A DNA stretch of 63,992 bases, counting the filler, from Gonapodya sp. JEL0774 (Eukaryota), in NCBI GenBank assembly GCA_027604505.1. It is 5 parts of 5 records of this genome, joined end to end, with 100 filler letters (N's around TTAATTAATTAA, not from the genome) between each part and the next. Parts side by side here need not be neighbours in the genome. Positions count along the whole stretch, not along the records: positions 56,634 to 63,992 come from JADIIX010000507.1; 4 more parts are not named here. The stretch is one strand, 5' to 3'. Made by a program: the position numbers and the translations under genes. The notes beneath the pieces are model-generated. The model ran no database searches, was not told the origin of the DNA, and saw only the letters and a list, made by a program, of their open reading frames with translations. Numbering within the stretch: the stretch's first letter is position 1; the number at the start of each line of letters is the position of its first letter. Below are positions 1-63,992 of the stretch, one piece after another.

Positions 1-1249
1 TGAGAAATAGGACAGAGGCCCCCAAGGAAAATGAATGGGAGGACAATGAATCTGAAGATGAAATAGAAGAAGCTGATAGTGACTTGAACTAAATGTGCTT
101 AGTATATTCTGTGGGAATACAAATTTTTTCAAAATGGGTGAAAGCTCCAGAAAGCTTGAGCAAGGAGGGGAGGCTCGAGCTCGACCAAGATATCAGAGGC
201 TCAAAGCTCGGCACAAGCATGAAACATGAGATCAAAAGCTTGGTTGGGCGATCTTTTCTTGTGCAATGCTCAGCTCGGGCTCGGCTTGTCATCGCATGAT
301 GTAGGGCGTATGTCAAGGGATGGACCATGGTGAGGAGTGGGTGGACCGTTGGGTCAGAGGTTGTGTCGTCCTCTGTCTCTCCACTTGTGTCAGTCTCCAT
401 GAGGTCAACAGGCTTCTCAAACACGTCTACGTTGTGCACTCTGGAGATTGCCTCTCGGACCTGTTCTCCGAGGTCTTCATCCATAGCCTAATATGTGTCT
501 TGAATGTGAGAGGTGACAGGAAGGTGCGCTTTGAAGCTAGTGAGCATCATGGAATATGTCTTTTTGAGGTCGTCATGGTGACGTCTGAGCCGTGCGATTT
601 GATCAGCGGAGCAGCATCAGGTGCTAGCACTGGGTGTGCCAGTCAGTACATCAGTGAAGAGACTGGCAGAGATCCAGGGGTTCTGGATGATGCAGTCGAA
701 TTCGTACTTTTGGAAGTACTTGTGTGTGAGAGTGGGCTGGTGAGAATCTGTGTATGCGGACTGTAGGTGTTTGAGACTGGCCTTATCCTCTGTGTCATCA
801 TCAACAAGATGCGTCTGCACGGAGGCATTGACCGCAGAGTGAGGTTCTTGGGCTTTGAATATGTGAAGGACAACGACCAATCATGTAATAAGGGGGTGGG
901 TCAGCAAACTGTCAGGGATACCACCCTGTCACAGCCGAACACCAACCGATCAAGAACCAGTTCGGGTTTCTTTTTGCGGGCAGGTCTGCCTTCATCAGAG
1001 GATGAAGCTGAACCTCACTTCTGTTTGTGTTCTCCATCTGCCGCTTCAGAGCTCGAAGAGTCATCTTCGGATGGAGTCTGGTACTCCTCGTCAGATGAGG
1101 CATCTACTGGGAAGGGTGCTTCATGCAGAAGTTCAGAGAAACAAATATCCTAAGCGGGCCTTGCCGCTAGGTCCGCAGCAAGGGATGTATGGTGTCTGCA
1201 ACTGCATAAAGGCGATCCCATCCCTCTGGAGCCTTAATCTGGCGTTGCA

Positions 1250-2330
1250 TTGGAGCAATCACTCTATTATTTGGATATCATTCAAGAGGCAGGAGCTCAA
1301 ATATATAAGGATCACGTTCTCTACCCTTTCTGGAAGAACAGCACTGATTTTGGGGTCACAAATGAGAGGCTTGTTATCACGAGAGTCCAAACTACATTCC
1401 ACAATTGTCAAGAGGTCATTTCAAGTGACTTCCCTGATGAGATGACTGACTCCATGAGGTTCTTGGCTGTGAAGCAGGAGTCACAGATCCCTTTCACACC
1501 TGTCACTACTTTGCTGGAATATACTCTCTTCAGGCAGCACATTGGTGCATTTTGGAAGCCAGGTTCACGAGCCCCTGATTTTGAAGCATTTGCAAAGTCA
1601 ATATACTTCGGTCAAATCCCGCAGTTCACTCCTGATAGAGTAACAGTCTTCCGGAAAACACCTGATTCCTTGCAAAAGCACTTTCAAAAGTATATTTGAG
1701 CAAGGAACCGTGAACAGACTTTGCTGAACTGAGGTTGCATTTCAGTACAACACATGGTGATGTTAGTGACCTTCTTACTCTGGAGAAACCCTCCTACAAT
1801 ACATCAATAGCTCTCCTTGGTATTGATGATGATGAAGATGAGGAACTGGAAAATGTGAGTAACTAGCCAGTATTTTTCTTGTGCTTCTTTGTGTTGAATA
1901 AGTTCAAATCCCTCAGAATGATTCATTTTATCCATTAGATGTGCCACAAAGTTCTGATCCTTCTATTCCGCTTGAGAACATGAACTTCTCCACTGTGAAT
2001 GGCTCCACAGCAAGGCGCCACCCTTTCACTGCCCCTCCAGCTCTTGGCTTGGATGGACAACTTGGTTATACATTACCTGTGGCCTCATTCATACCACCTG
2101 ACAAATCAAAAAGGAAATTTCTGCGCATATGTTTTTATTGTGGGGAGCCTGAATGCAAAGGTTCTGGTGCTAAAGAGCTGTGCTGGTTACATCCAAACAA
2201 TCCAGAAAAGGGTAAGGTACCACAAAAGTGCAGGAAGTGCATGAGGCCTTATTGTAGTGGAAGGAGAACCGGAATATGTGTGAATGAGCAGTGGATTAGT
2301 TCAGGTTTTGGGATTCATCTGAGCTGCCTG
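1250..2330 (+). pseudogene. Degenerate TE-associated protein relic with two C-terminal Cys clusters
   Basis: Broken ORFs 1250-1699 (..FRKTPDSLQKHF..) and 1941-2561 (CFYCGEPECKGSGAKELC; KCRKCMRPYCSGRRTGIC) in CpG-poor, TG/CA-rich DNA. Family not identified. Confidence 0.35.
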
Positions 2331-4219
2331 ATTGAATACCAAATGAGGAGTGCAGACAGATTAAGCTTGCTATTGTTAAATGGCTTAATCAAAAATAGTG
2401 CTCTATTGTATATTTGTAAATGGTATTACAGTTACAGTGGAGAAATTTTTGTAGTATTCTGTGACTTCACGATCCAAGAGCCAATGCCACTGTCATTTAG
2501 AAGAGAGAAAGCGATGCATATTAAGGGTTTTCAGTTAGATGCTCCTTTTTGGACCAAGTAAACCTTTCTGGCTTTTCTGTGCTTCCCCCTACTAGTATGC
2601 AAACTGTTACCACATTGACATCTACCTGCTACTTCTGTGCAACCAGGGCCTTATCTCCATTATCCCCAACATTATCCCCAATCTTCTCTTCACTAAAGAA
2701 CCACTATCACTGATTATCAATTTGAAACAGGAATGTTCACAGTACAAACAGTGCAACAGATTCAAGAGGCTTTCACAATTGAAACACAGGGATGAGACAA
2801 GCACTTCCTCTTCTAGTGTATTTCATGATAGCAGAGCACTGCAGATTGTCTGTTTGGGGAATAATTTACCCCAATGTTTCCATAGCCATCTTAGATGCAC
2901 TGAAAAAAGTGAAGCATTGGGGGGAATGCATTATGAGAGAATCATCAGGTTGAACTTTCACATTGACTTGGAGATTATAATTAATATCCAATCTGTCCTA
3001 ATATCAAATCTCAAGGGCCTTTTAGTGTTTCCAACGAAGTTTTCTGCCTTGATGGGGATTTTCATTAAAGGTTGAGGTAGATTGGCTGTCTGAGTGGTAA
3101 GGGCTCTTTGCAAGCAGTATAATCATGTAAGACACTGTAAAACATATCTTAAACCCTTGTGAATAGTATACAGAGTTAATTCAAGAGAGCATGAGGTGGA
3201 GTCTGTTTTTTGTACACAATTTCTATGGGGTTTGCCACAAACTTCTGACTTACTGTGGTGTTAACTTCCATCAAATGAATAAAGTGTGGTAGGTTGGTCA
3301 AACAGGTACCCAATGGAGGCCTCAGGCACAGACTGTGTGGTGATGGAGATGAAGTTACGCCTCAAGGTGCCTTGGTTGCTGTGTCAAGCTGTCTCTGGTT
3401 GTAAGTGCATGAGGCCCACCTCTGGGCTCCAGCCAATTAGTGCTTGTCACTAGCAAAATAAGCACATTTAAATCTACTATTCTGCCCATCTTACAAGGCT
3501 CACTGTACAACTACTCCCATATCCCAAGACTTGATAAATGATCAGGGTGCAAACAAGCAAATGATATCAGTTCACAGTCAGTTGCATTCTATTCTTGTTT
3601 GGCACACACAATCATACACCATACAGCCACTGCAAGAGTCAAGGTCTTGCCGTTGGAACCATACTGAGACTGCTGTGTGACTGTGACACTCAGGTTCAAC
3701 CAAAGCATGGTTTATGAGCTACACATGTACTAAACGCACAAGTTTCTCCATAAGACAATATACACCCTGGCCCACAGAACCATTACAGTTACACTGTAAG
3801 ACTGAGATGTCAGGTAAATTTAACCCAAGCGAATGAAGTTGAATGCTTGCTGGTGGAAACCCTGGGAAAGGGCAGAACAGGCCAGTGACAGGCAGACTAA
3901 GCTTCAAGGAGGAAGGAACTAGAAGCAACATGAGCTGCAGATAGCTTTAGTTTATGTCAAACCTTAGGCTGACTTGCTTTGCTGATGAATTACAATGTAA
4001 GGGTGTGTACGGCCAGCACATTATTGTGCACGATAAGTAGTTATGTGCACCAATAAATAGTTTCTGCCCAGATTTGGATCATGAGGGTGTGTTTGGCACT
4101 GGTTTTCCAGAAAAAAATCACAGGTGGTTGCTCACCAAAAAAAAAAAACTACCTTCTGGGCTTCTTCTTCAACTGTCACAAACTCGTAGTTTCAGCATAC
4201 ACACCAATTCCTCAACGCA

Positions 4220-5359
4220 ATGGGACTGAAACAATGCAAAACTGGCAAGGCTAAGGCAGAGGATACAGAGGAAATGGACGAGAGGGACAAGAAGGTCCAG
4301 TGGAAGACCAAGGACAGAGAGATGGCGCTATTCGAGACCCTCCTCTCGTTTAAAGCACACAGGAAGGGCGGCAAGTTCTCCAAGCAGTGGATACTGATTG
4401 TCGCTGCCTTCAACGACTGGGCAAAGGTCAAATACAGCAAGACAGCAATTCAGAACAAGCATGGGGAGCTGAAACAAATGCACACAGCATTCCTCAAGCT
4501 CAGGGACCGTTCTGGAGCCGGCGTGGACCCAACAAACCGGTGCAAGGTGACAATGAGCAATGATTTGTGGAAGGATTGGGAGAAGGTGAGTGCTGGGTTA
4601 GGATGCGGGTCCTGAGGAACTCTATCACCGCTTCGTTTTTAATGAACAGCACAATGAAACCCTCCTCAAGTACAAATGGCGTGCCAATGGTTTCCCATTG
4701 CTTGTGCTGGCCGACCAGATCTGGGGACCACTGCTGCCACTGCACAGTATGCAACAAACAGAACAACATACCAGGTGCGAGACACCAGCAGAGACCCAGC
4801 AGACGTGATGGACAGCAGCAACTCATCGGAGGATGAGAAGAGTCGCACGGAGCAAGATGAATGCGATGGACGTAGCCTCTGGGACAGTCGGGAGGCAGGT
4901 GAGCGGTACTTTTCATATTGCTCTAATCACATACCAGACTCCACCACTGATTTTACAGGTCATAGCAGTGCTCCTAGCACTCCCGTGCTTTCTGTCTCTC
5001 TTGATGGGTTGTGGAGGGGCTCCGAGAACTCTGTCACACGCTCGAAAGCCCCAACCACACGCCAGAAATGCAAACAGGACAGCTCCATCACCCCTAACCC
5101 AGCAGACTGAATTGCTGCTGGCATCAACAACTTTGCAGTCGTATTCAAGTCAGCCATGCAGAGTGGCGGGGTGGAGGAGAATGGCAGCTGGGTGGTAAAG
5201 GAACTCAGTGTTGCTCTCACAGACGGGTTCAATGCTGAGGAGCGTCACCACCTCACAAGGCTGTTCAGAGAAGACAAGGTAAACTCAGTGGTTTTCTACA
5301 GCTTGGGGGATGTGGGGACATGGCGGGGTTGTCTTGAGGACCAGGATCTGCCCAGGTAG
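4220..5359 (+). pseudogene. Harbinger Myb/SANT-like DNA-binding protein (spliced, decayed)
   Basis: VQWKTKDREMALFETLL..GGKFSKQWILIVAAFN..YSKTAIQNKHGELKQ..LRDRSGAGVD..DLWKDWEK fits the Myb_DNA-bind_3-like pattern of Harbinger ORF1. Confidence 0.75.
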
Positions 5360-5447
5360 ATGTGTCAGACGCAAGATGCGATAATAAATTTCATGTATTA
5401 CAACAGATGTAGTGTTAATAAGAACAAAAATGTTACGTGAAACACCA

Positions 5448-6812
5448 CTAATTGTCTACAACAGGGGGTGCGTGGTAATCACGTTCCGCCTGGATTCGCA
5501 TATAGTCATCCCACATCCTCTGAGCTGTCTGCTCCCTCCCCACCACTGCTGGCTCCATATGGCGACATTGTGACTGCACCACCCTGCTCACTGTTGGGCC
5601 CACTGGGTATGGGTTAACGGCAACAAAGTCTGTGGCGATTGCGTCCCCAGCACCATGGGTCCGCTGATCCACAAAATTGTAGATCACAATACATGCCTGT
5701 AGAGTGAAGTACATGTACCACCCACCTTTCTCTAGTGCCTGTGTCCTGTTCTTAGCTATGCCGATCACCCACTCAACTATATTGCAGAGGGATGAGTGCC
5801 GCAGGTTGTACAGCTCTAGCAGTGTCTGAGGTCAATGTAGACACAGGAATGCATGAGTCAGTGAAATTTTCAACACTCACCTCTTTCCCCACTCTGCCCA
5901 CTCTTTGATGTGATACCGAACCCTGAACTTGTATGGGGTCCTCCACTGCATATTGTGCTCATATCCTGCATCCACAAGGTACCAGCGTCCATCAGGCACA
6001 TGGAGTCCACCTTGCTGAAGGGTGTCCGCAAGGACTGTATGGTTGTGTGCTGAGCCCTTGTACCCTGCATAAACATAAACAAATTGTCCGTCCAGATCCA
6101 CAATCGCGAGAACATTCTGTGAAAGAAAGCTCTTACAATTCCGAAAGGGAACCTGAGTGTCCCCTACAGGTAAGCGTGCCTCGATGTATGTACCGTCAGC
6201 AGCACCAAGGCACCCATCAAAATATGGGTAGAAACGAGGGTTCCCTGTGATTCTTTCTGACTCTGCAGTGTTTGCCATGGGTAGTACAGTATAGTCCTGG
6301 GCAAGAGAAGCAACAGCAGCTTGAGCAGCTCGGATGTAAGCTGTTACAGTGGACAGGGAGTGCTGGAAACGAGTCCGTATAGCCTGCATGGACACTCCTT
6401 GTCCCAGATACATCATTTGCTACTCTACGCTGGCCTCCACTGTGTCAATCAGTCGCTGTCACAAGCAAATCTCCTGGCAGAGGTCTAGGAAGACCTTTTG
6501 CAGCATCCTCAGATTGTCAAGGACCATCTCATCATGGCCCACACAGAATTTCCTGAGTCCAGGCCTTGCCCTGAAGCGCTGCATTGGTCATTGGTTGCGG
6601 AACTCAGCAAGGATGGGGAATCTAAAAAAGAGGCAGCAGCAGCGACAAGCACGACAAAGGCGGCACCAGTTGCCGCGACCATCCCAGTCCTGCCTTCCAC
6701 CTGATTGTTGATTCCACGTCCATATTTTCCACCATGATGCCAATCTGTGATGTGGGAGATGCGGGGTTTCTCGAGGGATTATGTGCGGGATGTTCAGCAC
6801 TTGCTTGACCAA
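5448..6812 (-). pseudogene. Harbinger (DDE_Tnp_4 / HARBI1-like) transposase, disrupted
   Basis: GCLGAADGTYI, SQNVLAIVDLDGQFVYVYAGYKGSAHN, YLVDAGY, HSSLCNIVEWVIG motifs; in-frame stops and frameshifts. Confidence 0.9.
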
Positions 6813-9004
6813 AAACTAGTAATTTACAAAGTACTCATACACGCACCCCCAATAACAAATACTTCATAAATAACTACTTTTTAAAACTACGGGTGCTGTA
6901 CACGCCCTAAGGATTATAAGGCTAATACCAATGACAATAATTGGAGTGTCCAGAATTGTATTGACAGCTGAGTACCTTAACCTTTCCTGGTGTAAACACC
7001 AAACATTCCAAATCCTGATATTGACTACAATCTTCCTCAACCAGGCTGTGCACCTGACATTGCGAGGTCTACACAGCTTGTTTACTTTTGAACTACAGTA
7101 CTCAGTTTCTTGCCACATGCACTGTGTGACCCGCCCAGGGATCATGTCAGGGAACCAAATGAGATAGGCTATGATGGAATGTGAATAGAAGGAAAACAAT
7201 ACAAACAGCTCACATCCTACCTATGACGGAGTGAAGTCAACCAAACCTAGAGAAACTAAAACCCTCACAGTAGGATCACCCAGTGGGTGCTGTGCCACAC
7301 AACCCTAATCATGTGACTAATCCCTACACCACCACCACCAACCTAGCAGTATGCTAACAAATGTCACCAAAGGTGACACACTGTGTCATAGAACCAGTTG
7401 GCTGTTAATAAATGCACTGAGGTTGGTAACTTGTTCCAACAGGTCCACTTGAAAGTGTGATGCTACTTTACAGTCCTGGTCTAGTTCTATCATCTATGAT
7501 GGTGTATGTTCTGGGCTGCTCCATTTCCTTAATTAGCCACAGTCTGTTTGCAGAACCACCAATGGTTTGGTGGTGCCTCAGGCTTGTACAAAGAGCTCTG
7601 ATAGAAAATTTCAGATCTATTGGTCATTGGAGGTATAATATCATATTATTTGCTGCCTCATTCCTAACCTGTTCCTTGGATACTGAGGTAGTCCTCCTAG
7701 AGTCTCAATACTTGGTGAGTTCAACAGATAGCACTCTACATGAAAAATACAGCATTGGTTCCTTGGTGCCATGTAAATCTATCCAAAAATTACACTGTGT
7801 GACTTTCTGCTTGGCACCACAAGGAGATATATAAAAGCAATAGTTTACATTTTAAGATTGGATCAAATCACAACTAAAACTCAGAAGTCTGAACTCAAAG
7901 TCTCAGTGAGTTCCTTGTGTTGTCTCCCATGACTCTGCACTCCCTCGCGAAATATCCTTGAAGTTCCTCTTCTGCGTTTCCCTGTCACGTTCTCTCCAGC
8001 TACTATCACCCAATGTTTGAGTTTCTCTCTCTACAGCCATTACCTTTGAGTTTGTCACCGCTTCCACAGACCACCCACATGAGGGGCAGAGCCTGAGTTG
8101 CACTTTGTCTCACATCCCACCTCCTCACCGACATCCAGTCACCCAGTCACCCAGTTTCCCCGAATATCCAAACTTGTTCCACTGTCCCTCACAGTAAGCT
8201 GTTTTGCACAGGAGGTGGAAGAGTCATTTCTGAAGCAATATGCTTCTTGTGGTGGCAGGTTCACTCTTACAAGTTATATATGCAGTTGAATAGTAGCAAC
8301 CAGCAAGATGAAACCAGGCCAGTAATGAAATTGATTATCACAATCATACATGTAGTAACAACCACTTTTTGTACACAACTGGGACTGTCTATAGACCACA
8401 GAGTACTGAGGTCATGACCCACAGTCAAATACACTCTCTTACATTCTCTGCTTTGAAATTGTCTCCAAGAACGACCCCCGCTGTAATCCCTCGTTTTTGA
8501 ATCATGTCACTTCGCGTGGATGCCCTCCGGGTCTTCCTCCTGCAGCCCCCCGAGCAGTCTTTGAGTTTGTAGCTCACTTCATGCTGCTCTCTCGCTCAGA
8601 TTTTTCGATTATCTGGATCAAATGGATATATCAACTCTCTATCAAGAGTTGACTATTGTCTCCCTGCTTCTGTGTCTGTCTCCTGCCCTCTTGACTTGGT
8701 AATACCTCCCCAATCAGTACATCTTCTTGATACTACCTATTTCAAAGTCCCTTAATCGTCACAAGATCACGCTACACAAATGAAACATCACTAGACTATG
8801 ATGTTTGGTGCCTTATCTTTGACCGGCTCCGTTCACAGTATGTTTCAGGTTAACACAAATGAAATCACTCTTTTCCACGATCCAGGATGTTTCAAGAGTG
8901 TCAACGACACTTCATACGCTGCAAAGGAGTGTGAGGATAATGAAAGACAACGGAAAACTCTATTCTGAAAAGACTGTGCTCGGCTCCATTATCTACCTCA
9001 ACTA

Positions 9005-10800
9005 CTACTTGCTACTTTGTTCTTTGATCAGCTCCTTCTGAAGTTTGTCCAAGGACCATTTCTCATCCAGCCGACAAGTCTCAAGAGCTTGTACTGCCCT
9101 CTCCACACCTCCCTCCTTCTCCTGCAGGTCCTCAATGGCCTTGTACAACGCCTTCCACCTACAGGCAAATTGTGAATCTCCAACTCGCCATTGTGCTCCA
9201 AAGCACTTATCCAGCTCCTTCACTGGTGGGCCACCTGCGTATCCATCTATGTACTCGGACCAGCCATCGGGGACTGTCTTGATTGAACGATTGAACTTGT
9301 ACTTGGGCATTTCACCACCTCTGGGCCAACAAAACCCAGAAGTGGCCCTCTCAGGCTCTCCCTCCTCCTCCCCCTCGTTTGCAGCATTAGCACAATTTTG
9401 GTCTCGACCACTCCCAATCTGTTCCTGATCACGCTCACGTTGACCCACTTCACTTGAGTGGTTTGCAGCTGATTGGCCCTGTGTTCGTAGCTCGTGGCTT
9501 CCTCTACTGCTCTGACCCCCACTCCCCGCCAAAGAAGACGCATCAATTGCCGTCAGCGTCTCCGTAAATGAACGAATTCCATTTCCTAGTGCCTTCAGCA
9601 TGGTATTGTTCACTCGAACAAGAGACGAAACCTGATGATTCAAAGAGTCAACAGTTTCTATCAAAGGTTGGACTGTGCGCTGAACCGAAGAGACTGTGTC
9701 ACGTTGATGCGCAGCCATTGCATCCATGAGGTCTGGAACAGCTGTTTGAAGATCTGTCATGACTGGCATTTGAACACCAGGTGCTTCCATGGCTGCCTTC
9801 AACCTGTCCCGGAAGTTATGAAACTGTGGAGACTGAAAGACAGGGGTCTGAAATAAGTGATGGGATTCGTAGGCAGGGTTGCTCATCAAAACTGCCCCAT
9901 CTTGGAGGATAACAATGCGAAGCCACCGCAGTAGATCTAAGAAACCGATGGCTGCAAGATCCTGAGACACTCCTGTCCTACTTGTCACTTCAGCAAATAA
10001 ATCGTCGATCCCGGGAAATATCAGTGACTGCAGATCTTCATCGCGATGCCACGAACTCGGGGCACTGCGTAAAGTCCACTGCAACCTGCCCAGAATGAGA
10101 GTTCACTGCCCTCTTCCATTTTGAAGAGCTAGTGCTCCCTCTGTTTTGGTGGAGTGTCAATCCATCCTCTTGTTGTATCTTGTCCTCAGAGTCCATTTCA
10201 ATCACCTGATCGGCATGCTGTGACTGTCCTTCAGCAGTGGTGGGAGTTTCTCCATTCCCTGACTCAAACCTCCTCACTCCACTCTCTTCTCTTTCATTTT
10301 GTCGCCCCACACAACTTTCACCGTCCTGCGTGGGAGGTTCTACGTTTGAAATCAGCCGATGTTTTCGACTCTTCTTTGCGATTTGGAGCTCATTCCCATC
10401 CTCGTCCACAAAAAACTTTCGTGCAATACGATTGCCGCGAGGGATAATCACTTTCTCCAAGAAAAGAAGGAGCTTGGCCTCCGATACCAAGTCCCTGTCA
10501 GAGAAGTTCCGTTCCAGACACCAAGCCCCCCACAGCTTCTGCGTTGGTTCGTACACTTTCGTTGTTCCTTTTGGACGCTCTGCAAGCTTGTGTTCCACGG
10601 CATGCCTTGTAGCGGCTAGGAGGTCAGCTTCATTCGCAGCGGCTTGCGATAGGTGGGCAGACCCCACGGTTGCAAGTGTCTCTGAATCCAAAGCAGTCCA
10701 GCCGGGGGAAGAAGGTGATTCAGAATTTAAAAGTCGCCCAGCTGCTGCAACTGAAGCGGGCAGCAAAGCGAGTGACGAGACGGAGGGTTGGTTAGACATG
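9005..10800 (-). mobile_element. CryptonF-like (Ndc10/GCR1_C) element protein with most of the tyrosine-recombinase domain missing
   Basis: N-terminus RPKGTTKVYEPTQKLWGAWC..DLVSEAKLLLFL; Ndc10-II tail LIFPGID..GFLDLLRWLRIVILQDGAVL..HHLFQTPVF; C-terminal GCR1_C YKFNRSIKTVPDGWSEYIDGYAGGPPVKELDKCFGAQWR. Frame change near 10040-10085. Confidence 0.8.
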
Positions 10801-11412
10801 GTTTTCGGCGTTCTGTAGAAGGAAATGCTTCGATCTCGCCCATATGTAACTAAAACAACATCCAAACTTACATAATCAGCGGATTTTGTCACTGTTTCGG
10901 TATCCTTCCTTTCCGTTTCTTTTCCAGCGCAATGAGATTCGGCGCCTGCCTTTAAAGAACAATAGTTTCGCAAGTTGAAGCTCCTCGAACGCCTGCAATC
11001 TTGGAAGAGAGATCGAATTCCGTTTGACTTCCACGTAGTTGGCGAGATTGAAGACAAAAGTCCGTGTTTGGGTGGTGGGGAAAGGTCAGTGGCGTGTGGT
11101 TAGTAGACCACAAAGGTCACCTTGCGCACGATAATATTATTATTTACATAAGGTCATGTAACATGTTGGTTTCTAGAGCACTGTGGTGATGTTACCTGCA
11201 TGTTTATTAACCATGGGTCATGACCTGCCCTTGGTGACCCATGACCCAGGGTGCGCAGAGTGGGAGGTTCCTCGCTATTGCAGATTGACCCATGTGAACT
11301 CAAAAACTGTTAAAGAATGTAAATTCAAGACCTTTTGGCAAGTTCAAGTACTCAAAAAAATTTCCGCTGCGCGGCGCTTGAATTCAAGATTGGCCTCCCT
11401 GACACCGATCCA

Positions 11413-13965
11413 ATGCCCGAATTTCGCTTCAAGTGCAAATTGTCCTGGTCTCTTCAATCTCCGACCTCTCCCGCAGCTCTACTGTATTCTTCGCGACCCC
11501 TTGTGATCTGTTCTCGAATGAGCCCACACCCCCCGACACCATCCCGCCGGACCTCCGCCAGGTCTCCTTCTTCGATAAGCACTCTCAAGACCTCAACTCA
11601 CGGCGCACATCTAAGCTACTGTCTGGTTTTTTGGCGATGCACCGTGATAACAAAACTACTGAGGGAAACTGGGACGGCTCACTGTCTGCAGACGGGGTGA
11701 AGAGGGGTGAAACGGTCTCCAACGGGGACAAGGAGAAGATTATCGGGACCAAATCTCGAGAGGTACTTTGGGATGAGTGGTTGTCGGAATGTGAACCCCC
11801 GATGCCGGTCACGCCACCATGATTTGGTCCCCAATCCAACCAATAAGCCAAATCCCTCCCCAAACCACAGTGGGCTATTGGCAAGACCCTCGGTCAAGGA
11901 TCTCTCGCCTCGGTCTCAGAAGTCCGTCCTCTCGTGGTGTGAGGCGGGTATGAACAGGAACTTCAGTCTGTCCTCAAGTCTTCCAAGGTTGTTCCCTGTG
12001 GAGACATGAACGTCAGCAAAAACAACCGCCACCAGTTTCTATACGTGGTCCGGGAATTGGCGACACTGCTACACTTGTTGAGGAGGCACCCAACTTTCCC
12101 CGGACTGAATGAGGCGAAGAGTGTAAAGGCATTGCTCCCTATCCCGCTTGGGATATTGAGTCAGACTGCCACGTCTAATTCTACCTCCTTATTAGTTCGG
12201 TCACCCGTCTATCCTCAAAAATCTAATACGAGCACATTAGATTCTGACAACCGCGAGGTTTACACGTTTATGGAACGCGCCAAGGGGATTAGATTGTTTG
12301 ACTACCTCTGAGAGCGTGGCGGGAAACTTCCTGAAAAAGAAGTGAAAATTTTGATGAAGCAATTGTTGAGGACGCTTGGTGATGTAAGCTTGAAATGAGG
12401 AGTGCCCAATGAATGGCGGGTTTTCGCAAATGTGGTGTTAACCCTTTTCTGATCATCGATTCGCCAGACTACATGCAAACCAACCGCGTCGTGCACCGTG
12501 ATATCAAGGTTAGCTCCTGACGTTGATGTATGTGAGTGCACACAGCTATGAGCTGACTGAGGCTAGTGATAATTGTTCCCTATGTACCTTGTCAAGCTGG
12601 ACAACATCATTATTGACCCACAGTAGGTTTGTGACGTATTCAGTATAGCTCTGTTTTGCGACGTTAATGTCTGTTTGCCTTGATGGGTGCAGTGTGAACT
12701 TCTAGAACACTTCACGTCATGTGATTGACTCCAACTTGGCGACGTTTTACCACCCGAGTATTCTGCGGAACAAGCGAGTGGTACGTTTCCGATTACCTGA
12801 TGATCTATTCCTCCTTCTAACTCCACACGTGCGCGGGGTTGCATCAACTACAGTTCTCCTGAAATTCTTGGGACGGCCATTACCCAGAGCGTGGAAGACA
12901 CTTTGCCGAAATGGGGTGTAGCGACTTGCGGTCTTTTGGTGTGGTCATGTATGGCATGTTGGTTGGTTATTTCCCCTTCGTGAGGTCCGAGATGTGAATC
13001 GAGGCGATATATGCTATTGCTGAAGAATTCTAATCGTGATCCTGGTTCTCTTCTACAGCGCTCTCAAACACCACGCAAATCATACAAAGAAATACTCAAA
13101 TTTCATGAGAAATCCCTCGTTTGGATCGGCTCGGATCACGTTACACAACCTGAACGTCGCTTCGCAGAAAAGTTTCTCAATCCCGGACTTGTGGGCCACC
13201 TCACCTTAGGGAAGCTCGTTGAAGATCCATACCTGCCCGGTGTGGCGATCTCTTTGATGATTTCTGGTTTGAGTTGGCGCACAGCGACAATCTATCCATC
13301 AAAGTTCCTAGATGACCTCCATTTGCGTCCCCAGTAACGCTTTCGGCTGAGCTGAGACGGTTCTGAACAATTAATCAGGCTGGTATCTCACCCAAAATGA
13401 CGTCTGAAGATCTGGACGTGCAGTATTTTGCGATAGGAGGGCCATGTTAAAGATGCAAGGCACAGAGCCACTACTGTGTGTCTTGGAACAAGAGAGAATG
13501 GTTGTGGGAGACTTTCTGGTCGTTGATGTTGACGTGGACAATCGGATGCCCCTCAATAGCAGTAGGAAGAGTTCAGACTGTTGTTGCGCCGGATCTGTGG
13601 CCTACAGACTCTATATCTTCGTTGTCGTCGGAAAACTTTGGCGTTGGATTGATACAGGGTGGAAACCCGTCGACGAGCTCTCACTGGATAGCGTTTCGGG
13701 TAGGCGATGAAACCACAACGTCATGAGCACCAAGCCAACAAGCACCTCCGCCGATTTACCTCTCTATGCCCCAGCCTCCAAGATCCAGGGGTGGGAGCTG
13801 AGCTACAAATTGAAAATGACCATTGGAAAAATGGTATGCAATCACTTCCGAACTGTGAAGGCTGCAAAGGGACTGGAAGAAGAGCAAGGAAGGACCTGCC
13901 ACGCATGTCGGGAGAGATGGAGAATGCTGCTTCAAGTCACCATTTGGTGTTGTGAGACACAATGA
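11413..13965 (+). pseudogene. Ser/Thr protein kinase, probably degenerate (ends approximate)
   Basis: Exon fragments VYTFMERAKGIRLFDYL, VVHRDIK|LDNIII, VIDSNLA (DFG position), GCINYSSPEIL, DLRSFGVVMYGMLVGYFPF; apparent frameshifts/stops in the 5' part. Confidence 0.6.
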
Positions 13966-14149
13966 ATCTGCGTTGAAAGCCACAATCTGCGTACCTTCTT
14001 TTCGACGATGGAGCAGCTTTTTGCTGCATTTAGATAGGGACCCGGTTAAATATTACAAGTGTCAATATTCACTGCAAGATTTTGTTGGAGTTAACATTTG
14101 CTGGTCGGGGAGAGTGTGAGCATGGTACGAGGAATGATAGCTAGGAAGA

Positions 14150-14249
14150 NNNNNNNNNNNNNNNNNNNNNNNNNNNNNNNNNNNNNNNNNNNNTTAATTA
14201 ATTAANNNNNNNNNNNNNNNNNNNNNNNNNNNNNNNNNNNNNNNNNNNN
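14150..14249. other. Artificial contig linker (N44-TTAATTAATTAA-N44)
   Basis: Six-frame stop linker flanked by Ns. Confidence 0.98.
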
Positions 14250-16096
14250 CAGGAAGGAATATACACCATCCTGCAGAACCCCAACATTGCCACCATACAG
14301 ACGTCCAAAGGCTTAGCCGATAAGGTTTACTTCCTCCCCGTAACACCTGAGTTTGTTCGCAAGGTGATCAAGCACGAGAAGCCTGATGCCATCTTCTGCA
14401 CCTTCGGTGGCCAGACCGCTCTGAATGTCGGCGTCGCTCTCCGTGACGAATTTGAAGCGCTCGGCGTGAAGGTGCTGGGAACTCCAATCAAGTCTATCGA
14501 GCTCACAGAGGACAGAGAGCTCTTTGCCGACGCCATGAAGTCCATCGGGGAACGGTGTGCCGTCTCGGAGTCAGCCACTTCGGTGCAAGAGGCTATTGCT
14601 GCTGCGAACCGTATATCATATCCAGTCATTGTTCGTGCAGCATATGCTCTTGGTGGACTTGGGTCGGGATTCTGCTACAACGAACAGGAATTGGTCGAAC
14701 TCTGCAACCGGTCCTTCGCTTCGAGCCCCCAGGTTCTCGTTGAGAGGAGTATGAAGGGGTGAGTCAGTTTGTGCCTTTTTGCCGTCTTTGCAACCACCGA
14801 ACTGGAAATTCTTACCCCTCAGATGGAAGGAGGTGGAGTATGAAGTTGTTCGGGATGCTTAGGACAATTGCATCACTGTTTGCAACAAAGAGAACTTTGA
14901 CCCACTTGGTACGTTGGGAGTATGTGCTTTTGCACAATGGGTTCGAGATCTGATCTTCCAATGCAAGGTATCCACACTGGGGACTCCATTGTGGTCGCCC
15001 CGTCGCAAACTCTATCCGATGAGGACTATATGATGTTGCGCAAGCCGTTAGCGTCATCGGTAACTTGGGCATCGTCGGGGAATGTAACATTCAGTATGCT
15101 CTGAATCCTAAGTCGAAAGAGTACTGCATCATTGAAGTAAATGCCAGGCTCTCTCGAAGTTCCGCGCTTGCTAGCAAGGCGAAGGAATATCCCTTGGTGA
15201 GCGTCCGCATGACTTTTTATATTTGTTTTCTTTTTTTCGAGAAACTTCTTTGGCACAGGCGTTCGTTGCTGCCAAGCTTGGATTGGGGATTCCTCTCAAA
15301 GAGGTGACGAACAATGCGACCAAGAAAACCAGCGCGTGCTTTGAGCCGAGCTTGGATTATTGTGTGGTCAAGATTCCGCGCTGGGATCTCAAAAAGTTCC
15401 AGCGCGTTTCCACCAAGATTACGTCCGCGATGAAAAGTGTAGGTGAAATTATGGCTGTCGGTCGCACTTTCGAGGAGACCATTCAGAAAGCTCTTAGAGC
15501 AGTTGAGTATTCATTCATTGGATTCTCCGAGGTAGGTACACACATTCTTCATTTACGCTCGCTCCACATCACCGACAAGATCGTTAAAGAACGATTCAGT
15601 GGAGAAGCTCGATGAAGAGCTTGCGAATCCCACGGATCTTCGAGTTTTTGCGATTGCCAATGCGCTTCACAAAGGTTACACCATCGAGCGCATTCACACC
15701 TCACGTCGATTGATGACTGGTTTTTGACACGACTTCAAAACATCGTGGAAATCGACAAGGAGTTTGCCACGTACAATCCATCCACTCTGACGAATGATGT
15801 TCTGAGAAAGGCGAAAATGATCGAAATTTCAGATCGTCAGGTCGCTAAGGCGCTGGCTACGAGTGAATTGCAGATTCGCAAAATGCGTGTTGATGCTGGA
15901 ATACCGATTTTCGTGAAGCAAATTGACACCGGTGAGGTTCCGTGTGATTCTCTGAGTTACCTAGACTTTTAATATGAATTGGAAAATGCCGACGGAGTGA
16001 TTGTGTCCCTCGGTAGTCAAAGTCCCAACAACATCGCGGTGCAGCTTGGGCGAGAAAATATGAAGATTTTGGGTACTTCCCCGGAACTTATTGATT
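14250..16096 (+). pseudogene. URA2: URA2/CAD-type carbamoyl-phosphate synthase large-subunit fragment, pseudogene
   Basis: [85 protein letters not shown]. Frameshifts near 15042 and 15698, a jump from KQIDT to [11 protein letters not shown], and truncation after GTSPELID. Confidence 0.85.
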
Positions 16097-16571
16097 GGGG
16101 AAACGTTTCCGCGGGGAGAAATTCAGCAACTCCGTCCACCATAGCTCCAATCACACCCCGTTATAAACCCAACATGTTCCGTCACATGACTTCGATCCTT
16201 TCCCACCAACGGGCTCGTTGCTTCTTTTGTGCGTGCTGAAGTTCTGTGGCTGTTTAGGGTGTAATGAAGCAGTCTTGCAATACGCGGGCATTGGAACCGG
16301 GGCTGCAAAACACGGAAAAGAACCTGGATAATTTATGGGATCATGGAATCGAATAACAACGGGTCAAGGTATTACAGGTAGAGAAATTGATATCTCACAG
16401 CAATTCACAAGTTCAAAGACTTGCCGCAGTTTCATAGCTTAATATAAGAATATTCTGTTTTATTATTTCTTTTGGGTACGACTAAAAATAATGAGGGTCA
16501 CTGATCGCCACTGAAAATGGCCACAGTTACCCTTCGAAAGTAATTTTAACATTCCTGAACCTGCAATCACA

Positions 16572-18628
16572 ATGTCATCTGCCAATAATGCACCAAACGA
16601 GATTGTTCGTTACTCAGATATCTTCTCCGGGACCGCTGGACAACCACCTCCGAGGGCTGAGCTCAAAGAAGACTTTCTCAAGAGCCTGGAATCCTTCCTC
16701 CAGTCTTCCGCCGGGAACAAGGCACTCACCTGTTCTGATCAACGAGAAGAATTTCAGTTTCTTAGCCAAGATGGTTTGTTTGCCTGTTGCTATTCAAGTC
16801 CCAAGATTCCAGCTGACTGAAACAATGTGAAACTGACATGAACTCAGGCAGTCGCGGATATCTTATCAAGGCGCACAAAGTTCGCAAAGTTATTGAAGAA
16901 GAGAACTTGGTGTTTGTAAGTTGGACTAATTCATTAAATTTTGGGTGACACCACATATGCGGCACGAGGATCGCTGAGCATTGCGACAATCTCTTCATTT
17001 TCTGACCAGGTTTCCGATACTTCCAAAAGGGATGGGAACAGAAATAGTACATCGCCTGCTCCAGGTCCTGTTGAGCTCCTGAATGCAGCTTACACCAGTG
17101 TGTCGGCGAAACTGACAGAAAACATGGCAGGTGAGTAACACGAATCTTGACGCATTGTTCCACTGCTCCGGTGATGTAAAACTCCATGTTTGATCAAATA
17201 GGCGAGGCTGTGAAGCTCTTTGATGACCACGCGAAGACTCTGTACTACCGATTGTGTGACGATGGAACTGAAGTTTTGCGGGAACTTCTCATCGGGGTAC
17301 TGAACCAGTATCCGAGACTCACTACGGATATCATCCGTTCAAATGTACTCACAAACACAAAGCACTCCCTCCAAGATTTGAAAGAGATCCGGAGTATAGA
17401 TCTGCTCTACATCCTGAAGATGATTGAGGTAGAAAAGGTGTCACAGGTTTTAGCAAAACTTGTGAAGGCGGGAGAAAGTGAAATTGACGGGCAAGCTACA
17501 CCAGTGAAGTCATTGGCAGGGAAATTTGGAGTTCGGGGGAGAGGGATTTCCATGTTACATGACTGGCGGAACGCGAGGCACGGTCACGGCAAAAAGCTCA
17601 CCCCAACCCTCCCTGCAGTGCACTTCATTGCACTCGGATCGGCATTTGCAAATTGCTTGACCGTGTTTGATTGGAGTTCGGTACCACTTCCGGCGGATGT
17701 TCCGAATATTCGAGTATTCTGCGAAGAAAAGGTGAAAACAGTTTGTGTGGGTGCAAGGTGGGTCGCTCAGATTCTGCACCTCACATCTCACACTAACTGA
17801 TGATATTAGGAGCATGGCGGACGCATACGTGAGACTCTGCCACGACATTGCAAGGGCCAATCCTTGGCTAGAGTTCATATTGGAGGCGGCAAGTCAGAAG
17901 CTGAAGAGCATCATTCGCGATGAAAACTCAGCTCCTTCCAAGAAGCTCTACCTGGTTCTGAAGTCATATATTCGATATGATAAGCCCCTACCGCCACGAC
18001 AGGAACTCGCGCAGGCATCGTTACCGGAAAATGAGCTGTCGGAGACGGCACAAGCGATAGCAGCGAGAATGGGTCCGGAGCTCGCGATGCTGGCTACCAT
18101 GCTCAGTCTACAACAGATAGACCAGCGTGGGCTAGAACGAGACGACAGCTTGAGGCGGATCGAGCAATTGGTGACGGTGTTGGCTGACAAGGTCAATACG
18201 ACCAACAAGCCTGAGACACTTACTGGTGATGTGGAAGTGCCATCTGTGACGGGAATAAAGCGAAAGCGAGAAGCGTCGGAGGGAATGGTGGTGCTAGTGA
18301 AAGCGAGAGAATTAGACACTGGAGTTCAGGGGGTGATCGAAAACGATACCCAAAAGCGTAAGTAATTGAATCCTTATTGTGACGACGCGAACTCACAATC
18401 GACTATTCAGTTTTTGGCGACCAAGAGATCCAAGTGGTCTTCAGCTCCCACTCGAACGGCGATAATGCATCGGTGTTTGTTGGGGGAAAGGTATCGAAAA
18501 GCCAGGCGTCCGTCATCAAGCTATTGATGGTGAACATGTTAGGAATCGCCTTGAAAAACGTTGAGGTTCTGGCTGAGATTGTTGAGGACGATGGGGAGGA
18601 GAACGGGGGGAAGAGGAAGAAGACCTGA
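16572..18628 (+). CDS. Multi-exon protein with putative DZIP3-like HEPN domain and C-terminal coiled/basic region
   Basis: GT-AG introns link the ORF pieces. Motifs YYRLCDDGTEVLRELL, IDLLYILKMI, LHDWRNARHGH (R-N-x4-H). Confidence 0.6.
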
Positions 18629-20535
18629 TCGAACCAGCACATGGAAAATAATCAGATCGAGGGCTACCATTCAGGAACTGGTTAGACTCATCACATATTC
18701 GCACTACTCGTGAATTTACTCACCTGTGGACTCCGAATGTGTTGTACAATCGCGTTTTTGGCGGCCACAAGCACTCTCGATGAATCGTAAGATCGTCGGG
18801 GTTTGCGATATGCATCAAGCGCCTCACGCGATTAGTGAAGAACAACAAATACATGATGGAGGGGGGAGGAGTAAAACTATGACTATTCGCGGGTGGGAAC
18901 GTACCGATACCGTCCACGAAACTGATAAGATCAAGGCGCACAGTGCACCTGATGGGTTCCATCACTATGTCTATGGATCGTAGGTCAACTGCCAACGATC
19001 ATAAGTGCTGTGTGCATGGGACATTTAGTGTGGTCTTGAAAACAAAATCCAAAAGTCGCACGGGAGATATCCATCCCCGCGAGCAGGTGAGAGCATACGC
19101 CCGGGCATTTCACAAAAAGCCCGAAGACAGAAAGTGGTGAAAGGTAAACAACGCTGGATTGTGACCGCGCATCCCCTCCTGGAGCACTGATTGTCTGAAC
19201 ATTGAACCGAGAACTGAGGATTCCGCAATCGCCGAGGACTAACGACTCTGCAAATGTCGAGTTCTTCATTCTTTGGTCTACACTAGTCGAAAGGCCAAAA
19301 ACAGGATTACCTTGCCGCAAAGAATTCGATCGGGGGAGAGCAGTCGGGCAGAGCAGGCGACAAAGCAGAATCTGACACCCCGAGCATCAGTGATGACTAT
19401 TAACCAGGGACGTCACTTCGGGAACCCGGTCCGTTTTCGTTGTCAAACCCAAAAAAAAATGGGAAAACGAGAGGACGAGTTCTGGTTGTGGTCCTCAGCA
19501 AACCCAGCTCAGCACCTGTGGCGCAGAACTTGGGTGAAGATCAGTCTGATCGCATCTTCGACAACGCTCCCCATCCTCCGACCGTTCCTTTATAACTCCA
19601 TACTCGCAGCATCTCCGCATTTGCGTTCAAACTGCGTGGATATAAGCTTCAACGATCATTGATTTTAGTTGATCCCACTGAAACAACCGGCCGCCATCGG
19701 CTCCTGCCTTCGTCGTCAAACACGTGCATGGTTTGACTTGCGAGCATCGCGATCGACTCTCAGAAGTTCGCAGTGCGGGGTGCTTCATCGTCGTAGGGAA
19801 TCCCTGCCCTGGTGACGGGTTGCAGATAGACCATCAGAACCTCAAATTGTTGGCCCAACTTCACACATTGACTTGACGCATTCATGGATATTCTGGGGAC
19901 ACAAATGCAGAAAGCGCACGTTTTAGGTTTAGTGAAGCAGAGTCGTGGACGTGGAAATGACGCCTGACGGTGCTTGTGCCAAAGAAGAGTACGGATGGAC
20001 CCTTTGCGTCTCCGCGAGGTCAAATGGACTGGGTGAACGTATCTGCGCCATCTACGTCTTGTATAAGCAGAATCAATTGGCTCGCCAGCCCATGAAATGT
20101 ATGGTCATCCACGAAGACACTCTGAATATGTTCTCCCATGGAATGGGACTGAGGAGCCATGCTGGTTCCCCGCGTGGAGGGCTTGGTTTGTCTGAGAAGG
20201 TGGGATTTTGTTTCAATGGTCGGCCCTCCCCCTGCTTTCTCATCTCGCTCGAGCTTGTCGCCTCTGAGAGCAAGAGGTAATGCTAATCACATGGGTTGTA
20301 GTGAATTGTGTAAATAAACGCTGAGTATTATCGCAGCACAAAGAGTTCCCTGTCTAAATCTGATGGAGTAACCATTCCCTCCAGCCTGTCACATGCCATG
20401 AGGAGTTTGCCGCGCGCTGGTCTTGAATGGCTTTGGTCAACACCTCCCGACCCCCCACAAGTGTGTTTCAAATCATCCGAATTGCTAACGCCATTCCCCT
20501 ATCGAACCTCATATTCTTTCCCCTGTGTCCATTAA

Positions 20536-23500
20536 ATGGAGCCTCCTGTTGAAGGCGTTCCCCTGGTGGCTGCGAATGGACATGTTATCAATGGGCAAAC
20601 ACCAGGATCGCAACCTCAACTTCAAATCATTGATGACAACCAGCAATTCAAGTAAGTCATAGTTTGCCCCTTTTCGTAATCATGGCGAAAACGCTTGAAT
20701 GCTGTCTTCATCTGCCGTTTCGCTTGACAATACACAGTCCCGCAACCACTGCAACATTGACCTCATCCTTTCACATCGAGGACGTTGGCTTCAACTACAA
20801 TGTCATGGCTGTATTTGGAAGCCAAAGTACCGGGAAAAGTACTTTGCTCAACAAGCTCTTCGGAACGTCTTTTGCAGTCATGGACGCGTCGCAGAGGAGG
20901 CAGACGACCAAGGGTGAGTTGGAACGAGGACCGAAAATCGGACAACGCTTTACAGTTGAAGAGGTGTCAGGCATGGAATCGTGATGGGCATTCAAAACAA
21001 CACAGTTTCTGGGAAAGAGAGTGCCGTTCCGGGAGTCATTTTCGCTGGAGCGCACGGACGGAACACTTATCTTTCAGTACACACACCAAGCGCCGTCAAG
21101 GGTCCTTTCAAATGTGCTTATTTTCGCTCGAAAGAATTAGGCAGCCACTCCCCGGAGGTTTGTTGGCGTCGGAACTTTTCCGGGCAGCGGGTCCCTTGCT
21201 CGTTTCGGATTCAATGCCCAAAATGCAAAAAGGATGAATGTGGAAATGTCGATAGTCCGTCCTCAGAGATCAGAGAGCTATCAGAGCCCGGAATGGATGG
21301 GCGACCAGTTCTCATTCGCATGGTGGACTCGGATGCACAGTCACGAGGCCCTCCATCAGGCACATACGTGCCGTCATTTTCCTTTTGTATTGTAGCATGC
21401 TTTATGTGTCTTTCTGCTCTCATTCTGTCCCGCAACGCCTTCTCCACCGTTCTGCGCCAGGAATTTGGGCTTCTACTCCCGCCACCCATCCACTCCTCAT
21501 CCTTGATGTTGAAGGCGCCGACGGACGAGAACGGGGTGAACAGCAGGATTTTGAGCGCAGGACAGCCTTGTTTTCGCTTGCGGTTGCCGAAGTTGTGGTG
21601 GTCAATATGTGGGAACATCAAGTGGGGTTGTATATGGGAGCGAATATGGGCCTGTTGAAGACGGTGTTCGATGTGAATGTGCAACTGTTTGCGGCGAGGG
21701 GGTGAGTTTGAGGAGGAGGAGTGCGTGGGTTGAATCTTTTTAGCGGGCGCTTGTGGTCTGCATGGTGTGGGCACAGGTACCGGGGATTCAGGACTTACTG
21801 TGCGGATCATCGTCAGTTCTATCCCTGATCACCCGAAATCCTCTCTCCCCTCGCTCACCCAGCTCTCCGAAAACCCTACTCGTTTTCGTCATCCGAGACC
21901 ACCTTGGAGTCACCCCTCTGGAGAACCTGAAAAATACCCTTATGGACGATTTGAATCACATTTGGGAGAGTTTAAACAAGGTCAGATGGAGATAAATATT
22001 GCTGGCAGTGGTCTTTTTATAATGTTTCGATGTGTCTCTCGGCTCCAGCCTCCTGCTGTCGGCGATGCCCCGCTTGACGAATTCTTTGACCTCGATTTTG
22101 TAGGCTTACCCCACAAGTACAACTCCCCAGAAGCCTTTGACACGGCTTGCGACGCACTTCGCACGCGGTTCATGGACGCAAGCGCTCCAGACTTCTTCTT
22201 CAAGAAATCTTACCACAAGAAACTGCCCCCCGCCGATGGATTCCCCCACTATGCTCAATCCATATGGGACAAGATTGTCACCGCCAAGGACTTGGACTTG
22301 CCCACCCAGCAGCAGTTGCTGGCTCAGTACAGATGTGACGAGATCGCGGTCGAGGCGAAGAAGGGGTTCACGGCAAAGGCTGAGGAATGGACAGGGAAAG
22401 TCGAAGCAGGAAAGGTGGTGGAAACGTTGGGGAAGGATATGGGGAGCGCAAAGGCAGCTAGTCTCGGTGAGAGCTTCATTGAACTCCAAGTCGCCGCAAC
22501 GGTGAACCACAATCCCGAAATCCTCGCAGCTGCCTTCGATACCTCCGCCTCCCGCTACCATGCCGCCGTGTACCAACGTAAACGCCGTGAACTCGCTGAC
22601 GCGCTGGACGCCCAATGCAAAGTCCTATTCGTGAAGCAACTCCAAAATCTTGCCAAGCGAGCTTTATCCCAGTTCAAACAAGACCTTCAATCGCGAATTG
22701 CAGCTCTGGGTCCCAGTTCGGGAGCCGGAGAGTTTGCGGCAGGGCTAAAGGCGTCCGAAGAAACTGCCGTGCAGGGCTTCGTAACAGGGGCGGAGGCTGC
22801 GAAGTTGGAAGGTGCAGACTGGGTGTGGGAGGATGTCTTGGCTGCTGTGCGGGAGGATGTCGGAGAAGTTGCAGATAACGCAAAGAAGGAGGAGATGGAA
22901 AGGGCGGTTGGGGGCGCGGAGGTGAGTGAGGTTTCACGACGTGGAGTAAAATGTGAAGAATTGTTCAAAGGGTTTGTGCGGTGTCATTGTCGTTTCCAGA
23001 AAAGAATAGCGAGCGAGGTCAATGAAACGATCACATCGATTTTGAACAGGGCGCGGGCGGGAATGTGGGAGGAGTTGTGGGTGGGATTCAAGAAGAAGGT
23101 GGAGGAGGAGAGGGACAAGTTGCAGGCGAAATCCACGAGTAAGTCTGTGCACGATTGTCAGGGAATGTATTATTACATAAACCAGCACTCAAACGTTTCG
23201 CTTATTCTGCAACTGCCAAATTCTCCACAGACTTTGCCCTGAACTCTACCGAATCCGTTCCCCTCCTCCAACGCCTGAACTTGTCCGCTTGGACTCACCT
23301 TCGGACGAAACTCGTCGAAGAAACTGCGGACACCCGCCTTCTCCAACGATTGCGTCAGCATTTCGAGCAAAAATTTCGTTACGACGCCAAAGGTATCCCT
23401 AGGGTGTGGAAACCAGAGGATGATATTGACGCGGCATATGAAATTGCGAGAAACGATGCGAATTCGCTGGTGGACGTTCTGGGAAAGGTGGATGTAGATG

Positions 23501-24178
23501 TCGAAGAAGTGAAGGCACTGCTGCCAGATATCGAGGCGAGTTGCTGTGCATTGAAATATTGGGCTCGTTGCCTCCCTCATGCCTCAATGCCAACGCATTT
23601 ACTCAACGCAGATCGATGAACGATCGCTACAGCTCATCACCTTGTCTCACCTTGATGATATCCGTGGTCGGTTCCTCCGGGACATTGAATCTCTCTATAT
23701 GGACGCGAAGCGCTCGGTCATCAACATGACCGCGGTGCTGCCCCCGTGGGCGATTCTTGCCATGATGGTTCTTGGGTGGAACGAGTTCGTGACCGTGTTG
23801 TCCAGTCCGACCTACTTTTTATCTTTTGTGGTTGTCGGTCTGGTCGGGTGGTTCGTTTATTCCTCGGGCTTGTTCGGAACCGTGCAGTCGATGGGGTTGG
23901 CTGCATTGAAGCAGGCTTGGAAACCGGTGCAGGACACGCTCGAGGAAAATGGAATCGAAATGAAGACAATATCTGCCGGTGTAACCAAGGTTTCGTCCAT
24001 TGCGAAGGGACTAATGGAGCAGAGTGCATCCGTGGAGGGCGATGGTTCGCCTGACCGGTCGGCGAAGTTTAGTCCCGGCGGGTGGGAGGCGGTGGAGTCC
24101 AGTGTGAACCACACGACGAGCACGAGCATAGGATCATCCTCGGTGAACCCGACACTCACCGAGGTAACCAAGCGATAG
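20536..24178 (+). CDS. SEY1: SEY1/RHD3 dynamin-like ER-fusion GTPase
   Basis: [88 protein letters not shown] hairpin LGWNEF. Confidence 0.95.
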
Positions 24179-24741
24179 TACATAGTGTCGAGTAGTTGGG
24201 ACTCTTTTCTGCGTATATATGTGGACGGTTTTGTTGTTTTGGAGATTCCATGATGCTAGAAGTATGATTTTTCCTTTTGCTGAATGTAGGAGCATAAAGA
24301 GTAACATTTAATCCTTGATGAGGGCCGGGGCGCACTCTGAGACGGGAGCAAGTGAAGTTCTCAGTGGTACGAGCATTCGAATGCAACGTCGATTCACCGT
24401 GGTCGATTGTGTCACTCGCACAAACAGTCTTAGGATGAGCTACCAGGCCAACTAACCAAAACTTGTAAACTTTGTCTCCAACGCGCACAGAACAGCAATG
24501 ACAGAAAAGGTACATCCCCAGTACTGGCATCAGACATAATACTGAGCAAAGTCACACACTTTCAATTTTATTCGGTTTCTCTGTTTCACTTCCATCATTC
24601 CTGATCTCTGGTAGCCTCAGTAAAGTCACAGAATGGTCGGCGCTGTTGAATGTGTTGAGGGAGATAGAGGTTCCTGCATTTGATCCCTGTTGGACAGAAT
24701 TTTGCGTCAAGTGCGCACGGTGCAAGAAACAATGGATCTCA

Positions 24742-25153
24742 TTAGGTAAGTATACCTCGAATACTGAATCGATTTTGTATTGATGGGCAGACGGTTGGCG
24801 GTACCTGGACGGATTGATGACCCCACATCAAAATGAATTCGCAGAAGGCAGTAACGGAATTTGTAAGAAGTACTGTCTCAGAACACATACCTCGATTTGA
24901 TGCAATACCAATAAAGCAGATAAAGAACTGTGACAACCACGAACGTCACCACTGCAATTGCGAGAATCGGACCAACCCCAACCCCGGTGCTCGGCTTTGA
25001 TCCTGAGTTGGAGTCAGACAATGCGGTGGAAGAAGAAGGTGTGGTGCTTGAATGCCGCTCGTATGGTCCCGAATCTTCTTTGGGAGCAACGAAACCACGA
25101 GCAGCGATGTTCAGACGCAACGACCGTGATGGGGGTCCCGTGATCACGCTCAT
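24742..25153 (-). CDS. Possible small single-pass membrane protein
   Basis: Ser/Thr-rich stretch followed by GPILAIAVVTFVVVTVLYLLYWYCIK; 3' end uncertain. Confidence 0.3.
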
Positions 25154-26430
25154 AACTGGAACACCGCAACAGTTTCACACGAAAAATGTAATCTTCGAAT
25201 GACTGATGCCAGATATCATCTGTTGGGTTGCACAATCAGTAAGCTGCTTGCGAAGATGTTCCGCAAGACCTCTGTGGCACTCTTACGCACTCCGGGGAAT
25301 CTCCGCACTGAGGTCAAAACTTTCCAAAAGCTACTTACTTTCCAACTATTGCAAACAACCTTTCTGAAGTCATATGCTGCGCCGGCCTGATTCTCGTGGT
25401 CAATAAAGTACCCCGATGGCGATGCGATGAGAGTCGGCATCTTCAGCATTGGCGTTACCACCAACTACCGACTTTGCTTCCCACGCGTTTGTCGCCGGTC
25501 CCAGAAGGAGAGGGCCAGGGGGAATAAACACGAGAATAGGCAGCCCGATGGGCGCTGGCAGGAAGGCTGGTAATCATCTCATCGGTGCGTGGTCGTTGCT
25601 GCGAAGTTGCCATCCTTCTCCAGTTGACCGCTTCGTGTTCTGTTCCTGCTAAATAAGACTCTACATATATTTCTACGAGTGCAAGCGAGTGAGCAGATGC
25701 ATGTCACTCTGAATGGAACCCAATTACGTGGTGAGTGGATTGTGATGCGCTCCTTGATTGGAAGAATAGTAGCTGGTGGGGCTCGGTCTAGGAAGGCAGT
25801 GCTGCCCTTAACGTGTAAAACTTCATTTCTTGGGAGGATTGGAAGTCACCGGGGAAGCCGGCGTGGAGGGGGGATGCCGCCAACCACACGAGCACGAATA
25901 CCGTCCACCTCTTCGTCGGTGTGCTCTAGAAACGTCTGACCGACCTAGGTCAGGCGGCTAAGAGACGGTCATTAAGGAGATTATGATGCCTCTCGTCACC
26001 GCGTTTATACCTTGGACCTTTTGCGTGCGTCCCTCGACCTCATCGCATAGTTAAACCTACGGAGCTTAGCGCGTACTATGTAAATATGGTAATCATTGAA
26101 TATCAAGAGGAGTTGTGAAGTCTACATACGGTCCCTTGAATGTTCTCATGTGGTGGTTGTTGATGTCTGAAATCCTTGCGAGTTGCGAGGCCCTCTTACG
26201 TATAAATACAAAGCACTACTTACAAGTTCAAGAGTATGCTCCGTAATATTCACACGTTGGGCTAACGTGGCACGGGGGCCCATGCCCAGTGCAAAGATAC
26301 GTGCTCGTGCAATGCTCAAGTTCATTTTGCAGCACTTACAAGTACACTCTATACAAATGACACAAAATTGAATTTATGTGTATGAAGTAGTTTCATCGTG
26401 TTGTTTCTGTCTCGACAGTTCTGACCCAAC

Positions 26431-28332
26431 TTACAATAGCACCGTCTCGCCATCACCACGTACCTTGAGCGCCTTCTCCGCCGCTCCCCTCCCTGCCCTC
26501 CTTCCAAACACCACACACTCCAACAAGCTGTTCCCCACAAGCCTGTTCGCACCGTGAACTCCTCCTGTCACCTCACCCGCCGCCCACAGACCTCCTATGG
26601 CATCTCCTGCGGTGGCATCCACAACCCTACCAGAGGTGTCAATGAGAGCGCCGCCCATGGTATAGTGTATTGCAGGAGTAATCTCAGCAACGTAAAGGGG
26701 TTCGGTGGGGAGGAATGTGGTGGCGAAGTGCGTTTTGCCAAACGTATCGTGCTCTCGCCCTTCGGCAGCGTTGTTGTACTCCGCAAAGGTCTCCTCCAAC
26801 ACTGACGTCTCTACTCCCATGTGCTTCGCAAGTGTCTTGGCATTGCCTACACGCTTGAAAAAGCCCTTCTTGGTGTAGAACTGGACGGCTGCTTCGTCGT
26901 ACAGTTTCGCACCCCGCTCGGTCAGCACCATCCAGGCGACGGACTGGCCGTGGCGGGTGCCATAGGTCGCGGCTTGACGGACTATTGCGGCGGAGAGGTG
27001 GGAGCGGAGGGAGAGTTCGTTGGCGAAGCGGGTGCCGCGGGAGGTGAGGAGGATGGCGCCGCTATGGAAATGGAACATGGGGTGAGGTTTTTAATTGGTT
27101 CACCAAAAAGTTGCAGACAGCAAGAGCGAAAACGCACTAGGATCGAAGAGCTTCTCCGGCGAGGAATTTTGCGCGCGCAGTGGGATTGGCAGGGTCGATG
27201 AAAGCTGAAATTAAGAATTATTCTATGTATCAGCGATGCCCAATGCTCCAGCACTTGTCAATCAAAACGAAGAACCAACCGGTGGGGCTACAGAGCAACG
27301 ATGATGAGTATATCTTTTTTGATTCTGACGCACTTCGCTCAAGGAACTCACTGAATCTGCACCGACTCCATATCCACCAACTTTCCTCCGAATTTCTCCA
27401 CCATTTTCACTCCATCCCCTGTTGCCCAATCTCCACTCGTGGTCCCCAAGCTCTCCTCTACCGTGGCGCTCGCCCACTTTCTAAGCAACGACGAGGACCC
27501 CCAATCACTCGAGTAACCCCCCGTGGCGAGCACCACCGCGCGGGCGGGCAAGTCTTGCGTTGTAAGCTCTACGTCGGATGCCAGCGAGGAAAGGTCGGCA
27601 TTGCGGACGGTGGGTGGAGTGGACTCGGGAAAGGTGACGTAACGAACTCCCGTCACAACGGTGCCAGAGCGGAGGAGAGAGATGGCGCGCGTTGAGGTGA
27701 GAATTTGGACTCCTGGGAGGGTAGAGACACGAGATTGAAGGCCGCGGATGGTGCTGAAGCCAATGGGGCGTGGTTTATCTGCCTGAGGTTCACGATGGGT
27801 TCTGCGTATGTTATGTGTTCGTAGTCGATGCGGCGAGTCACCGAATTGCATAGTGATTATTGCACTCTGCTAAAAATAACGATAGCAAGACTCACCTCGC
27901 CACTGAATGTCCGCCACCCCAACTGATGGCGGGCAATGTCAGGTTTGCGTGCCTTTCGACCCACTCCACAGCTTCACCCGACTCCTCGACCAAAACTTTG
28001 ACGAGTTCTTTCCTCGATTTTCCACCACCAGAGTTCACTGTATCCTCAACGAATGTTGCCGTGGAATCGACGATTCCTTGTTCAGATTGGTAATGAGTCA
28101 ACCCATTCATTCCGCTGCTAGCCTTGGCCGAATTGCCGCCAAGCTTTCCTTCCCGCTCTAGCAATACAATTTTGGGCTCCTTTCCTGCCGCGACAATCGT
28201 CGCGTGTGCCTCTATGACCGCAACAAGACCTGCGAGTCCTCCGCCCACGACAACCAAATCCACCGAGTTTGCCGAGTGCTCTGACAACATGGTAGATTCA
28301 GAGGAAGATGATGACAAAGGAGGAGATGGAGA
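26431..28332 (-). CDS. FAD-dependent fumarate reductase (Osm1/Frd1, flavocytochrome c family); 5' end may be cut by the linker
   Basis: [43 protein letters not shown], spliced [42 protein letters not shown]. Confidence 0.93.
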
Positions 28333-28432
28333 NNNNNNNNNNNNNNNNNNNNNNNNNNNNNNNNNNNNNNNNNNNNTTAATTAATTAANNNNNNNNNNNN
28401 NNNNNNNNNNNNNNNNNNNNNNNNNNNNNNNN
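28333..28432. other. Artificial contig linker
   Basis: N44-TTAATTAATTAA-N44. Confidence 0.98.
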
Positions 28433-29371
28433 AGTTTGGCCAGGATGATGGAACCCCTGATGGCGGTGGCGACTTCCTTGGCACACTTGACGCCCAGACC
28501 GACGTGGCCCGCGCCGTCGCCGATGACGACAAAGGCCTGGATGTGGAGATGGGGGGAGAGGGTGAGATCGGGCGGATGAGAATAGGTCAAAGGTCGGATC
28601 ATCTCGCATATAAATCGATGACACATCGAGCCCACGGCATCATATAGCGCCTCCAGCTCATTGGGCCACGAGGGTCAGCGAGTGCCCGTCGGGACTATCT
28701 CGCCTCCGGCTCGATTGGAGGATCGCCTCCGGCTCGGTTAGGGCACTCGCTGACGCTCGTGTCTCGAGACCATCTCGCCTCCGGCTCGATGTACCCACCT
28801 TGAACCTGGTCCTCTGCCCAGCCCTCGTCTGCTTCTGGACGGGCATAATCTTCATGACCTCGTCCTTCAACTTTGGCAAGAAGAAATCCACAATCTGGTA
28901 CTCCTTGATGGGCAAAGAGTAGAGGTAGAGTTCCTCGATGGACTTGATCTTGCCCTCCTTGACGAGACGGCCGAGTTTGGTGACGGGTTGCCTGGACGGG
29001 AGTGGGAGGGGGGAAGAGAGGGTGGGTCAGGAAGGATGAGTAAGTGTGACCGCGGAACATATGGATCGCTGAACTCTCTCCCACGGCGGGACAAGCCCGC
29101 ATAGAATGGGCAAACTGGTCCATATGGGCCGATGAGGGTTTTAGATGGACGGTCCACATTGACCGCAGGATTCATTCGCCTCCGGCGGACTCTGCCCGTC
29201 GCTGACGCTTGGGTGAGGTCTGCCCATGGACACTCACCATTCCTCCTTCTTCTCCTCCCTCCCCCTTCCACCCCTTCCACCGCGTCCACCACGACCGCCC
29301 CTGTCGCCCCTTCCTCTCCCCCTTCCAAAGCCACCACGCCCACGACCTTCAGCAGGAGCAGCGTCCGCCAT
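28433..29371 (-). CDS. RPS2: 40S ribosomal protein S2 (uS5), 3'-truncated by contig end
   Basis: [19 protein letters not shown]-rich start; [68 protein letters not shown]. Confidence 0.97.
28623..28792 (-). repeat. Nested inverted repeats with repeated GCCGGAGGCGA motifs in RPS2 intron 2
   Basis: Outer stem 28623-28632/28783-28792; inner 21-bp stem 28667-28687/28741-28761 (1 mismatch); motif copies near 28700, 28723, 28775 and a degenerate one near 28647. Confidence 0.85.
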
Positions 29372-30004
29372 ACTTTTTGATAGGGGGGGTTAAGGGGGGA
29401 AGGTGGGGAAGGTGGGGATGGAAGAAGAGGGGAGTGGGGTCGGATGGGAGGTGCAGTATGGGGAAAGTGGGATCCATCCATCGGAACCGGTGAACAACAC
29501 AGGGAATGGAACAGGGAAATGCATTCAGGATGACATCATCTGTGTGCGGGTTTGAGTGGGCGCCCCCAACTCACGTAAAGTCGGTAGAGATGGGTGTGTG
29601 TTGAATGTGGGGAGAGAAGGGGTGTTTCGGGTGGGGTACACTGTGGGACCGTGCACCACCACAGTCCGACTCCTAGCGAGGATCAAGGTTGAAATGCTAG
29701 TATATCCAGCCTTGGTACATCAAGTAATCTTTTTTCGTCTCCACTTGCCCCGCGCTTTAATTGTTCGGGGTGACATGGTTCACCGACCACCATGAACAGA
29801 CACTACCGCACTCCCATGGGGTTCGATCCGGGTGTTTTGATGGACCGACCGGACTGACAGTGTGATGTTACTTGCATACCTTTTGACTGAAGCAGTACAT
29901 GGTTCTCCAGCGAAGACCTACTAGTACCGTACCCCCGACATTTACATACTGTAATGAATTAAGGGAATGAAATAACATGAGACATGACCGGGACCCCAAT
30001 AAGC

Positions 30005-31008
30005 CTACACCGCCATCTCATACACGTTCAGGACCTCAGACAGCCAATCATGTTCGCCCATTATTCTGGCCACCGCGGTCATTTTCTTCTTCTCCATAAA
30101 ATGGAACCGAAGAGTGTCCTCAGCCCGACTGGCATGCAGCTGCCCCTCCCACCAAGGGAGCACCTCCAAGGCCCTGCACATCTCCGACACCAAACGAATC
30201 ACCCGTCCTTCTTGTTGCAAGGTGTCCGGACTTGAGTTCTTGGGGTAAACATCGATTCGCCAGATTTTCCCGGGACCTGCCCGGTTCGGCGGCGGGCCGA
30301 CCGCGTGACAGAATCGACGGTAGTGGTCGTCCAGGCCCACAAAATAGGAAATTTCTTTGAGTGATTTCTGGGTGCCTGTTGTCGACAAAAGAGGGAGAGC
30401 GCAGGGCTGTATCTCAGAGAGCAGTCGAGAGACGAGTCGAGGTTGTTATTTTTGTTATCATTCGCTCACGCACTGTGTTTCCAGAACCACGTTTCCCATT
30501 TAAAACTGGAACTGATATTCTTCACTTGAGTGATAGGAGGCACGTAATCCGCATCCCCAGCGACCACCGCAAATATACAATGAGGGAAGTTGTTATCGTA
30601 TTTGGCCTGGTACCCCAGGGCCACCATCTGTGTGGTAAGATAAGTGTCCACGCGCTTCTCTTTGCCGGCCACATTTCGATCAAACACCTCGACGTGGATG
30701 AGACCTTCCTCCCGGCTGGTCCTGATTTTCTCCCACAGGGTGTCGTTCGCTGGTGGTCTGCTCCCAACAACAAAGACCTTTTGGACCTGCCTTGTACCCG
30801 CAATGGTGTCGATGAGCATTCCATGGTCGATTCGGAGGTTCTTGAACTGAAGCTTCAGACTGGTGGGGTCGTTGCTGCGGGTGTTGTTTCGATACCCGAC
30901 CAGGAGATGCTCGCCCACCGCATACTTGCCCTCGATGAAGAGGTTCGAGTTGTCGATGAAAATGTAAATCGGCACGGCAGGGGGCGTTTGTGCTGCTGTC
31001 CCGAGCAT
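30005..31008 (-). CDS. NYN-domain (LabA/DUF88, PIN-like) putative ribonuclease
   Basis: IYIFIDNSNLFIEGK, GSRPP, KEKRVDT, AVVAGDADYVPPI, WETWFW; one intron near 30390-30470. Confidence 0.85.
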
Positions 31009-32074
31009 GATGTATGAGGAGCAGAACAGAGAGTGGTTCCTTGGTTTGAATGTCACGGAACTCTGCAAACAAGCCATCAATGCGCCGCCTCACCCAGCCC
31101 TCACAAATACATATATTGGAGAATAAATAATCAATATCAAACATCCCCAAAAGAGATTCGACAGAAACCGACAACAACTTAGGGTTAGGGCGCCTAACCC
31201 CAATGTTGGGCGAGGAACGATTGTAGTCCATGAGCGGGGTGCGCCAACATGTCGAGGGCTCACTGGGCCGAACTGGACTGCCGGAACTCTGCATAAAGTA
31301 TGAAGAGTGTAGAATTCATTCCTGTCTTTGTCGTGAGACCAAAGTGAGAGCCAGCGAAATGAACGAGGGTGAAGTCATTTTCAGATCGAGGGTGTACGTT
31401 GAAATGGGACCGGCGTTCCGGACTTTATGTTTTGCATAGGGTAGGTGTCGTGATCTACGTGAGTTCTGGTTGGCTGTTAGCCGAGAGAATCGCGGGACAG
31501 GAGGAATATTTTCGGAAGGCCGTTGCAAGTTGTACGTATGGCATTGTCGAGGTACGTTTTTGTGGGTGGGGACCTATGTATAGTACAGCAACCCGATGCG
31601 TAACACGTGTATTTTGGGGTTCGAATCTGAGCAGTGTGACATTAAATCGCGAGGATTTAGCTGCAGGGAGCCGGGTACTTCACGAGAAAGAATAATACAA
31701 AGTTCGGCGTGGCTGGGAGCAGCATTGGGATCAATCGCCAACCGGGCAAGGAAGAAGGAACGAATGAGTTTTACTTGAATGGATATGTAGAGAAAACAAG
31801 GGCCGGGCATTGAGTTAGAAGGAAGCAAAGAGGGTAATGGGAGGATTGGGACCATGATTGATGGTAAATGGGGCTGAAGGCCGAGTACAGGAGTTGAGAG
31901 CAGCAGGGGGAGAAAGAACACGAAGGAACAGGAAAGAACAGAAAATGTAATCGATGAATACTAATTCTGGCAGAGGGAAGAGTCTGTGCAGTTGTGTGGA
32001 TCGAACGGCAAAACTCGCGAACCCGACCACCCTCGGCACTGACTGACTGGCACCAACCACCCCACTGCACGGCA

Positions 32075-34356
32075 ATGAGCACCCGCAATACGGGCACAGG
32101 CGACTCAGCGCGTCTGTCACCGTCGCCTTCACCGCCTTCACTTTCCGTGTCTTCTGTGTCTTCCCCACTTCCCATCAACTCCACTTCACATTCAATCTCA
32201 ACTCTCAACGCAACTCCATCTGCTTCTTCCACAAACTCACACATCCTCAACTGGGACACTCTTCGCAGACATGCACGACAACTCGAAAATGAATGCGAGG
32301 CGAAACTCGCTCAGTTCTCAAGACTCGCTGCTCAACTCTCTTACCCCTCCTACTCGGGCGCCTTCAACTCCTTCGCCAACGGGTCCTCAAACTACAATTC
32401 CCCATCGTCATTCTCCTCGTATAATCCATACGGATACGCTGGTGGCGGTGGTGGTGGCAGCGGGCGTCCCAACGGGCTGGCGTCAGCAACACATAACCAC
32501 CAGCCAAACGTCGCAGACCTCGACACACTCGAAAGAGAGCTCGAGGACAGACTCGATAAGGTAAGTTTGCTGACTGGGTCGTGGGGTCGGGGTCGGGTCG
32601 GACGGAGGGTTAGAGAGAGGGAGAGAGCGAGAGCCTCGTCGGTACAAGATCGGGTGACTCCCAACTTACGCGAGGAAGCCAGGACACGGGACCCACTCGA
32701 CTCTTCTCGATCGCGCGAGAGGCCGTTTCAGAACTGTTCTTTTGGGACACGTGGGCACGCACGCCGACACCACTTTGCCGGCCGTTTCGCCCCGTTTCCT
32801 CGACGAGTTCTCCGTTGGACAGAGTAGGGCTCGGACCTGTCCTTCCCCCCCCGCACCGAGAGCGTGCTCAAGAAACCTGCTCATCTCAATTTGTTTATTT
32901 CCTCACGTTTTTCGATTGATTCGGGGCTCCTCACGCTCCTCTATTCCGCCGTCACCTCTGACATCCACACCACACACGCCAAATAATACCCACACCTCAC
33001 ACTAGCTCTCATCAACCATAACGGCCATGTCCAACCTCTCCTCCCTCTCACCCTCACTTTCCCGCTCCCCCTCACCCTCGCCTTCCCTCAACTCCCTCTC
33101 TCCCACACCCTCCACCACCACTCCCACCCCCACACCCTCTTCCACCCACCTCCACGCCCTCACCCGCCACCGCGATATCCTCCACGACTTCCAAAAAGAG
33201 TTTGCCCGCACACGATCCACCGCCCGTGTGGCCCGCGATCGTGCCGCCCTCTTCTCCTCCTCCCACCCCTCCGCTTCAACTCCTTACACCACAGCAGATA
33301 CCGGTGCACCAAACGGTACCGGTACCGGGTCCGAGTACATGCTCACAGAACGCAATCGGATCGACGGGGCCAATAGGGCCGGCGACGACGTGGTCAGAAG
33401 GGCGGTGGAGGCGAAGGAGGAGTTGGACAAGCAGAAGGGGGTGTTGAGGGGGGCTCATGGGAGGGTCGGGGGGGTGGGAGGTACGTGGGAGGAAGGGGGT
33501 TGGGGTGTGTGGGCTCAAGAGAATGGAATCGGGGCACGTTGATGCGTCGCCTCGCACACCGCGGATTCAAGGGATGTTGGAATGGATTGAGCAGGTCCCG
33601 ACCGCCGCTCGCTGCGGAGACCGGTACTGGGACGTGATTTGGTTGTGTGACCGGATCACCTCCGAAGTGTTGCGTGCCCTGTACGAAGCGGGATGGCCCG
33701 ACGGGACAGGATCGACAACAGACACGTGGGTCTTTGTTATCACTGCGACGGTGCACGCGGTAAGAAAGGATACTCGACAGAGTGGGGGGACTGGGCGGTG
33801 GCGAGGCGCATGACAGGGGCGGGGTGGGGACCGGGTGCAATCGCGGCTGCGGGTGGACGGAGAGACGGGGAGACTAACGCGTTTGTGCGTGCGTGCGAGG
33901 GCCGGGGGTGCCTTACTGTGTGCGTGTGGGCGGTTGAGTGTGCCCGTCGGGCCGATACTCTCAGTGTTTTGGATCGGTCGGGGGTTTCTTGCACATGACG
34001 GCGAGAGCACGGGTGCAGGGTTGACGAGGGTTTCGCCTTTTTTTTCTTTTATATTTTGATCGATCAGGGGTGGCGGATCGTATCTCATCCCGTCTGAGCC
34101 TCACTGACACCCCCCGCACCCCCTCTCGTTTCCCCCGCCCGCCCGCGCCCGTCCCTTCTCCTTCTCCTCCTTCCCCTTCCCAACCACCCCTCTCACCGCA
34201 CTACAACGCCAACCTCCCCCCACACCTCCAGCCCGCCTCCCCACCCTCCTCTCCCTCGTGTCGTCCATCTCTTCCAAAAAGCGCCGGGACCAGATGGTCC
34301 TCGGTGGATTGACGGGTGTCCTGAGCTTTTTGTTGCTCTTGTGGATGTTTCGGTGA
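32075..34356 (+). CDS. GOS1: Golgi Qb-SNARE GOS1/GOSR1
   Basis: WDTLRRHARQLENECEAKLAQFSRL, LTRHRDILHDFQKEFARTR, EYMLTERNRID; last exon ..KKRRDQMVLGGLTGVLSFLLLLWMFR* (tail anchor). Confidence 0.9.
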
Positions 34357-35496
34357 GGAGAGGGTGGCGGCGGGCATGGGGGTTTGGGCGGGATGGGAGG
34401 ATGGGGAAGTGGAACGTGGGGGGATCAGTGGAGGAGTGAGGGAGGAAGGGGAATACTGTGGGATAATGGACACAAGGGAGTACAGATGGTGAGGGTTCGT
34501 GGTGATGGAGCCTNNNNNNNNNNCGGGTGCGTGCCCGAGCACGACAAAGTCAACCAGGTAGAGGGTCTCCAGGGTCAAGTGCTGGCTGACATGTGGTACG
34601 GTGAGACCCGGGCACGCCGGTACGGGGAGAGGGTGGGAGCGGCGGTATGCAGGCACCGGTGGGACTGGACGCGCGAGCCGGTCGGGGTGGTCGGTTCGGG
34701 GAAGGCATGGGAAGTGGTAGGTGGGAGGGTGGATGGTGGGAGCCTGGGCGGGGCACGGGGGGTGGAGGTGCCGGTGTGAATTTTGATGTCCACGGATGGT
34801 GGGAGATATATTCGGTAGACATTGGACAGTACGTTTTGTACTGTATTACGATATCAACACTCGTGACTTGCCGGGCGTGGGGGCTTCCATCAGGTCTGTG
34901 TCGCATGTTCACGTAGAGAAGTACCACGCTGGTCGCTGTCACGCTGGCAGGTGGACCTGATCACCTCATCAAACACGTGCCAGCCTTCCCGCCTGGGCGT
35001 CGGCGCTCCGTGCACACTGACCACACAGGAGAACGGTAAAGCACGTTCTTTGCGAAATGGCGGGTTGGTGAACGGTGGGTTGGTTATATCCCGGACCGGT
35101 ATGTCGGTGAAGGTGCATGGCGGACAGGAGGAGACGGTTCGAGTGGGCGGAGTTTTCGGTGCAACAGATGTGAAATGCGCAGGCAGAATGAGCTGTTTTG
35201 CGGCCTTAATGTGTGGACCTGCCTTGTCAAACGAGGGACAGAGCTTACCAATGGTGGGTGTTCGAGAAGACAAGGTCAAGCGCATTGCGCGGCTATCAAT
35301 TGTGCACGGAGCTCATGTGGATCTGAATAGAGAGTCAAAAGCCAAAGAGAAGTGGGATCACAACGAACATGATTGTGACAAGATAGGATAGTCGATACTT
35401 GAGGATCGTCCGTCGCCCGTCACACGCGGGCAATCCCCCATGGCCCAGAACATTACACCACGCAAAAAAGCAAGGAGTACATCTGCATCTCAAGTT

Positions 35497-36256
35497 TCAT
35501 AGCACACAGCAACAGGCATCAGTCGCTGCAGGGTGTGTCCCAAGCAGGCCCCTCAGCAGATGGCAAGAGCGAGGATACAGGGGAACGGGCTTCATAAACG
35601 ACGGCCAGCTCTCGGGTGTGTGGTGCTTCTGCGCCCAATTTAAGCAGAGAAGTTGGCCTAGCGCGGGGCGGTTGCTGAGGCAGAATTGGAACACCTCCGC
35701 ACTCATGTGAATGTCCTCTGAAGGCAGATTCAAGTGCCATTTGTGCACGTCCTCAGTGAGACTGACGGAACAATAATAGTGAATTGTGAGGAGCGGACGG
35801 AGTGATGTTCTCGCAAATGGTTGAAACGGAGCAAGTAAAGACAATTACAAGGGGCATTCTGGAGGCACGCCTTGAGCTCACAGACAGAGCATCATGTATG
35901 TTGCAGATTATGATCGAGTAGAGCTTGGCGAGATGGAGGCAAGGCGCGACATGTCGCGGTTGAATCGCTTGCAGAAGTGGAACGTGGTGTTGCTCGAAAA
36001 CGACGCTCAAGTTCAATTCCTGCAAACACTCCAACAACAAAGAAAAATGCCGATAGAATTGAATGATGCGGGATTGAGCTCGGGGAGAGTAGTAATGTCC
36101 TTGCAAAACGAGGAGCTCGTCCCAGGACTGACTAGGCGATGCACCAAACTCAGACAACGAACTCAGAGACATCAGTGCGGACCTTTGGAAATCTTCCTGG
36201 TTCCCAAGTCTGGCCGCTAACCGCCCTTCGAAACTGGTGTCGAGTTTGTTGTCCAC
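35497..36256 (-). CDS. Hypothetical multi-exon protein (boundaries uncertain)
   Basis: Two helical-looking ORFs (35753-36256, 35497-35844) with a plausible intron between them; no recognised domain. Confidence 0.3.
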
Positions 36257-37069
36257 GCAAGGTGAATCGTTGGGTTCTTATGCCACGTACTCGAACGGCT
36301 GATTCGCATCGAAACCAACTTTGAAAAGCCACAATGGTCGACGATGTCCACCGCTCTTGCCTTGTTTCTGCAAGAGCCGATGCTTCTCGAAGGAGGCGCC
36401 GATGCGAATCATTGGCGATCGAGAACGTAATCAGCGGGTCAGCTATGTGCAACAAGGGGGATTCACCGCAGCAGACCACAACAGCTGCTGTACACGCGGC
36501 GCCTGTTCGTTTGCAAAGGTTTCTGCCAGTTGAATGTAAAGTGTGCTTGCCAACGGTTCGGGTTGGGGCACGTTTTCGCTTTCTGCGTTGGCTTCGGCAC
36601 GCCACAACTCATCGAATCCAAAAGGCTCAGCAGGTCCGAAAAAATCGTGTAAATTAGCAGCGTGGATATTTCATATGCAATACCGAGTATAGCAGAGTGT
36701 TTTCGTGAACAGTTGCTTGCTCCAATACTCCTCAGTCTGCTCTCCACTTTCCCACTTCCTCATGAACGCGGGATACCGGGGAAACGGCGGAATGCGGTCG
36801 TCAATGTCTTCTATCTATTTTACAGTAACGCACCGTGGATGGCACTGGGATGTGGATCAGAAGCAAGGAGAATCATTGGTCTACCGGACGTGCAATAAAG
36901 CCGTTTTTCACAACATGGAGTTTCGTGGAGTTCCGACATGCCGACGATGAAAAGCGAGAAGGGAGCACCAAAATATTCAGTCGGGTCACAATGAACCCGC
37001 CCCGGGAAACTTGCAAAACGTTGAAACCCTGCATGTCACCCACTGCAACATCCCCACACGCGATCCAAA

Positions 37070-38190
37070 ATGACTTTCTCGTTCGTAATCCCGACCATCG
37101 ACGTCTCTGTCCTCCGCAACCCCACACCCTCCCCATCTGACCTTGCCGCCCTCGCCGCTCAAATCCGCGCCGCATGTGTCACTTCAGGTTTCTTCCAAAT
37201 TATCAACCACACCATGGATCCCGAACTTGTCTCCAAGACCTTTTCGTACTCCCAGAAATTCTTTGCCCTGCCCCTGGAATCCAAACTCGCCGCAGCAGGG
37301 CAGATGTCCGGATATGAGCCCATGGGTTCTAACGCAGCCGCGAAGGGCACTCTGCCTGACATGAAAGAGAGCTACTTTGTGGGTGAGGAGGGCGCGACCA
37401 TTGCTGATATGGGTATTGGTGGGAATGTGTGGCCGACAGATCGTGAGTGTTTGATGATCATTTGATATTGTTGCAAAGCTTGACTCCAAAACTGATTCCA
37501 TCTGTTATCAACGCTAGCGTCCCTCCCACAAGACTTCAAATCCACGATCCTCTCCTACCGATCTCAAGTCCAAGCCCTCTCCTTCAAACTCTACAGTCTG
37601 ATAGCCCTATCACTCGACCTGCCGGCTGACTTCTTCGACGACTTTCTGAAGGGTGATAAGTCGGCGGCACGGTTTTTGCACTACCCACCTACGCCCCAGG
37701 ATGTGGGTGGGAGGCAGAAGGGGATCGGAGCTCATACAGGTGAGGGTCAAATTGAGAAGACTTCACTAACAGTGTGCGCCGCGTACATTCAGACTACGGC
37801 GGCCTGACCCTTCTCATTCAGGACGGTGTTGGGGGCCTTCAGATCCACCCCACTGGCAACTTGGAGGACGACAACTTGTGGCAAGACGTACCGCCCATCA
37901 CCACATCCCCCGGCAGGCCACCGGCCATCGTCTGCAACATTGGGGACTTTCTCCAACTCTGGACTAATGGTCTCTACCGGTCAACCGTGCACCGCGTTAT
38001 CAATCTCTCCGGGCAAGATAGGTACAGTATTGCGTACTTTGCGAATGGAGGATTGGAGAATGAGGTGGAGCCGATCGACAAGTGTGTGGAATTGACGGGT
38101 GGAAAGAAGCTGTTTGACAAGGTTACGGCGAAGAAGCATATTTTCGGAAGGTTTAAGCAGAGTTATGTGGATGCGCAGAAGTCGACGTAG
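37070..38190 (+). CDS. 2-oxoglutarate/Fe(II) dioxygenase (IPNS/DIOX_N-like)
   Basis: IPTIDVS, ACVTSGFFQIINH, PDMKESY, RFLHYP, GAHT|DYGGLTLLIQD (HxD), STVHRV, RYSIAYF. Confidence 0.93.
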
Positions 38191-38564
38191 ATCTGAAAAA
38201 CTTAACTTGTGTGACAGAGATTGTATAAAATGTTGCTCGACCTGACTCTCGTCTCTATCTTGACATATCCGAACTGTACCTGCCCCAGTGTCCCACTGTT
38301 CACCTCCCTTGCCCTGATCCGGGCCCCCCACCTGCTCCAAACACCTCCGTCTCTGTTCCCATCCTCCCACTCCCACTCCCAGTTCCTGCCCCGCCACCTC
38401 CACCAAACCTCCCCACCCCGTAACCTCCTCCCACACTGTACCCACCGCCTCTTGCCTCCAAACCCCGCGCGGGCCACGTGCCTGAAGGTTGTGGCGACGG
38501 TCCTGTGGGGAACCTTGACCGCTGTGGTGGCCTGGTGGGCTAGCGACGTCGCCATAGAACTGGG

Positions 38565-40078
38565 ATGAGAGAGGTGGTGTGGTGGGGACAGGGCGAAACG
38601 GGTTTGAGGGTGGAGGTGCTGGGGCGAGATTAAGGCGGGTGTCGTAGCGGTGTGTGGAGGAGGGTGGGTTGAGTGGGAGTTGAGAGAGGACAGTGTGGTC
38701 GCGGGTGTCGCTGACGCAGGCCATAGGGAACGCGCCCGAGGTACTCGTACAGGTGTTCAGTCCCTAAATGAACAGTGGGAAGTGCGTGGGGGTTAATGAT
38801 CAATGCGGTAGAGATTATTGACAAACGGTGTGGAGATGACAAACAACATGCACTCACCGATCCCCACCCGTCCGCGAACTCCAAATTCACAAACACTGCA
38901 TCCCCCACTGTGATGTTCAATTCATCCGTGTCCTGTGCTTCAAAGTCTGCAATGGCGTACATGAGCCGCTGAACTGTAATGGGTGGCTGGGGTTCACGAG
39001 GTGGGGGAGAAGGTGGGAGGGGCGCGAGCTGGGTGCGGAGGGTCCCAACTTCACGTTCCAGCGCTGCATTTTTGGTGGAGAGGGTGCGGTTTTCTGTGGA
39101 GAGAGTGCGGTTTTCTGTAGAGAGAGTGCGGTTCTCCGCGGAGAGAGTGTGGTTTTCAGTCTGGAGGTCCTGGATTCCTGCTTCCAGAGTTGTGTTCCGT
39201 GCTTCAATGACTAAGTTCCTCCTCTGCAATTCTTCTGCGTTACTTTCAGCTTTTGCCGTCCTCACAGAAAGCTCCTCATTCCGCCTCTTCACTTGATCCA
39301 ACTCTGCACGTAGCTCCCTATTTTCGCGATCCTTGTCCGTGAGAAGAGTGAGAAGGACTTCAGTCGGTTGAGACGATGAAGAAGGTGCTGTGGTAGGTGG
39401 AGAAGAAGGTTGGGGGCGGGATGAGACTGGAGTGGGAGGGTTGGATTGAGGATCTTGGAGGGCTTGTAGGAATTGAGTGTCAGGAAGTTCGCGAGCAGCG
39501 TCGAGTTCCCTCTGGGTGACCACAGCCCCGTGAGAGAGGAGGAGGCAGACGATGGGGAGGGAAGGGCGAAGAGTGAAGGGCTCTACGAAGGCGTCCTTGG
39601 CCTCTTTGGGATCGATCAACAGGACGTTTCCACCCTTGAGACTGATGACGAGTTGGTTGTCAGGGTTTGGTGCATCCTCTGTGTAGCCGTGCCACCACGT
39701 CCACTCCCCTCCCCTCGCCACCGCCAGCGTCAGGGCACAAAGGAACAAACACGTCCGCAGCCAACGCTCCCTGTCCCAATCGTCCGCAGCCCACGATGGC
39801 CAGAGGTTCGCAAGTTTCCATTCACACACCCCGTTCGGATCGGCGCCTCCTTCCAGCAACGCCTTCACAACGTCCTCATGTGCATGCAGAATGCCCAACG
39901 CCAACACAGATTCGCACTCCACAGTGTCCGTTCTCCTCTCCCAAAATCCGATCTGGCGGCTCAACGTCACCCGCTTCCTGGAGTTCGGGTTCGCTCCTTC
40001 CGCTAGAAGCTGCCGGACCCGCTGACTTTGCCCGTTCTCCACGGCCTCGATCAACTGGATGTCGTGAGGAGTAGACAT
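38565..40078 (-). CDS. Ankyrin-repeat / coiled-coil / SH3 protein (3' end uncertain)
   Basis: LIEAVENGQSQRVRQLLAEGANPN, LGILHAHEDVVKALLEGGADPN; coiled coil; SH3 MYAIADFEAQDTDELNITVGDAVFVNLEFADGWG|..GAFPMACV. Confidence 0.8.
39070..39160 (-). repeat. Coding 21-bp tandem repeat, ~4 copies (heptad TLSTENR)
   Basis: GTGGAGAGAGTGCGGTTTTCT-like units. Confidence 0.9.
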
Positions 40079-41873
40079 GGCCGCTGTCGTTCGGATTGAT
40101 TGTCGTGATGCTTTGCTTTGTTTGCGTTTCGGGTTTGCGCTGTGACCAGCTGCGCCATCTGTTTGTGCGGACTTTCCAAACACTGCCACGAGGAACGATG
40201 GGAGCCTGTACGTTCTTGGTATATTCTCTTTATTGTATTGCGTACATAATACAAACGTGTCCGCTATTCCTGCTCCCGGGGTTGGTGCCACTCCAAACGT
40301 ACTTCCTGCTTCCTCCCCATTTGCCCTGCCTCCAACACGCTCTATCCCCCGGGGACCGCACAACGCAGAAGTCACCAACTTCAGTTTTCACCACCCTCCA
40401 GCCATCCCCCCGTACCCCCTTGAGCATCCCCCTCGCGCCACCCCTGGTGCCCCCCACGCACCACGTCCCTTGCGGCCGCCCCTCGCACCCCTCCTCACAA
40501 ACTGCCTCACGCGCCATCTCCACACCCGCCTCGGCAACCCGTGCCCCGCCCCCCTCCCCCCCCTGTCAGCGCTCCCGTCCCAGACCGCCCAGTCTCTCCT
40601 TTCACATCCCCCTTGCTCCCCCACCGCACAACGCACCTGCATCCCCCGCCGCTGTTCCAAATGCCCGAATTTCCGTGCTTGTCACTAGCTCTCCTCCTGC
40701 CCCCTGCTCAGACATGTCCCGCCCCATATAATATCGGTAGTGCTGCGTGATGGACCTGCTCCTTGACCGTTTCGGCACAACAGCCAGCAACTCACCTCCC
40801 ATGGGCCATGATGGGACATTCTTTTCGCCAACCACCGTGTTGGTCGTCCCTGAGCTCCCTGTCCGTGATATCCATTGCTGGTTTTCTTTCGTGGTCCTTT
40901 CCCGTAGGGCCTGCTACTCCACTCCGCTCCCCAGCGTGCTCCCCCGCCTCCCTATATCCCCGTATGTGTTGCTCCCAATACGAGGTCTCCACCAAAATAT
41001 GCCGTGTTCCTTTCTATACGTTTCATCCAAAAGGAGTGCAGCGTTCGCGAGCCATTGAACCCTCAAATGAAACCTACGGAATCCGTACCGCGCTCACCTC
41101 CACCTTCTTACCGCCCCTTATCCCTCACACACTCACAGTGGTCCCCCTCTCAGTTCCCGTTTCTGACTCCGTTTCTCCTTTGGCGTCCCGTTTCCAGGTC
41201 TCCTCGGTTCACGGTACAAATGGGCGGAGTTGACCGAATGGTACCGGCGGTGACGAAGTTGTGACAGTGCGCGTGACGGCGACCACGAGGAAAGGTGGTG
41301 ACTGAACGAGGGGAACATCCGCGGGTAGGGGGGCACGGATCTTTCTTTCGTCCAACGTGCGGAAGGTGGGGAGCGGCCGTTGTGGCAACTGAGACCGTCA
41401 TAAGGAAAATACATTAAAACGTACCCCCTGGCGTGTACCATGCTCTCAACATTCACTCGGATCGCTTGCTGTCCGCCCATTCCGAACCACCACGTTTCCT
41501 CCTCAGTTCTGGGCCCTTCCCAGGGTTCGCACCACCGCATGTTCTGCCACTCGTGGCGGCGCTGAGGTTTGAATGTACTCACCTTCGCCACTGCTCCTCG
41601 GCGCCAACAAGCCGCATCCGGGCTCTTCGTCACTACCTGGCCGCAGTGACGTGGTTCACCCTCGACAACTCGGACCTAGCGGTGACGGATCCGGCAGACG
41701 GGTAGATCGATATTGCTGAGGAGGAGTGGAGAAGGATCAGTGTCAGAGAGAGCAAAGGGGAAGGGATGTGCGTGATTGTGCAAGTGGGTGAGCCACACTG
41801 TGAGGAAAGCTATCACGGTTCACGGTGTTTAACTCACCTGTTGATTCGCTGATTGTGTCGTGTCCACGTAACC

Positions 41874-41903
41874 TTAGGGTTAGGGTTAGGGTTAGGGTTA
41901 GGG
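41874..41903 (+). repeat. Interstitial telomeric repeat (TTAGGG)5
   Basis: Five perfect units read directly. Confidence 0.95.
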
Positions 41904-42265
41904 TGCATACATGACTAGGGTGTGGGGTGGCGGGTGGGTCGGAAGTTCGGATGCATCCGTCTCCTTCAATTTTTGTCTGATCCACATGTTCTTGGTATGA
42001 ACACGTTCCTTATGCATGGGAGAATCAGATAAATGCATTACATATGGGATTGGGGGGGATTCATGAATGTGCTGGTGCAGGGGGTTGTTCTGCCTATGTC
42101 CCCTACGCTGGTGATTCAATTTCTTACTTGAATAACAAGTGTGGGTCACCAAAATGGATATCATAAGAAAGTTCATAGTCATTTTAGTGCATAATGGTAA
42201 AATGGGGCCTGAAATAAAACTCAGCTAAAAGGATGGTAGGGTGAGTTGGACTTGGCGCCTGGAGG

Positions 42266-42501
42266 AATTGTTGGACTGGATACTAATGCCAGGCCTTCAA
42301 CTCTTGGTCCAATGAATAGCTCATATATGAGTTACTGTACTGCAAAACTTGCAGAAATGGGATTGGACTTGATTCCAGGGAGCAGGAGCACTTGGAAGAT
42401 GCTAAGTGCTCCCCCATAGTGCTTAATTGTTGGACTGGATATTAATGCCAGGCCTTCAACTGTTGCGGAAATGAATAGCCCACATATGATTTACTGTACT
42501 G
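42266..42501. repeat. Diverged direct repeat, period ~159 bp, in CpG-poor DNA at contig end
   Basis: AATTGTTGGACTGGATAYTAATGCCAGGCCTTCAACT..TTACTGTACTG at 42266 and 42425. Confidence 0.8.
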
Positions 42502-42601
42502 NNNNNNNNNNNNNNNNNNNNNNNNNNNNNNNNNNNNNNNNNNNNTTAATTAATTAANNNNNNNNNNNNNNNNNNNNNNNNNNNNNNNNNNNNNNNNNNN
42601 N
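42502..42601. other. Artificial contig linker
   Basis: N44-TTAATTAATTAA-N44. Confidence 0.98.
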
Positions 42602-43848
42602 TATGCTACACTGTTGTTTTCACGCCAGTTAACTCGGTGGAGAACCAGAAAAAGCTCGTGTTCAGAGACAGTTTCAGAGAGGTCTTCTACGGAGGGCGCG
42701 TGATATGGACTGCATTTGAACAGATACAAGAGGTATTCGCTTGGAAGATAAGACACAAAATTGATGTAGCGAACTGGATTGAACAAGAGATGGAGGAACG
42801 GGCCTTGCGGAAGCTGTCATTTTCTTCCCTAGTGGACAGGCCAGATGGAGAAAGTTGGAAGTTGGTCGTCTCCGTGGCTCGTGTAAGCTTCATGGACAAC
42901 GACCCGCTATATCGAATGGTGACATTTTATGAAGTGCAGAAGGTGATGGAATTCGTGAACGCGCGTAGAATTCAAGAGTTATCCATTGACAACCTCAAGG
43001 TAGTGGATTTGATGTGGAAGCTCCCTCCGGGCATGTCAATGGCGTCAATAGACCGGATTATTGTTGGCGATCAGACCAATCGTGCTGAGATTTCTCATGC
43101 GATCATCTCGGATGTCCGACTTGGAGCTCTCATGACTCGATTCCCATCCGCAAGCAACATCATTGGGTCTCCACAGTTTTGGGCGCCGGATGGTATTCGG
43201 ACACAGGCCTCACCGAATGGGTTTGAGAGCTGGGTTCCTCCGTCACGAAGGAATCTTGTGACGTCGTTTCGATCTTTGGACACGCGAGCTGACACGGCGG
43301 TCGATTGTTCGGCGATTCTCAGTGTAGCGTCTCTTTATAACAACTTGAACGAAATTGGAGACTTGTGGGTCTATTGCGATCAAAAACTTCAATGGGATTG
43401 GGTCCAATCAAAAGAGAAATTGGAACTGCTGAGTCGTGTCGCAGGACTCAAACAGATCCAACGACTCCACCTTCATTTCACCACTACGGAAACACTCGGC
43501 GACTTCTTGGCAAGTGCTTCCAGAGCTCAGCGCGTCTCAAAAGCTCAGACTGTAGTGAAGCATCTGACAGACCTCATGCCAAACCTCGTTCACATCACTG
43601 CGACACCACATGCCAATCATCATGTCCGAAGCACCTCTATCACTGCACTTGGAGAGTTAGCTGGCGCACTTATACGTGGCGTAAAAGAAAGCTGCACGGT
43701 TGAGATCATGAAAGTTGCCGAGGCCATGGAGTTTATCCACGATAAGGATTGGTTGGAGGTGATGATTAAAGAGAGGTGGCCGAAAGAATTTAGGGGATGG
43801 GATGGGAGGAGGTCCGTGATAGTTCAGCAAGGACAGGCGAGATGGTGA
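42602..43848 (+). CDS. Hypothetical protein (>400 aa), probably 5'-truncated
   Basis: Long uninterrupted ORF starting close to the contig edge; no recognised motif. Confidence 0.55.
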
Positions 43849-44663
43849 ACGCGAGCCCGGGCGATCAAATTATTGATCCTGAGACTCATTACGGTCAACA
43901 TGATTCTCATGACGGCTTTTTCGTTTAGTTTCAGAAACAATGAGTGGACGAGGATCTGGTGTTCACAATCTTTGATCTGACGAATCGCGACATCCAATGG
44001 ACGACACAGAATCTTTGAAGCATGATCTCCCAGCTCTTGGAACGCTGGACGAATTAGTCAGTACGTCGCTCGGCGTTGAAAACACAGACTGGGCTGTAAT
44101 CATCGACTACAACAAAGAATTACGGCCTTGAGAATGACTCTTTGTATTCTTCGGCCTTTGGTTGAATTCGATGTTTAGAACTGTATGAGATAGATGATTT
44201 TAATTCGGCCTTCGTACCATGTAATGTAACCCTTGATCTCCAAGTTACGTTCCCACACCTCATACTCACCGATATTGGTCTAGCCGACAGGCAGTTGAGA
44301 AGTGCAGTGTTCTCTGAGTCGGTAACGTGGCGTCATGACAGAGGAGTGGTTTGGGGGTGAGTTTTTGGTGGGAAGTGGATCACAGCCAGACTCATGATCA
44401 GACCGCAACGAGTAAAAGAGGGCACTATAATCTGCCGCAGTTGTTAACGGCTTCATTCAACGTTCAGTGTATTCACACTCCACACTGCTTGCAAATTGTA
44501 AATAAAGAATGCCTTGATCGACCACAGGAAACACAATGACCTCACACACAGCCCCAGTTGAAAATCTTTTTCGAAAAAATACATAAGCTAATACAAGAAA
44601 GAGTCTTTGTAGTACGGATGATGCGTGATTAGTGCTCAAACCAAAGACAGTGCGTGGTGCATG

Positions 44664-47600
44664 TCACGCTTGAGTTTGCAGCGTCGCGGGTCCACTGACT
44701 CCACCTTGCGGTGGGCTTGCCATTGTCAGGATTTGTCCGGTTTGGGTTACTTGTATCCTCCCATTGAGTCCTGCGTGGGATGGAATGTCCATAAGTACCG
44801 GTAACAAGTTTGCGATGCGAACGGTGTTGCGTTGGGCGGGTGGTAAGGAATTAATATACTGAACGAGTTTCGGTCGCATGTCGGTGGTGCGGGTGAGAAT
44901 ATCCTGGAGTTGAGGTTTCGGGAGTTGAAGGAGGACTTGAAAGGATTGCGGTTGGGTGATCTTGGAATGAGCAACCGGCCCGGTTAAATCGTTGGTAAGA
45001 TTTGGTAAGATGAGTGTTGTTATCTGTCGCTATCAACTCACCCTGCAACATCTAACGAAGCCCTCCCACAAGGTTTTATCTGTCCACACTCTCTTTCCGA
45101 TGAGCCTGGTAAGCAAGCCCATGGCAAATCCAACAAGACCCTTGTACTTTGTCACCGCCTGCATAAGTGTTCGCATAAACACGGTGGGTATCTTGGTCTG
45201 ATCCACGAGCTGTTGCAGCACTACTGCCAACACTTCTTGCGTGAACACGTTTGTCGTGTCGAGACACACTTGCGTTGCCTCCACGATCCTCTTAATGACA
45301 ACACCACCGTTCGCTGGTTCTTCCATGTTGTGCAAATGTACCAGAAGTTCTGCGGCTGTGAGTACCCCTTTGTCGGACCCTCTCGTTGTAAGTGCTGCTG
45401 GCGCTGTTTGAGAGCCATCCGCGTCCACTCCACCGGCAATAACCAGCCGAATAAACGCAGCTTTAACAATTTCACGGTTAGGGGTATCACCTTCGAGGAT
45501 GTTGACGATCTTCGGAAGATAGCGAAATACGTCGACCTATACAAGACAATTGTGTGATCACTGTCGAGGAAAGAAGGCAGAATTGAAGACTAAGTTTTTA
45601 CTTTCGGCAGATACGCAATAATTGGAAGAAGCAATTGCGGGCTAAGATCATCATCGGTCCTGCTGCTCCGAACCGCGTCCACGAGCTCCTTGGAAGGCTT
45701 GGCTGCAGAAATGTTCCAGCATCAGATTGGTAAGTGCAATGATCGTCCAGAATCCTGCTGGTACAAGGGTACTTACCATTCCTATCCACCAGAACCTCCA
45801 CCACTTTTACCACCAGCTTCTCGGCACCTTTTGGTGGCGTTTTTATCAAATCGAGAAGTACTGTCGATCCCATGCCCACCGAGCGAATAAGGGGTTCTAT
45901 CTCCGTGAGGATGATACGCTGATAAACAGAAATAATTCGACAGAAAAGTGCAAAAATGCTGCGAGGGGTAGCAGAGGTCCCAGTGAAGACTTGAAACCAG
46001 CATCACTGCAATCACGCAAACTCTGGGACTCACTTCCTCAACAACTCGTGTCTCCGACTACTGAGTGCAAACGCCAGCTCCACTCGTCTCAAGATATCTA
46101 TCCTCATCCCCTCATCATCCCTTGTCACCCCTGCACTCGACCCGTCAGCATTCTCCTTCTTCACTTCACTACCGTCTGTTTCCATTGTGTCGGTATGTTC
46201 CGTTGTTGAGAGAGTGGCAACAGACTCAAGCTGCTCGAGAGCAAATTTCTCCGCTATAGGACTGACGAAAGCGTTTTCAGGATACCACCTGCGTATTGCA
46301 ATAATAGCGGATTTGCGAGTGGCAGATTCTAAGATTTCCGCAGAAATCGGCGTTACTGTGTTGCGAAAAGTAGGGCGATACACAGCTCAAACGAACTTAC
46401 CTGGCGATGAGCAAAACTCCAGCAATCCCTCAATACACCATTCCCGCACAGCTGGTCTTAGTACCACCAAATCTCTCATCGCAGACACAACCACCGCCAC
46501 CCCTACTGCGCTAGCATTCACTTTTCCTGTTGCCTTACCACCGAACCCGACCCGGGTTTCCTCCACAAACTTCTGAAGAATGTCCAGTGCTTTTTTGTCT
46601 ACTTCCGGTGCGTCCACCAAGAATTTAGTTAAAAACTTAGCCTGATCTGCAGTGGGAATGATAGTCGGAAGACGTATCATAAGGGAGTGGAAGAGTGCCA
46701 AATATTGTTGGGGTCGCAAGCGATAGATTTGGTGGAGGTACAGGATAACAAGTTCATTTCTTTGGCAGGGAGTACAGCACCGGCGATAAGCTTTGCAGAA
46801 TAATAGGTGGTCCGAATACGGTCTTACCTAGCTCTCCAGTCCTTGCAAACATGGTCGACCAACATGTTCTCCATCGCCTTTCTCAATTTCAGTTCGTCTT
46901 CGTCCAAATCCACGTCCATCCCGTCCTCTTCTTTCAATTTTGCATCCTTAGCAACTTTTAATCCTCCACTAACCACCCTCCCCACCACTACCTGCCACAT
47001 GCCCCGAGCTGTGGCAAATCGTTTGCCCACCATACTCTCTTCCGCATCGAGCAACCTCTTTAGCGCATCTAATCTGATCTGTCGCGACTCTTGAGGTGTA
47101 GGGGCAGGAGGGAGAACCAGATACGAGGAAAGGGGAGCGGAAGGTATGGAGGAAGGGAGGTCGAGTGGGAGTGGTAGTGAAGTTGGCACAGAAAGTGAAA
47201 TATCGGGTACGACCGCAGCTAGGTCCCGTTCCTGTGAGGCAGCCGAAGATGCACCGCTAGCATTTGCACCAATTGTAGGTAGAGATTGTGGGACGAAGTA
47301 TTGTTGTTGCTGGGTCGCTGGTGCAGCACCAAACGACGCCACTGATCCTGCAATCTGCTTCAACGCATCAATCGTTGAGGCTTGGTCCATCGAAGGGGTG
47401 CTTTCCCTCGTTTCACGAGCAGCCAGTCGAGGATCACGGCGGCGAGGATCGCGAGCCGATATCGTCGCTGTGGGGAGTGGAGTTGGTGTTGGTACTATCG
47501 CTTGGATTGGTGTAGTAAAGTTGGGACGGGAGTTCAAGGCCTAATGATTGAGCCACACAGCCATTAGAAAATCAGATAGAGTAGTCGAAGATCGTCCCAA

Positions 47601-49711
47601 TCCCGTTGAATTTGGTAGTGTTCGTACCTGTCGTGCTGCCGACATCTGCAGATCCGTCGCCTCCCTCAACCCCTTCACCACGACTTCAACTAGTCTATCC
47701 ACACCCACACGGGACCAATCAATACCTCCCAAGGTTACCGGTAGGGCTGGTGGTGGATTGGGGAAGATGCCAAACTGAGCGGAAAGGGCAGCTGCGAGGA
47801 CTGGAATAGAAAGAGCGGGTAGGGAAGGGTGAACGGGGCGAGAGGGGAGGGCAAAAGGGAGGGAGGATAGAGGAGGTGCTTGAACAGGGAGGGAAGGGGG
47901 AGCGAGGGGTAATGGGAGTTGGGGTTGCTGTGCTGCCGATGTCGCATCCAGCCGAGGCCTCTTGACACCCTGAGCACCCTGCTCGAGTTCTCCCCCCGAG
48001 CCATTCGCTACATTTGCTGCAGATCTCGCCCTTTTAGCATTCATCGATGCGTGCCTGGCTCGTTCCATTTCCTTGGCACGTGGCACGAAGCGCGGAGGGA
48101 GTTCCCAGGGCTTAATCCCCATCGCCACAAGTTGCCCGAGCACGTCATTCGCCCACGGTGGTTCTGCCGTATTGGAAGCGTCTGATGACGCCACCATTCG
48201 TATGCACCCTACGAGCCCATTCTTGCACATTTTTGCGTAGCCGCGTTGTTGAGCGGTCGGCCACGTGTTTGGAACAGGAGTACGGGAAAGGGAAAGGAGA
48301 AGGGTGGCAAGGTGGGGCAGGAATGTAGGGCGGGCGCGGGAGAGGAGAAGGAGGCCGTGTATAGCAGCGGTGGTGGAGGTGAGTGTGCTTGAAATGGTTG
48401 GGGTAGACGGGTATGAGTACGACTTCAGATCCCTCCGTTGCATCGATTAGGACAGCAAACCTTGGCTCCATTCGGTACCACCTCAGTCCACAGCCCCTCG
48501 GCAGATACTCACAATTCGTGGGAGCTTCCAACTTCCATCAAAGCATTGAATGCTGCGAGACCCTCTTGCTTAAGCTGTGTGGGTACGAGGTAAGGGTGTC
48601 CAGCGGGCACTGTATCAAGGGAGAGATCGTCTGGTGCGGATGACTTGTAAGAGCATGTGCAACGGAGGCGTGCGCGATTGGGACAGAAATGAAGACGTAT
48701 CGGTGAACACAAGACCAAGCATGGTAAGGGACAAGAGAACCTACAGAACCGCTGGAATGCACGACGGCAAGTACTTGCAGAACCTTTATCCCAGCAACTC
48801 GGACTCCGTCGTTCTCGGAATCGAGCAATGCGCGAGTGGTATCTTTCATTCGGGTAAAAACAGGCCATGTAGAAGAGAAGGCAGGTGGGTCGGAGCAACT
48901 GCATCAAGGAGGGGGGTGAGGACTTTATATAATAGCAAACGAGCCGATAGAACGGGTAACGCACGCTCGCCAGTACGCGGCGGGGTAGATCGTTGCGAGC
49001 CAAAGCAAAGCACGTTTTTGAATAATTGTGGAGGGGGACGAGAGGAGGGGCGCAATGACAAGTGCGGAGGAGGAGATGGCTACATATGATTCATGTGGTT
49101 TCCCGTGGGGGTTGGTGACATGTGAGATTAACATCAATGAGGGAAATAAGAAAAAAACCATGAAGAAAATCGCTTTCATGGTATTCAAGCTCCAGAGTGT
49201 CCAATGGCGAACGTCATCACCAGTACCCTCCTGCTCCACCCGCAGAGTCCACGCTGATCTACCAGCTGATTACTTCGAAAATGTCAGTGATATTTCCCAT
49301 AAACACGTCAAAAATGCATCTCTCTCGAATCTCTTAGTGCCTTTCACCTGAACGGTCCAAGTGCGCAGCAGTTGCGTGTCACTCGCAAATTCGGACAAGA
49401 TTTCCCCCGGGTATCATCATCCCCCACTGGAACTCACTATCCCATTTGACGTCCCCCATTCCTTCTATCCTGTACCCGACGTCCTCCACAAACTCGATCA
49501 TAAGAACCACAACTCCATCATCCGCACTCTCCAGCAACGGCACTATCTCCGTTACAATATCGGGTCTCGCCACGAGAACGTGTGGCTCCTTCTTCAGATG
49601 CGCTATCAGACGACTCAAGGGCTCGGCCCGTTCGGGTGAGTCGGGTGTGCCCAATGTGTCCGCCAGAAGGTGGACAGCCACCTCAACCGGCGACCCGGTG
49701 GATCCAGACAT
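44664..49711 (-). CDS. Symplekin/Pta1-like mRNA 3'-processing scaffold
   Basis: Symplekin_C signature LTAAELLVHLH..VFTQEVLAVVLQQLVDQTKIPTVFMRTLMQAV..VWTDKTLWEGFVRCC; N-terminal DGVRVAGIK, VPAGHPYL; DPR motifs. Confidence 0.9.
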
Positions 49712-50399
49712 GCGGCTCGTGAGAGCGCGCGAGCTAAGTCTAAAAGCTAATCAAAGCGAGCGGAGTGTCCTCTTCTGCGCCCTGGACGCTTCCCGAATTC
49801 ACCGGGACGAGGCGGGAAGAAACAGGAAAGACCGAATGCGCCAACTAGCTAGATTGGAGTGGGCAAACCGCAGTCACCCAGAGAAGGTAGACAGGCTTTA
49901 TATACCCCAACTTCTAATAACCAAATACGCCCGCTGATGGGTTTGGGAAGTTCACTTGTGGTATGTAGAGTTTCAAACAATGCCGTGCACGTTTGACCAC
50001 AGTTGGTTGACTCAACCCAGCAGCCGCGCGGCACTCCCCGATATTACTATTGTGCGCGGAGAGTACTTTTCGTGTATTAAGGGGTGTGGTATGAAGAGAC
50101 GAAGGAAAACGTGGATTTTAGAGGAGTGAGGGTGGGCAGGCTCATCGCCCGTACCCCGCAGCTCATTATTCCGGGGTTTCGAAATCGGAATTTGGCGTCA
50201 AAAGGAAGTGCTTTGTTATAGTATAAATTAGGAAGAGCACAGGTTGCGATTGGGGATCCACAACCCTGCGAATGCAATATCTTTGATTTGTTCAGTTCCG
50301 ATCCTATTAGTATTTATACAATTTGAACAACAAGATATAACATGATACATACATGAACTGCAATGTCGCCCAACCCTCCATTCTTCCACCCCACGTCCT

Positions 50400-51946
50400 C
50401 TACAACGAAGGCTTCACCGAAAACCGAATACTCGTTCCCTCTCCACCCGTAATCGCGTTCCTCCTAAACTCTTCGCACCCCTTCGGCAACACCTTTTCAT
50501 CTGACTCGAACAGTGCTCTCACAAAGTCCACCCACTCGAGTTGCCCCGCGTACACCACCTCCATGTGACCCATGCCCGGATAGATCGTATGTCGGATCCT
50601 GCTATCCTTGTTGAGGGCACAGTTGCGGTCGAAGCAAACCTTGTTCACGGCAGGATCTACGGCTTCGTCTGCCTCAGCTTCCACCACAAGCATGGGGCCA
50701 GCGAGTTTGTCCTTGCCGGTGGTACGGGCGCGGACCGTCCAGGCGTCCGAGAATGACTGGTTCACCCAGGTCACGTCTTTGAAGACCTGGAAAGAATGAC
50801 ATTGAAGTTACAGTAAGTGTGAATCGCCCAAAAGATAAGCGAGGTGACAAACCGTGCTCACCTCCTCAACTTTCTGACCAGCAAACAGCGACAAGCCCGC
50901 CATATAACAGCCGCCTTTCTGAATCATCTCCAATCTCTTCAAAGCTCCCTCGGTCATCCATTGAGACAAATCCACCTCGTTCTGATTCAACCTCCTGATA
51001 CTCTCCAAGAACGTGGACGGGTAAAACGAGGTGCCCCACTTCGCCATGGCATCACGAAGTTCAGGAATAGCCAACGCGCGCTGGTTGATGGCCTGCGGAT
51101 CCATAGCGGGTGCGAGCGACACCGCACCGAGAAATCCACCGGTCGGTTCCATGGCCTCGTGTTCGTTCACAGCCCACGCGGTCAATCCGCCTTCACTGTG
51201 TCCCACCACAACCCATTCGTACGTGAAAAGACCCCTGGGAAACGCAACTCGAGAAGCGATAACGGCGTTGGCGACGTCGTAGGCGTGACTGGCAGCAGCG
51301 CAGTAGTGAAATTGGGTGTCGGAGCCTTGGCCAGCGTAATCGGGGGCGATGACGGTGTAGCCAGCGAGAGCAAGAGGGAAGAGACCCACAAACTCGTAGT
51401 AGAGAGCGCTCTAACAAAAGTATGGAAATGGAAGATTGGGGTTGGGTGACAATCAGCTATAACTTAAGACTCAGTCCAGTTAGTCGCTCTTGGAAGTTCG
51501 GATCTCACCTGCAAGCTTGGAGCGCAATCCCTAGTAATGCCCGATGTGCCATGTGTCCAAACGACCGTCCTGGATGGCTCTCCAGAGTGCGAGTACGGTA
51601 CCAACACAAACGCACTGGCCGGTACTTTCACTCTGTCGAGGTCTTCAGAAACGTAAAGGATCCGGTACAAGGTTATTCCTGGCGGGTAGGAGTATCTCTC
51701 GTCTAATGGAGATCCGGAAACCTTCTCGAAGCGGAGAACATCGCCGAGCTTGGATGTTTGAGGAGAGAAGCTGCTGGGTGTGACATAGAAGGAGCTGGCG
51801 GAGACGCGTTCGGCCATGCCTGAGAACCATGCCCCGCTGCCGGCTTCATATGCAGAGATCAGTGGGTCCGACGACGGGTTCGAATAGGAAAACACCAACG
51901 CCAGCGCTGCCGCCAGAGTTGCTCCGATTGCGAGAGGGCCCACCAT
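50400..51946 (-). CDS. Secreted LIP-family lipase (alpha/beta hydrolase)
   Basis: Hydrophobic N-terminus; VVWTHGTSG..CAPS, GYTVIAPDYAGQG, GHSEGG nucleophile, ADEAV, YPGMGH. Confidence 0.88.
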
Positions 51947-52710
51947 TTTCGGACAACTAATTCGGATTGATATCCGAGGATATGTATTTATCTCTGCACG
52001 ATAAGGTTTGTTTTCGAAGCGGCGGGCCGGCGTTTGGACATCAACTTTCCGGGCGGCTTCATGCACCGCCGTTGTCTCGACGCATCAAGGGGTCCCCTCC
52101 CTGTCCCAGCTGCCCTCATACCTCGGGCTATCACCACGGGTTTCAAAATCCGGTCAGTTGTATCCCCACTGCGATAGAATCATGGCAATGACAAACACTG
52201 CGTGCTGTGCGAGGATCTTGGGCGCCACTAGTGTTCACTGATATCGGTCATGGAACTCATAACTGCTTGCCATCCCTTAAAATTTGTCGTACTTCACGAT
52301 TGTACCCCTGAGCCTGGTAACTATGCACGCATACTACATTTGAAGCGACAAAGCGAAACTCGTTCGCGCATGGTGGATTGGTTGGATTGGGGTAGGGCAA
52401 TAATTTGTGAAATGGTTTTATTCGACCGATTCCAACGACTGGCGCAAAGATCTGGTGCAGAATCATAATGGCGTTCGGAAATAATGGATCTCGCGAGGCT
52501 GACCGGTTGAACAGTTGACCCACTCCGACGGCAACCCCACAACCCCGATCCGGACAGAACTGCGCTCACCGCTTATCGATACCGACGCCATTCTCTAAGA
52601 TCGAGCCCTTCTGCTCCACACGGCTCCCGTTTCCCGCCTTTCTGCCCCCAGTCGAGTTTAAGTTCGCCTCAAACCAAAACAAACTCACCTCCACCCTCAG
52701 GTCGAACTAA

Positions 52711-55700
52711 ATGTCACCCAGCACTCAAATACAGGAGGGAGACTCCAAAAACGAGTCCAGAGTGGAACCCGGGCTTCCTGATGCTTCTATTCCGTCCTTT
52801 GATTTTTCCTCTGCCACTGCAACAGAATCAAATTTGGAGGCCTCCACCGCGACTCTCCAAAGCAACGACACTAAGTTGAAACCAGAAGCGGAGACAGCCA
52901 TTGATATGGGCCCATCCGCCGAGGCGGCTGTGAAAGATGCGCAGTTGGGCAGAGACGGCAAACTGACACCTGAGGACGAACCACGAGCAAGCTCCCCAAA
53001 ACCGAAAGATGAAACTCGGAGGATTGCGCTTGCGGTTCTTGCCCTCTCACTTGGAATGGCAGTTTCCACTATTGACGGCAGTAAGTGCTTGCCTGTCACT
53101 CTATACATTCACCTCATGGACTGATTGCGCGTTCATTCTCAATTATTAGCATTCGTTGGTGAGCAATCTCACATGTTTCACTTTGGAATATCTCTGAGGA
53201 ACCTGCGATTTACCTGCAGCTACGATGCTTCCAACAATCTCGAGGGACTTGAATGGGGCTGACTCCTATCAATGGGTGCGGTTCAAACCACACTTTTGTT
53301 TCGGACGGCATGTGTTGCAGCTGGTGAGCTTTCTTCACAGGTGGGAACCGGTTACCTCCTCACCTCTACCGCCCTGGCTCCCGTCTGGGGAAAACTGTCG
53401 GACATTGTGAGTCTCGACTTGTCCATCGTTGCCCAACAACGCCCCTCCCTTACTCAAAACTCAAACACTACCTGTACACTCGAAGTTTGGTCGCAAAGAA
53501 CTCCTGATGTTCTGCATGATTGAATTCACCGTGTTCTCAGCCCTCTGCGCCGTTTCCAACTCCATGACGATGCTTATCGTCTCACGACTTTTCCAAGGGA
53601 TTGGGGGTGGGGCGCTCATGGCCCTCACATTTGTCGTCATTGGGGAGATTATTGCACCCCGCGAGAGGGGAAAGTATATGGGAATTTGAGTATTGTGTAT
53701 CGATCATCTGGTTTCCCAAGACACAAGACTAATCTGTGTTTTGCATTTGCAATATGTTCTTCACGTGATACCTAAATTACTGACAGTCAGGGAGCTATCA
53801 CAGGCATATGCGCCATTATCGGTCCGGTGAGTCACTTCCCTGTTGCTATGGAACTCAGTGGGCTATCCTTTATCTCACACTGCTTTCAAATATTCCTATC
53901 GCCATTTTACGCAGTTCCTTGGAGGTGTCATCACTGATCATCTCTCCTGGCGATGGGGATTCTGGCTCAAGTTCGTACCTGTAACTTTGAGGTTCCCAAC
54001 AATCAAAGGATAACCTTGCGTATTTGTCTTAACAGTGTCCCTGTCGGCATTATCGCCCTCATCGCGTATCAAATCGCCCTCAAACTCCCCAAACCTGCCG
54101 GAACGTTCCGATCGCAACTCGCTCGCGTGGATACCCTCGGCGTCTTGCTCATCACTGGGGCCATCACACTGCTTCTCTTGGCATTCACATGGGGCGGAGT
54201 GACGTACCCGTGGGTCAGCGGTCAGGTGCTGGGAACGACTGCAGTGGCGCTGGTAGTGCTTCCGGGGTTTTTGTGGTGGGAGACGAAGTCCCCGGAACCC
54301 GTGGTTCCCTTGGAGCTTGTACGTGTCGACGGTTTCCCAAAATTAACTCGATCAAATTAACTCATTTTTCTCGATGCCTGCGCCGGGGGAACACAGTTCA
54401 AAAACCTCAACTACATTCTCACAAACGTGGTTTTGTTCTGTAAGTACATTCCGGCCTGGATATGGTCAATCGTCATTCGCCACTAATTTCCTAATAAACG
54501 CATCACATTTCTTTCAGTCGTTGGATGGGCCATATATGGTATGGGGTGCGTTCTCAAAGCCGTGTGCGATTTTCTGAGCCACTGCTGTTTCATCCATTCG
54601 GTCCGATCTTTCCAGCTATTTCCTCCCAATCTACTTCCAAACAGTCCGGGGCCTCTCTCCCACTGATAGTGGTGTCATGAATATACCACTCACGGCTTTC
54701 TTGATCATTTCGTCCATTGCAGTCGGTGTTGCCACCATGAAAACTGGCATGTAAGTAACCAATGGATTTGTAAGCTCTGTGGATTGATTTTAAACTAATT
54801 TGACCCATGCTTGTCATTTTTTTTGGGCGGAACCGAAATTTTAGTTACGTCCGATTCCCACAAGTTGGCATGGCTCTTGTGGCTGTCGCGATGGGACTGT
54901 TCTCCATGCTCGATGAAAACTCAGAAAAATGGCTGGAGATCATACCGCAGGTCATTTGCGGTGTGGGCTTTGGGATGACTATGAGGTGAGTCCGGAATTT
55001 CTGAGAAACAGCCCGCTGAGTGGGAATGAATTACGAAAGGCGTCCACTGTATAATTGATCAATAATCGCGTACGCAGCACAGGAACACTTATCGCTCAAA
55101 CAAACGCGCCAGGTGGGTTTCAAAAGGTGGGGAAACGATGATGCAGGCGTCTTATGACTGGCTTCATCTCCTATTCACGTCCTTGAATTTCTCCCGGGCT
55201 TGCGACTTTTCAGATCACATGATTGGTCCTTCTTCCACTATCGCCAACTTTACTCGCTCATTGGGAGCCGTTCTGGGTATCGCGGTAAGCGTTATTGGCT
55301 GAACTTGATACGGATGAAGTTCGACCTCGACTGAAAGTGTCCAATCGCACTACCAGGTGTTTGCGACAATTCTACAAAATATCTCTGGTAGTCACGCAGC
55401 TTCCGGATTAACAACAGTTGCCATGCAGTATAAACTCAGCTCTAGTCAAATTGCTGTGAGTAGGAGTTGCACAACGTTGCATATGCGATGCACGTATTTT
55501 CGCATCTCATTCTTCTCGCTCTTGTCCGTGCTTCTTCTTCGTCACTTTAAAGCTGTTTCTGGCATCGTTACAATCGGAGTTTAGTGGCGTTCAGGTGGAC
55601 CTCTCTTCGATTCCGTTGGATGCTTTGCAGGCCCTGCGGCTTGTTTATCGGCAGGCAACGGTTGCAGGCCTCCGCTTCGCGTGAGTTGTCTACATTTATT

Positions 55701-55864
55701 GAATCCATTCTTTGGCATCTCTATTTGCTAACTTTCATACTGTGAAAATGTTTTACAGCTTCATATCTTGCATTCCCACCTCTCTTCTTGGCGTCATGGC
55801 TGCGCTTTTCGTCAAACATCTCCCACTTCGGAAAACAGCTTCTATCAAGATGGAGGTGGAGTGA
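52711..55864 (+). CDS. MFS transporter, DHA2/14-TMS drug:H+ antiporter-like, many introns
   Basis: IDGTFVATMLPTI, WVGTGYLLTST..WGKLSDI|FGRK, RLFQGIGGG, PRERGKYMG, SWRWGFW, FLPIYFQTVRG. Confidence 0.92.
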
Positions 55865-56533
55865 TTTAAAATATTATCTTACTTGTAGTGTGTTCTGTGC
55901 TTTAGAGTGTTTATGTATCAGGTTTGCTTGTGTCTATGTATGTAGTGTATGAGTCAGGTCATAAATAGACTCTGCGCGGATTGACGCTTAGATGGTTCAT
56001 AATTTTCTGCCTTTAGCGGAAACACCCTCTTCGGCAGCCGATTACGTGTCTGGCGTAAGTGTCAGTCAAGTTAGTGGTTTTGATCTGTTTTTGTGTTTTT
56101 TAACGTGCTGACCAAAGCGTTCACCATCGACAGGCACAATCAAACTCTCGTTGTCCTTTGCTATTTCGATGCGGCCCCCCAGCCATGCGTCCAAGTTTAC
56201 TGTCCAATGCCGCGTCTGTGGGCCTCAGCGATCTGCCATCCGTGGCAAACACTGCTCGAGCTGCGGGACAAGAATCTCGATGATGTGAGTGTTCGAAACG
56301 TCCCATGTAATTTGTGGACGGGGTGATTGTCATTGTATGAAATTCTCATACGTACTGCTTCAACTGTCCTGGGTCCCTCTATGACCGATCTTTTCTGGTC
56401 AGATGTCGAACATGCTACAAAGCATTCTCCGATGGCGGTGGATCAACGTCCTACCTCCAACATACCCACTGCGGGGGTGATCATCGACCTAGTATACCAA
56501 TGAATCTAAAGAAAAAACAGGTCTTGCGAGTTG

Positions 56534-56633
56534 NNNNNNNNNNNNNNNNNNNNNNNNNNNNNNNNNNNNNNNNNNNNTTAATTAATTAANNNNNNNNNNN
56601 NNNNNNNNNNNNNNNNNNNNNNNNNNNNNNNNN
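56534..56633. other. Artificial contig linker
   Basis: N44-TTAATTAATTAA-N44. Confidence 0.98.
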
Positions 56634-57630
56634 CCCATATTAGCACCCATCACCATTGGTCATCATGGGTGAATATTCTAACACTCCCAAGCAATCTCAC
56701 ATCAACTTTGTCATGTTTCATGGTGGTCTTGAGAAGAAACTAGAGATTTCAATATGTAAAATGTGTGGAGTTACAAATTCAAAGGTTCGCCCAACCCATA
56801 TTAGCACAATCACTATTGGTCGTCATTGGAGGGTCTTTCAACACTTCTAACACTTCTAGCAACAACATTGATATGTAATGTGCTGGTTTTGAAACGAAAA
56901 TTGGGACTTATAAGTGTTTCAAGTACAGAGTTACAAATTCAAAGTTTTGGGCCATATCACCAGTTTGGGCCCAAAAACCCCTCCTTTCACAGGGGTAACT
57001 GTACTTGCCCTCTCACAAAAAACATTATACTACATATTGGGAGTGGGTTGGGAGTGTTTGAGGTAGTTTGGAGGGGGTCAAAAAAGAGTATCACAGTCAC
57101 GCACCCCTAGTAGTCTCACAGATCCAATCCTGACATGTAGGCTGTGATGGGGGCACTTTGGGGTAAGGAGGGGACAAATTCCGGCTCTCCACAGACCTTC
57201 TGACCACAAACCAATCACTGCAACAGCTTTACCATATATGGTTTCTTTATTCAGAAATCGGGAGAAGGCTCACACACTCTTCCCTGACATGCATGCTGAC
57301 CTGAGGGCCATGTGTTGTGGCGAGGGGACAAATTCCAGCTCCACACAGGCATCCTGGCAACAATCGAATTGCTCCATCAGCTTTTCCATATGTGGTTTCC
57401 CTGTCCAGAAATCATGAGGTTTGTTACAATCAATGGGTGCCAGGCTGGTGCTCGCACAAAGTTTGCCCCTGGCAGGGGACAAATTCCAGACCCCCACAGA
57501 GTTCCTGGAGACCAGCCAACCACCCCAATAACATTTCTATATATGGTTTCCTTGTTCAGAAAAGTTTTTGGGCAGATCAGAGGGGGTCAGTTTTGGGCCG
57601 TATACGTACACCACACCCTATTATCCTAGT
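56634..57630. repeat. CpG-depleted repeat/TE-like region with internal repeats
   Basis: CCCATATTAGCAC..CAYTATTGG-like unit twice; GGGGACAAATTCC three times. Confidence 0.5.
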
Positions 57631-57914
57631 ATCCTATAACCTATATTTCTTTAAGCAAGAGAAAGAGAAAGGGGGAGAGTGTGTGTTTGTGTATGTGCAT
57701 GTTTTTTATTCGATAACCAGTTGTGCTTTGTTCTTTCTAGTCATAACGAGAGCTGCCTCCCTGCTCCCCACTCACTCACTCACTCCATGTGGTCAACACA
57801 TTTCCGTCAAAATAAAAACAAAGACGTCTTAAAAGAGAGGGGCCGACCGTGAGCGGCTGTTTCGCCCTTTTAAAAATAAGTAGTAAGTCGATAATTTGCA
57901 AGGGCCTCGAGGGA

Positions 57915-60900
57915 CTAGCGGACTGTCCTTGTGATATTATTCGCTGGGAAGAGAGGTGGAGAGAGGGGGAGAAAACAGAGAAAAGAGAGAGAGGAGGGTA
58001 GAGCACTACACACACCACACCCCCTCCCCATCCGCCACTCCAACTCACCTGAGAGACGCAACGTAATCAGGCCGGTCAGATCCTTGAGCCTGTCCGCGCG
58101 GGCCTTGGCTCCCTCATCTCCAATCCTGTTATCTGGAGAATGGTAGACAATGTAACCATCAAATACATCGACCATGGAACAATCAGACCGAGAGACAGTG
58201 AGTAGCGTGTTCCGCAAGCCACCACATCACACAGCAAAAACCACACCCCTCCCCCATCTGCCGCTCCAACTCACAATTGAGATGCAAGGTAGTCAGGCTG
58301 GTCAAACCGTTGAGACCGTCCGCGAGGGCCTTGGCTCCCTCAGGTCCGATCCAGTTATCTGGAGAATGGTAGACGATGGAACCATCGAATACATCGACCG
58401 ATTGAAACCATGGTCGATGGAACAATCAGAGTCAATCAGATCGTGAGACTGTGAGTCGCGTGTCTCACACGCCACAAAGCCACAAACCAAAAACCACACA
58501 CCCTGCCCCTCCGCCGCTTGAACTCACCATTGAGATCCAACGTGGTGAGGCTGGTCAGATCCTTGAGCACGTCCGCGAGGGTTTTGGCTCCCTCGTCTCC
58601 AATCCTGTTCGCTAGACAATGGTAGACAATGGAACCATCAAATACATCAACCAATCGAAATCATCGACCATGGAACAATCAGACCGAGAGACCGTGAGTA
58701 GCGTGTGGCGCGCGCCACCACACCACACACCGAAAACCACACCCCCTCCCACTCTGCCGCTCCAACTCACACGAGAGATTCAATGTAGTCAGGCTGGTCG
58801 AACCCTTGAGACCGTCCGCGAGGGCCTTGGCTCCCTCGTGATAGATACTGTTATCTAGACAATGGTAGACAATGGAACCATCGAATACATCGACCGATCG
58901 AAACCATCAACCATGGAACCATCAGACCAAGAGACGGTGAGTAGCGTGTCGCGCGCGCCACCACACCACCTCCCCTTCCGCCGTCCCAACTCACAATTGA
59001 GATGCAAGGTAGTCAGGCTGGTCAGATCCTTGAGCCCGTCCGCGAGGGCCTTGGCTCCCTCGTCTCCAATCCTGTTATCTGGAGAATGGTAGACAATGGA
59101 ACCATCAAATACATCGACCATGGAACAATCAGACCGAGAGACAGTGAGTCGCGTGTTCCGCAAGCCACCACATCACACAGCAAAAACCACACCCCTCCCC
59201 CATCTGCCGCTCCAACTCACAATTGAGATGCAACGTACTCAGGCTGGTCGAACCCTTGAGACCGTCCGCGAGGGCCTTGGCTCCCTCAGATCCGATCCTG
59301 TTATCTGGAGAATGGTAGACGATGGAACCATCGAATACATCGACCGATTGAAACCATGGTCGATGGAACAATCAGAGTCAATCAGATCGTGAGACTGTGA
59401 GTCGCGTGTCCCACACGCCACCACACCACACACCAAAAACCACACCCCCTCCCCCTCTGCCGCTCCAACTCACATGAGAGATTCAACGTAGTCAGGCTGG
59501 TCGAACCCTTGAGACCGTCCGCGAGGGCCTTGGCTCCCTCAGGTCCGATCCTGATATCTGGAGAATGGTAGACGATGGCACCATCGAATACATCGACCGA
59601 TTGAAACCATGGTCAATGGAGCAATCAGAGTCAATCAGATCGTGAGACCGTGAGTCGCGTGTCCCACACGCCACCACGCCACACACTGAAAACCACACTT
59701 CCGCCCCATCCGCCGCTTCAACTCACCATGGAGACCCAACGTGGTGAGGCTGGTCAGATCCTTGAGAACGTCTGCGAGGGTTTTGGCTCCCTCAGGCCCG
59801 ATCCTGTTATCTGGAGAATGGTAGACGATGGAACCATCGAATACATCAACCGATTGAAACCATGGTCGATGGAACAATCAGAGTCAATCAGATTGTGAGA
59901 CCGTGAGTCGCGTGTCCCACACACCACAAAGCCACAAACCAAAAACCACACCCCCTCCCCCTCCGCCGCTTCAACTCACCATTGAGATCCAATTCGGTCA
60001 ATGTCGTATTGCCCTTGAGCCCGTCCGCGAGGGCCTTCGCTCCTTCAGGTCCGATCCTGTTATCTAGACAATGGAACCATTGACCGATCAAAAAAGTCAA
60101 TCAGATGGAGAGACCGTGAGTCGCTTGTCGCGCACACCACCACACCACACACCAAACCCCTCCGCACCCCTCTGCCGCTCCAACTCACAATTGAGATGCA
60201 ACGTGGTGAGGCTGGTATGGCCTTTGAGTCCTTGCGAGAGGGCCTTCGCTCCCTCGTCTCCGATGTAGTTCTCTGGGATGTAAGTGGGATGAGTCATCGC
60301 GGAGGGGGTACATGTGAGTGGTAGTAAGGAAAGGTAAGACGTGAGCGTGAGCTTGAGGGAATGTTTGGGAGGAGAAAGGTTAGACGCTGTTCACTCACCT
60401 TTCAAATTGAGCTTCTGTAGGGACGTGAGGCCCTTCAAGGCTTCTTTAAGTATGTTCCCAGCCTTTTCGCCGATCAAAACGTTGTCTGGCCGGGTCAAAG
60501 ATGTGAGAATGTTGTTCCCGCTGCTGTTCCCGACGCATGCTTCAAGGAAGTTCACCTTCAAGATCCAGTTCAATCAGCATAGTGGTTCTTGCTAGTGCAT
60601 CACCAAGGGCTTGCAGTCCTTCAACTTCAACAGAACTTCCTAAGATGTGAAGAGGTATCCATTGGAATTGATTTCCACCATCGGAGTACGGAAGCACACC
60701 GGCGAGATATGGCAATCCACTCATACGCACCCGAGAGATCCAATATTGTTAAATGAGAAGCCACCGTGCCCTGCTTCAGCGCATGAGCAAGCGCCCGTGC
60801 ACCCACGACACCAATAATTCGATCTAGAATCACGAAGAAATGTATGTAAATGTTGCATGGTAGTCAGCTGCTATGGCGCTTGTCCCCATGCAACGAAACA

Positions 60901-63178
60901 GCAAAAAAATGAGCTGTGGATCAAATTGTCTCACCTTTGAAACTAAGAGTGTTCCCATTGGAGGAGTTTGACAACGCATTTATCATGCTATCAATGCTGA
61001 TGGTGTCCATCCATGTCCCTGAAACGGTCATCCAGTGCGATCAGACGTTGGTAGATAAAAATAACATTGAGGACTCACTCACTCTTCTTCCCAATGTTTC
61101 GAATCTCGAGGATTGCCAAGGCTTTGAGAGGGTGACCATCGGGAGACAACCTTTTGACACGCTCAAACTCTGTCTTGCCATCGCGCTGGCGGTTGCAGGC
61201 GAGATAGGCTCTACCAAGGTGGAGCCGCCACTCCAGTGATTCCACGCTTTTGTCCTCCTCTTTTGAGTTTTCCTCTCTGGGTGGTTTGATCATCTCTTCC
61301 AGTATTTTCACCGTTCTGACCGCCTGTCCACCAGAAAAGCAGGCAAGGGCGAGTGCGTACCGCGCTTCCAGCACGAGAGTATCGTCTTGCGACTTGTCTT
61401 TTTGCACGGCTACAACGACTGGTGACGATTTTTCACTTTGTCGGTCCTGTTGTCCCCGTAGAAAACTCAAAATGGGAGGCAGAGACCAGCCGCCCTGAGT
61501 CGTACTTGAGGTAGAAGGCATGACAACAGTGTTATGCTTGAAATCCCTCCGGGGCAAGAGCAGAGAATGTTGTGTGACATCTTGCCTTCCTTTGAGGCAT
61601 ATTTCGAGTAAGGGGATTGCATCCTTTCCTCTCCCATCTTTAATCAGACATCGCCCAACCTGGAGGCACAGGTCGTACTTCTCAGTGAGCTCTTCGACAT
61701 CTTCCTCACTGAGAACTTTTGAAGCGTGCGGGAGGTACTCCCTCCATCGCTCTCGATTTTGCCATTCGTCTGTTGGAAATATCTTTAAGATGTGTTTGAT
61801 CGCCTCTTTCATCGTTTTGGAAAAGAGGGTCCCGTTCTGTGAGAGAGCGTCGTCAATTACTTGCCCACGTAGCCAGTTCCGTGCTGCCAGATGTACGAGG
61901 CGATGGAGATCGTATCGTTCCTCCTCTGAGCCCTTTACCTCCCGAGAAGACACAAACGCATACGATTTCAGTATGCCGATGGTTGTATCTATGTCCTCTT
62001 CTGGTTCCATTGGCAGAATACTTTTAGGGATCGCCTTCCATTCTACACATCCCATGAACGCAAGAAGCTTTGCAGAGTTTCGACTTTCCTTGGACATCTG
62101 CCCAAACGAAATTAACCACGTTGTTGCTACTGATTTCTGAGATTTCTTAGAACTTGTGTCATCCAGGAGCTTAATCACTTGTTCCTCGTTAATTGCACGC
62201 ATCTTCTCCAAGTACTTTTTTATGGTGACTCGTTTAACGTTAATGAAAGAGGTTACCTGAGAGATCGCCAGTGGAAAGTATGCGAGCTCATTCAATAGCT
62301 CTCTTAAGCTCGAATTGTCGTCGAGCTCGTGTTTGGGTTGGACAGAGTTCCTGAAAAGTTCGGTCGCGTCTTCGTTACTCATTCCTTCCACATCAATGAA
62401 ATGATGTCCCGTTAGTCCGTTTGCCATTTCTCCATAGCGGGTTGTAAACAGAAGGAGACCGTGTTTGCTGTGTGGAAGGTAGTAATGAATACCGCGTCCC
62501 TGCTTGGGAAACACAATATCTGCATCATCGGCATTGTCCACAATCAAGAGCCACCGTCCGGCTGCCTCCTCGCTCAAGTACCGCGTGACAACCTCCTTGA
62601 CATCTTCCGTTTCCCCTATCATATGAGAGATCCCAACCTTTATAGCCACCTCCTTGCAGGCCTGCTCAAAGCTCTCCATACTAAGCGCTGGAAACCAAAA
62701 GATTGAGTAGTCTTTATATGTGTCCTCCACACTGTACGCAAACTCCAGTGCGATCTGCGTCTTCCCGACACCACCCAGTCCCAGGAGAGATAACCTCTGA
62801 CAGTCTTTATTGTCGAAGAGTTTTCTTGTCAAAGTGGCGAGTATGTCGCGACGGCCCACAAACTCTTTGTTCCTCGAAAAGGGAATGTAGTAGTGGGGTG
62901 CAGGGGAGGAGCCAGGAGTCGCGCTAACTTTGGATTGTGAAGCACTGATGGCATTCATGATATTACAGCGGTCAAAGGTACGGACAGTAAGCACGCGGAG
63001 CTTTGAATGGTCGAGCTTACCTCGAGCCTTGGTGGATAGAATTGCCCATGTGTAAACGCGCATTGCCGTCAATGTACTGGGCCCCTACTGAGTAGGTGAT
63101 ATTATTCACTGTTTGCGGAGATAGCGACGGACTCTGAAGGTGTGGTTCAGCAGCAGTAGCGGTGTCGGACATCGCCAT
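57915..63178 (-). CDS. NLR-like STAND protein: HET-s-like amyloid motif - NB-ARC - TPR-like - 14 LRR exons (~1078 aa, 17 exons)
   Basis: Manual GT-AG splice model: 63178-63021, 62944-61083, 61018-60935, 60823-60731, 60639-60556, 60485-60399, ten 84-nt exons (60272-60189, 60063-59980, 59810-59727, 59557-59474, 59304-59221, 59078-58995, 58854-58771, 58611-58528, 58358-58275, 58132-58049), then 57943-57915; 3237 nt, open throughout. Walker A GLGGVGKT, Walker B LLIVDNADD, LLFTTR, FPLAI, YDLHRLVH. Confidence 0.82.
58049..60272 (-). repeat. Tandem exon+intron array, 10 units of 209-253 bp, each with one 28-aa RI-like LRR
   Basis: Consensus xNRIGxEGAKALADGLKxxTSLTTLxLx; the introns are also homologous to each other. 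Confidence 0.95.
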
Positions 63179-63492
63179 ATCCAAGAAGGGAAGGGATTTG
63201 GAGTGGGGGAATGTGAGTGGTATTTTTCGGAGCCGACTGGCACAGAGCCTAGAAAACCGTGAGGTAAGGAATTCAAAAGAGACACGGTCCCATCCACATC
63301 ACTTCAGAGCTGACAGTGGAGTGGGATCGACACCAACAAGGCCCGACAGGTTTTCCCCTTCGCAGTCCTTGGAAAGAGTCATGCGACTGAACTTGATTAG
63401 GGTGGCGCAGCTACTTGGACCTCCATCCCACCTCCCAAACTGCACAGAGCAATCGTTTCCCAGTCACAGTAGGATTATCATCGCCCTTTATC

Positions 63493-63609
63493 ATGGCTGA
63501 GGCTTTCGGGATCGTCTCGGGAGCTGTCGGTATCGCCGCCACCTTCAACACCTGTCTCGAATGCTTCAACCACAAATCACAGATACTTTCGAAATTTAGA
63601 AATTTTTGA
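63493..63609 (+). pseudogene. 5' fragment of a HET-S-like HeLo-domain gene, interrupted after codon 26
   Basis: MAEAFGIVSGAVGIAATFNTCLECFN resembles the recalled HET-s N-terminus (MSEPFGIVAGALNVAGLFNNCVDCFEY). Similarity stops abruptly at 63570 with no GT donor. Confidence 0.75.
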
Positions 63610-63992
63610 TAAGATCAGATCAGAAAATGAAAGTACAGGAAAAGATTCAGGACTTGCACCTGAGAGAATTCAGTCGGAGAGACTTTAGGGAATGAAATCT
63701 GAGATGTTGTTCTCTGAGACAGTGTCGTAGAAGTGCAAGTATGAGGGCGAACCAGTCACGATACGTCCCGCAATGGTCCCACGGACAAAATCCGTTGCCT
63801 CGGTAAGTTTTCTACTTGAATTGACCGAGCTCTTTTTGTCTTTTTCCGCTCTTTTCCCTCTTCCTACTCTCAGACTGCTCGGTTTCCCCCCACTCTCGCT
63901 CGCCCCTTCCTCCACCACGGAACCTTTATTGTCGCACTCGAAAGCAGAACATGCATCGCCGCATCTCGTTTTGTAGCCTCGTTATTTCTCCA

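Follow-up and report, generated by a model that had tools for sequence, protein, structure and literature searches.

An amyloid-tagged NB-ARC–LRR receptor gene, as predicted, and its truncated HET-S-like neighbour in the Gonapodya sp. JEL0774 assembly

The stretch of DNA analysed here (the window, 63,992 nucleotides) carries a gene predicted to encode an NB-ARC receptor that opens with a HET-s-type amyloid motif and ends in an array of LRRs, and, head-to-head with it, the start of a HET-S-like gene that breaks off after 27 codons. The explanation that we favour, with a probability of roughly 0.5, is that the amyloid-tagged NB-ARC-TPR-LRR receptor and its truncated neighbour go back to a gene pair of the nwd2/het-S type that Gonapodya acquired from Pezizomycotina by transfer, and that the receptor acts in trans on an intact HeLo effector encoded at another genomic site.

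The window consists of five separate contigs joined via N44-12 nt-N44 linkers, and the contig of the locus runs from 56634 to the window end, probably extending past it. The receptor ATG (63178, minus strand) and the HET-S-like ATG (63493, plus strand) lie 314 bp apart on this one contig, gap-free and divergent, just as the initial annotation had described them, and the spacer is presumed to be a bidirectional promoter. The features of the locus are collected in Table 1.

Table 1. Coordinates of the features at the receptor/HET-S-like locus (positions in the window).
Feature	Position	Strand	Remarks
Contig start	56534..56633	.	Artificial linker; genes left of it have no physical linkage to the locus
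Last exon and stop	57915..57943	-	Predicted
Exons 7-16	58049..60272	-	Ten 84-nt exons, each one 28-aa RI-like LRR; tandem exon-intron array, period ~253; LRR_6 match
Exons 3-6	60399..61018	-	84, 93, 84, 87 nt, phase 1-1; LRR cap and three divergent LRRs
NLR exon 2	61083..62944	-	1,862 nt, open; NB-ARC ~62841-62107, helical region, two or three decayed TPRs
NLR exon 1	63021..63178	-	52 codons, amyloid-like motif; GTAAGC donor, then 76-nt phase-2 intron; splice predicted
HET-s-related (HRAM-like) R0 motif	63041..63094	-	Residues 29-46; 7/9 consensus positions; HRAM profile; closest to repeats of the 'SxG' HET-S-like clade
Spacer between both ATGs	63179..63492	.	314 bp; presumed bidirectional promoter
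HET-S-like stub	63493..63609	+	38-codon ORF; codons 1-27 resemble the HeLo N-terminal hydrophobic helix; homology ends ~63573
DNA past the HET-S-like break	63574..63992	.	No HeLo homology; GC drop 0.56 to 0.31

The predicted receptor gene (63178-57915, minus strand) comprises 17 exons separated by 16 introns, all GT-AG, and yields one open protein of 1,078 aa in the order HET-s-type motif, NB-ARC, decayed TPRs and about 13 RI-like LRRs, with splice donors and phases consistent along the whole model. Two further claims of the initial annotation, an NB-ARC gene and an LRR sensor, hold up, the latter at the level of the gene model. The NB-ARC domain scores 55.5 bits against PF00931 (cut-off 23.5) and retains intact Walker A and B motifs, as befits a STAND receptor, and LRR exons form the C-terminus of the predicted protein, NB-ARC and LRRs sharing a single polypeptide both in the splice model and in the annotated paralogues. 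The TPRs that lie between them have decayed (TPR_14 and TPR_19 below cut-off; 1.9 bits with the TPR profile of the relatives). Across nine repeats of the LRR exons pN (0.16) is lower than pS (0.30), so that these exons are under coding constraint, and the exposed strand position is variable; the last LRR has an Arg in place of one core Leu. Positive selection was not demonstrated at six exposed positions of the LRRs (pN 0.31, pS 0.46; replacements without silent changes at one position only). A profile of the window's LRRs picks up two of the Gonapodya paralogues, P0002 and P0004, but not one of the 114 matches from outside Gonapodya, and the LRRs of P0004 resemble ribonuclease-inhibitor-type repeats, including those of axonemal and NLRP proteins. 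A single-sequence fold of P0001 gave a pLDDT of 35, too low to be of use.

Exon 1 encodes the motif YSVGAQYIDGNARLHMGN (63094-63041), which agrees with the 21-aa HET-s consensus in the literature (PMC3321046) at seven of its nine defining positions and departs from it at positions 1 and 6 while its core is intact. The same score was reached by 27 of 20,000 shuffles of exon 1, and at least seven consensus positions are found in three other 18-mers out of 72,157 in six frames. With an HRAM profile built on 240 repeats from 120 HeLo-HRAM proteins, the exon-1 motif is the sole listed match in six frames of the whole window; the match is weak (9.6 bits) and was exceeded by at least one of 5,000 shuffles (11.9). 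The PF11558 HMM, a check proposed in the initial annotation, does not match exon 1, which says little, as genuine HeLo-HRAM proteins are likewise missed or scored too low by this HMM. The consensus positions and the weak profile match uphold the initial view that the NLR opens with a HET-s-like motif, a single N-terminal one in place of an effector domain, its splicing to the NB-ARC exon being predicted. If read one base out of frame, the annotated N-termini of P0001 and P0004 agree, weakly given ambiguous codons, with the latter half of the motif.

The neighbouring gene begins convincingly and ends early. Its first 27 residues match HET-s (PDB 2wvn; E 4e-5) and reach 21.9 bits with the Pfam HeLo model (PF14479), which leaves this second proposed check slightly below the cut-off of 23.2. 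The HeLo-like start seen initially therefore stands over some 27 codons, but the HeLo body is absent and the frame stops at 63607-63609, no GT donor being present from codon 25 to that stop. Identity to the closest Pezizomycotina proteins is 22/27 residues and then breaks off abruptly, which suggests selection until recently. HMM, tblastn and frameshift-tolerant alignment found no HeLo continuation past the break in any frame or strand of the ~420 bp left in the window; a continuation via frameshift was rejected, as the best extension score of ~6 was equalled by 2/60 and 6/60 shuffles. The adjacent gene thus holds codons 1-27 rather than a complete HeLo domain, and within the window the HRAM profile detects exon 1 and no C-terminal two-repeat prion-forming domain. 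Devoid of the latter, the stub is unable to serve as the target of a receptor seed, and, with the effector truncated at this copy, signalling would need to act in trans; the working receptor/executioner pair initially envisaged at the locus is not supported in that form.

No Gonapodya HeLo-HRAM protein occurs in the best 120 of 252 matches, for which 7,995 candidates were scored, or in the 12 matches of a representative search; a word-based search with the stub returned nothing and is left out of account, having failed to recover P0122 and P0123, two matches of the representative search. The lack of a Gonapodya HeLo-HRAM protein among the matches listed would be expected if, after the same transfer and LRR fusion, the effector had been lost genome-wide, leaving the receptor an orphan or with another partner and the motif a relic, a reading that we regard as rather unlikely. 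The two deviating motif positions and the core Leu-to-Arg replacement would fit it, and in Podospora, too, one partner of the pair is inactivated, namely nwd2 in natural het-s isolates (PMC4344463). Against such a loss, the motif core is intact and apparently kept in the paralogues, the stub has barely diverged, and exon 1 was overlooked by annotators as well, which makes an unannotated effector plausible. It is quite unlikely that the pair is intact in the organism and that the break at ~63574 stems from an assembly error, or from an intact locus having one broken allele or duplicate: the assembly is fragmented, the break is abrupt and accompanied by a GC step, and a 90% identical paralogue or allele exists on a 9.8-kb contig, but the break lacks an N gap and a close full-length protein was not found among the matches listed.

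The origin of the locus has to be judged from its relatives. Nearest to the receptor among its best 120 matches are six proteins of Gonapodya sp. JEL0774, one of which is P0001, the 90% identical copy; the six sit on as many contigs of differing size (9.8-39.9 kb). An NB-ARC tree of 121 rows, midpoint-rooted and built without an outgroup, unites them with the window receptor in a single clade (local support 100), whose long branches lie among rows of Pezizomycotina type. The best non-Gonapodya identity over the receptor core is 50%. The other named matches among the best 120 number 49, all from fungi that we take to be Pezizomycotina, and G. prolifera is absent from these 120. LRRs are confined to the Gonapodya copies and occur in 0/114 of the other relatives. 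A HET-S-like clade of 15 members (SH-aLRT 93) is the one nearest to the stub, and it also accounts for 13 of the 17 top-ranking matches of the exon-1 motif among the 120 HeLo-HRAM proteins (Spearman 0.56 over these 120, which are phylogenetically non-independent); that stub and receptor motif both point to one clade fits a cognate pair, if indirectly. Among eight metagenome loci with a related NB-ARC, inspected by eye, six have PNP_UDP-, HET- or hydrolase-like N-termini, and none has an amyloid motif or a HeLo neighbour.

The initial placement outside Dikarya fares unevenly, in that the nearest relatives are indeed named Gonapodya (Monoblepharomycota) but both halves of the locus are Pezizomycotina-type, so that it looks like a transfer (or contamination) rather than an ancient non-Dikarya system. 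The SEY1/RPS2 taxon check suggested at the outset did not help: both genes are on other contigs, and since the five contigs are unlinked they are unable to place the receptor contig. When an RPS2 exon was compared with PDB, the fungal groups were not told apart, and neither tetranucleotide correlation nor GC3 distinguished host from contaminant. No host marker gene is found on the receptor contig within the window (56634 to its end). A contaminating ascomycete as the source of the contig, in which case the locus would not lie outside Dikarya, would agree with this lack of a linked marker, with the uninformative tetranucleotide comparison and with the Pezizomycotina-type NB-ARC, motif and HeLo stub, and its own gene expansion would likewise form one clade. 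We nevertheless consider contamination improbable, given that the Gonapodya-named relatives are spread over six contigs, that the LRR fusion is missing from the 114 other matches and was not found among 5,616 fungal NLRs (PMC4986451), and that 16 introns are predicted in the gene, each LRR exon encoding one repeat. Were the contig a contaminant, the NB-ARC-LRR architecture would still be new for fungi.

Very little speaks for the LRR exons being a separate gene, or unspliced to exon 2, such that an ordinary motif-NB-ARC-TPR receptor remains: the splice is predicted and read-through of exon 2 meets a stop a few bases beyond its donor, but donor and phases fit throughout, exons 2, 3 and 4 are joined likewise in the NCBI model of P0001, and NB-ARC is joined to LRR in the NCBI models, themselves predictions, of P0001, P0002 and P0004. 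An ancestral fungal system inherited vertically in zoosporic lineages is hardly credible, for although the chytrid Cladochytrium tenue has an annotated HET-S-like fragment (KAJ1559261.1, on a 2.8-kb contig), NB-ARC (50%) and stub (22/27) are this similar to one Pezizomycotina subfamily, other early-diverging fungi are absent among the named matches listed, and early-diverging lineages have few or zero NLRs.

Following the favoured transfer of an nwd2/het-S-type pair from Pezizomycotina into Gonapodya, the NB-ARC-TPR gene would have multiplied and its TPRs decayed, symmetric phase-1 LRR exons would have been added and tandemly amplified into a new sensor, and the effector at the window copy would have been cut recently. 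By analogy with NWD2 (PMC4344463), binding of a ligand to the LRRs may cause the NB-ARC to oligomerise, the clustered N-terminal motifs may fold into a beta-solenoid seed, and this seed may convert the two-repeat prion domain of a HET-S-like protein and free its pore-forming helix. More broadly, and with a confidence just short of even, a zoosporic fungus may have taken over a whole Pezizomycotina amyloid cell-death module and turned its receptors into true NB-ARC-LRR proteins whose sensors vary and use one exon per repeat. This rebuilding may have happened twice, given two LRR types in two subclades, and the receptors would still signal to a HET-S-like effector that is intact.

The closest known design is Podospora anserina nwd2/het-S (PMC3321046, PMC4344463), which shares with the locus the adjacent divergent genes, the single N-terminal HET-s-type motif replacing the receptor's effector domain and a neighbour with a HET-S-like N-terminus. 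Orthology to NWD2 can be dismissed, since NWD2 is a NACHT-WD40 protein whereas the receptor here combines NB-ARC, decayed TPR and LRR; furthermore, the effector is a 27-codon stub and the host is probably non-Dikarya. The amyloid-NB-ARC-TPR NLRs of Pezizomycotina, which include Arthroderma HeLo/NB-ARC-TPR pairs (PMC3321046) and 68 members in Sordariales (Table S9, PMC12258605), resemble the receptor in their NB-ARC core (at most 50% identical), in the 42-aa TPR type of the paralogues and in an N-terminal module that forms its own exon, but in the receptor the TPRs are reduced and decayed and give way to the RI-like LRR array. HET-S-like HeLo-HRAM proteins of Xylariales and Eurotiales (for example P0134, P0137 and P0140; labelled here the 'SxG' clade) are identical to the stub at 21-22 of their first 27 residues and have repeats resembling the receptor motif, yet measure ~295 aa with two repeats where the stub offers the first helix only. 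Plant NB-ARC-LRR and animal NACHT-LRR receptors likewise place LRRs after a NOD domain, in contrast to the fungal-type NB-ARC, leftover TPRs and amyloid N-terminus found here, and the architecture was presumably assembled independently of them.

According to a review from 2025 (PMC12881547) and a survey of 198 genomes (PMC4986451), those fungal genomes that had been analysed seemed to lack NBS-LRR receptors, and a motif survey (PMC9815663) reportedly assigns the amyloid motifs of fungi to Ascomycota and Agaricomycetes. A family in Gonapodya that couples RI-like LRR exons to an amyloid tag and an NB-ARC of Pezizomycotina type would depart from both patterns. If the favoured transfer is correct, an immune module crossed phyla and swapped its sensor, the old TPR sensor being visible as a remnant. 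On the broader reading given above, fungi would have a family of NBS-LRR receptors, the architecture would have arisen independently once more, and HET-s-type amyloid signalling would extend beyond Dikarya. The predicted LRR fusion holds regardless of whether the effector survives, and, since the 84-nt exons are symmetric, repeat shuffling and alternative splicing can be tested directly.

Inheritance of intron 1 from the donor was also considered and set aside: an intron of the relatives lies near the same place and is apparently in phase 1 where readable, compared with phase 2 here. GTGAGT donors are common in genes on the window's other contigs too, which lends slight support to the favoured explanation.

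The most solid novelty here is the architecture predicted for a gene family that carries the Gonapodya label: motif-NB-ARC-TPR-LRR. The receptor model comprises 17 exons and 1,078 open codons, with all splicing predicted. A 76-nt intron after exon 1 would restore the frame with the 1,862-nt exon 2, whose NB-ARC match (55.5 bits) bears out the minus-strand NB-ARC gene of the initial annotation, and 15 further predicted exons follow, all with phase 1 joins and GT-AG introns. Ten exons are 84 nt each and encode one 28-residue LRR apiece in a tandem array; decayed TPRs lie between NB-ARC and LRRs, and the paralogues P0002 and P0004 retain two clear TPRs ahead of theirs. Over nine LRRs pN is 0.16 and pS 0.30, descriptive values from repeats that are not independent. 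Several scaffold residues are invariant although silent changes occur, and one exposed strand position reads, again descriptively, D/G/N/H/H/N/D/H/R with zero silent changes.

The HET-s-like motif proposed at the start of the NLR was recovered as well. Residues 29-46 satisfy seven positions (hydrophobic 3, 14 and 16, G10, R13, G17 and N18) of the HET-s consensus in the available text of PMC3321046, and miss N1 and hydrophobic 6. This score is matched by 27 of 20,000 exon 1 shuffles, and three other 18-mers among the 72,157 in the window reach seven or more positions. A HRAM profile, built on 240 repeats that come from 120 HeLo-HRAM proteins, gives exon 1 a score of 9.6 bits (3,798 of 5,000 shuffles reported; 99th percentile 3.8, maximum 11.9); across the whole window, read in six frames, the motif is the sole domain listed. 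The NCBI models of P0001, the closest paralogue, and P0004 begin within exon 1, but in an incorrect frame, and continue across the intron, thereby losing the motif, so that surveys of annotated proteins may miss this family; the residues at their N-termini can be reconciled with an exon that carries the motif.

The HeLo-like start assigned to the opposite strand stands for 27 codons, which match HET-s and reach up to 81% identity to HET-S-like proteins. Beyond codon 27 similarity ends and GC drops to 0.31; no HeLo continuation was found in the 420 bp within the window by HMM, tblastn with six homologues or frameshift-tolerant alignment, nor any GT donor between codon 25 and the stub stop. What remains is the hydrophobic helix at the N-terminus (hydropathy of the best 19-residue stretch 1.56); HeLo body and prion domain are both missing. 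P0122 (KAJ1559261.1), the stub's closest true homologue, comes from a 2.8-kb contig of the chytrid Cladochytrium tenue, where it is annotated as a partial HET-S-like protein; it has 55-59% identity to Pezizomycotina proteins and would represent a second transfer or a contaminant.

Among the best 120 of 252 HeLo-HRAM matches, the stub is nearest to proteins from Aspergillus, Penicillium and Xylariales, with 21-22 of 27 residues identical; these form a 15-member clade (SH-aLRT 93) in a quick tree from which residues 1-30 and the prion domain were left out. In the same set, the 17 repeats that match the receptor motif best include 13 from this clade; the stub served as seed for the set, making the clade's presence a matter of construction, but not the motif's preference for it. 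Judged by sequence, motif and stub look cognate.

The observations amount to a parts list, from which we infer each mechanistic step by analogy with NWD2 (PMC4344463, available text). A ligand would bind the receptor repeats and the NOD would then oligomerise; the clustered motifs would fold into a beta-solenoid that templates a HET-S-like prion domain, whereupon the HET-S-like protein would form a pore. The adjacent stub cannot be templated. Of the two-gene receptor/executioner design initially proposed, the receptor half appears nwd2/het-S-like, while the complete pair falls away with the broken effector. We favour, at a probability of about 0.5, signalling to an intact HeLo effector elsewhere in the genome, which may persist beside another receptor copy. 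The stub is near-perfectly conserved up to a sharp break, whereas the NB-ARC has drifted to at most 50% identity from Pezizomycotina, which suggests that the lineage held an intact effector until recently. Genome-wide loss of the effector, leaving the receptor an orphan, is unlikely. No Gonapodya HeLo-HRAM protein occurs among the best 120 of 252 HeLo-HRAM matches, nor among the 12 matches of a search of representative sequences.

Exon 2 is best matched by six proteins named Gonapodya sp. JEL0774 (Monoblepharomycota), P0001 at 90% and the others near 50%. The search scored 7,998 candidates, of which 2,179 passed; among the best 120, organism names are attached to 49 of 114 non-Gonapodya matches, all 49 of which we take to be Pezizomycotina, and LRRs are confined to Gonapodya rows. 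In a midpoint-rooted FastTree of 121 NB-ARC cores, built without an outgroup, the receptor and the six proteins form one long-branched clade (support 100) adjoining environmental proteins. The family was likely transferred from Pezizomycotina; contamination as the source of the receptor contig is improbable. SEY1, RPS2, symplekin and an MFS gene lie on other contigs and therefore cannot place it. P0002 and P0004 differ from the receptor and P0001 in cap and repeat type, so there may have been two LRR fusions. P0007, a PNP_UDP-NB-ARC protein under the same organism name, is sister to the LRR-bearing group, giving the clade at least two N-terminal signalling types. Exon 2 also shows a step in identity to P0002-P0005, milder in distant relatives, for which exchange among paralogues is possible.

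In the accessible text of PMC4986451, 5,616 NLRs from 198 genomes include none with LRRs and chytrids are without hits; that of PMC12881547 describes NBS-LRRs as apparently absent from the fungal genomes analysed, and that of PMC9815663 places amyloid motifs in Ascomycota and Agaricomycetes. PMC12258605, as far as available, screened 122 proteomes, G. prolifera among them, and permitted LRRs as C-terminal repeats; it may contain an LRR-bearing fungal NLR outside the 12 supplementary files in which 'LRR' was looked for and not found. The available part of PMC8778642 holds nothing bearing on the family. Within a literature search that left most subscription journals outside its scope, we found no paper on Gonapodya with amyloid/NLR or NB-ARC, and no description of a motif-NB-ARC-TPR-LRR family.

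Four artificial linkers divide the window into five unrelated contigs, which invalidates neighbourhood arguments across them. The first four measure 14,149, 14,083, 14,069 and 13,932 bp; the fifth, with 7,359 bp present and probably cut by the window end, holds receptor and stub entirely.

Coordinates of features in the window
Feature	Position	Strand	Remarks
Linkers	14150-14249, 28333-28432, 42502-42601, 56534-56633		identical, artificial (44 N, 12 nt, 44 N)
Transposase fragment, contig 1	5880-6419	minus	DDE_Tnp_4
NDC10_II/GCR1_C gene, contig 1	9008-11099	minus	presumably Crypton-like
Protein, contig 3	38633-40387	minus	ankyrin, coiled-coil, SH3
Fifth contig, start	56634
Degenerate direct repeats	56634-57562		past NLR 3' end; ~155-160 bp, ~69% identity
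Exon 2, first 150 residues	62944-62500	minus	72-82% identity to P0002-P0005; following 150, 32-48%
Receptor exon 1	63178-63021	minus	predicted; GTAAGC donor at end
Stub ATG	63493	plus	opens 38-codon ORF
Intron-like stretch	within 63803-63992	plus	GTAAGT 63803, pyrimidine tract, AG 63873
ATG	63951	plus	frame runs past window end; possibly start of unrelated gene

Follow-up and report, generated by a model that had tools for sequence, protein, structure and literature searches.

Ten consecutive one-repeat exons in the genome of the zoosporic fungus Gonapodya sp. JEL0774 probably act as mutually exchanging cassettes that together make up the predicted LRR sensor of a spliced, NLR-like NB-ARC gene. 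The exons lie within the window, that is, the whole stretch of 63,992 nt analysed (assembly GCA_027604505.1), on a contig that starts at position 56634. What the DNA itself shows is a 17-exon model free of stops whose introns are all GT-AG, an NB-ARC that is intact, a HeLo fragment next to the gene, and repeat units of mosaic make-up (Table 1).

Table 1 Features of the predicted NB-ARC-LRR gene and its neighbour, in window positions.
Feature	Position	Strand	Remarks
HET-S/HeLo gene fragment, divergent	63493..63609	+	match over residues 1-27; stop in frame after residue 38
Predicted exon 1	63021..63172	-	152 nt, 50 aa, one HET-s-related amyloid motif (r0-like)
Exon 2	61083..62944	-	1862 nt, intronless: NB-ARC, winged-helix region, degenerate TPR remnant
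Exon 3	60935..61018	-	84 nt, diverged, LRR-cap-like; same join in NCBI model of P0001
Exon 4	60731..60823	-	93 nt, diverged LRR; found in P0001
Exon 5	60556..60639	-	84 nt, diverged LRR; weak donor GTGAAC; aligns to P0004 LRRs
Exon 6	60399..60485	-	87 nt, diverged LRR
Array exon R1	60189..60272	-	84 nt, one 28-aa LRR; LRR_6 E 0.001, single exon below curated cut-off
Array exon R2	59980..60063	-	
Array exon R3	59727..59810	-	
Array exon R4	59474..59557	-	
Array exon R5	59221..59304	-	within tract common to R9
Array exon R6	58995..59078	-	
Array exon R7	58771..58854	-	
Array exon R8	58528..58611	-	
Array exon R9	58275..58358	-	within tract common to R5
Array exon R10	58049..58132	-	five private amino-acid changes, one at core leucine (L-to-R)
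Predicted last exon (17)	57915..57943	-	29 nt, TAG at end
Recent conversion or duplication tract	58133..58450		310/318 bases identical to 59079-59400

The array runs on the minus strand from 60272 to 58049 and comprises ten 84-nt exons (60272-60189 to 58132-58049), termed R1-R10, which are exons 7-16 of the predicted 17-exon gene. Every one of them is preceded by AG and followed by GTGAGT, and all ten are of phase 1/1; exons 3-6 are likewise phase 1. Pairs of array exons differ at 6-27 positions (mean identity 79%), the encoded repeats share 74% mean amino-acid identity, and introns 1-9 are homologous, with a mean distance of 14.6%, gaps excluded. The array was also detected by Tandem Repeats Finder with a period of 253. 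The repeats have a 28-aa period and the LxxLxLxxNxI core of the ribonuclease-inhibitor (RI) type (LRR_6), and E-G-A-K is constant in all ten. The symmetric 84-nt exons with homologous introns, the invariant EGAK, the listed variants of the repeat motif and the split codons T/AT, G/AT and T/CG (the slash marks the intron) were thereby found as the original prediction had described them. It had also proposed a higher-order duplication, of which one part stands: 58133-58450 matches 59079-59400, but as a single tract of about 1.3 units and not as a multi-unit repeat. A four-unit higher-order repeat was rejected, since the remaining pairs at that spacing show 22/84, 29/159 and 21/84 differences. 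An assembly artefact was named in the original prediction as an outcome that would undo it; units invented by assembly are unlikely, because no two exons differ by fewer than 6 nt and exact repeats reach at most 111 nt. Further identical units may possibly have been collapsed in the assembly.

The array forms the tail of a larger predicted gene that starts at 63172 on the minus strand. The joined model has 17 exons and 16 GT-AG introns and reads through 3231 nt in frame, giving 1076 aa with no stop. Its predicted order is a HET-s-type amyloid motif, NB-ARC, a TPR remnant and then 14 ribonuclease-inhibitor-type repeat exons, four of them diverged. The NB-ARC of exon 2 matches PF00931 with an E of 6e-15 (55.6 bits against a cut-off of 23.5), and its P-loop and Walker B are both intact; the TPR remnant scores weakly (TPR_14 E 0.008, under the Pfam cut-off). 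As judged from this DNA-based gene model, the predicted NB-ARC-LRR gene looks intact. The last intron (57944-58048, 105 nt) is itself in frame and stop-free, and its retention would add 35 residues.

The unspliced NB-ARC frame meets a stop within a few bases past the exon-2 donor, which is what one would see if an NB-ARC-TPR gene ended after exon 2 and the LRR exons belonged to a separate LRR-only gene behind it; moreover, the paralog P0005 is annotated without LRRs. We regard this reading as very unlikely. The gap between exons 2 and 3 is only 64 nt long, probably too short for a promoter, carries GTGAGT...CAG ends and joins in frame, and four Gonapodya models are fused. The placement of the C-terminal repeats on the NB-ARC chain is predicted both by our gene model and by the paralog annotations. 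P0002, P0004 and P0149, all from Gonapodya sp. JEL0774, carry an NB-ARC-like region, TPR and LRR_6 in one chain; P0002 and P0149 exceed the Pfam cut-offs for both NB-ARC and LRR_6, and the NB-ARC of P0004 scores 20 bits, below the cut-off of 23.5. The best database match is P0001 of the same strain (88.6% identity over 694 aa), whose NCBI model leads from NB-ARC into exons 3-4 and then through a donor to a stop. P0003 is partial, and the models of P0005 and P0007 are without LRR. The fusion of NB-ARC and LRR is common to several Gonapodya paralogs on separate contigs.

Exchange of sequence among the array units is well supported. The four-gamete test is failed by 32-48% of informative site pairs among units, and neighbouring sites are less incompatible than distant ones, with p values of 0.0002-0.0004 in two alignments and 0.007-0.08 in the third. 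A gene-conversion check among exons, as originally suggested, therefore came out on the side of exchange (p<=0.0004 for two of three alignments), and the concerted evolution with exchange among repeats that marks het-e-like genes is found here as well. Within the young tract, the exon shows 6/84 differences as compared to 2/250 intron bases (Fisher p 0.004); five of the six exon differences are nonsynonymous and some match other units, so that some of them may be conversions. Exons are in general more diverse than introns (0.19 vs 0.12), and this holds at synonymous sites too (0.24-0.32).

To the original prediction, much of the variation lay around LxLxxN. An enrichment at the strand does hold, with a mean entropy of 1.30 bits at the a-priori xxLxLxx positions vs 0.69 elsewhere (p 0.04). 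The positions singled out originally (26, 28, 1 and 3) give p 0.003 as a set picked after seeing the data, but account for only 12 of the 33 extra amino-acid alleles; variation is also seen at positions 6, 15, 18 and 19. In the P0004 model, mapped by hand, repeat positions 24-28 form the strand, the junction residue comes next and the helix spans 6-18. The pN/pS ratio (NG86) is 0.55 overall; it falls to 0.13 at the core and lies at 0.64-1.35 in the strand sets, and minimum-change ratios at strand positions are 0.68-1.19 (p 0.35-0.86). Other non-core positions have a deficit of nonsynonymous changes (p 0.0045). Purifying selection thus acts at the core and at other non-core positions. Positive selection at the strand positions was not detected by NG86 or minimum-change counts, dN/dS being about 1 and not significantly above it; the excess of exon differences in the young tract is left as a hint of such selection.

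Such ratios near 1 at the variable sites would also suit an orphaned, decaying NLR copy, in which the array arose by neutral unequal crossover and the variation reflects relaxed constraint, not recognition specificity. The truncated HeLo neighbour, the weak TPR and the five private changes in R10 point in the same direction. We nevertheless consider decay rather improbable, given that the frame is intact over 3231 nt with all splice sites canonical, that purifying selection is seen outside the variable positions, and that near-identical repeats are found in P0002 and P0004 too (84-89% mean identity).

A different origin of diversity had been put forward originally, namely that the intron splits a variable codon, so that exon skipping could create new residues. 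In the array exons the last base is T or G and the first two are AT, CG or AG, and G/AG and G/CG also occur among the split codons at array ends. The exons are indeed frame-preserving cassettes, with stops in 0/120 forward junction pairs vs 6/55 back-joins. Yet the residue encoded is Y, D, S, A or E in each of the 66 forward joins that start at exon 6 or later, and forward skipping inside the array gives only Y, D, S and A (E at the first junction), all of which are present in the linear form. Skipping would therefore appear to pair a strand with a different junction residue without adding to the residue alphabet, and the proposed creation of new residues did not hold up. A combinatorial generator based on splicing, in which exon skipping and split codons supply many receptors per cell with new junction residues, is in our estimate unlikely. 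It could draw on the uniform 1/1 phase and the stop-free forward joins, on the up to 1024 in-frame subsets that ten distinct repeats permit, and on such splicing as reported, in the parts consulted, for brown-algal ROCO genes (PMC11378527) and human NLRP3. Apart from the unchanged alphabet, two points speak against it. One 28-aa LRR per frame-preserving exon, with its border at the strand, is the normal NOD/NLRC layout in the available text of PMC6642158; because symmetric one-LRR exons are this default, the symmetry of the array is uninformative on its use. Furthermore, a search of the window for spare or inverted copies of the repeat exons gave matches only at the ten exon positions on the minus strand, unlike the Ectocarpus ROCO loci as portrayed in part of PMC3341825. 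Under our preferred reading of exchanging cassettes, new binding faces would mostly come from changes in the DNA itself, namely conversion, unequal crossover at the homologous introns and point change, and splice-made codons would not be their main source.

At the N-terminus of the predicted protein, the motif in exon 1 follows the HRAM rules at positions 5, 10, 15, 16, 18 and 19. The features that define an HRAM r0, i.e., G19, R/K15 and hydrophobic residues at 5, 10, 16 and 18, are all present, and the chance of this core pattern within 50 aa is about 0.003. The motif departs from the pattern at hydrophobic-8 and polar-3, where it has Q8 and Y3. In 9 of 21 positions, counted by hand, it is identical to a published Hypoxylon r0, which is given with Q8 and F3 in the consulted part of PMC4518210 supplement 2. 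Exon 1 also resembles the annotated N-terminus of the paralog P0149 (E 2e-5); Pfam and PDB searches with it gave no match, and six exact variants of its motif were absent from the available portion of the HRAM table. Because the NCBI models of P0001 and P0004 begin in a different frame in this region, exon 1 is a prediction. The gene start at 62945-63063, compared with P0004 residues 1-90, is far closer to P0004 than the remaining NB-ARC is, which suggests a putative exchange between paralogs.

Head-to-head with the NB-ARC-LRR gene lies the HeLo fragment, beyond which the window ends after about 380 nt. It matches PF14479 with an E of 1.7e-4 (just under the cut-off) and HET-s (PDB 2wvn) with an E of 4e-5, and falls into the Atlas HeLo cluster with 0.93. 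We found no plausible donor ahead of the stop after residue 38. After residue 27 the resemblance to HeLo breaks off sharply (63575-63992), possibly through an insertion. The gene pair appears to be arranged as in NWD2/HET-S, with a candidate effector that is truncated or interrupted here. By analogy with NWD2/HET-S, a ligand bound to the LRR face would set the NB-ARC switch free; the N-terminal amyloid motifs would then become stacked through oligomerisation and would template a HeLo pore-former, leading to cell death. As the adjoining HeLo gene looks truncated, the effector would need to be encoded elsewhere. In the part of Daskalov 2015 (PMC4518210) available, NWD2/HET-S and the HRAM NLR-effector pairs likewise have a single N-terminal HET-s-related motif and an adjacent HeLo gene. 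The differences are NB-ARC, TPR remnant and LRR here as opposed to NACHT-WD there, a likely chytrid host, the motif with Q8, and a truncated HeLo, only the N-terminus of which adjoins, as compared to a HeLo gene with two C-terminal repeats in the HRAM pairs (PMC4518210).

To place the gene among its relatives, we used the best 120-150 matches per search, out of 874 to 95,020. A match of more than 100 bits to the NB-ARC region was seen in 300 of 487 retrieved proteins, and such LRRs occur in four of these 300, all from Gonapodya; the LRR profile derives from the window plus three of those four, the Pfam matches being the independent evidence. Measured with a query taken from P0004, the window model and six Gonapodya proteins have a TPR-like cover of 67-84 residues, vs 130-387 in 13 relatives. 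Owing to this difference, we infer that LRRs replaced most of the TPR array, so that the LRR exons would have taken over from most of an ancestral TPR array. Sensor replacement is the step proposed for the rise of NB-LRR receptors. The Gonapodya family, in which an amyloid motif and NB-ARC are combined with a TPR stub and LRR exons, would offer a concrete case of TPR-to-LRR replacement and carries the range of HET-s-type signalling parts into the zoosporic fungi.

The LRRs of P0004 match ribonuclease inhibitor and NLRP chains, and a single-sequence model of P0004 shows strand-helix repeats with an LRR pLDDT of ~67-81, the whole-chain mean being 43 and the model poor outside the LRRs. Among the matches listed, the nearest to these LRRs are proteins of Mortierellaceae, NLRC3-like proteins of animals and unnamed ones, and many Mortierellaceae proteins with long LRR_6 arrays are found there. 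The combination of NB and LRR is not unique to Gonapodya among fungi, since P0331 from Linnemannia hyalina carries NACHT and LRR_6, both above cut-off. The unnamed P0483 has TPR, two NB-ARC and LRR_6, and in the eight other LRR_6-array proteins scanned a Pfam NB domain was absent (8/8).

The window is a chain of short contigs, and its NB-ARC, amyloid motif and HeLo fragment are of ascomycete type, as might be expected if the contig were an assembly chimera or an ascomycete contaminant and the gene hence no chytrid gene. We judge this highly improbable. Besides the distinctness of the ten exons and the sharing of the fusion by paralogs on separate contigs, no named ascomycete is among the best 120 LRR matches, and such repeats occur in 0 of 80 metagenome NB-ARC-TPR loci, 38 of which are followed by 2 kb or more of downstream sequence. 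Scanning metagenomes with exon 2 gave no close relative and 117 pattern matches, none of them confirmed.

As to origin, the named non-Gonapodya matches listed for exon 2 are Pezizomycotina with at most 47% identity, apart from one labelled Quercus suber, and its bacterial relatives reach 25-30% identity over the domain. In a quick unrooted tree of 63 rows, eight Gonapodya rows group together (98) within a cluster made up mainly of Dothideomycetes. In a rooted tree that leaves out environmental rows, Gonapodya falls outside a 25-row ascomycete group, whereas in one that includes them five of six Gonapodya rows are nested among Dothideomycetes (98/98). An AU test does not reject exclusion from the Dothideomycetes (p 0.62), the constrained tree being 6.5 lnL higher. 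The trees thus disagree on nesting and do not force a transfer from ascomycetes, which nevertheless seems plausible because exon 2 is intronless, because the partners are ascomycete-type (HeLo, HRAM, and PNP_UDP in P0007) and because no other named chytrid is among the 239 matches listed. The GC3 of exon 2 (0.54, vs 0.48-0.68 in other window genes) is uninformative on transfer. Only tentatively do we propose that a zoosporic fungus gained an ascomycete-type amyloid NB-ARC-TPR/HeLo module, likely horizontally, and rebuilt it as an NB-LRR family via exon cassettes. If true, NB-LRR would have arisen independently within Fungi, in a way that can still be seen, caught mid-swap with the TPR stub present, and the family would join a recombining exon-cassette sensor to signalling through prion-like templating.

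The top named matches outside Gonapodya are NB-ARC-TPR proteins of Pezizomycotina, with an NB-ARC region at most 47% identical (Cenococcum P0009) followed by TPRs; theirs are long TPR arrays without LRRs. The fungal NLR sensors of Dyrka 2014 consist of WD, ANK or TPR without LRR, while the predicted sensor here is mostly LRR, and the gene would thus fall outside the described WD/ANK/TPR types. Fungal NLRs are given as having no LRRs, or other repeats instead, in the consulted parts of PMC4986451, PMC5658179, PMC9815663 and PMC12881547, and as having 'predominantly' other kinds of repeats in those of PMC10197012. The 2014 survey (Dyrka 2014, PMC4986451), as far as available, lists no NLRs in chytrids. 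PMC12258605 allowed for LRRs in 122 proteomes, including G. prolifera, and counts from one NLR in some chytrids; its available sections report no fungal LRR case, and 'LRR' is absent from the supplements examined. No report of a fungal NB-LRR was found in the literature searched, a scope that leaves most subscription journals outside. The Gonapodya family contradicts these no-LRR statements of 2014-2025.

The original prediction had likened the array to WD-repeat shuffling in het-e/het-d, and the analogy turned out closer than claimed, since the array-bearing gene is itself NLR-like. The het-e/het-d/nwd WD40, ANK and TPR NLRs share internally similar repeats, exchange and variable surface positions in the parts seen of PMC4986451 and PMC13449251, the latter also giving NLRs with conserved repeats as widespread. 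As far as exchange in the DNA is concerned, the array behaves as het-e-type repeat shuffling does. It differs in having LRRs, one per exon, and a surface dN/dS not significantly above 1.

As a layout, exon cassettes are already familiar from animals and brown algae. Exon-per-repeat shuffling has been published for the latter (PMC3341825, PMC11378527; partial texts), where the Ectocarpus ROCO LRR and NB-ARC-TPR exons likewise combine one repeat per exon, shuffling and candidate immune receptors. There, the LRR exons are 72 nt long and sit on ROC-COR proteins while NB-ARC goes with TPR exons, and spare or inverted exons in introns as well as positive selection were shown; none of this holds here. 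Vertebrate NOD/NLRC genes, in the consulted part of PMC6642158, share the 28-aa RI-type LRR per frame-preserving exon with a fixed strand border, but have NACHT in place of NB-ARC and no amyloid r0 of this type. The likeness to their exon layout probably reflects convergence.

Several features of the surroundings were also recorded. Spacers of 100 nt at 14150-14249, 28333-28432, 42502-42601 and 56534-56633, each made of 44 N, a 12-base all-frame stop motif and 44 N, join contigs of ~14 kb, so that flanking genes are not true neighbours. Downstream of the gene, at the start of its contig (56634-57562), lie degenerate direct repeats of ~155-160 bp that are 69-75% identical and are perhaps a satellite or transposon remnant. 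Five perfect TTAGGG units are found at 41874-41904, ~600 nt from a contig end. A minus-strand reading frame at 38630-40387 appears ankyrin-like, coiled-coil and SH3-like (labels assigned by eye) and contains a 21-bp repeat in four copies at 39075-39157.

Follow-up and report, generated by a model that had tools for sequence, protein, structure and literature searches.

A putative HET-s-related amyloid seeding motif on a predicted LRR-bearing NLR of Gonapodya, beside a broken HeLo gene

A Gonapodya locus compared with nwd2/het-S

Both the HET-s-type motif class and the layout of the nwd2/het-S gene pair are already known. In Podospora anserina, nwd2 and het-S are divergently transcribed, and NWD2 is a STAND protein with a single N-terminal motif of 21 amino acids (PMC4344463, cited here and below for its available sections). 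Here we describe a related locus in the window, i.e., the whole analysed stretch of 63,992 nt from Gonapodya sp. JEL0774 (see Table 1). It resembles the Podospora system in the single N-terminal motif on a predicted STAND protein, in the divergent HeLo neighbour, and in the motif residues G12, R15, G19 and N20. It differs in that NWD2 is a NACHT-WD40 protein whereas the window NLR is predicted to be of NB-ARC-TPR-LRR type, in the motif residues Tyr3 and Gln8, in its broken HeLo side, and in its host, a zoosporic fungus. A literature search that missed most subscription papers found no HET-s-type motif reported for a lineage outside Dikarya and no report on NLRs of Gonapodya, and neither appeared in the available parts of PMC9815663, PMC11291939, PMC12881547, PMC10197012, PMC8778642 and PMC12261475.

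The reading that we favour, with moderate confidence and from sequence comparison, is that exon 1 codes for a genuine r0 seeding motif of the HET-s family on a predicted Gonapodya NLR of 1,078 amino acids, next to a broken HeLo gene. The two genes are likely the remnant of a pair of the nwd2/het-S type.

Table 1 Features of the predicted NLR gene and of its HeLo neighbour, in window positions
Feature	Position	Strand	Remarks
Truncated HeLo (het-S-like) gene	63493..63612	+	About 27 codons of homology, then unrelated sequence; two stops at 63607-63612
Spacer between the divergent ATGs	63179..63492		314 nt
Exon 1 of the NLR	63021..63178	-	158 nt, 52 codons plus 2 nt, phase 2; start ATG at 63178
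HET-s-related r0 motif ITYSVGAQYIDGNARLHMGNS	63038..63100	-	Single copy; Y3, V5, Q8, I10, G12, R15, L16, M18, G19, N20
Predicted intron 1	62945..63020	-	76 nt, GTAAGC...CAG, phase 2
Exon 2	61083..62944	-	NB-ARC, then degenerate TPR-like helices
14 predicted phase-1 exons	58049..61018	-	84-93 nt each, one repeat per exon
Predicted terminal exon with stop	57915..57943	-	Closes an ORF of 1,078 amino acids

The motif and the exon that encodes it

The first-pass annotation had proposed a spliced exon 1, and its translation was read back identically from 63178 to 63021 (minus strand); the donor that it named at 63020 and the CAG-ending intron of 76 nt are both present, and the join to the NB-ARC exon is in frame. 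The exon contains an additional in-frame ATG at 63172 and has no match in Pfam or PDB. Without splicing, its frame meets a stop directly after the exon. Six AG acceptors lie 40-160 nt from the donor, three of which keep the frame (76, 97 and 148 nt), and the exact acceptor of intron 1 is therefore not fixed. The public Gonapodya models P0001-P0004 have annotated starts of the type ATG 63063 or 62958, inside or after exon 1; one of them, the paralog P0004, has its annotated start at an ATG within the motif, in a different frame.

The motif, first placed at 63035..63097, stands, but in the numbering of PMC4518210 it runs from 63100 to 63038 (residues 27-47). Gly is present at the invariant position 19, R15 and N20 are kept, and D11 and R15 are the only charged residues. 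Four of the five hydrophobic core positions (5, 8, 10, 16 and 18) are kept, the exception being Gln at position 8, a residue also found in some published r0, r1 and r2 rows (PMC4518210 file S2). Position 3 is Tyr, i.e., not the Asn of HRAM1, the Gln of HRAM2 or the His of HRAM3. The caveat attached to the motif from the outset (Tyr at the first Asn-ladder position) was thus correct but incomplete, since Gln at core position 8 had gone unflagged. Likewise, the label “HET-s-type” holds in the sense of a HET-s-related r0 motif but not as membership of the canonical HET-s (HRAM1) subfamily. The HET-s repeats used in the original alignment are the same as those in the published table (PMC4518210 file S2).

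Counted by eye, the motif shares 8/21 residues with the r0 motif of NWD2, 7/21 with HET-s r2, 5/21 with HET-s r1, and 9/21 with the HypCI4A r0 motif, which also has an aromatic residue at position 3 and Gln at position 8 (PMC4518210 file S2). The HypCI4A and Antav1 r0 rows are alike in kind to it at positions 3, 5, 8, 10, 12, 14, 15 and 19; they differ in having Asn18 and intact cognate effectors with two repeats, whereas residue 18 of the window motif is Met and no cognate effector is known for it. We take both row labels to denote Xylariales. The predicted NLR contains one scoring copy, the next best segment reaching 2.9 bits on our own profile. According to the available text of PMC9815663, r0 motifs usually lie at positions 5-9 from the start, and ours lies farther in. 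Among NWD2 mutants, Gly at position 19 and two core valines were the most important residues, while the loss of one Asn-ladder position was tolerated (PMC4344463).

We assessed the match with a profile built from eight HET-s-type repeats, picked by eye from 4 of 34 fetched metagenome HeLo loci; the published HRAM1-5 profiles are a separate set. The window motif scored 17.9 bits, the first of 65,632 stop-free six-frame 21-mers of the window (runner-up: 9.7 bits), where the training repeats themselves scored 7.3-18.7 bits when left out. None of 20,000 shuffles of exon 1 reached this score, and among 95,770 21-mers from 124 real proteins the best had 11.4 bits and none reached 15.7 bits. First rank was kept with 8/8 seven-repeat, 26-27/28 six-repeat and 41-46/70 four-repeat subsets of the profile and lost in many four- and five-repeat subsets, and motif positions 7-9 had negative profile scores. 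The motif was also the sole match in the window to a class rule drawn from the published description, a rule that omitted positions 3 and 8, already known to fail in this motif. The match exceeds chance. No r0 motif was present in the annotated sequences of the 120 listed NB-ARC relatives (of 2,179).

It is very likely that the motif derives from the HRAM family, and somewhat probable that it could still form a signalling amyloid. HRAM subfamilies keep their fold at very low identity and yet show cross-seeding barriers (bioRxiv 10.1101/2020.07.06.188508, available part), so that seeding by [Het-s] would be a poor test of the window motif; as the motif falls outside canonical HRAM1, a failed seeding experiment would not refute it.

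To find relatives of exon 1 we ran a phmmer search of 1.84 billion representative proteins, a search that is weak for 21-mers. It returned three matches, none of them a two-repeat effector matching the window motif. The only strong one (E=1.9e-9) was the N-terminus of P0123 (HDU93_005754, from the same Gonapodya strain), 68% identical to exon 1 in the same frame; the other two, one bacterial and one slime-mould repeat protein (P0124 and P0125), were rejected as compositional. When the P0004 gene was compared with the window by minimal changes at exon 1, wobble positions had changed in 8/14 codons and second positions in 1/14 (Fisher p=0.013), a bias which points to selection on the exon 1 peptide, and the shifted frame of P0004 is compatible with the P0123 motif at 14/15 residues. 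The intron 1 part showed no wobble bias (1/23 and 3/23). By the same measure, intron 1 was unexpectedly more conserved than exon 1 (4 minimal changes over its 23 codons, compared with 9 over the 14 of the exon), which may be a mark of recombination at the exon boundary. Taken as a sequence-based prediction, exon 1 is very probably coding. The original proposal of an r0-like, HET-s-related motif in a missed first exon of an NLR is thus supported by the profile score, the P0123 model in the same frame, the codon-position signal and the HeLo start that lies head-to-head with it.

The receptor, its HeLo neighbour and their origin

Exon 2 encodes an NB-ARC domain (Pfam 55.5 bits, cut-off 23.5) with intact Walker A (P-loop), Walker B, sensor-1 and MHD-like motifs, followed by a TPR_14 match under the Pfam cut-off (E=0.01), and is 90% identical to P0001 from the same strain. 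A donor at 61082, shortly before the stop of the exon 2 ORF, opens the way to the repeat exons, of which the last ten encode clear ribonuclease-inhibitor-type LRRs and the first four are degenerate. The resulting 17-exon GT-AG model has no internal stop across its 1,078 codons. Single-repeat LRR fragments from the window had no Pfam match at E<=0.001; in the paralog models P0002 and P0004, NB-ARC, TPR and LRR_6 are joined in one protein and LRR_6 passes Pfam, and the P0001 model extends into the first of the 14 repeat exons. It is probable that the LRR exons belong to the same protein as the NB-ARC domain.

Ten of the LRR exons are near-copies (nine of them 68-93% identical in DNA, with the introns between them 81-99% identical). 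This near-identity of exons and introns suggests that the array arose by recent tandem duplication. Within the array (58049-60272, minus strand), repeat positions 2, 5, 18 and 25 are the most variable, possibly marking a diversifying sensor surface. Animal NLRs have one ribonuclease-inhibitor-type LRR per exon. The window gene model is like animal NLRs and plant NB-LRRs in having a NOD followed by an LRR array, with 84-nt phase-1 exons, and unlike them in that its NOD is of the fungal NB-ARC-TPR type; the NOD-LRR fusion is likely independent of theirs. The predicted protein has a motif-NB-ARC-TPR-LRR architecture that has been reported as absent from fungi: in its available parts, the survey of Dyrka 2014 (PMC4986451) gives no LRR among 5,616 candidate NLRs of fungi, and the chytrids sampled at that time yielded no NLR. 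Another source, as far as available (PMC12258605), reports NLR counts that go down to one in some species of chytrids, under an NLR definition that admitted LRRs; “LRR” does not occur in 12 of its 17 supplementary files, and the remaining five may bear on the absence of LRRs from fungi.

The HeLo stub lies adjacent to the NLR gene, head-to-head and divergent, which is the nwd2/het-S layout. It matches positions 1-22 of the Pfam HeLo profile (E=1.7e-4) with 21.9 bits, slightly under the cut-off of 23.2, and is 81-82% identical over 27-28 residues to P0121 (Cladochytrium tenue) and P0122 (metagenome). An intact effector with two C-terminal repeats was not found, the HeLo gene in the window breaking after about 27 codons. 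Further HeLo homology was absent from the rest of the window, which ends 419 nt past the break; the remainder of the gene could be located past position 63992. Rescue of the stub by splicing was rejected, there being no GT from the break to the stops, and no repeat marks the break. The stretch at 63731-63992 (plus strand), past the break, holds an intron-like element (GTAAGT at 63803, a pyrimidine tract and CAG at 63873) flanked by two open stretches that have no Pfam match; HeLo may have been interrupted by this gene or element.

A head-to-head P-loop NLR was found in 2 of the 34 fetched HeLo loci, L002 and L003, which are the second and third best matches to the stub. Both carry an r0 motif, with spacers of 237 and 303 nt respectively, and in L002 a donor site follows the short first exon that holds the motif. 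For L001, the best match, the upstream sequence is limited to 609 nt and contains no P-loop. The HeLo gene is broken in L001 and L002 as well. Three further loci (L004-L006) have HeLo ORFs with two HRAM-like repeats, head-to-head with a non-NLR gene, which we take to resemble an RNA methyltransferase. A search with the stub yielded two matches, neither of them a Gonapodya HeLo protein (five candidates only, a weak search). P0121, from a second chytrid lineage, is a candidate partial HeLo protein on a 2.8-kb contig.

The 120 listed relatives of exon 2 (of 2,179) comprise 6 from Gonapodya, 49 from other named genera and 65 unnamed, and we take all 49 named ones to be genera of Pezizomycotina. 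We built an NB-ARC tree from the window protein, all 6 Gonapodya rows, 34 of the 49 named and 8 of the 65 unnamed rows, and one distant NB-ARC outgroup, which was long and half filled. The seven Gonapodya rows grouped together (100/99), nested within a clade of 35 rows that includes 22 from ascomycetes (100/97). In an AU test on a 21-row subset, basal branching of Gonapodya outside the ascomycete rows was not rejected (p=0.06). Given this value and the long outgroup, we regard acquisition of NB-ARC and HeLo from ascomycetes as likely only. P0007, a PNP_UDP-NB-ARC NLR of the same strain, is sister in the tree to the window NLR family; the PNP_UDP N-terminus occurs in ascomycete and not in basidiomycete NLRs (PMC9815663, available text). 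GC3 was not decisive (0.54 for exon 2, 0.61-0.65 for the five host fragments, 0.74 for the short HeLo stub). An ascomycete contaminant contig was judged unlikely: the NLR is surrounded by housekeeping genes rich in introns, and several Gonapodya models join it to LRR exons. The genes nearby are ordinary ones (CPSase, SEY1, a SNARE, symplekin, an ankyrin-SH3 protein and a lipase). Elsewhere the window contains, all on the minus strand, a DDE_Tnp_4 transposase fragment (5877-6419), an NDC10_II/GCR1_C element (9005-11099), presumably Crypton-like, and a gene for an NYN-domain protein with few or no introns (30466-31089).

Candidate partner and alternative readings

The motif match, the open frame, the intact NB-ARC motifs, the HeLo stub and the layout were observed, and the functional steps are inferred from the NWD2 model. 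On that model, the repeat region of the NLR would bind a ligand, the NB-ARC domains would then oligomerise, the single motifs of the oligomer would stack into a beta-solenoid seed, and this seed would template, in trans, a partner with a compatible motif. Since the adjacent HeLo gene is broken, the gene for this partner would lie elsewhere.

The P0123 class of proteins is the best candidate seen, a possible but doubtful partner. P0123 is not an NLR: in this predicted protein, a copy of exon 1 is followed by a helical region and by kinase (PK_Tyr_Ser-Thr, 150 bits) and PARP (54 bits) domains. Its motif is identical to that of the window at 14/21 positions, including G12, A14, R15 and G19, and the 7/21 differences include Pro20; a proline at the position after 20 cripples NWD2 (PMC4344463). 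In view of these differences, its cognate receptor would be of the P0004 type and not the window gene. Similarity to the window continues for about 10 residues into the intron 1 sequence, with Gln where the window has a stop, and the breakpoint therefore lies within the intron. This fits both a read-through fusion and a gene-prediction artefact. Among 5,397 candidates, the only homolog of residues 1-300 was P0123 itself.

The helical region has Atlas leads (0.87 and 0.86) to clusters in which 30% and 36% of the members carry MLKL_N. Its predicted structure is of low confidence (pLDDT 54), with four helices at the start, and the structures that it matches best are bundles of a generic kind (best Z 10.5, rmsd 3.1, 110 aligned); MLKL was absent from the 50 VIA structural matches listed, and the segment had no MLKL_N match in Pfam, no PDB sequence match and no Foldseek match at E<=0.001. 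An MLKL-type bundle is a lead only, taken from these models. If real, P0123 would resemble the RIPK1/RIPK3-MLKL necroptosis system in having a single amyloid motif common to an upstream protein and a kinase, and both that system and fungal HeLo-like/kinase fusions (PMC12881547, available part) in having a helical bundle before the kinase. It would differ from RIPK1/RIPK3-MLKL in that the motif is HET-s-type and not a RHIM, in that it lies N-terminal to the bundle, and in the extra PARP domain.

The most elaborate form of the favoured reading is one that we hold tentatively and consider rather improbable as a whole. An ascomycete NLR/HET-S amyloid cassette would have been imported, gained its own LRR sensor with one exon per repeat and lost its HeLo executioner, with the amyloid exon rewired onto an MLKL-like kinase-PARP protein. 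The outcome would be a necroptosis-like amyloid pathway from NB-LRR to kinase that arose independently of the animal one and in which at least two variants of the motif mark separate channels.

Alternatively, the HET-s-derived motif may be translated and yet have been without a function since HeLo broke, drifting at the front of an NLR that either signals by another route or does not signal. We consider this improbable. The broken partner, Tyr3 and Gln8 (and Pro20 in relatives), the lack of a matching two-repeat effector among the three exon 1 search matches, and the frequency of broken HeLo genes (L001 and L002 too) speak for such drift, but the wobble-biased divergence from P0004 points to selection on the peptide, two thirds of the motif, with G12, A14, R15 and G19, is unchanged in P0123, and the rest of the NLR gene is an intact ORF.

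Quite unlikely, in our view, is a canonical pathway acting in trans, in which the motif acts as a seed for an intact HeLo protein with two repeats from another place in the genome, or HeLo is interrupted in this strain only, the kinase fusion being a side product or a gene-prediction join. Non-adjacent NLR/effector pairs have been described (PMC9815663, available text), another chytrid (Cladochytrium tenue) has a HeLo protein, the window stops soon after the HeLo break, and P0123 is a single model whose first 300 residues have no other homolog. Against this, no Gonapodya HeLo protein was among the two matches of the (weak) stub search.

Finally, it is very improbable that exon 1 is unused, with the protein starting at ATG 63063 or 62958 and the resemblance due to chance: P0001-P0004 are annotated with such starts, the annotated frame is open through intron 1 and the intron part is unexpectedly conserved against P0004, but the motif ranks first in the window, the P0123 model uses the exon 1 frame, differences from P0004 sit at second codon positions in the annotated frame, unlike coding-frame divergence, and a HeLo stub adjoins the gene.

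Returning to the favoured reading, HET-s-type amyloid signalling has been described for ascomycetes and agaricomycetes, and this locus would extend its range to a zoosporic lineage. Fungal NLRs have been described as lacking LRRs, a rule that it would break. Given that four public Gonapodya models start inside or after exon 1, surveys based on annotation would miss motifs of this kind. The locus would represent a transitional stage of a pathway, in which the adjacent partner is broken and an unrelated kinase bears a copy of the exon, and would therefore make it testable how an amyloid motif gains a new effector.
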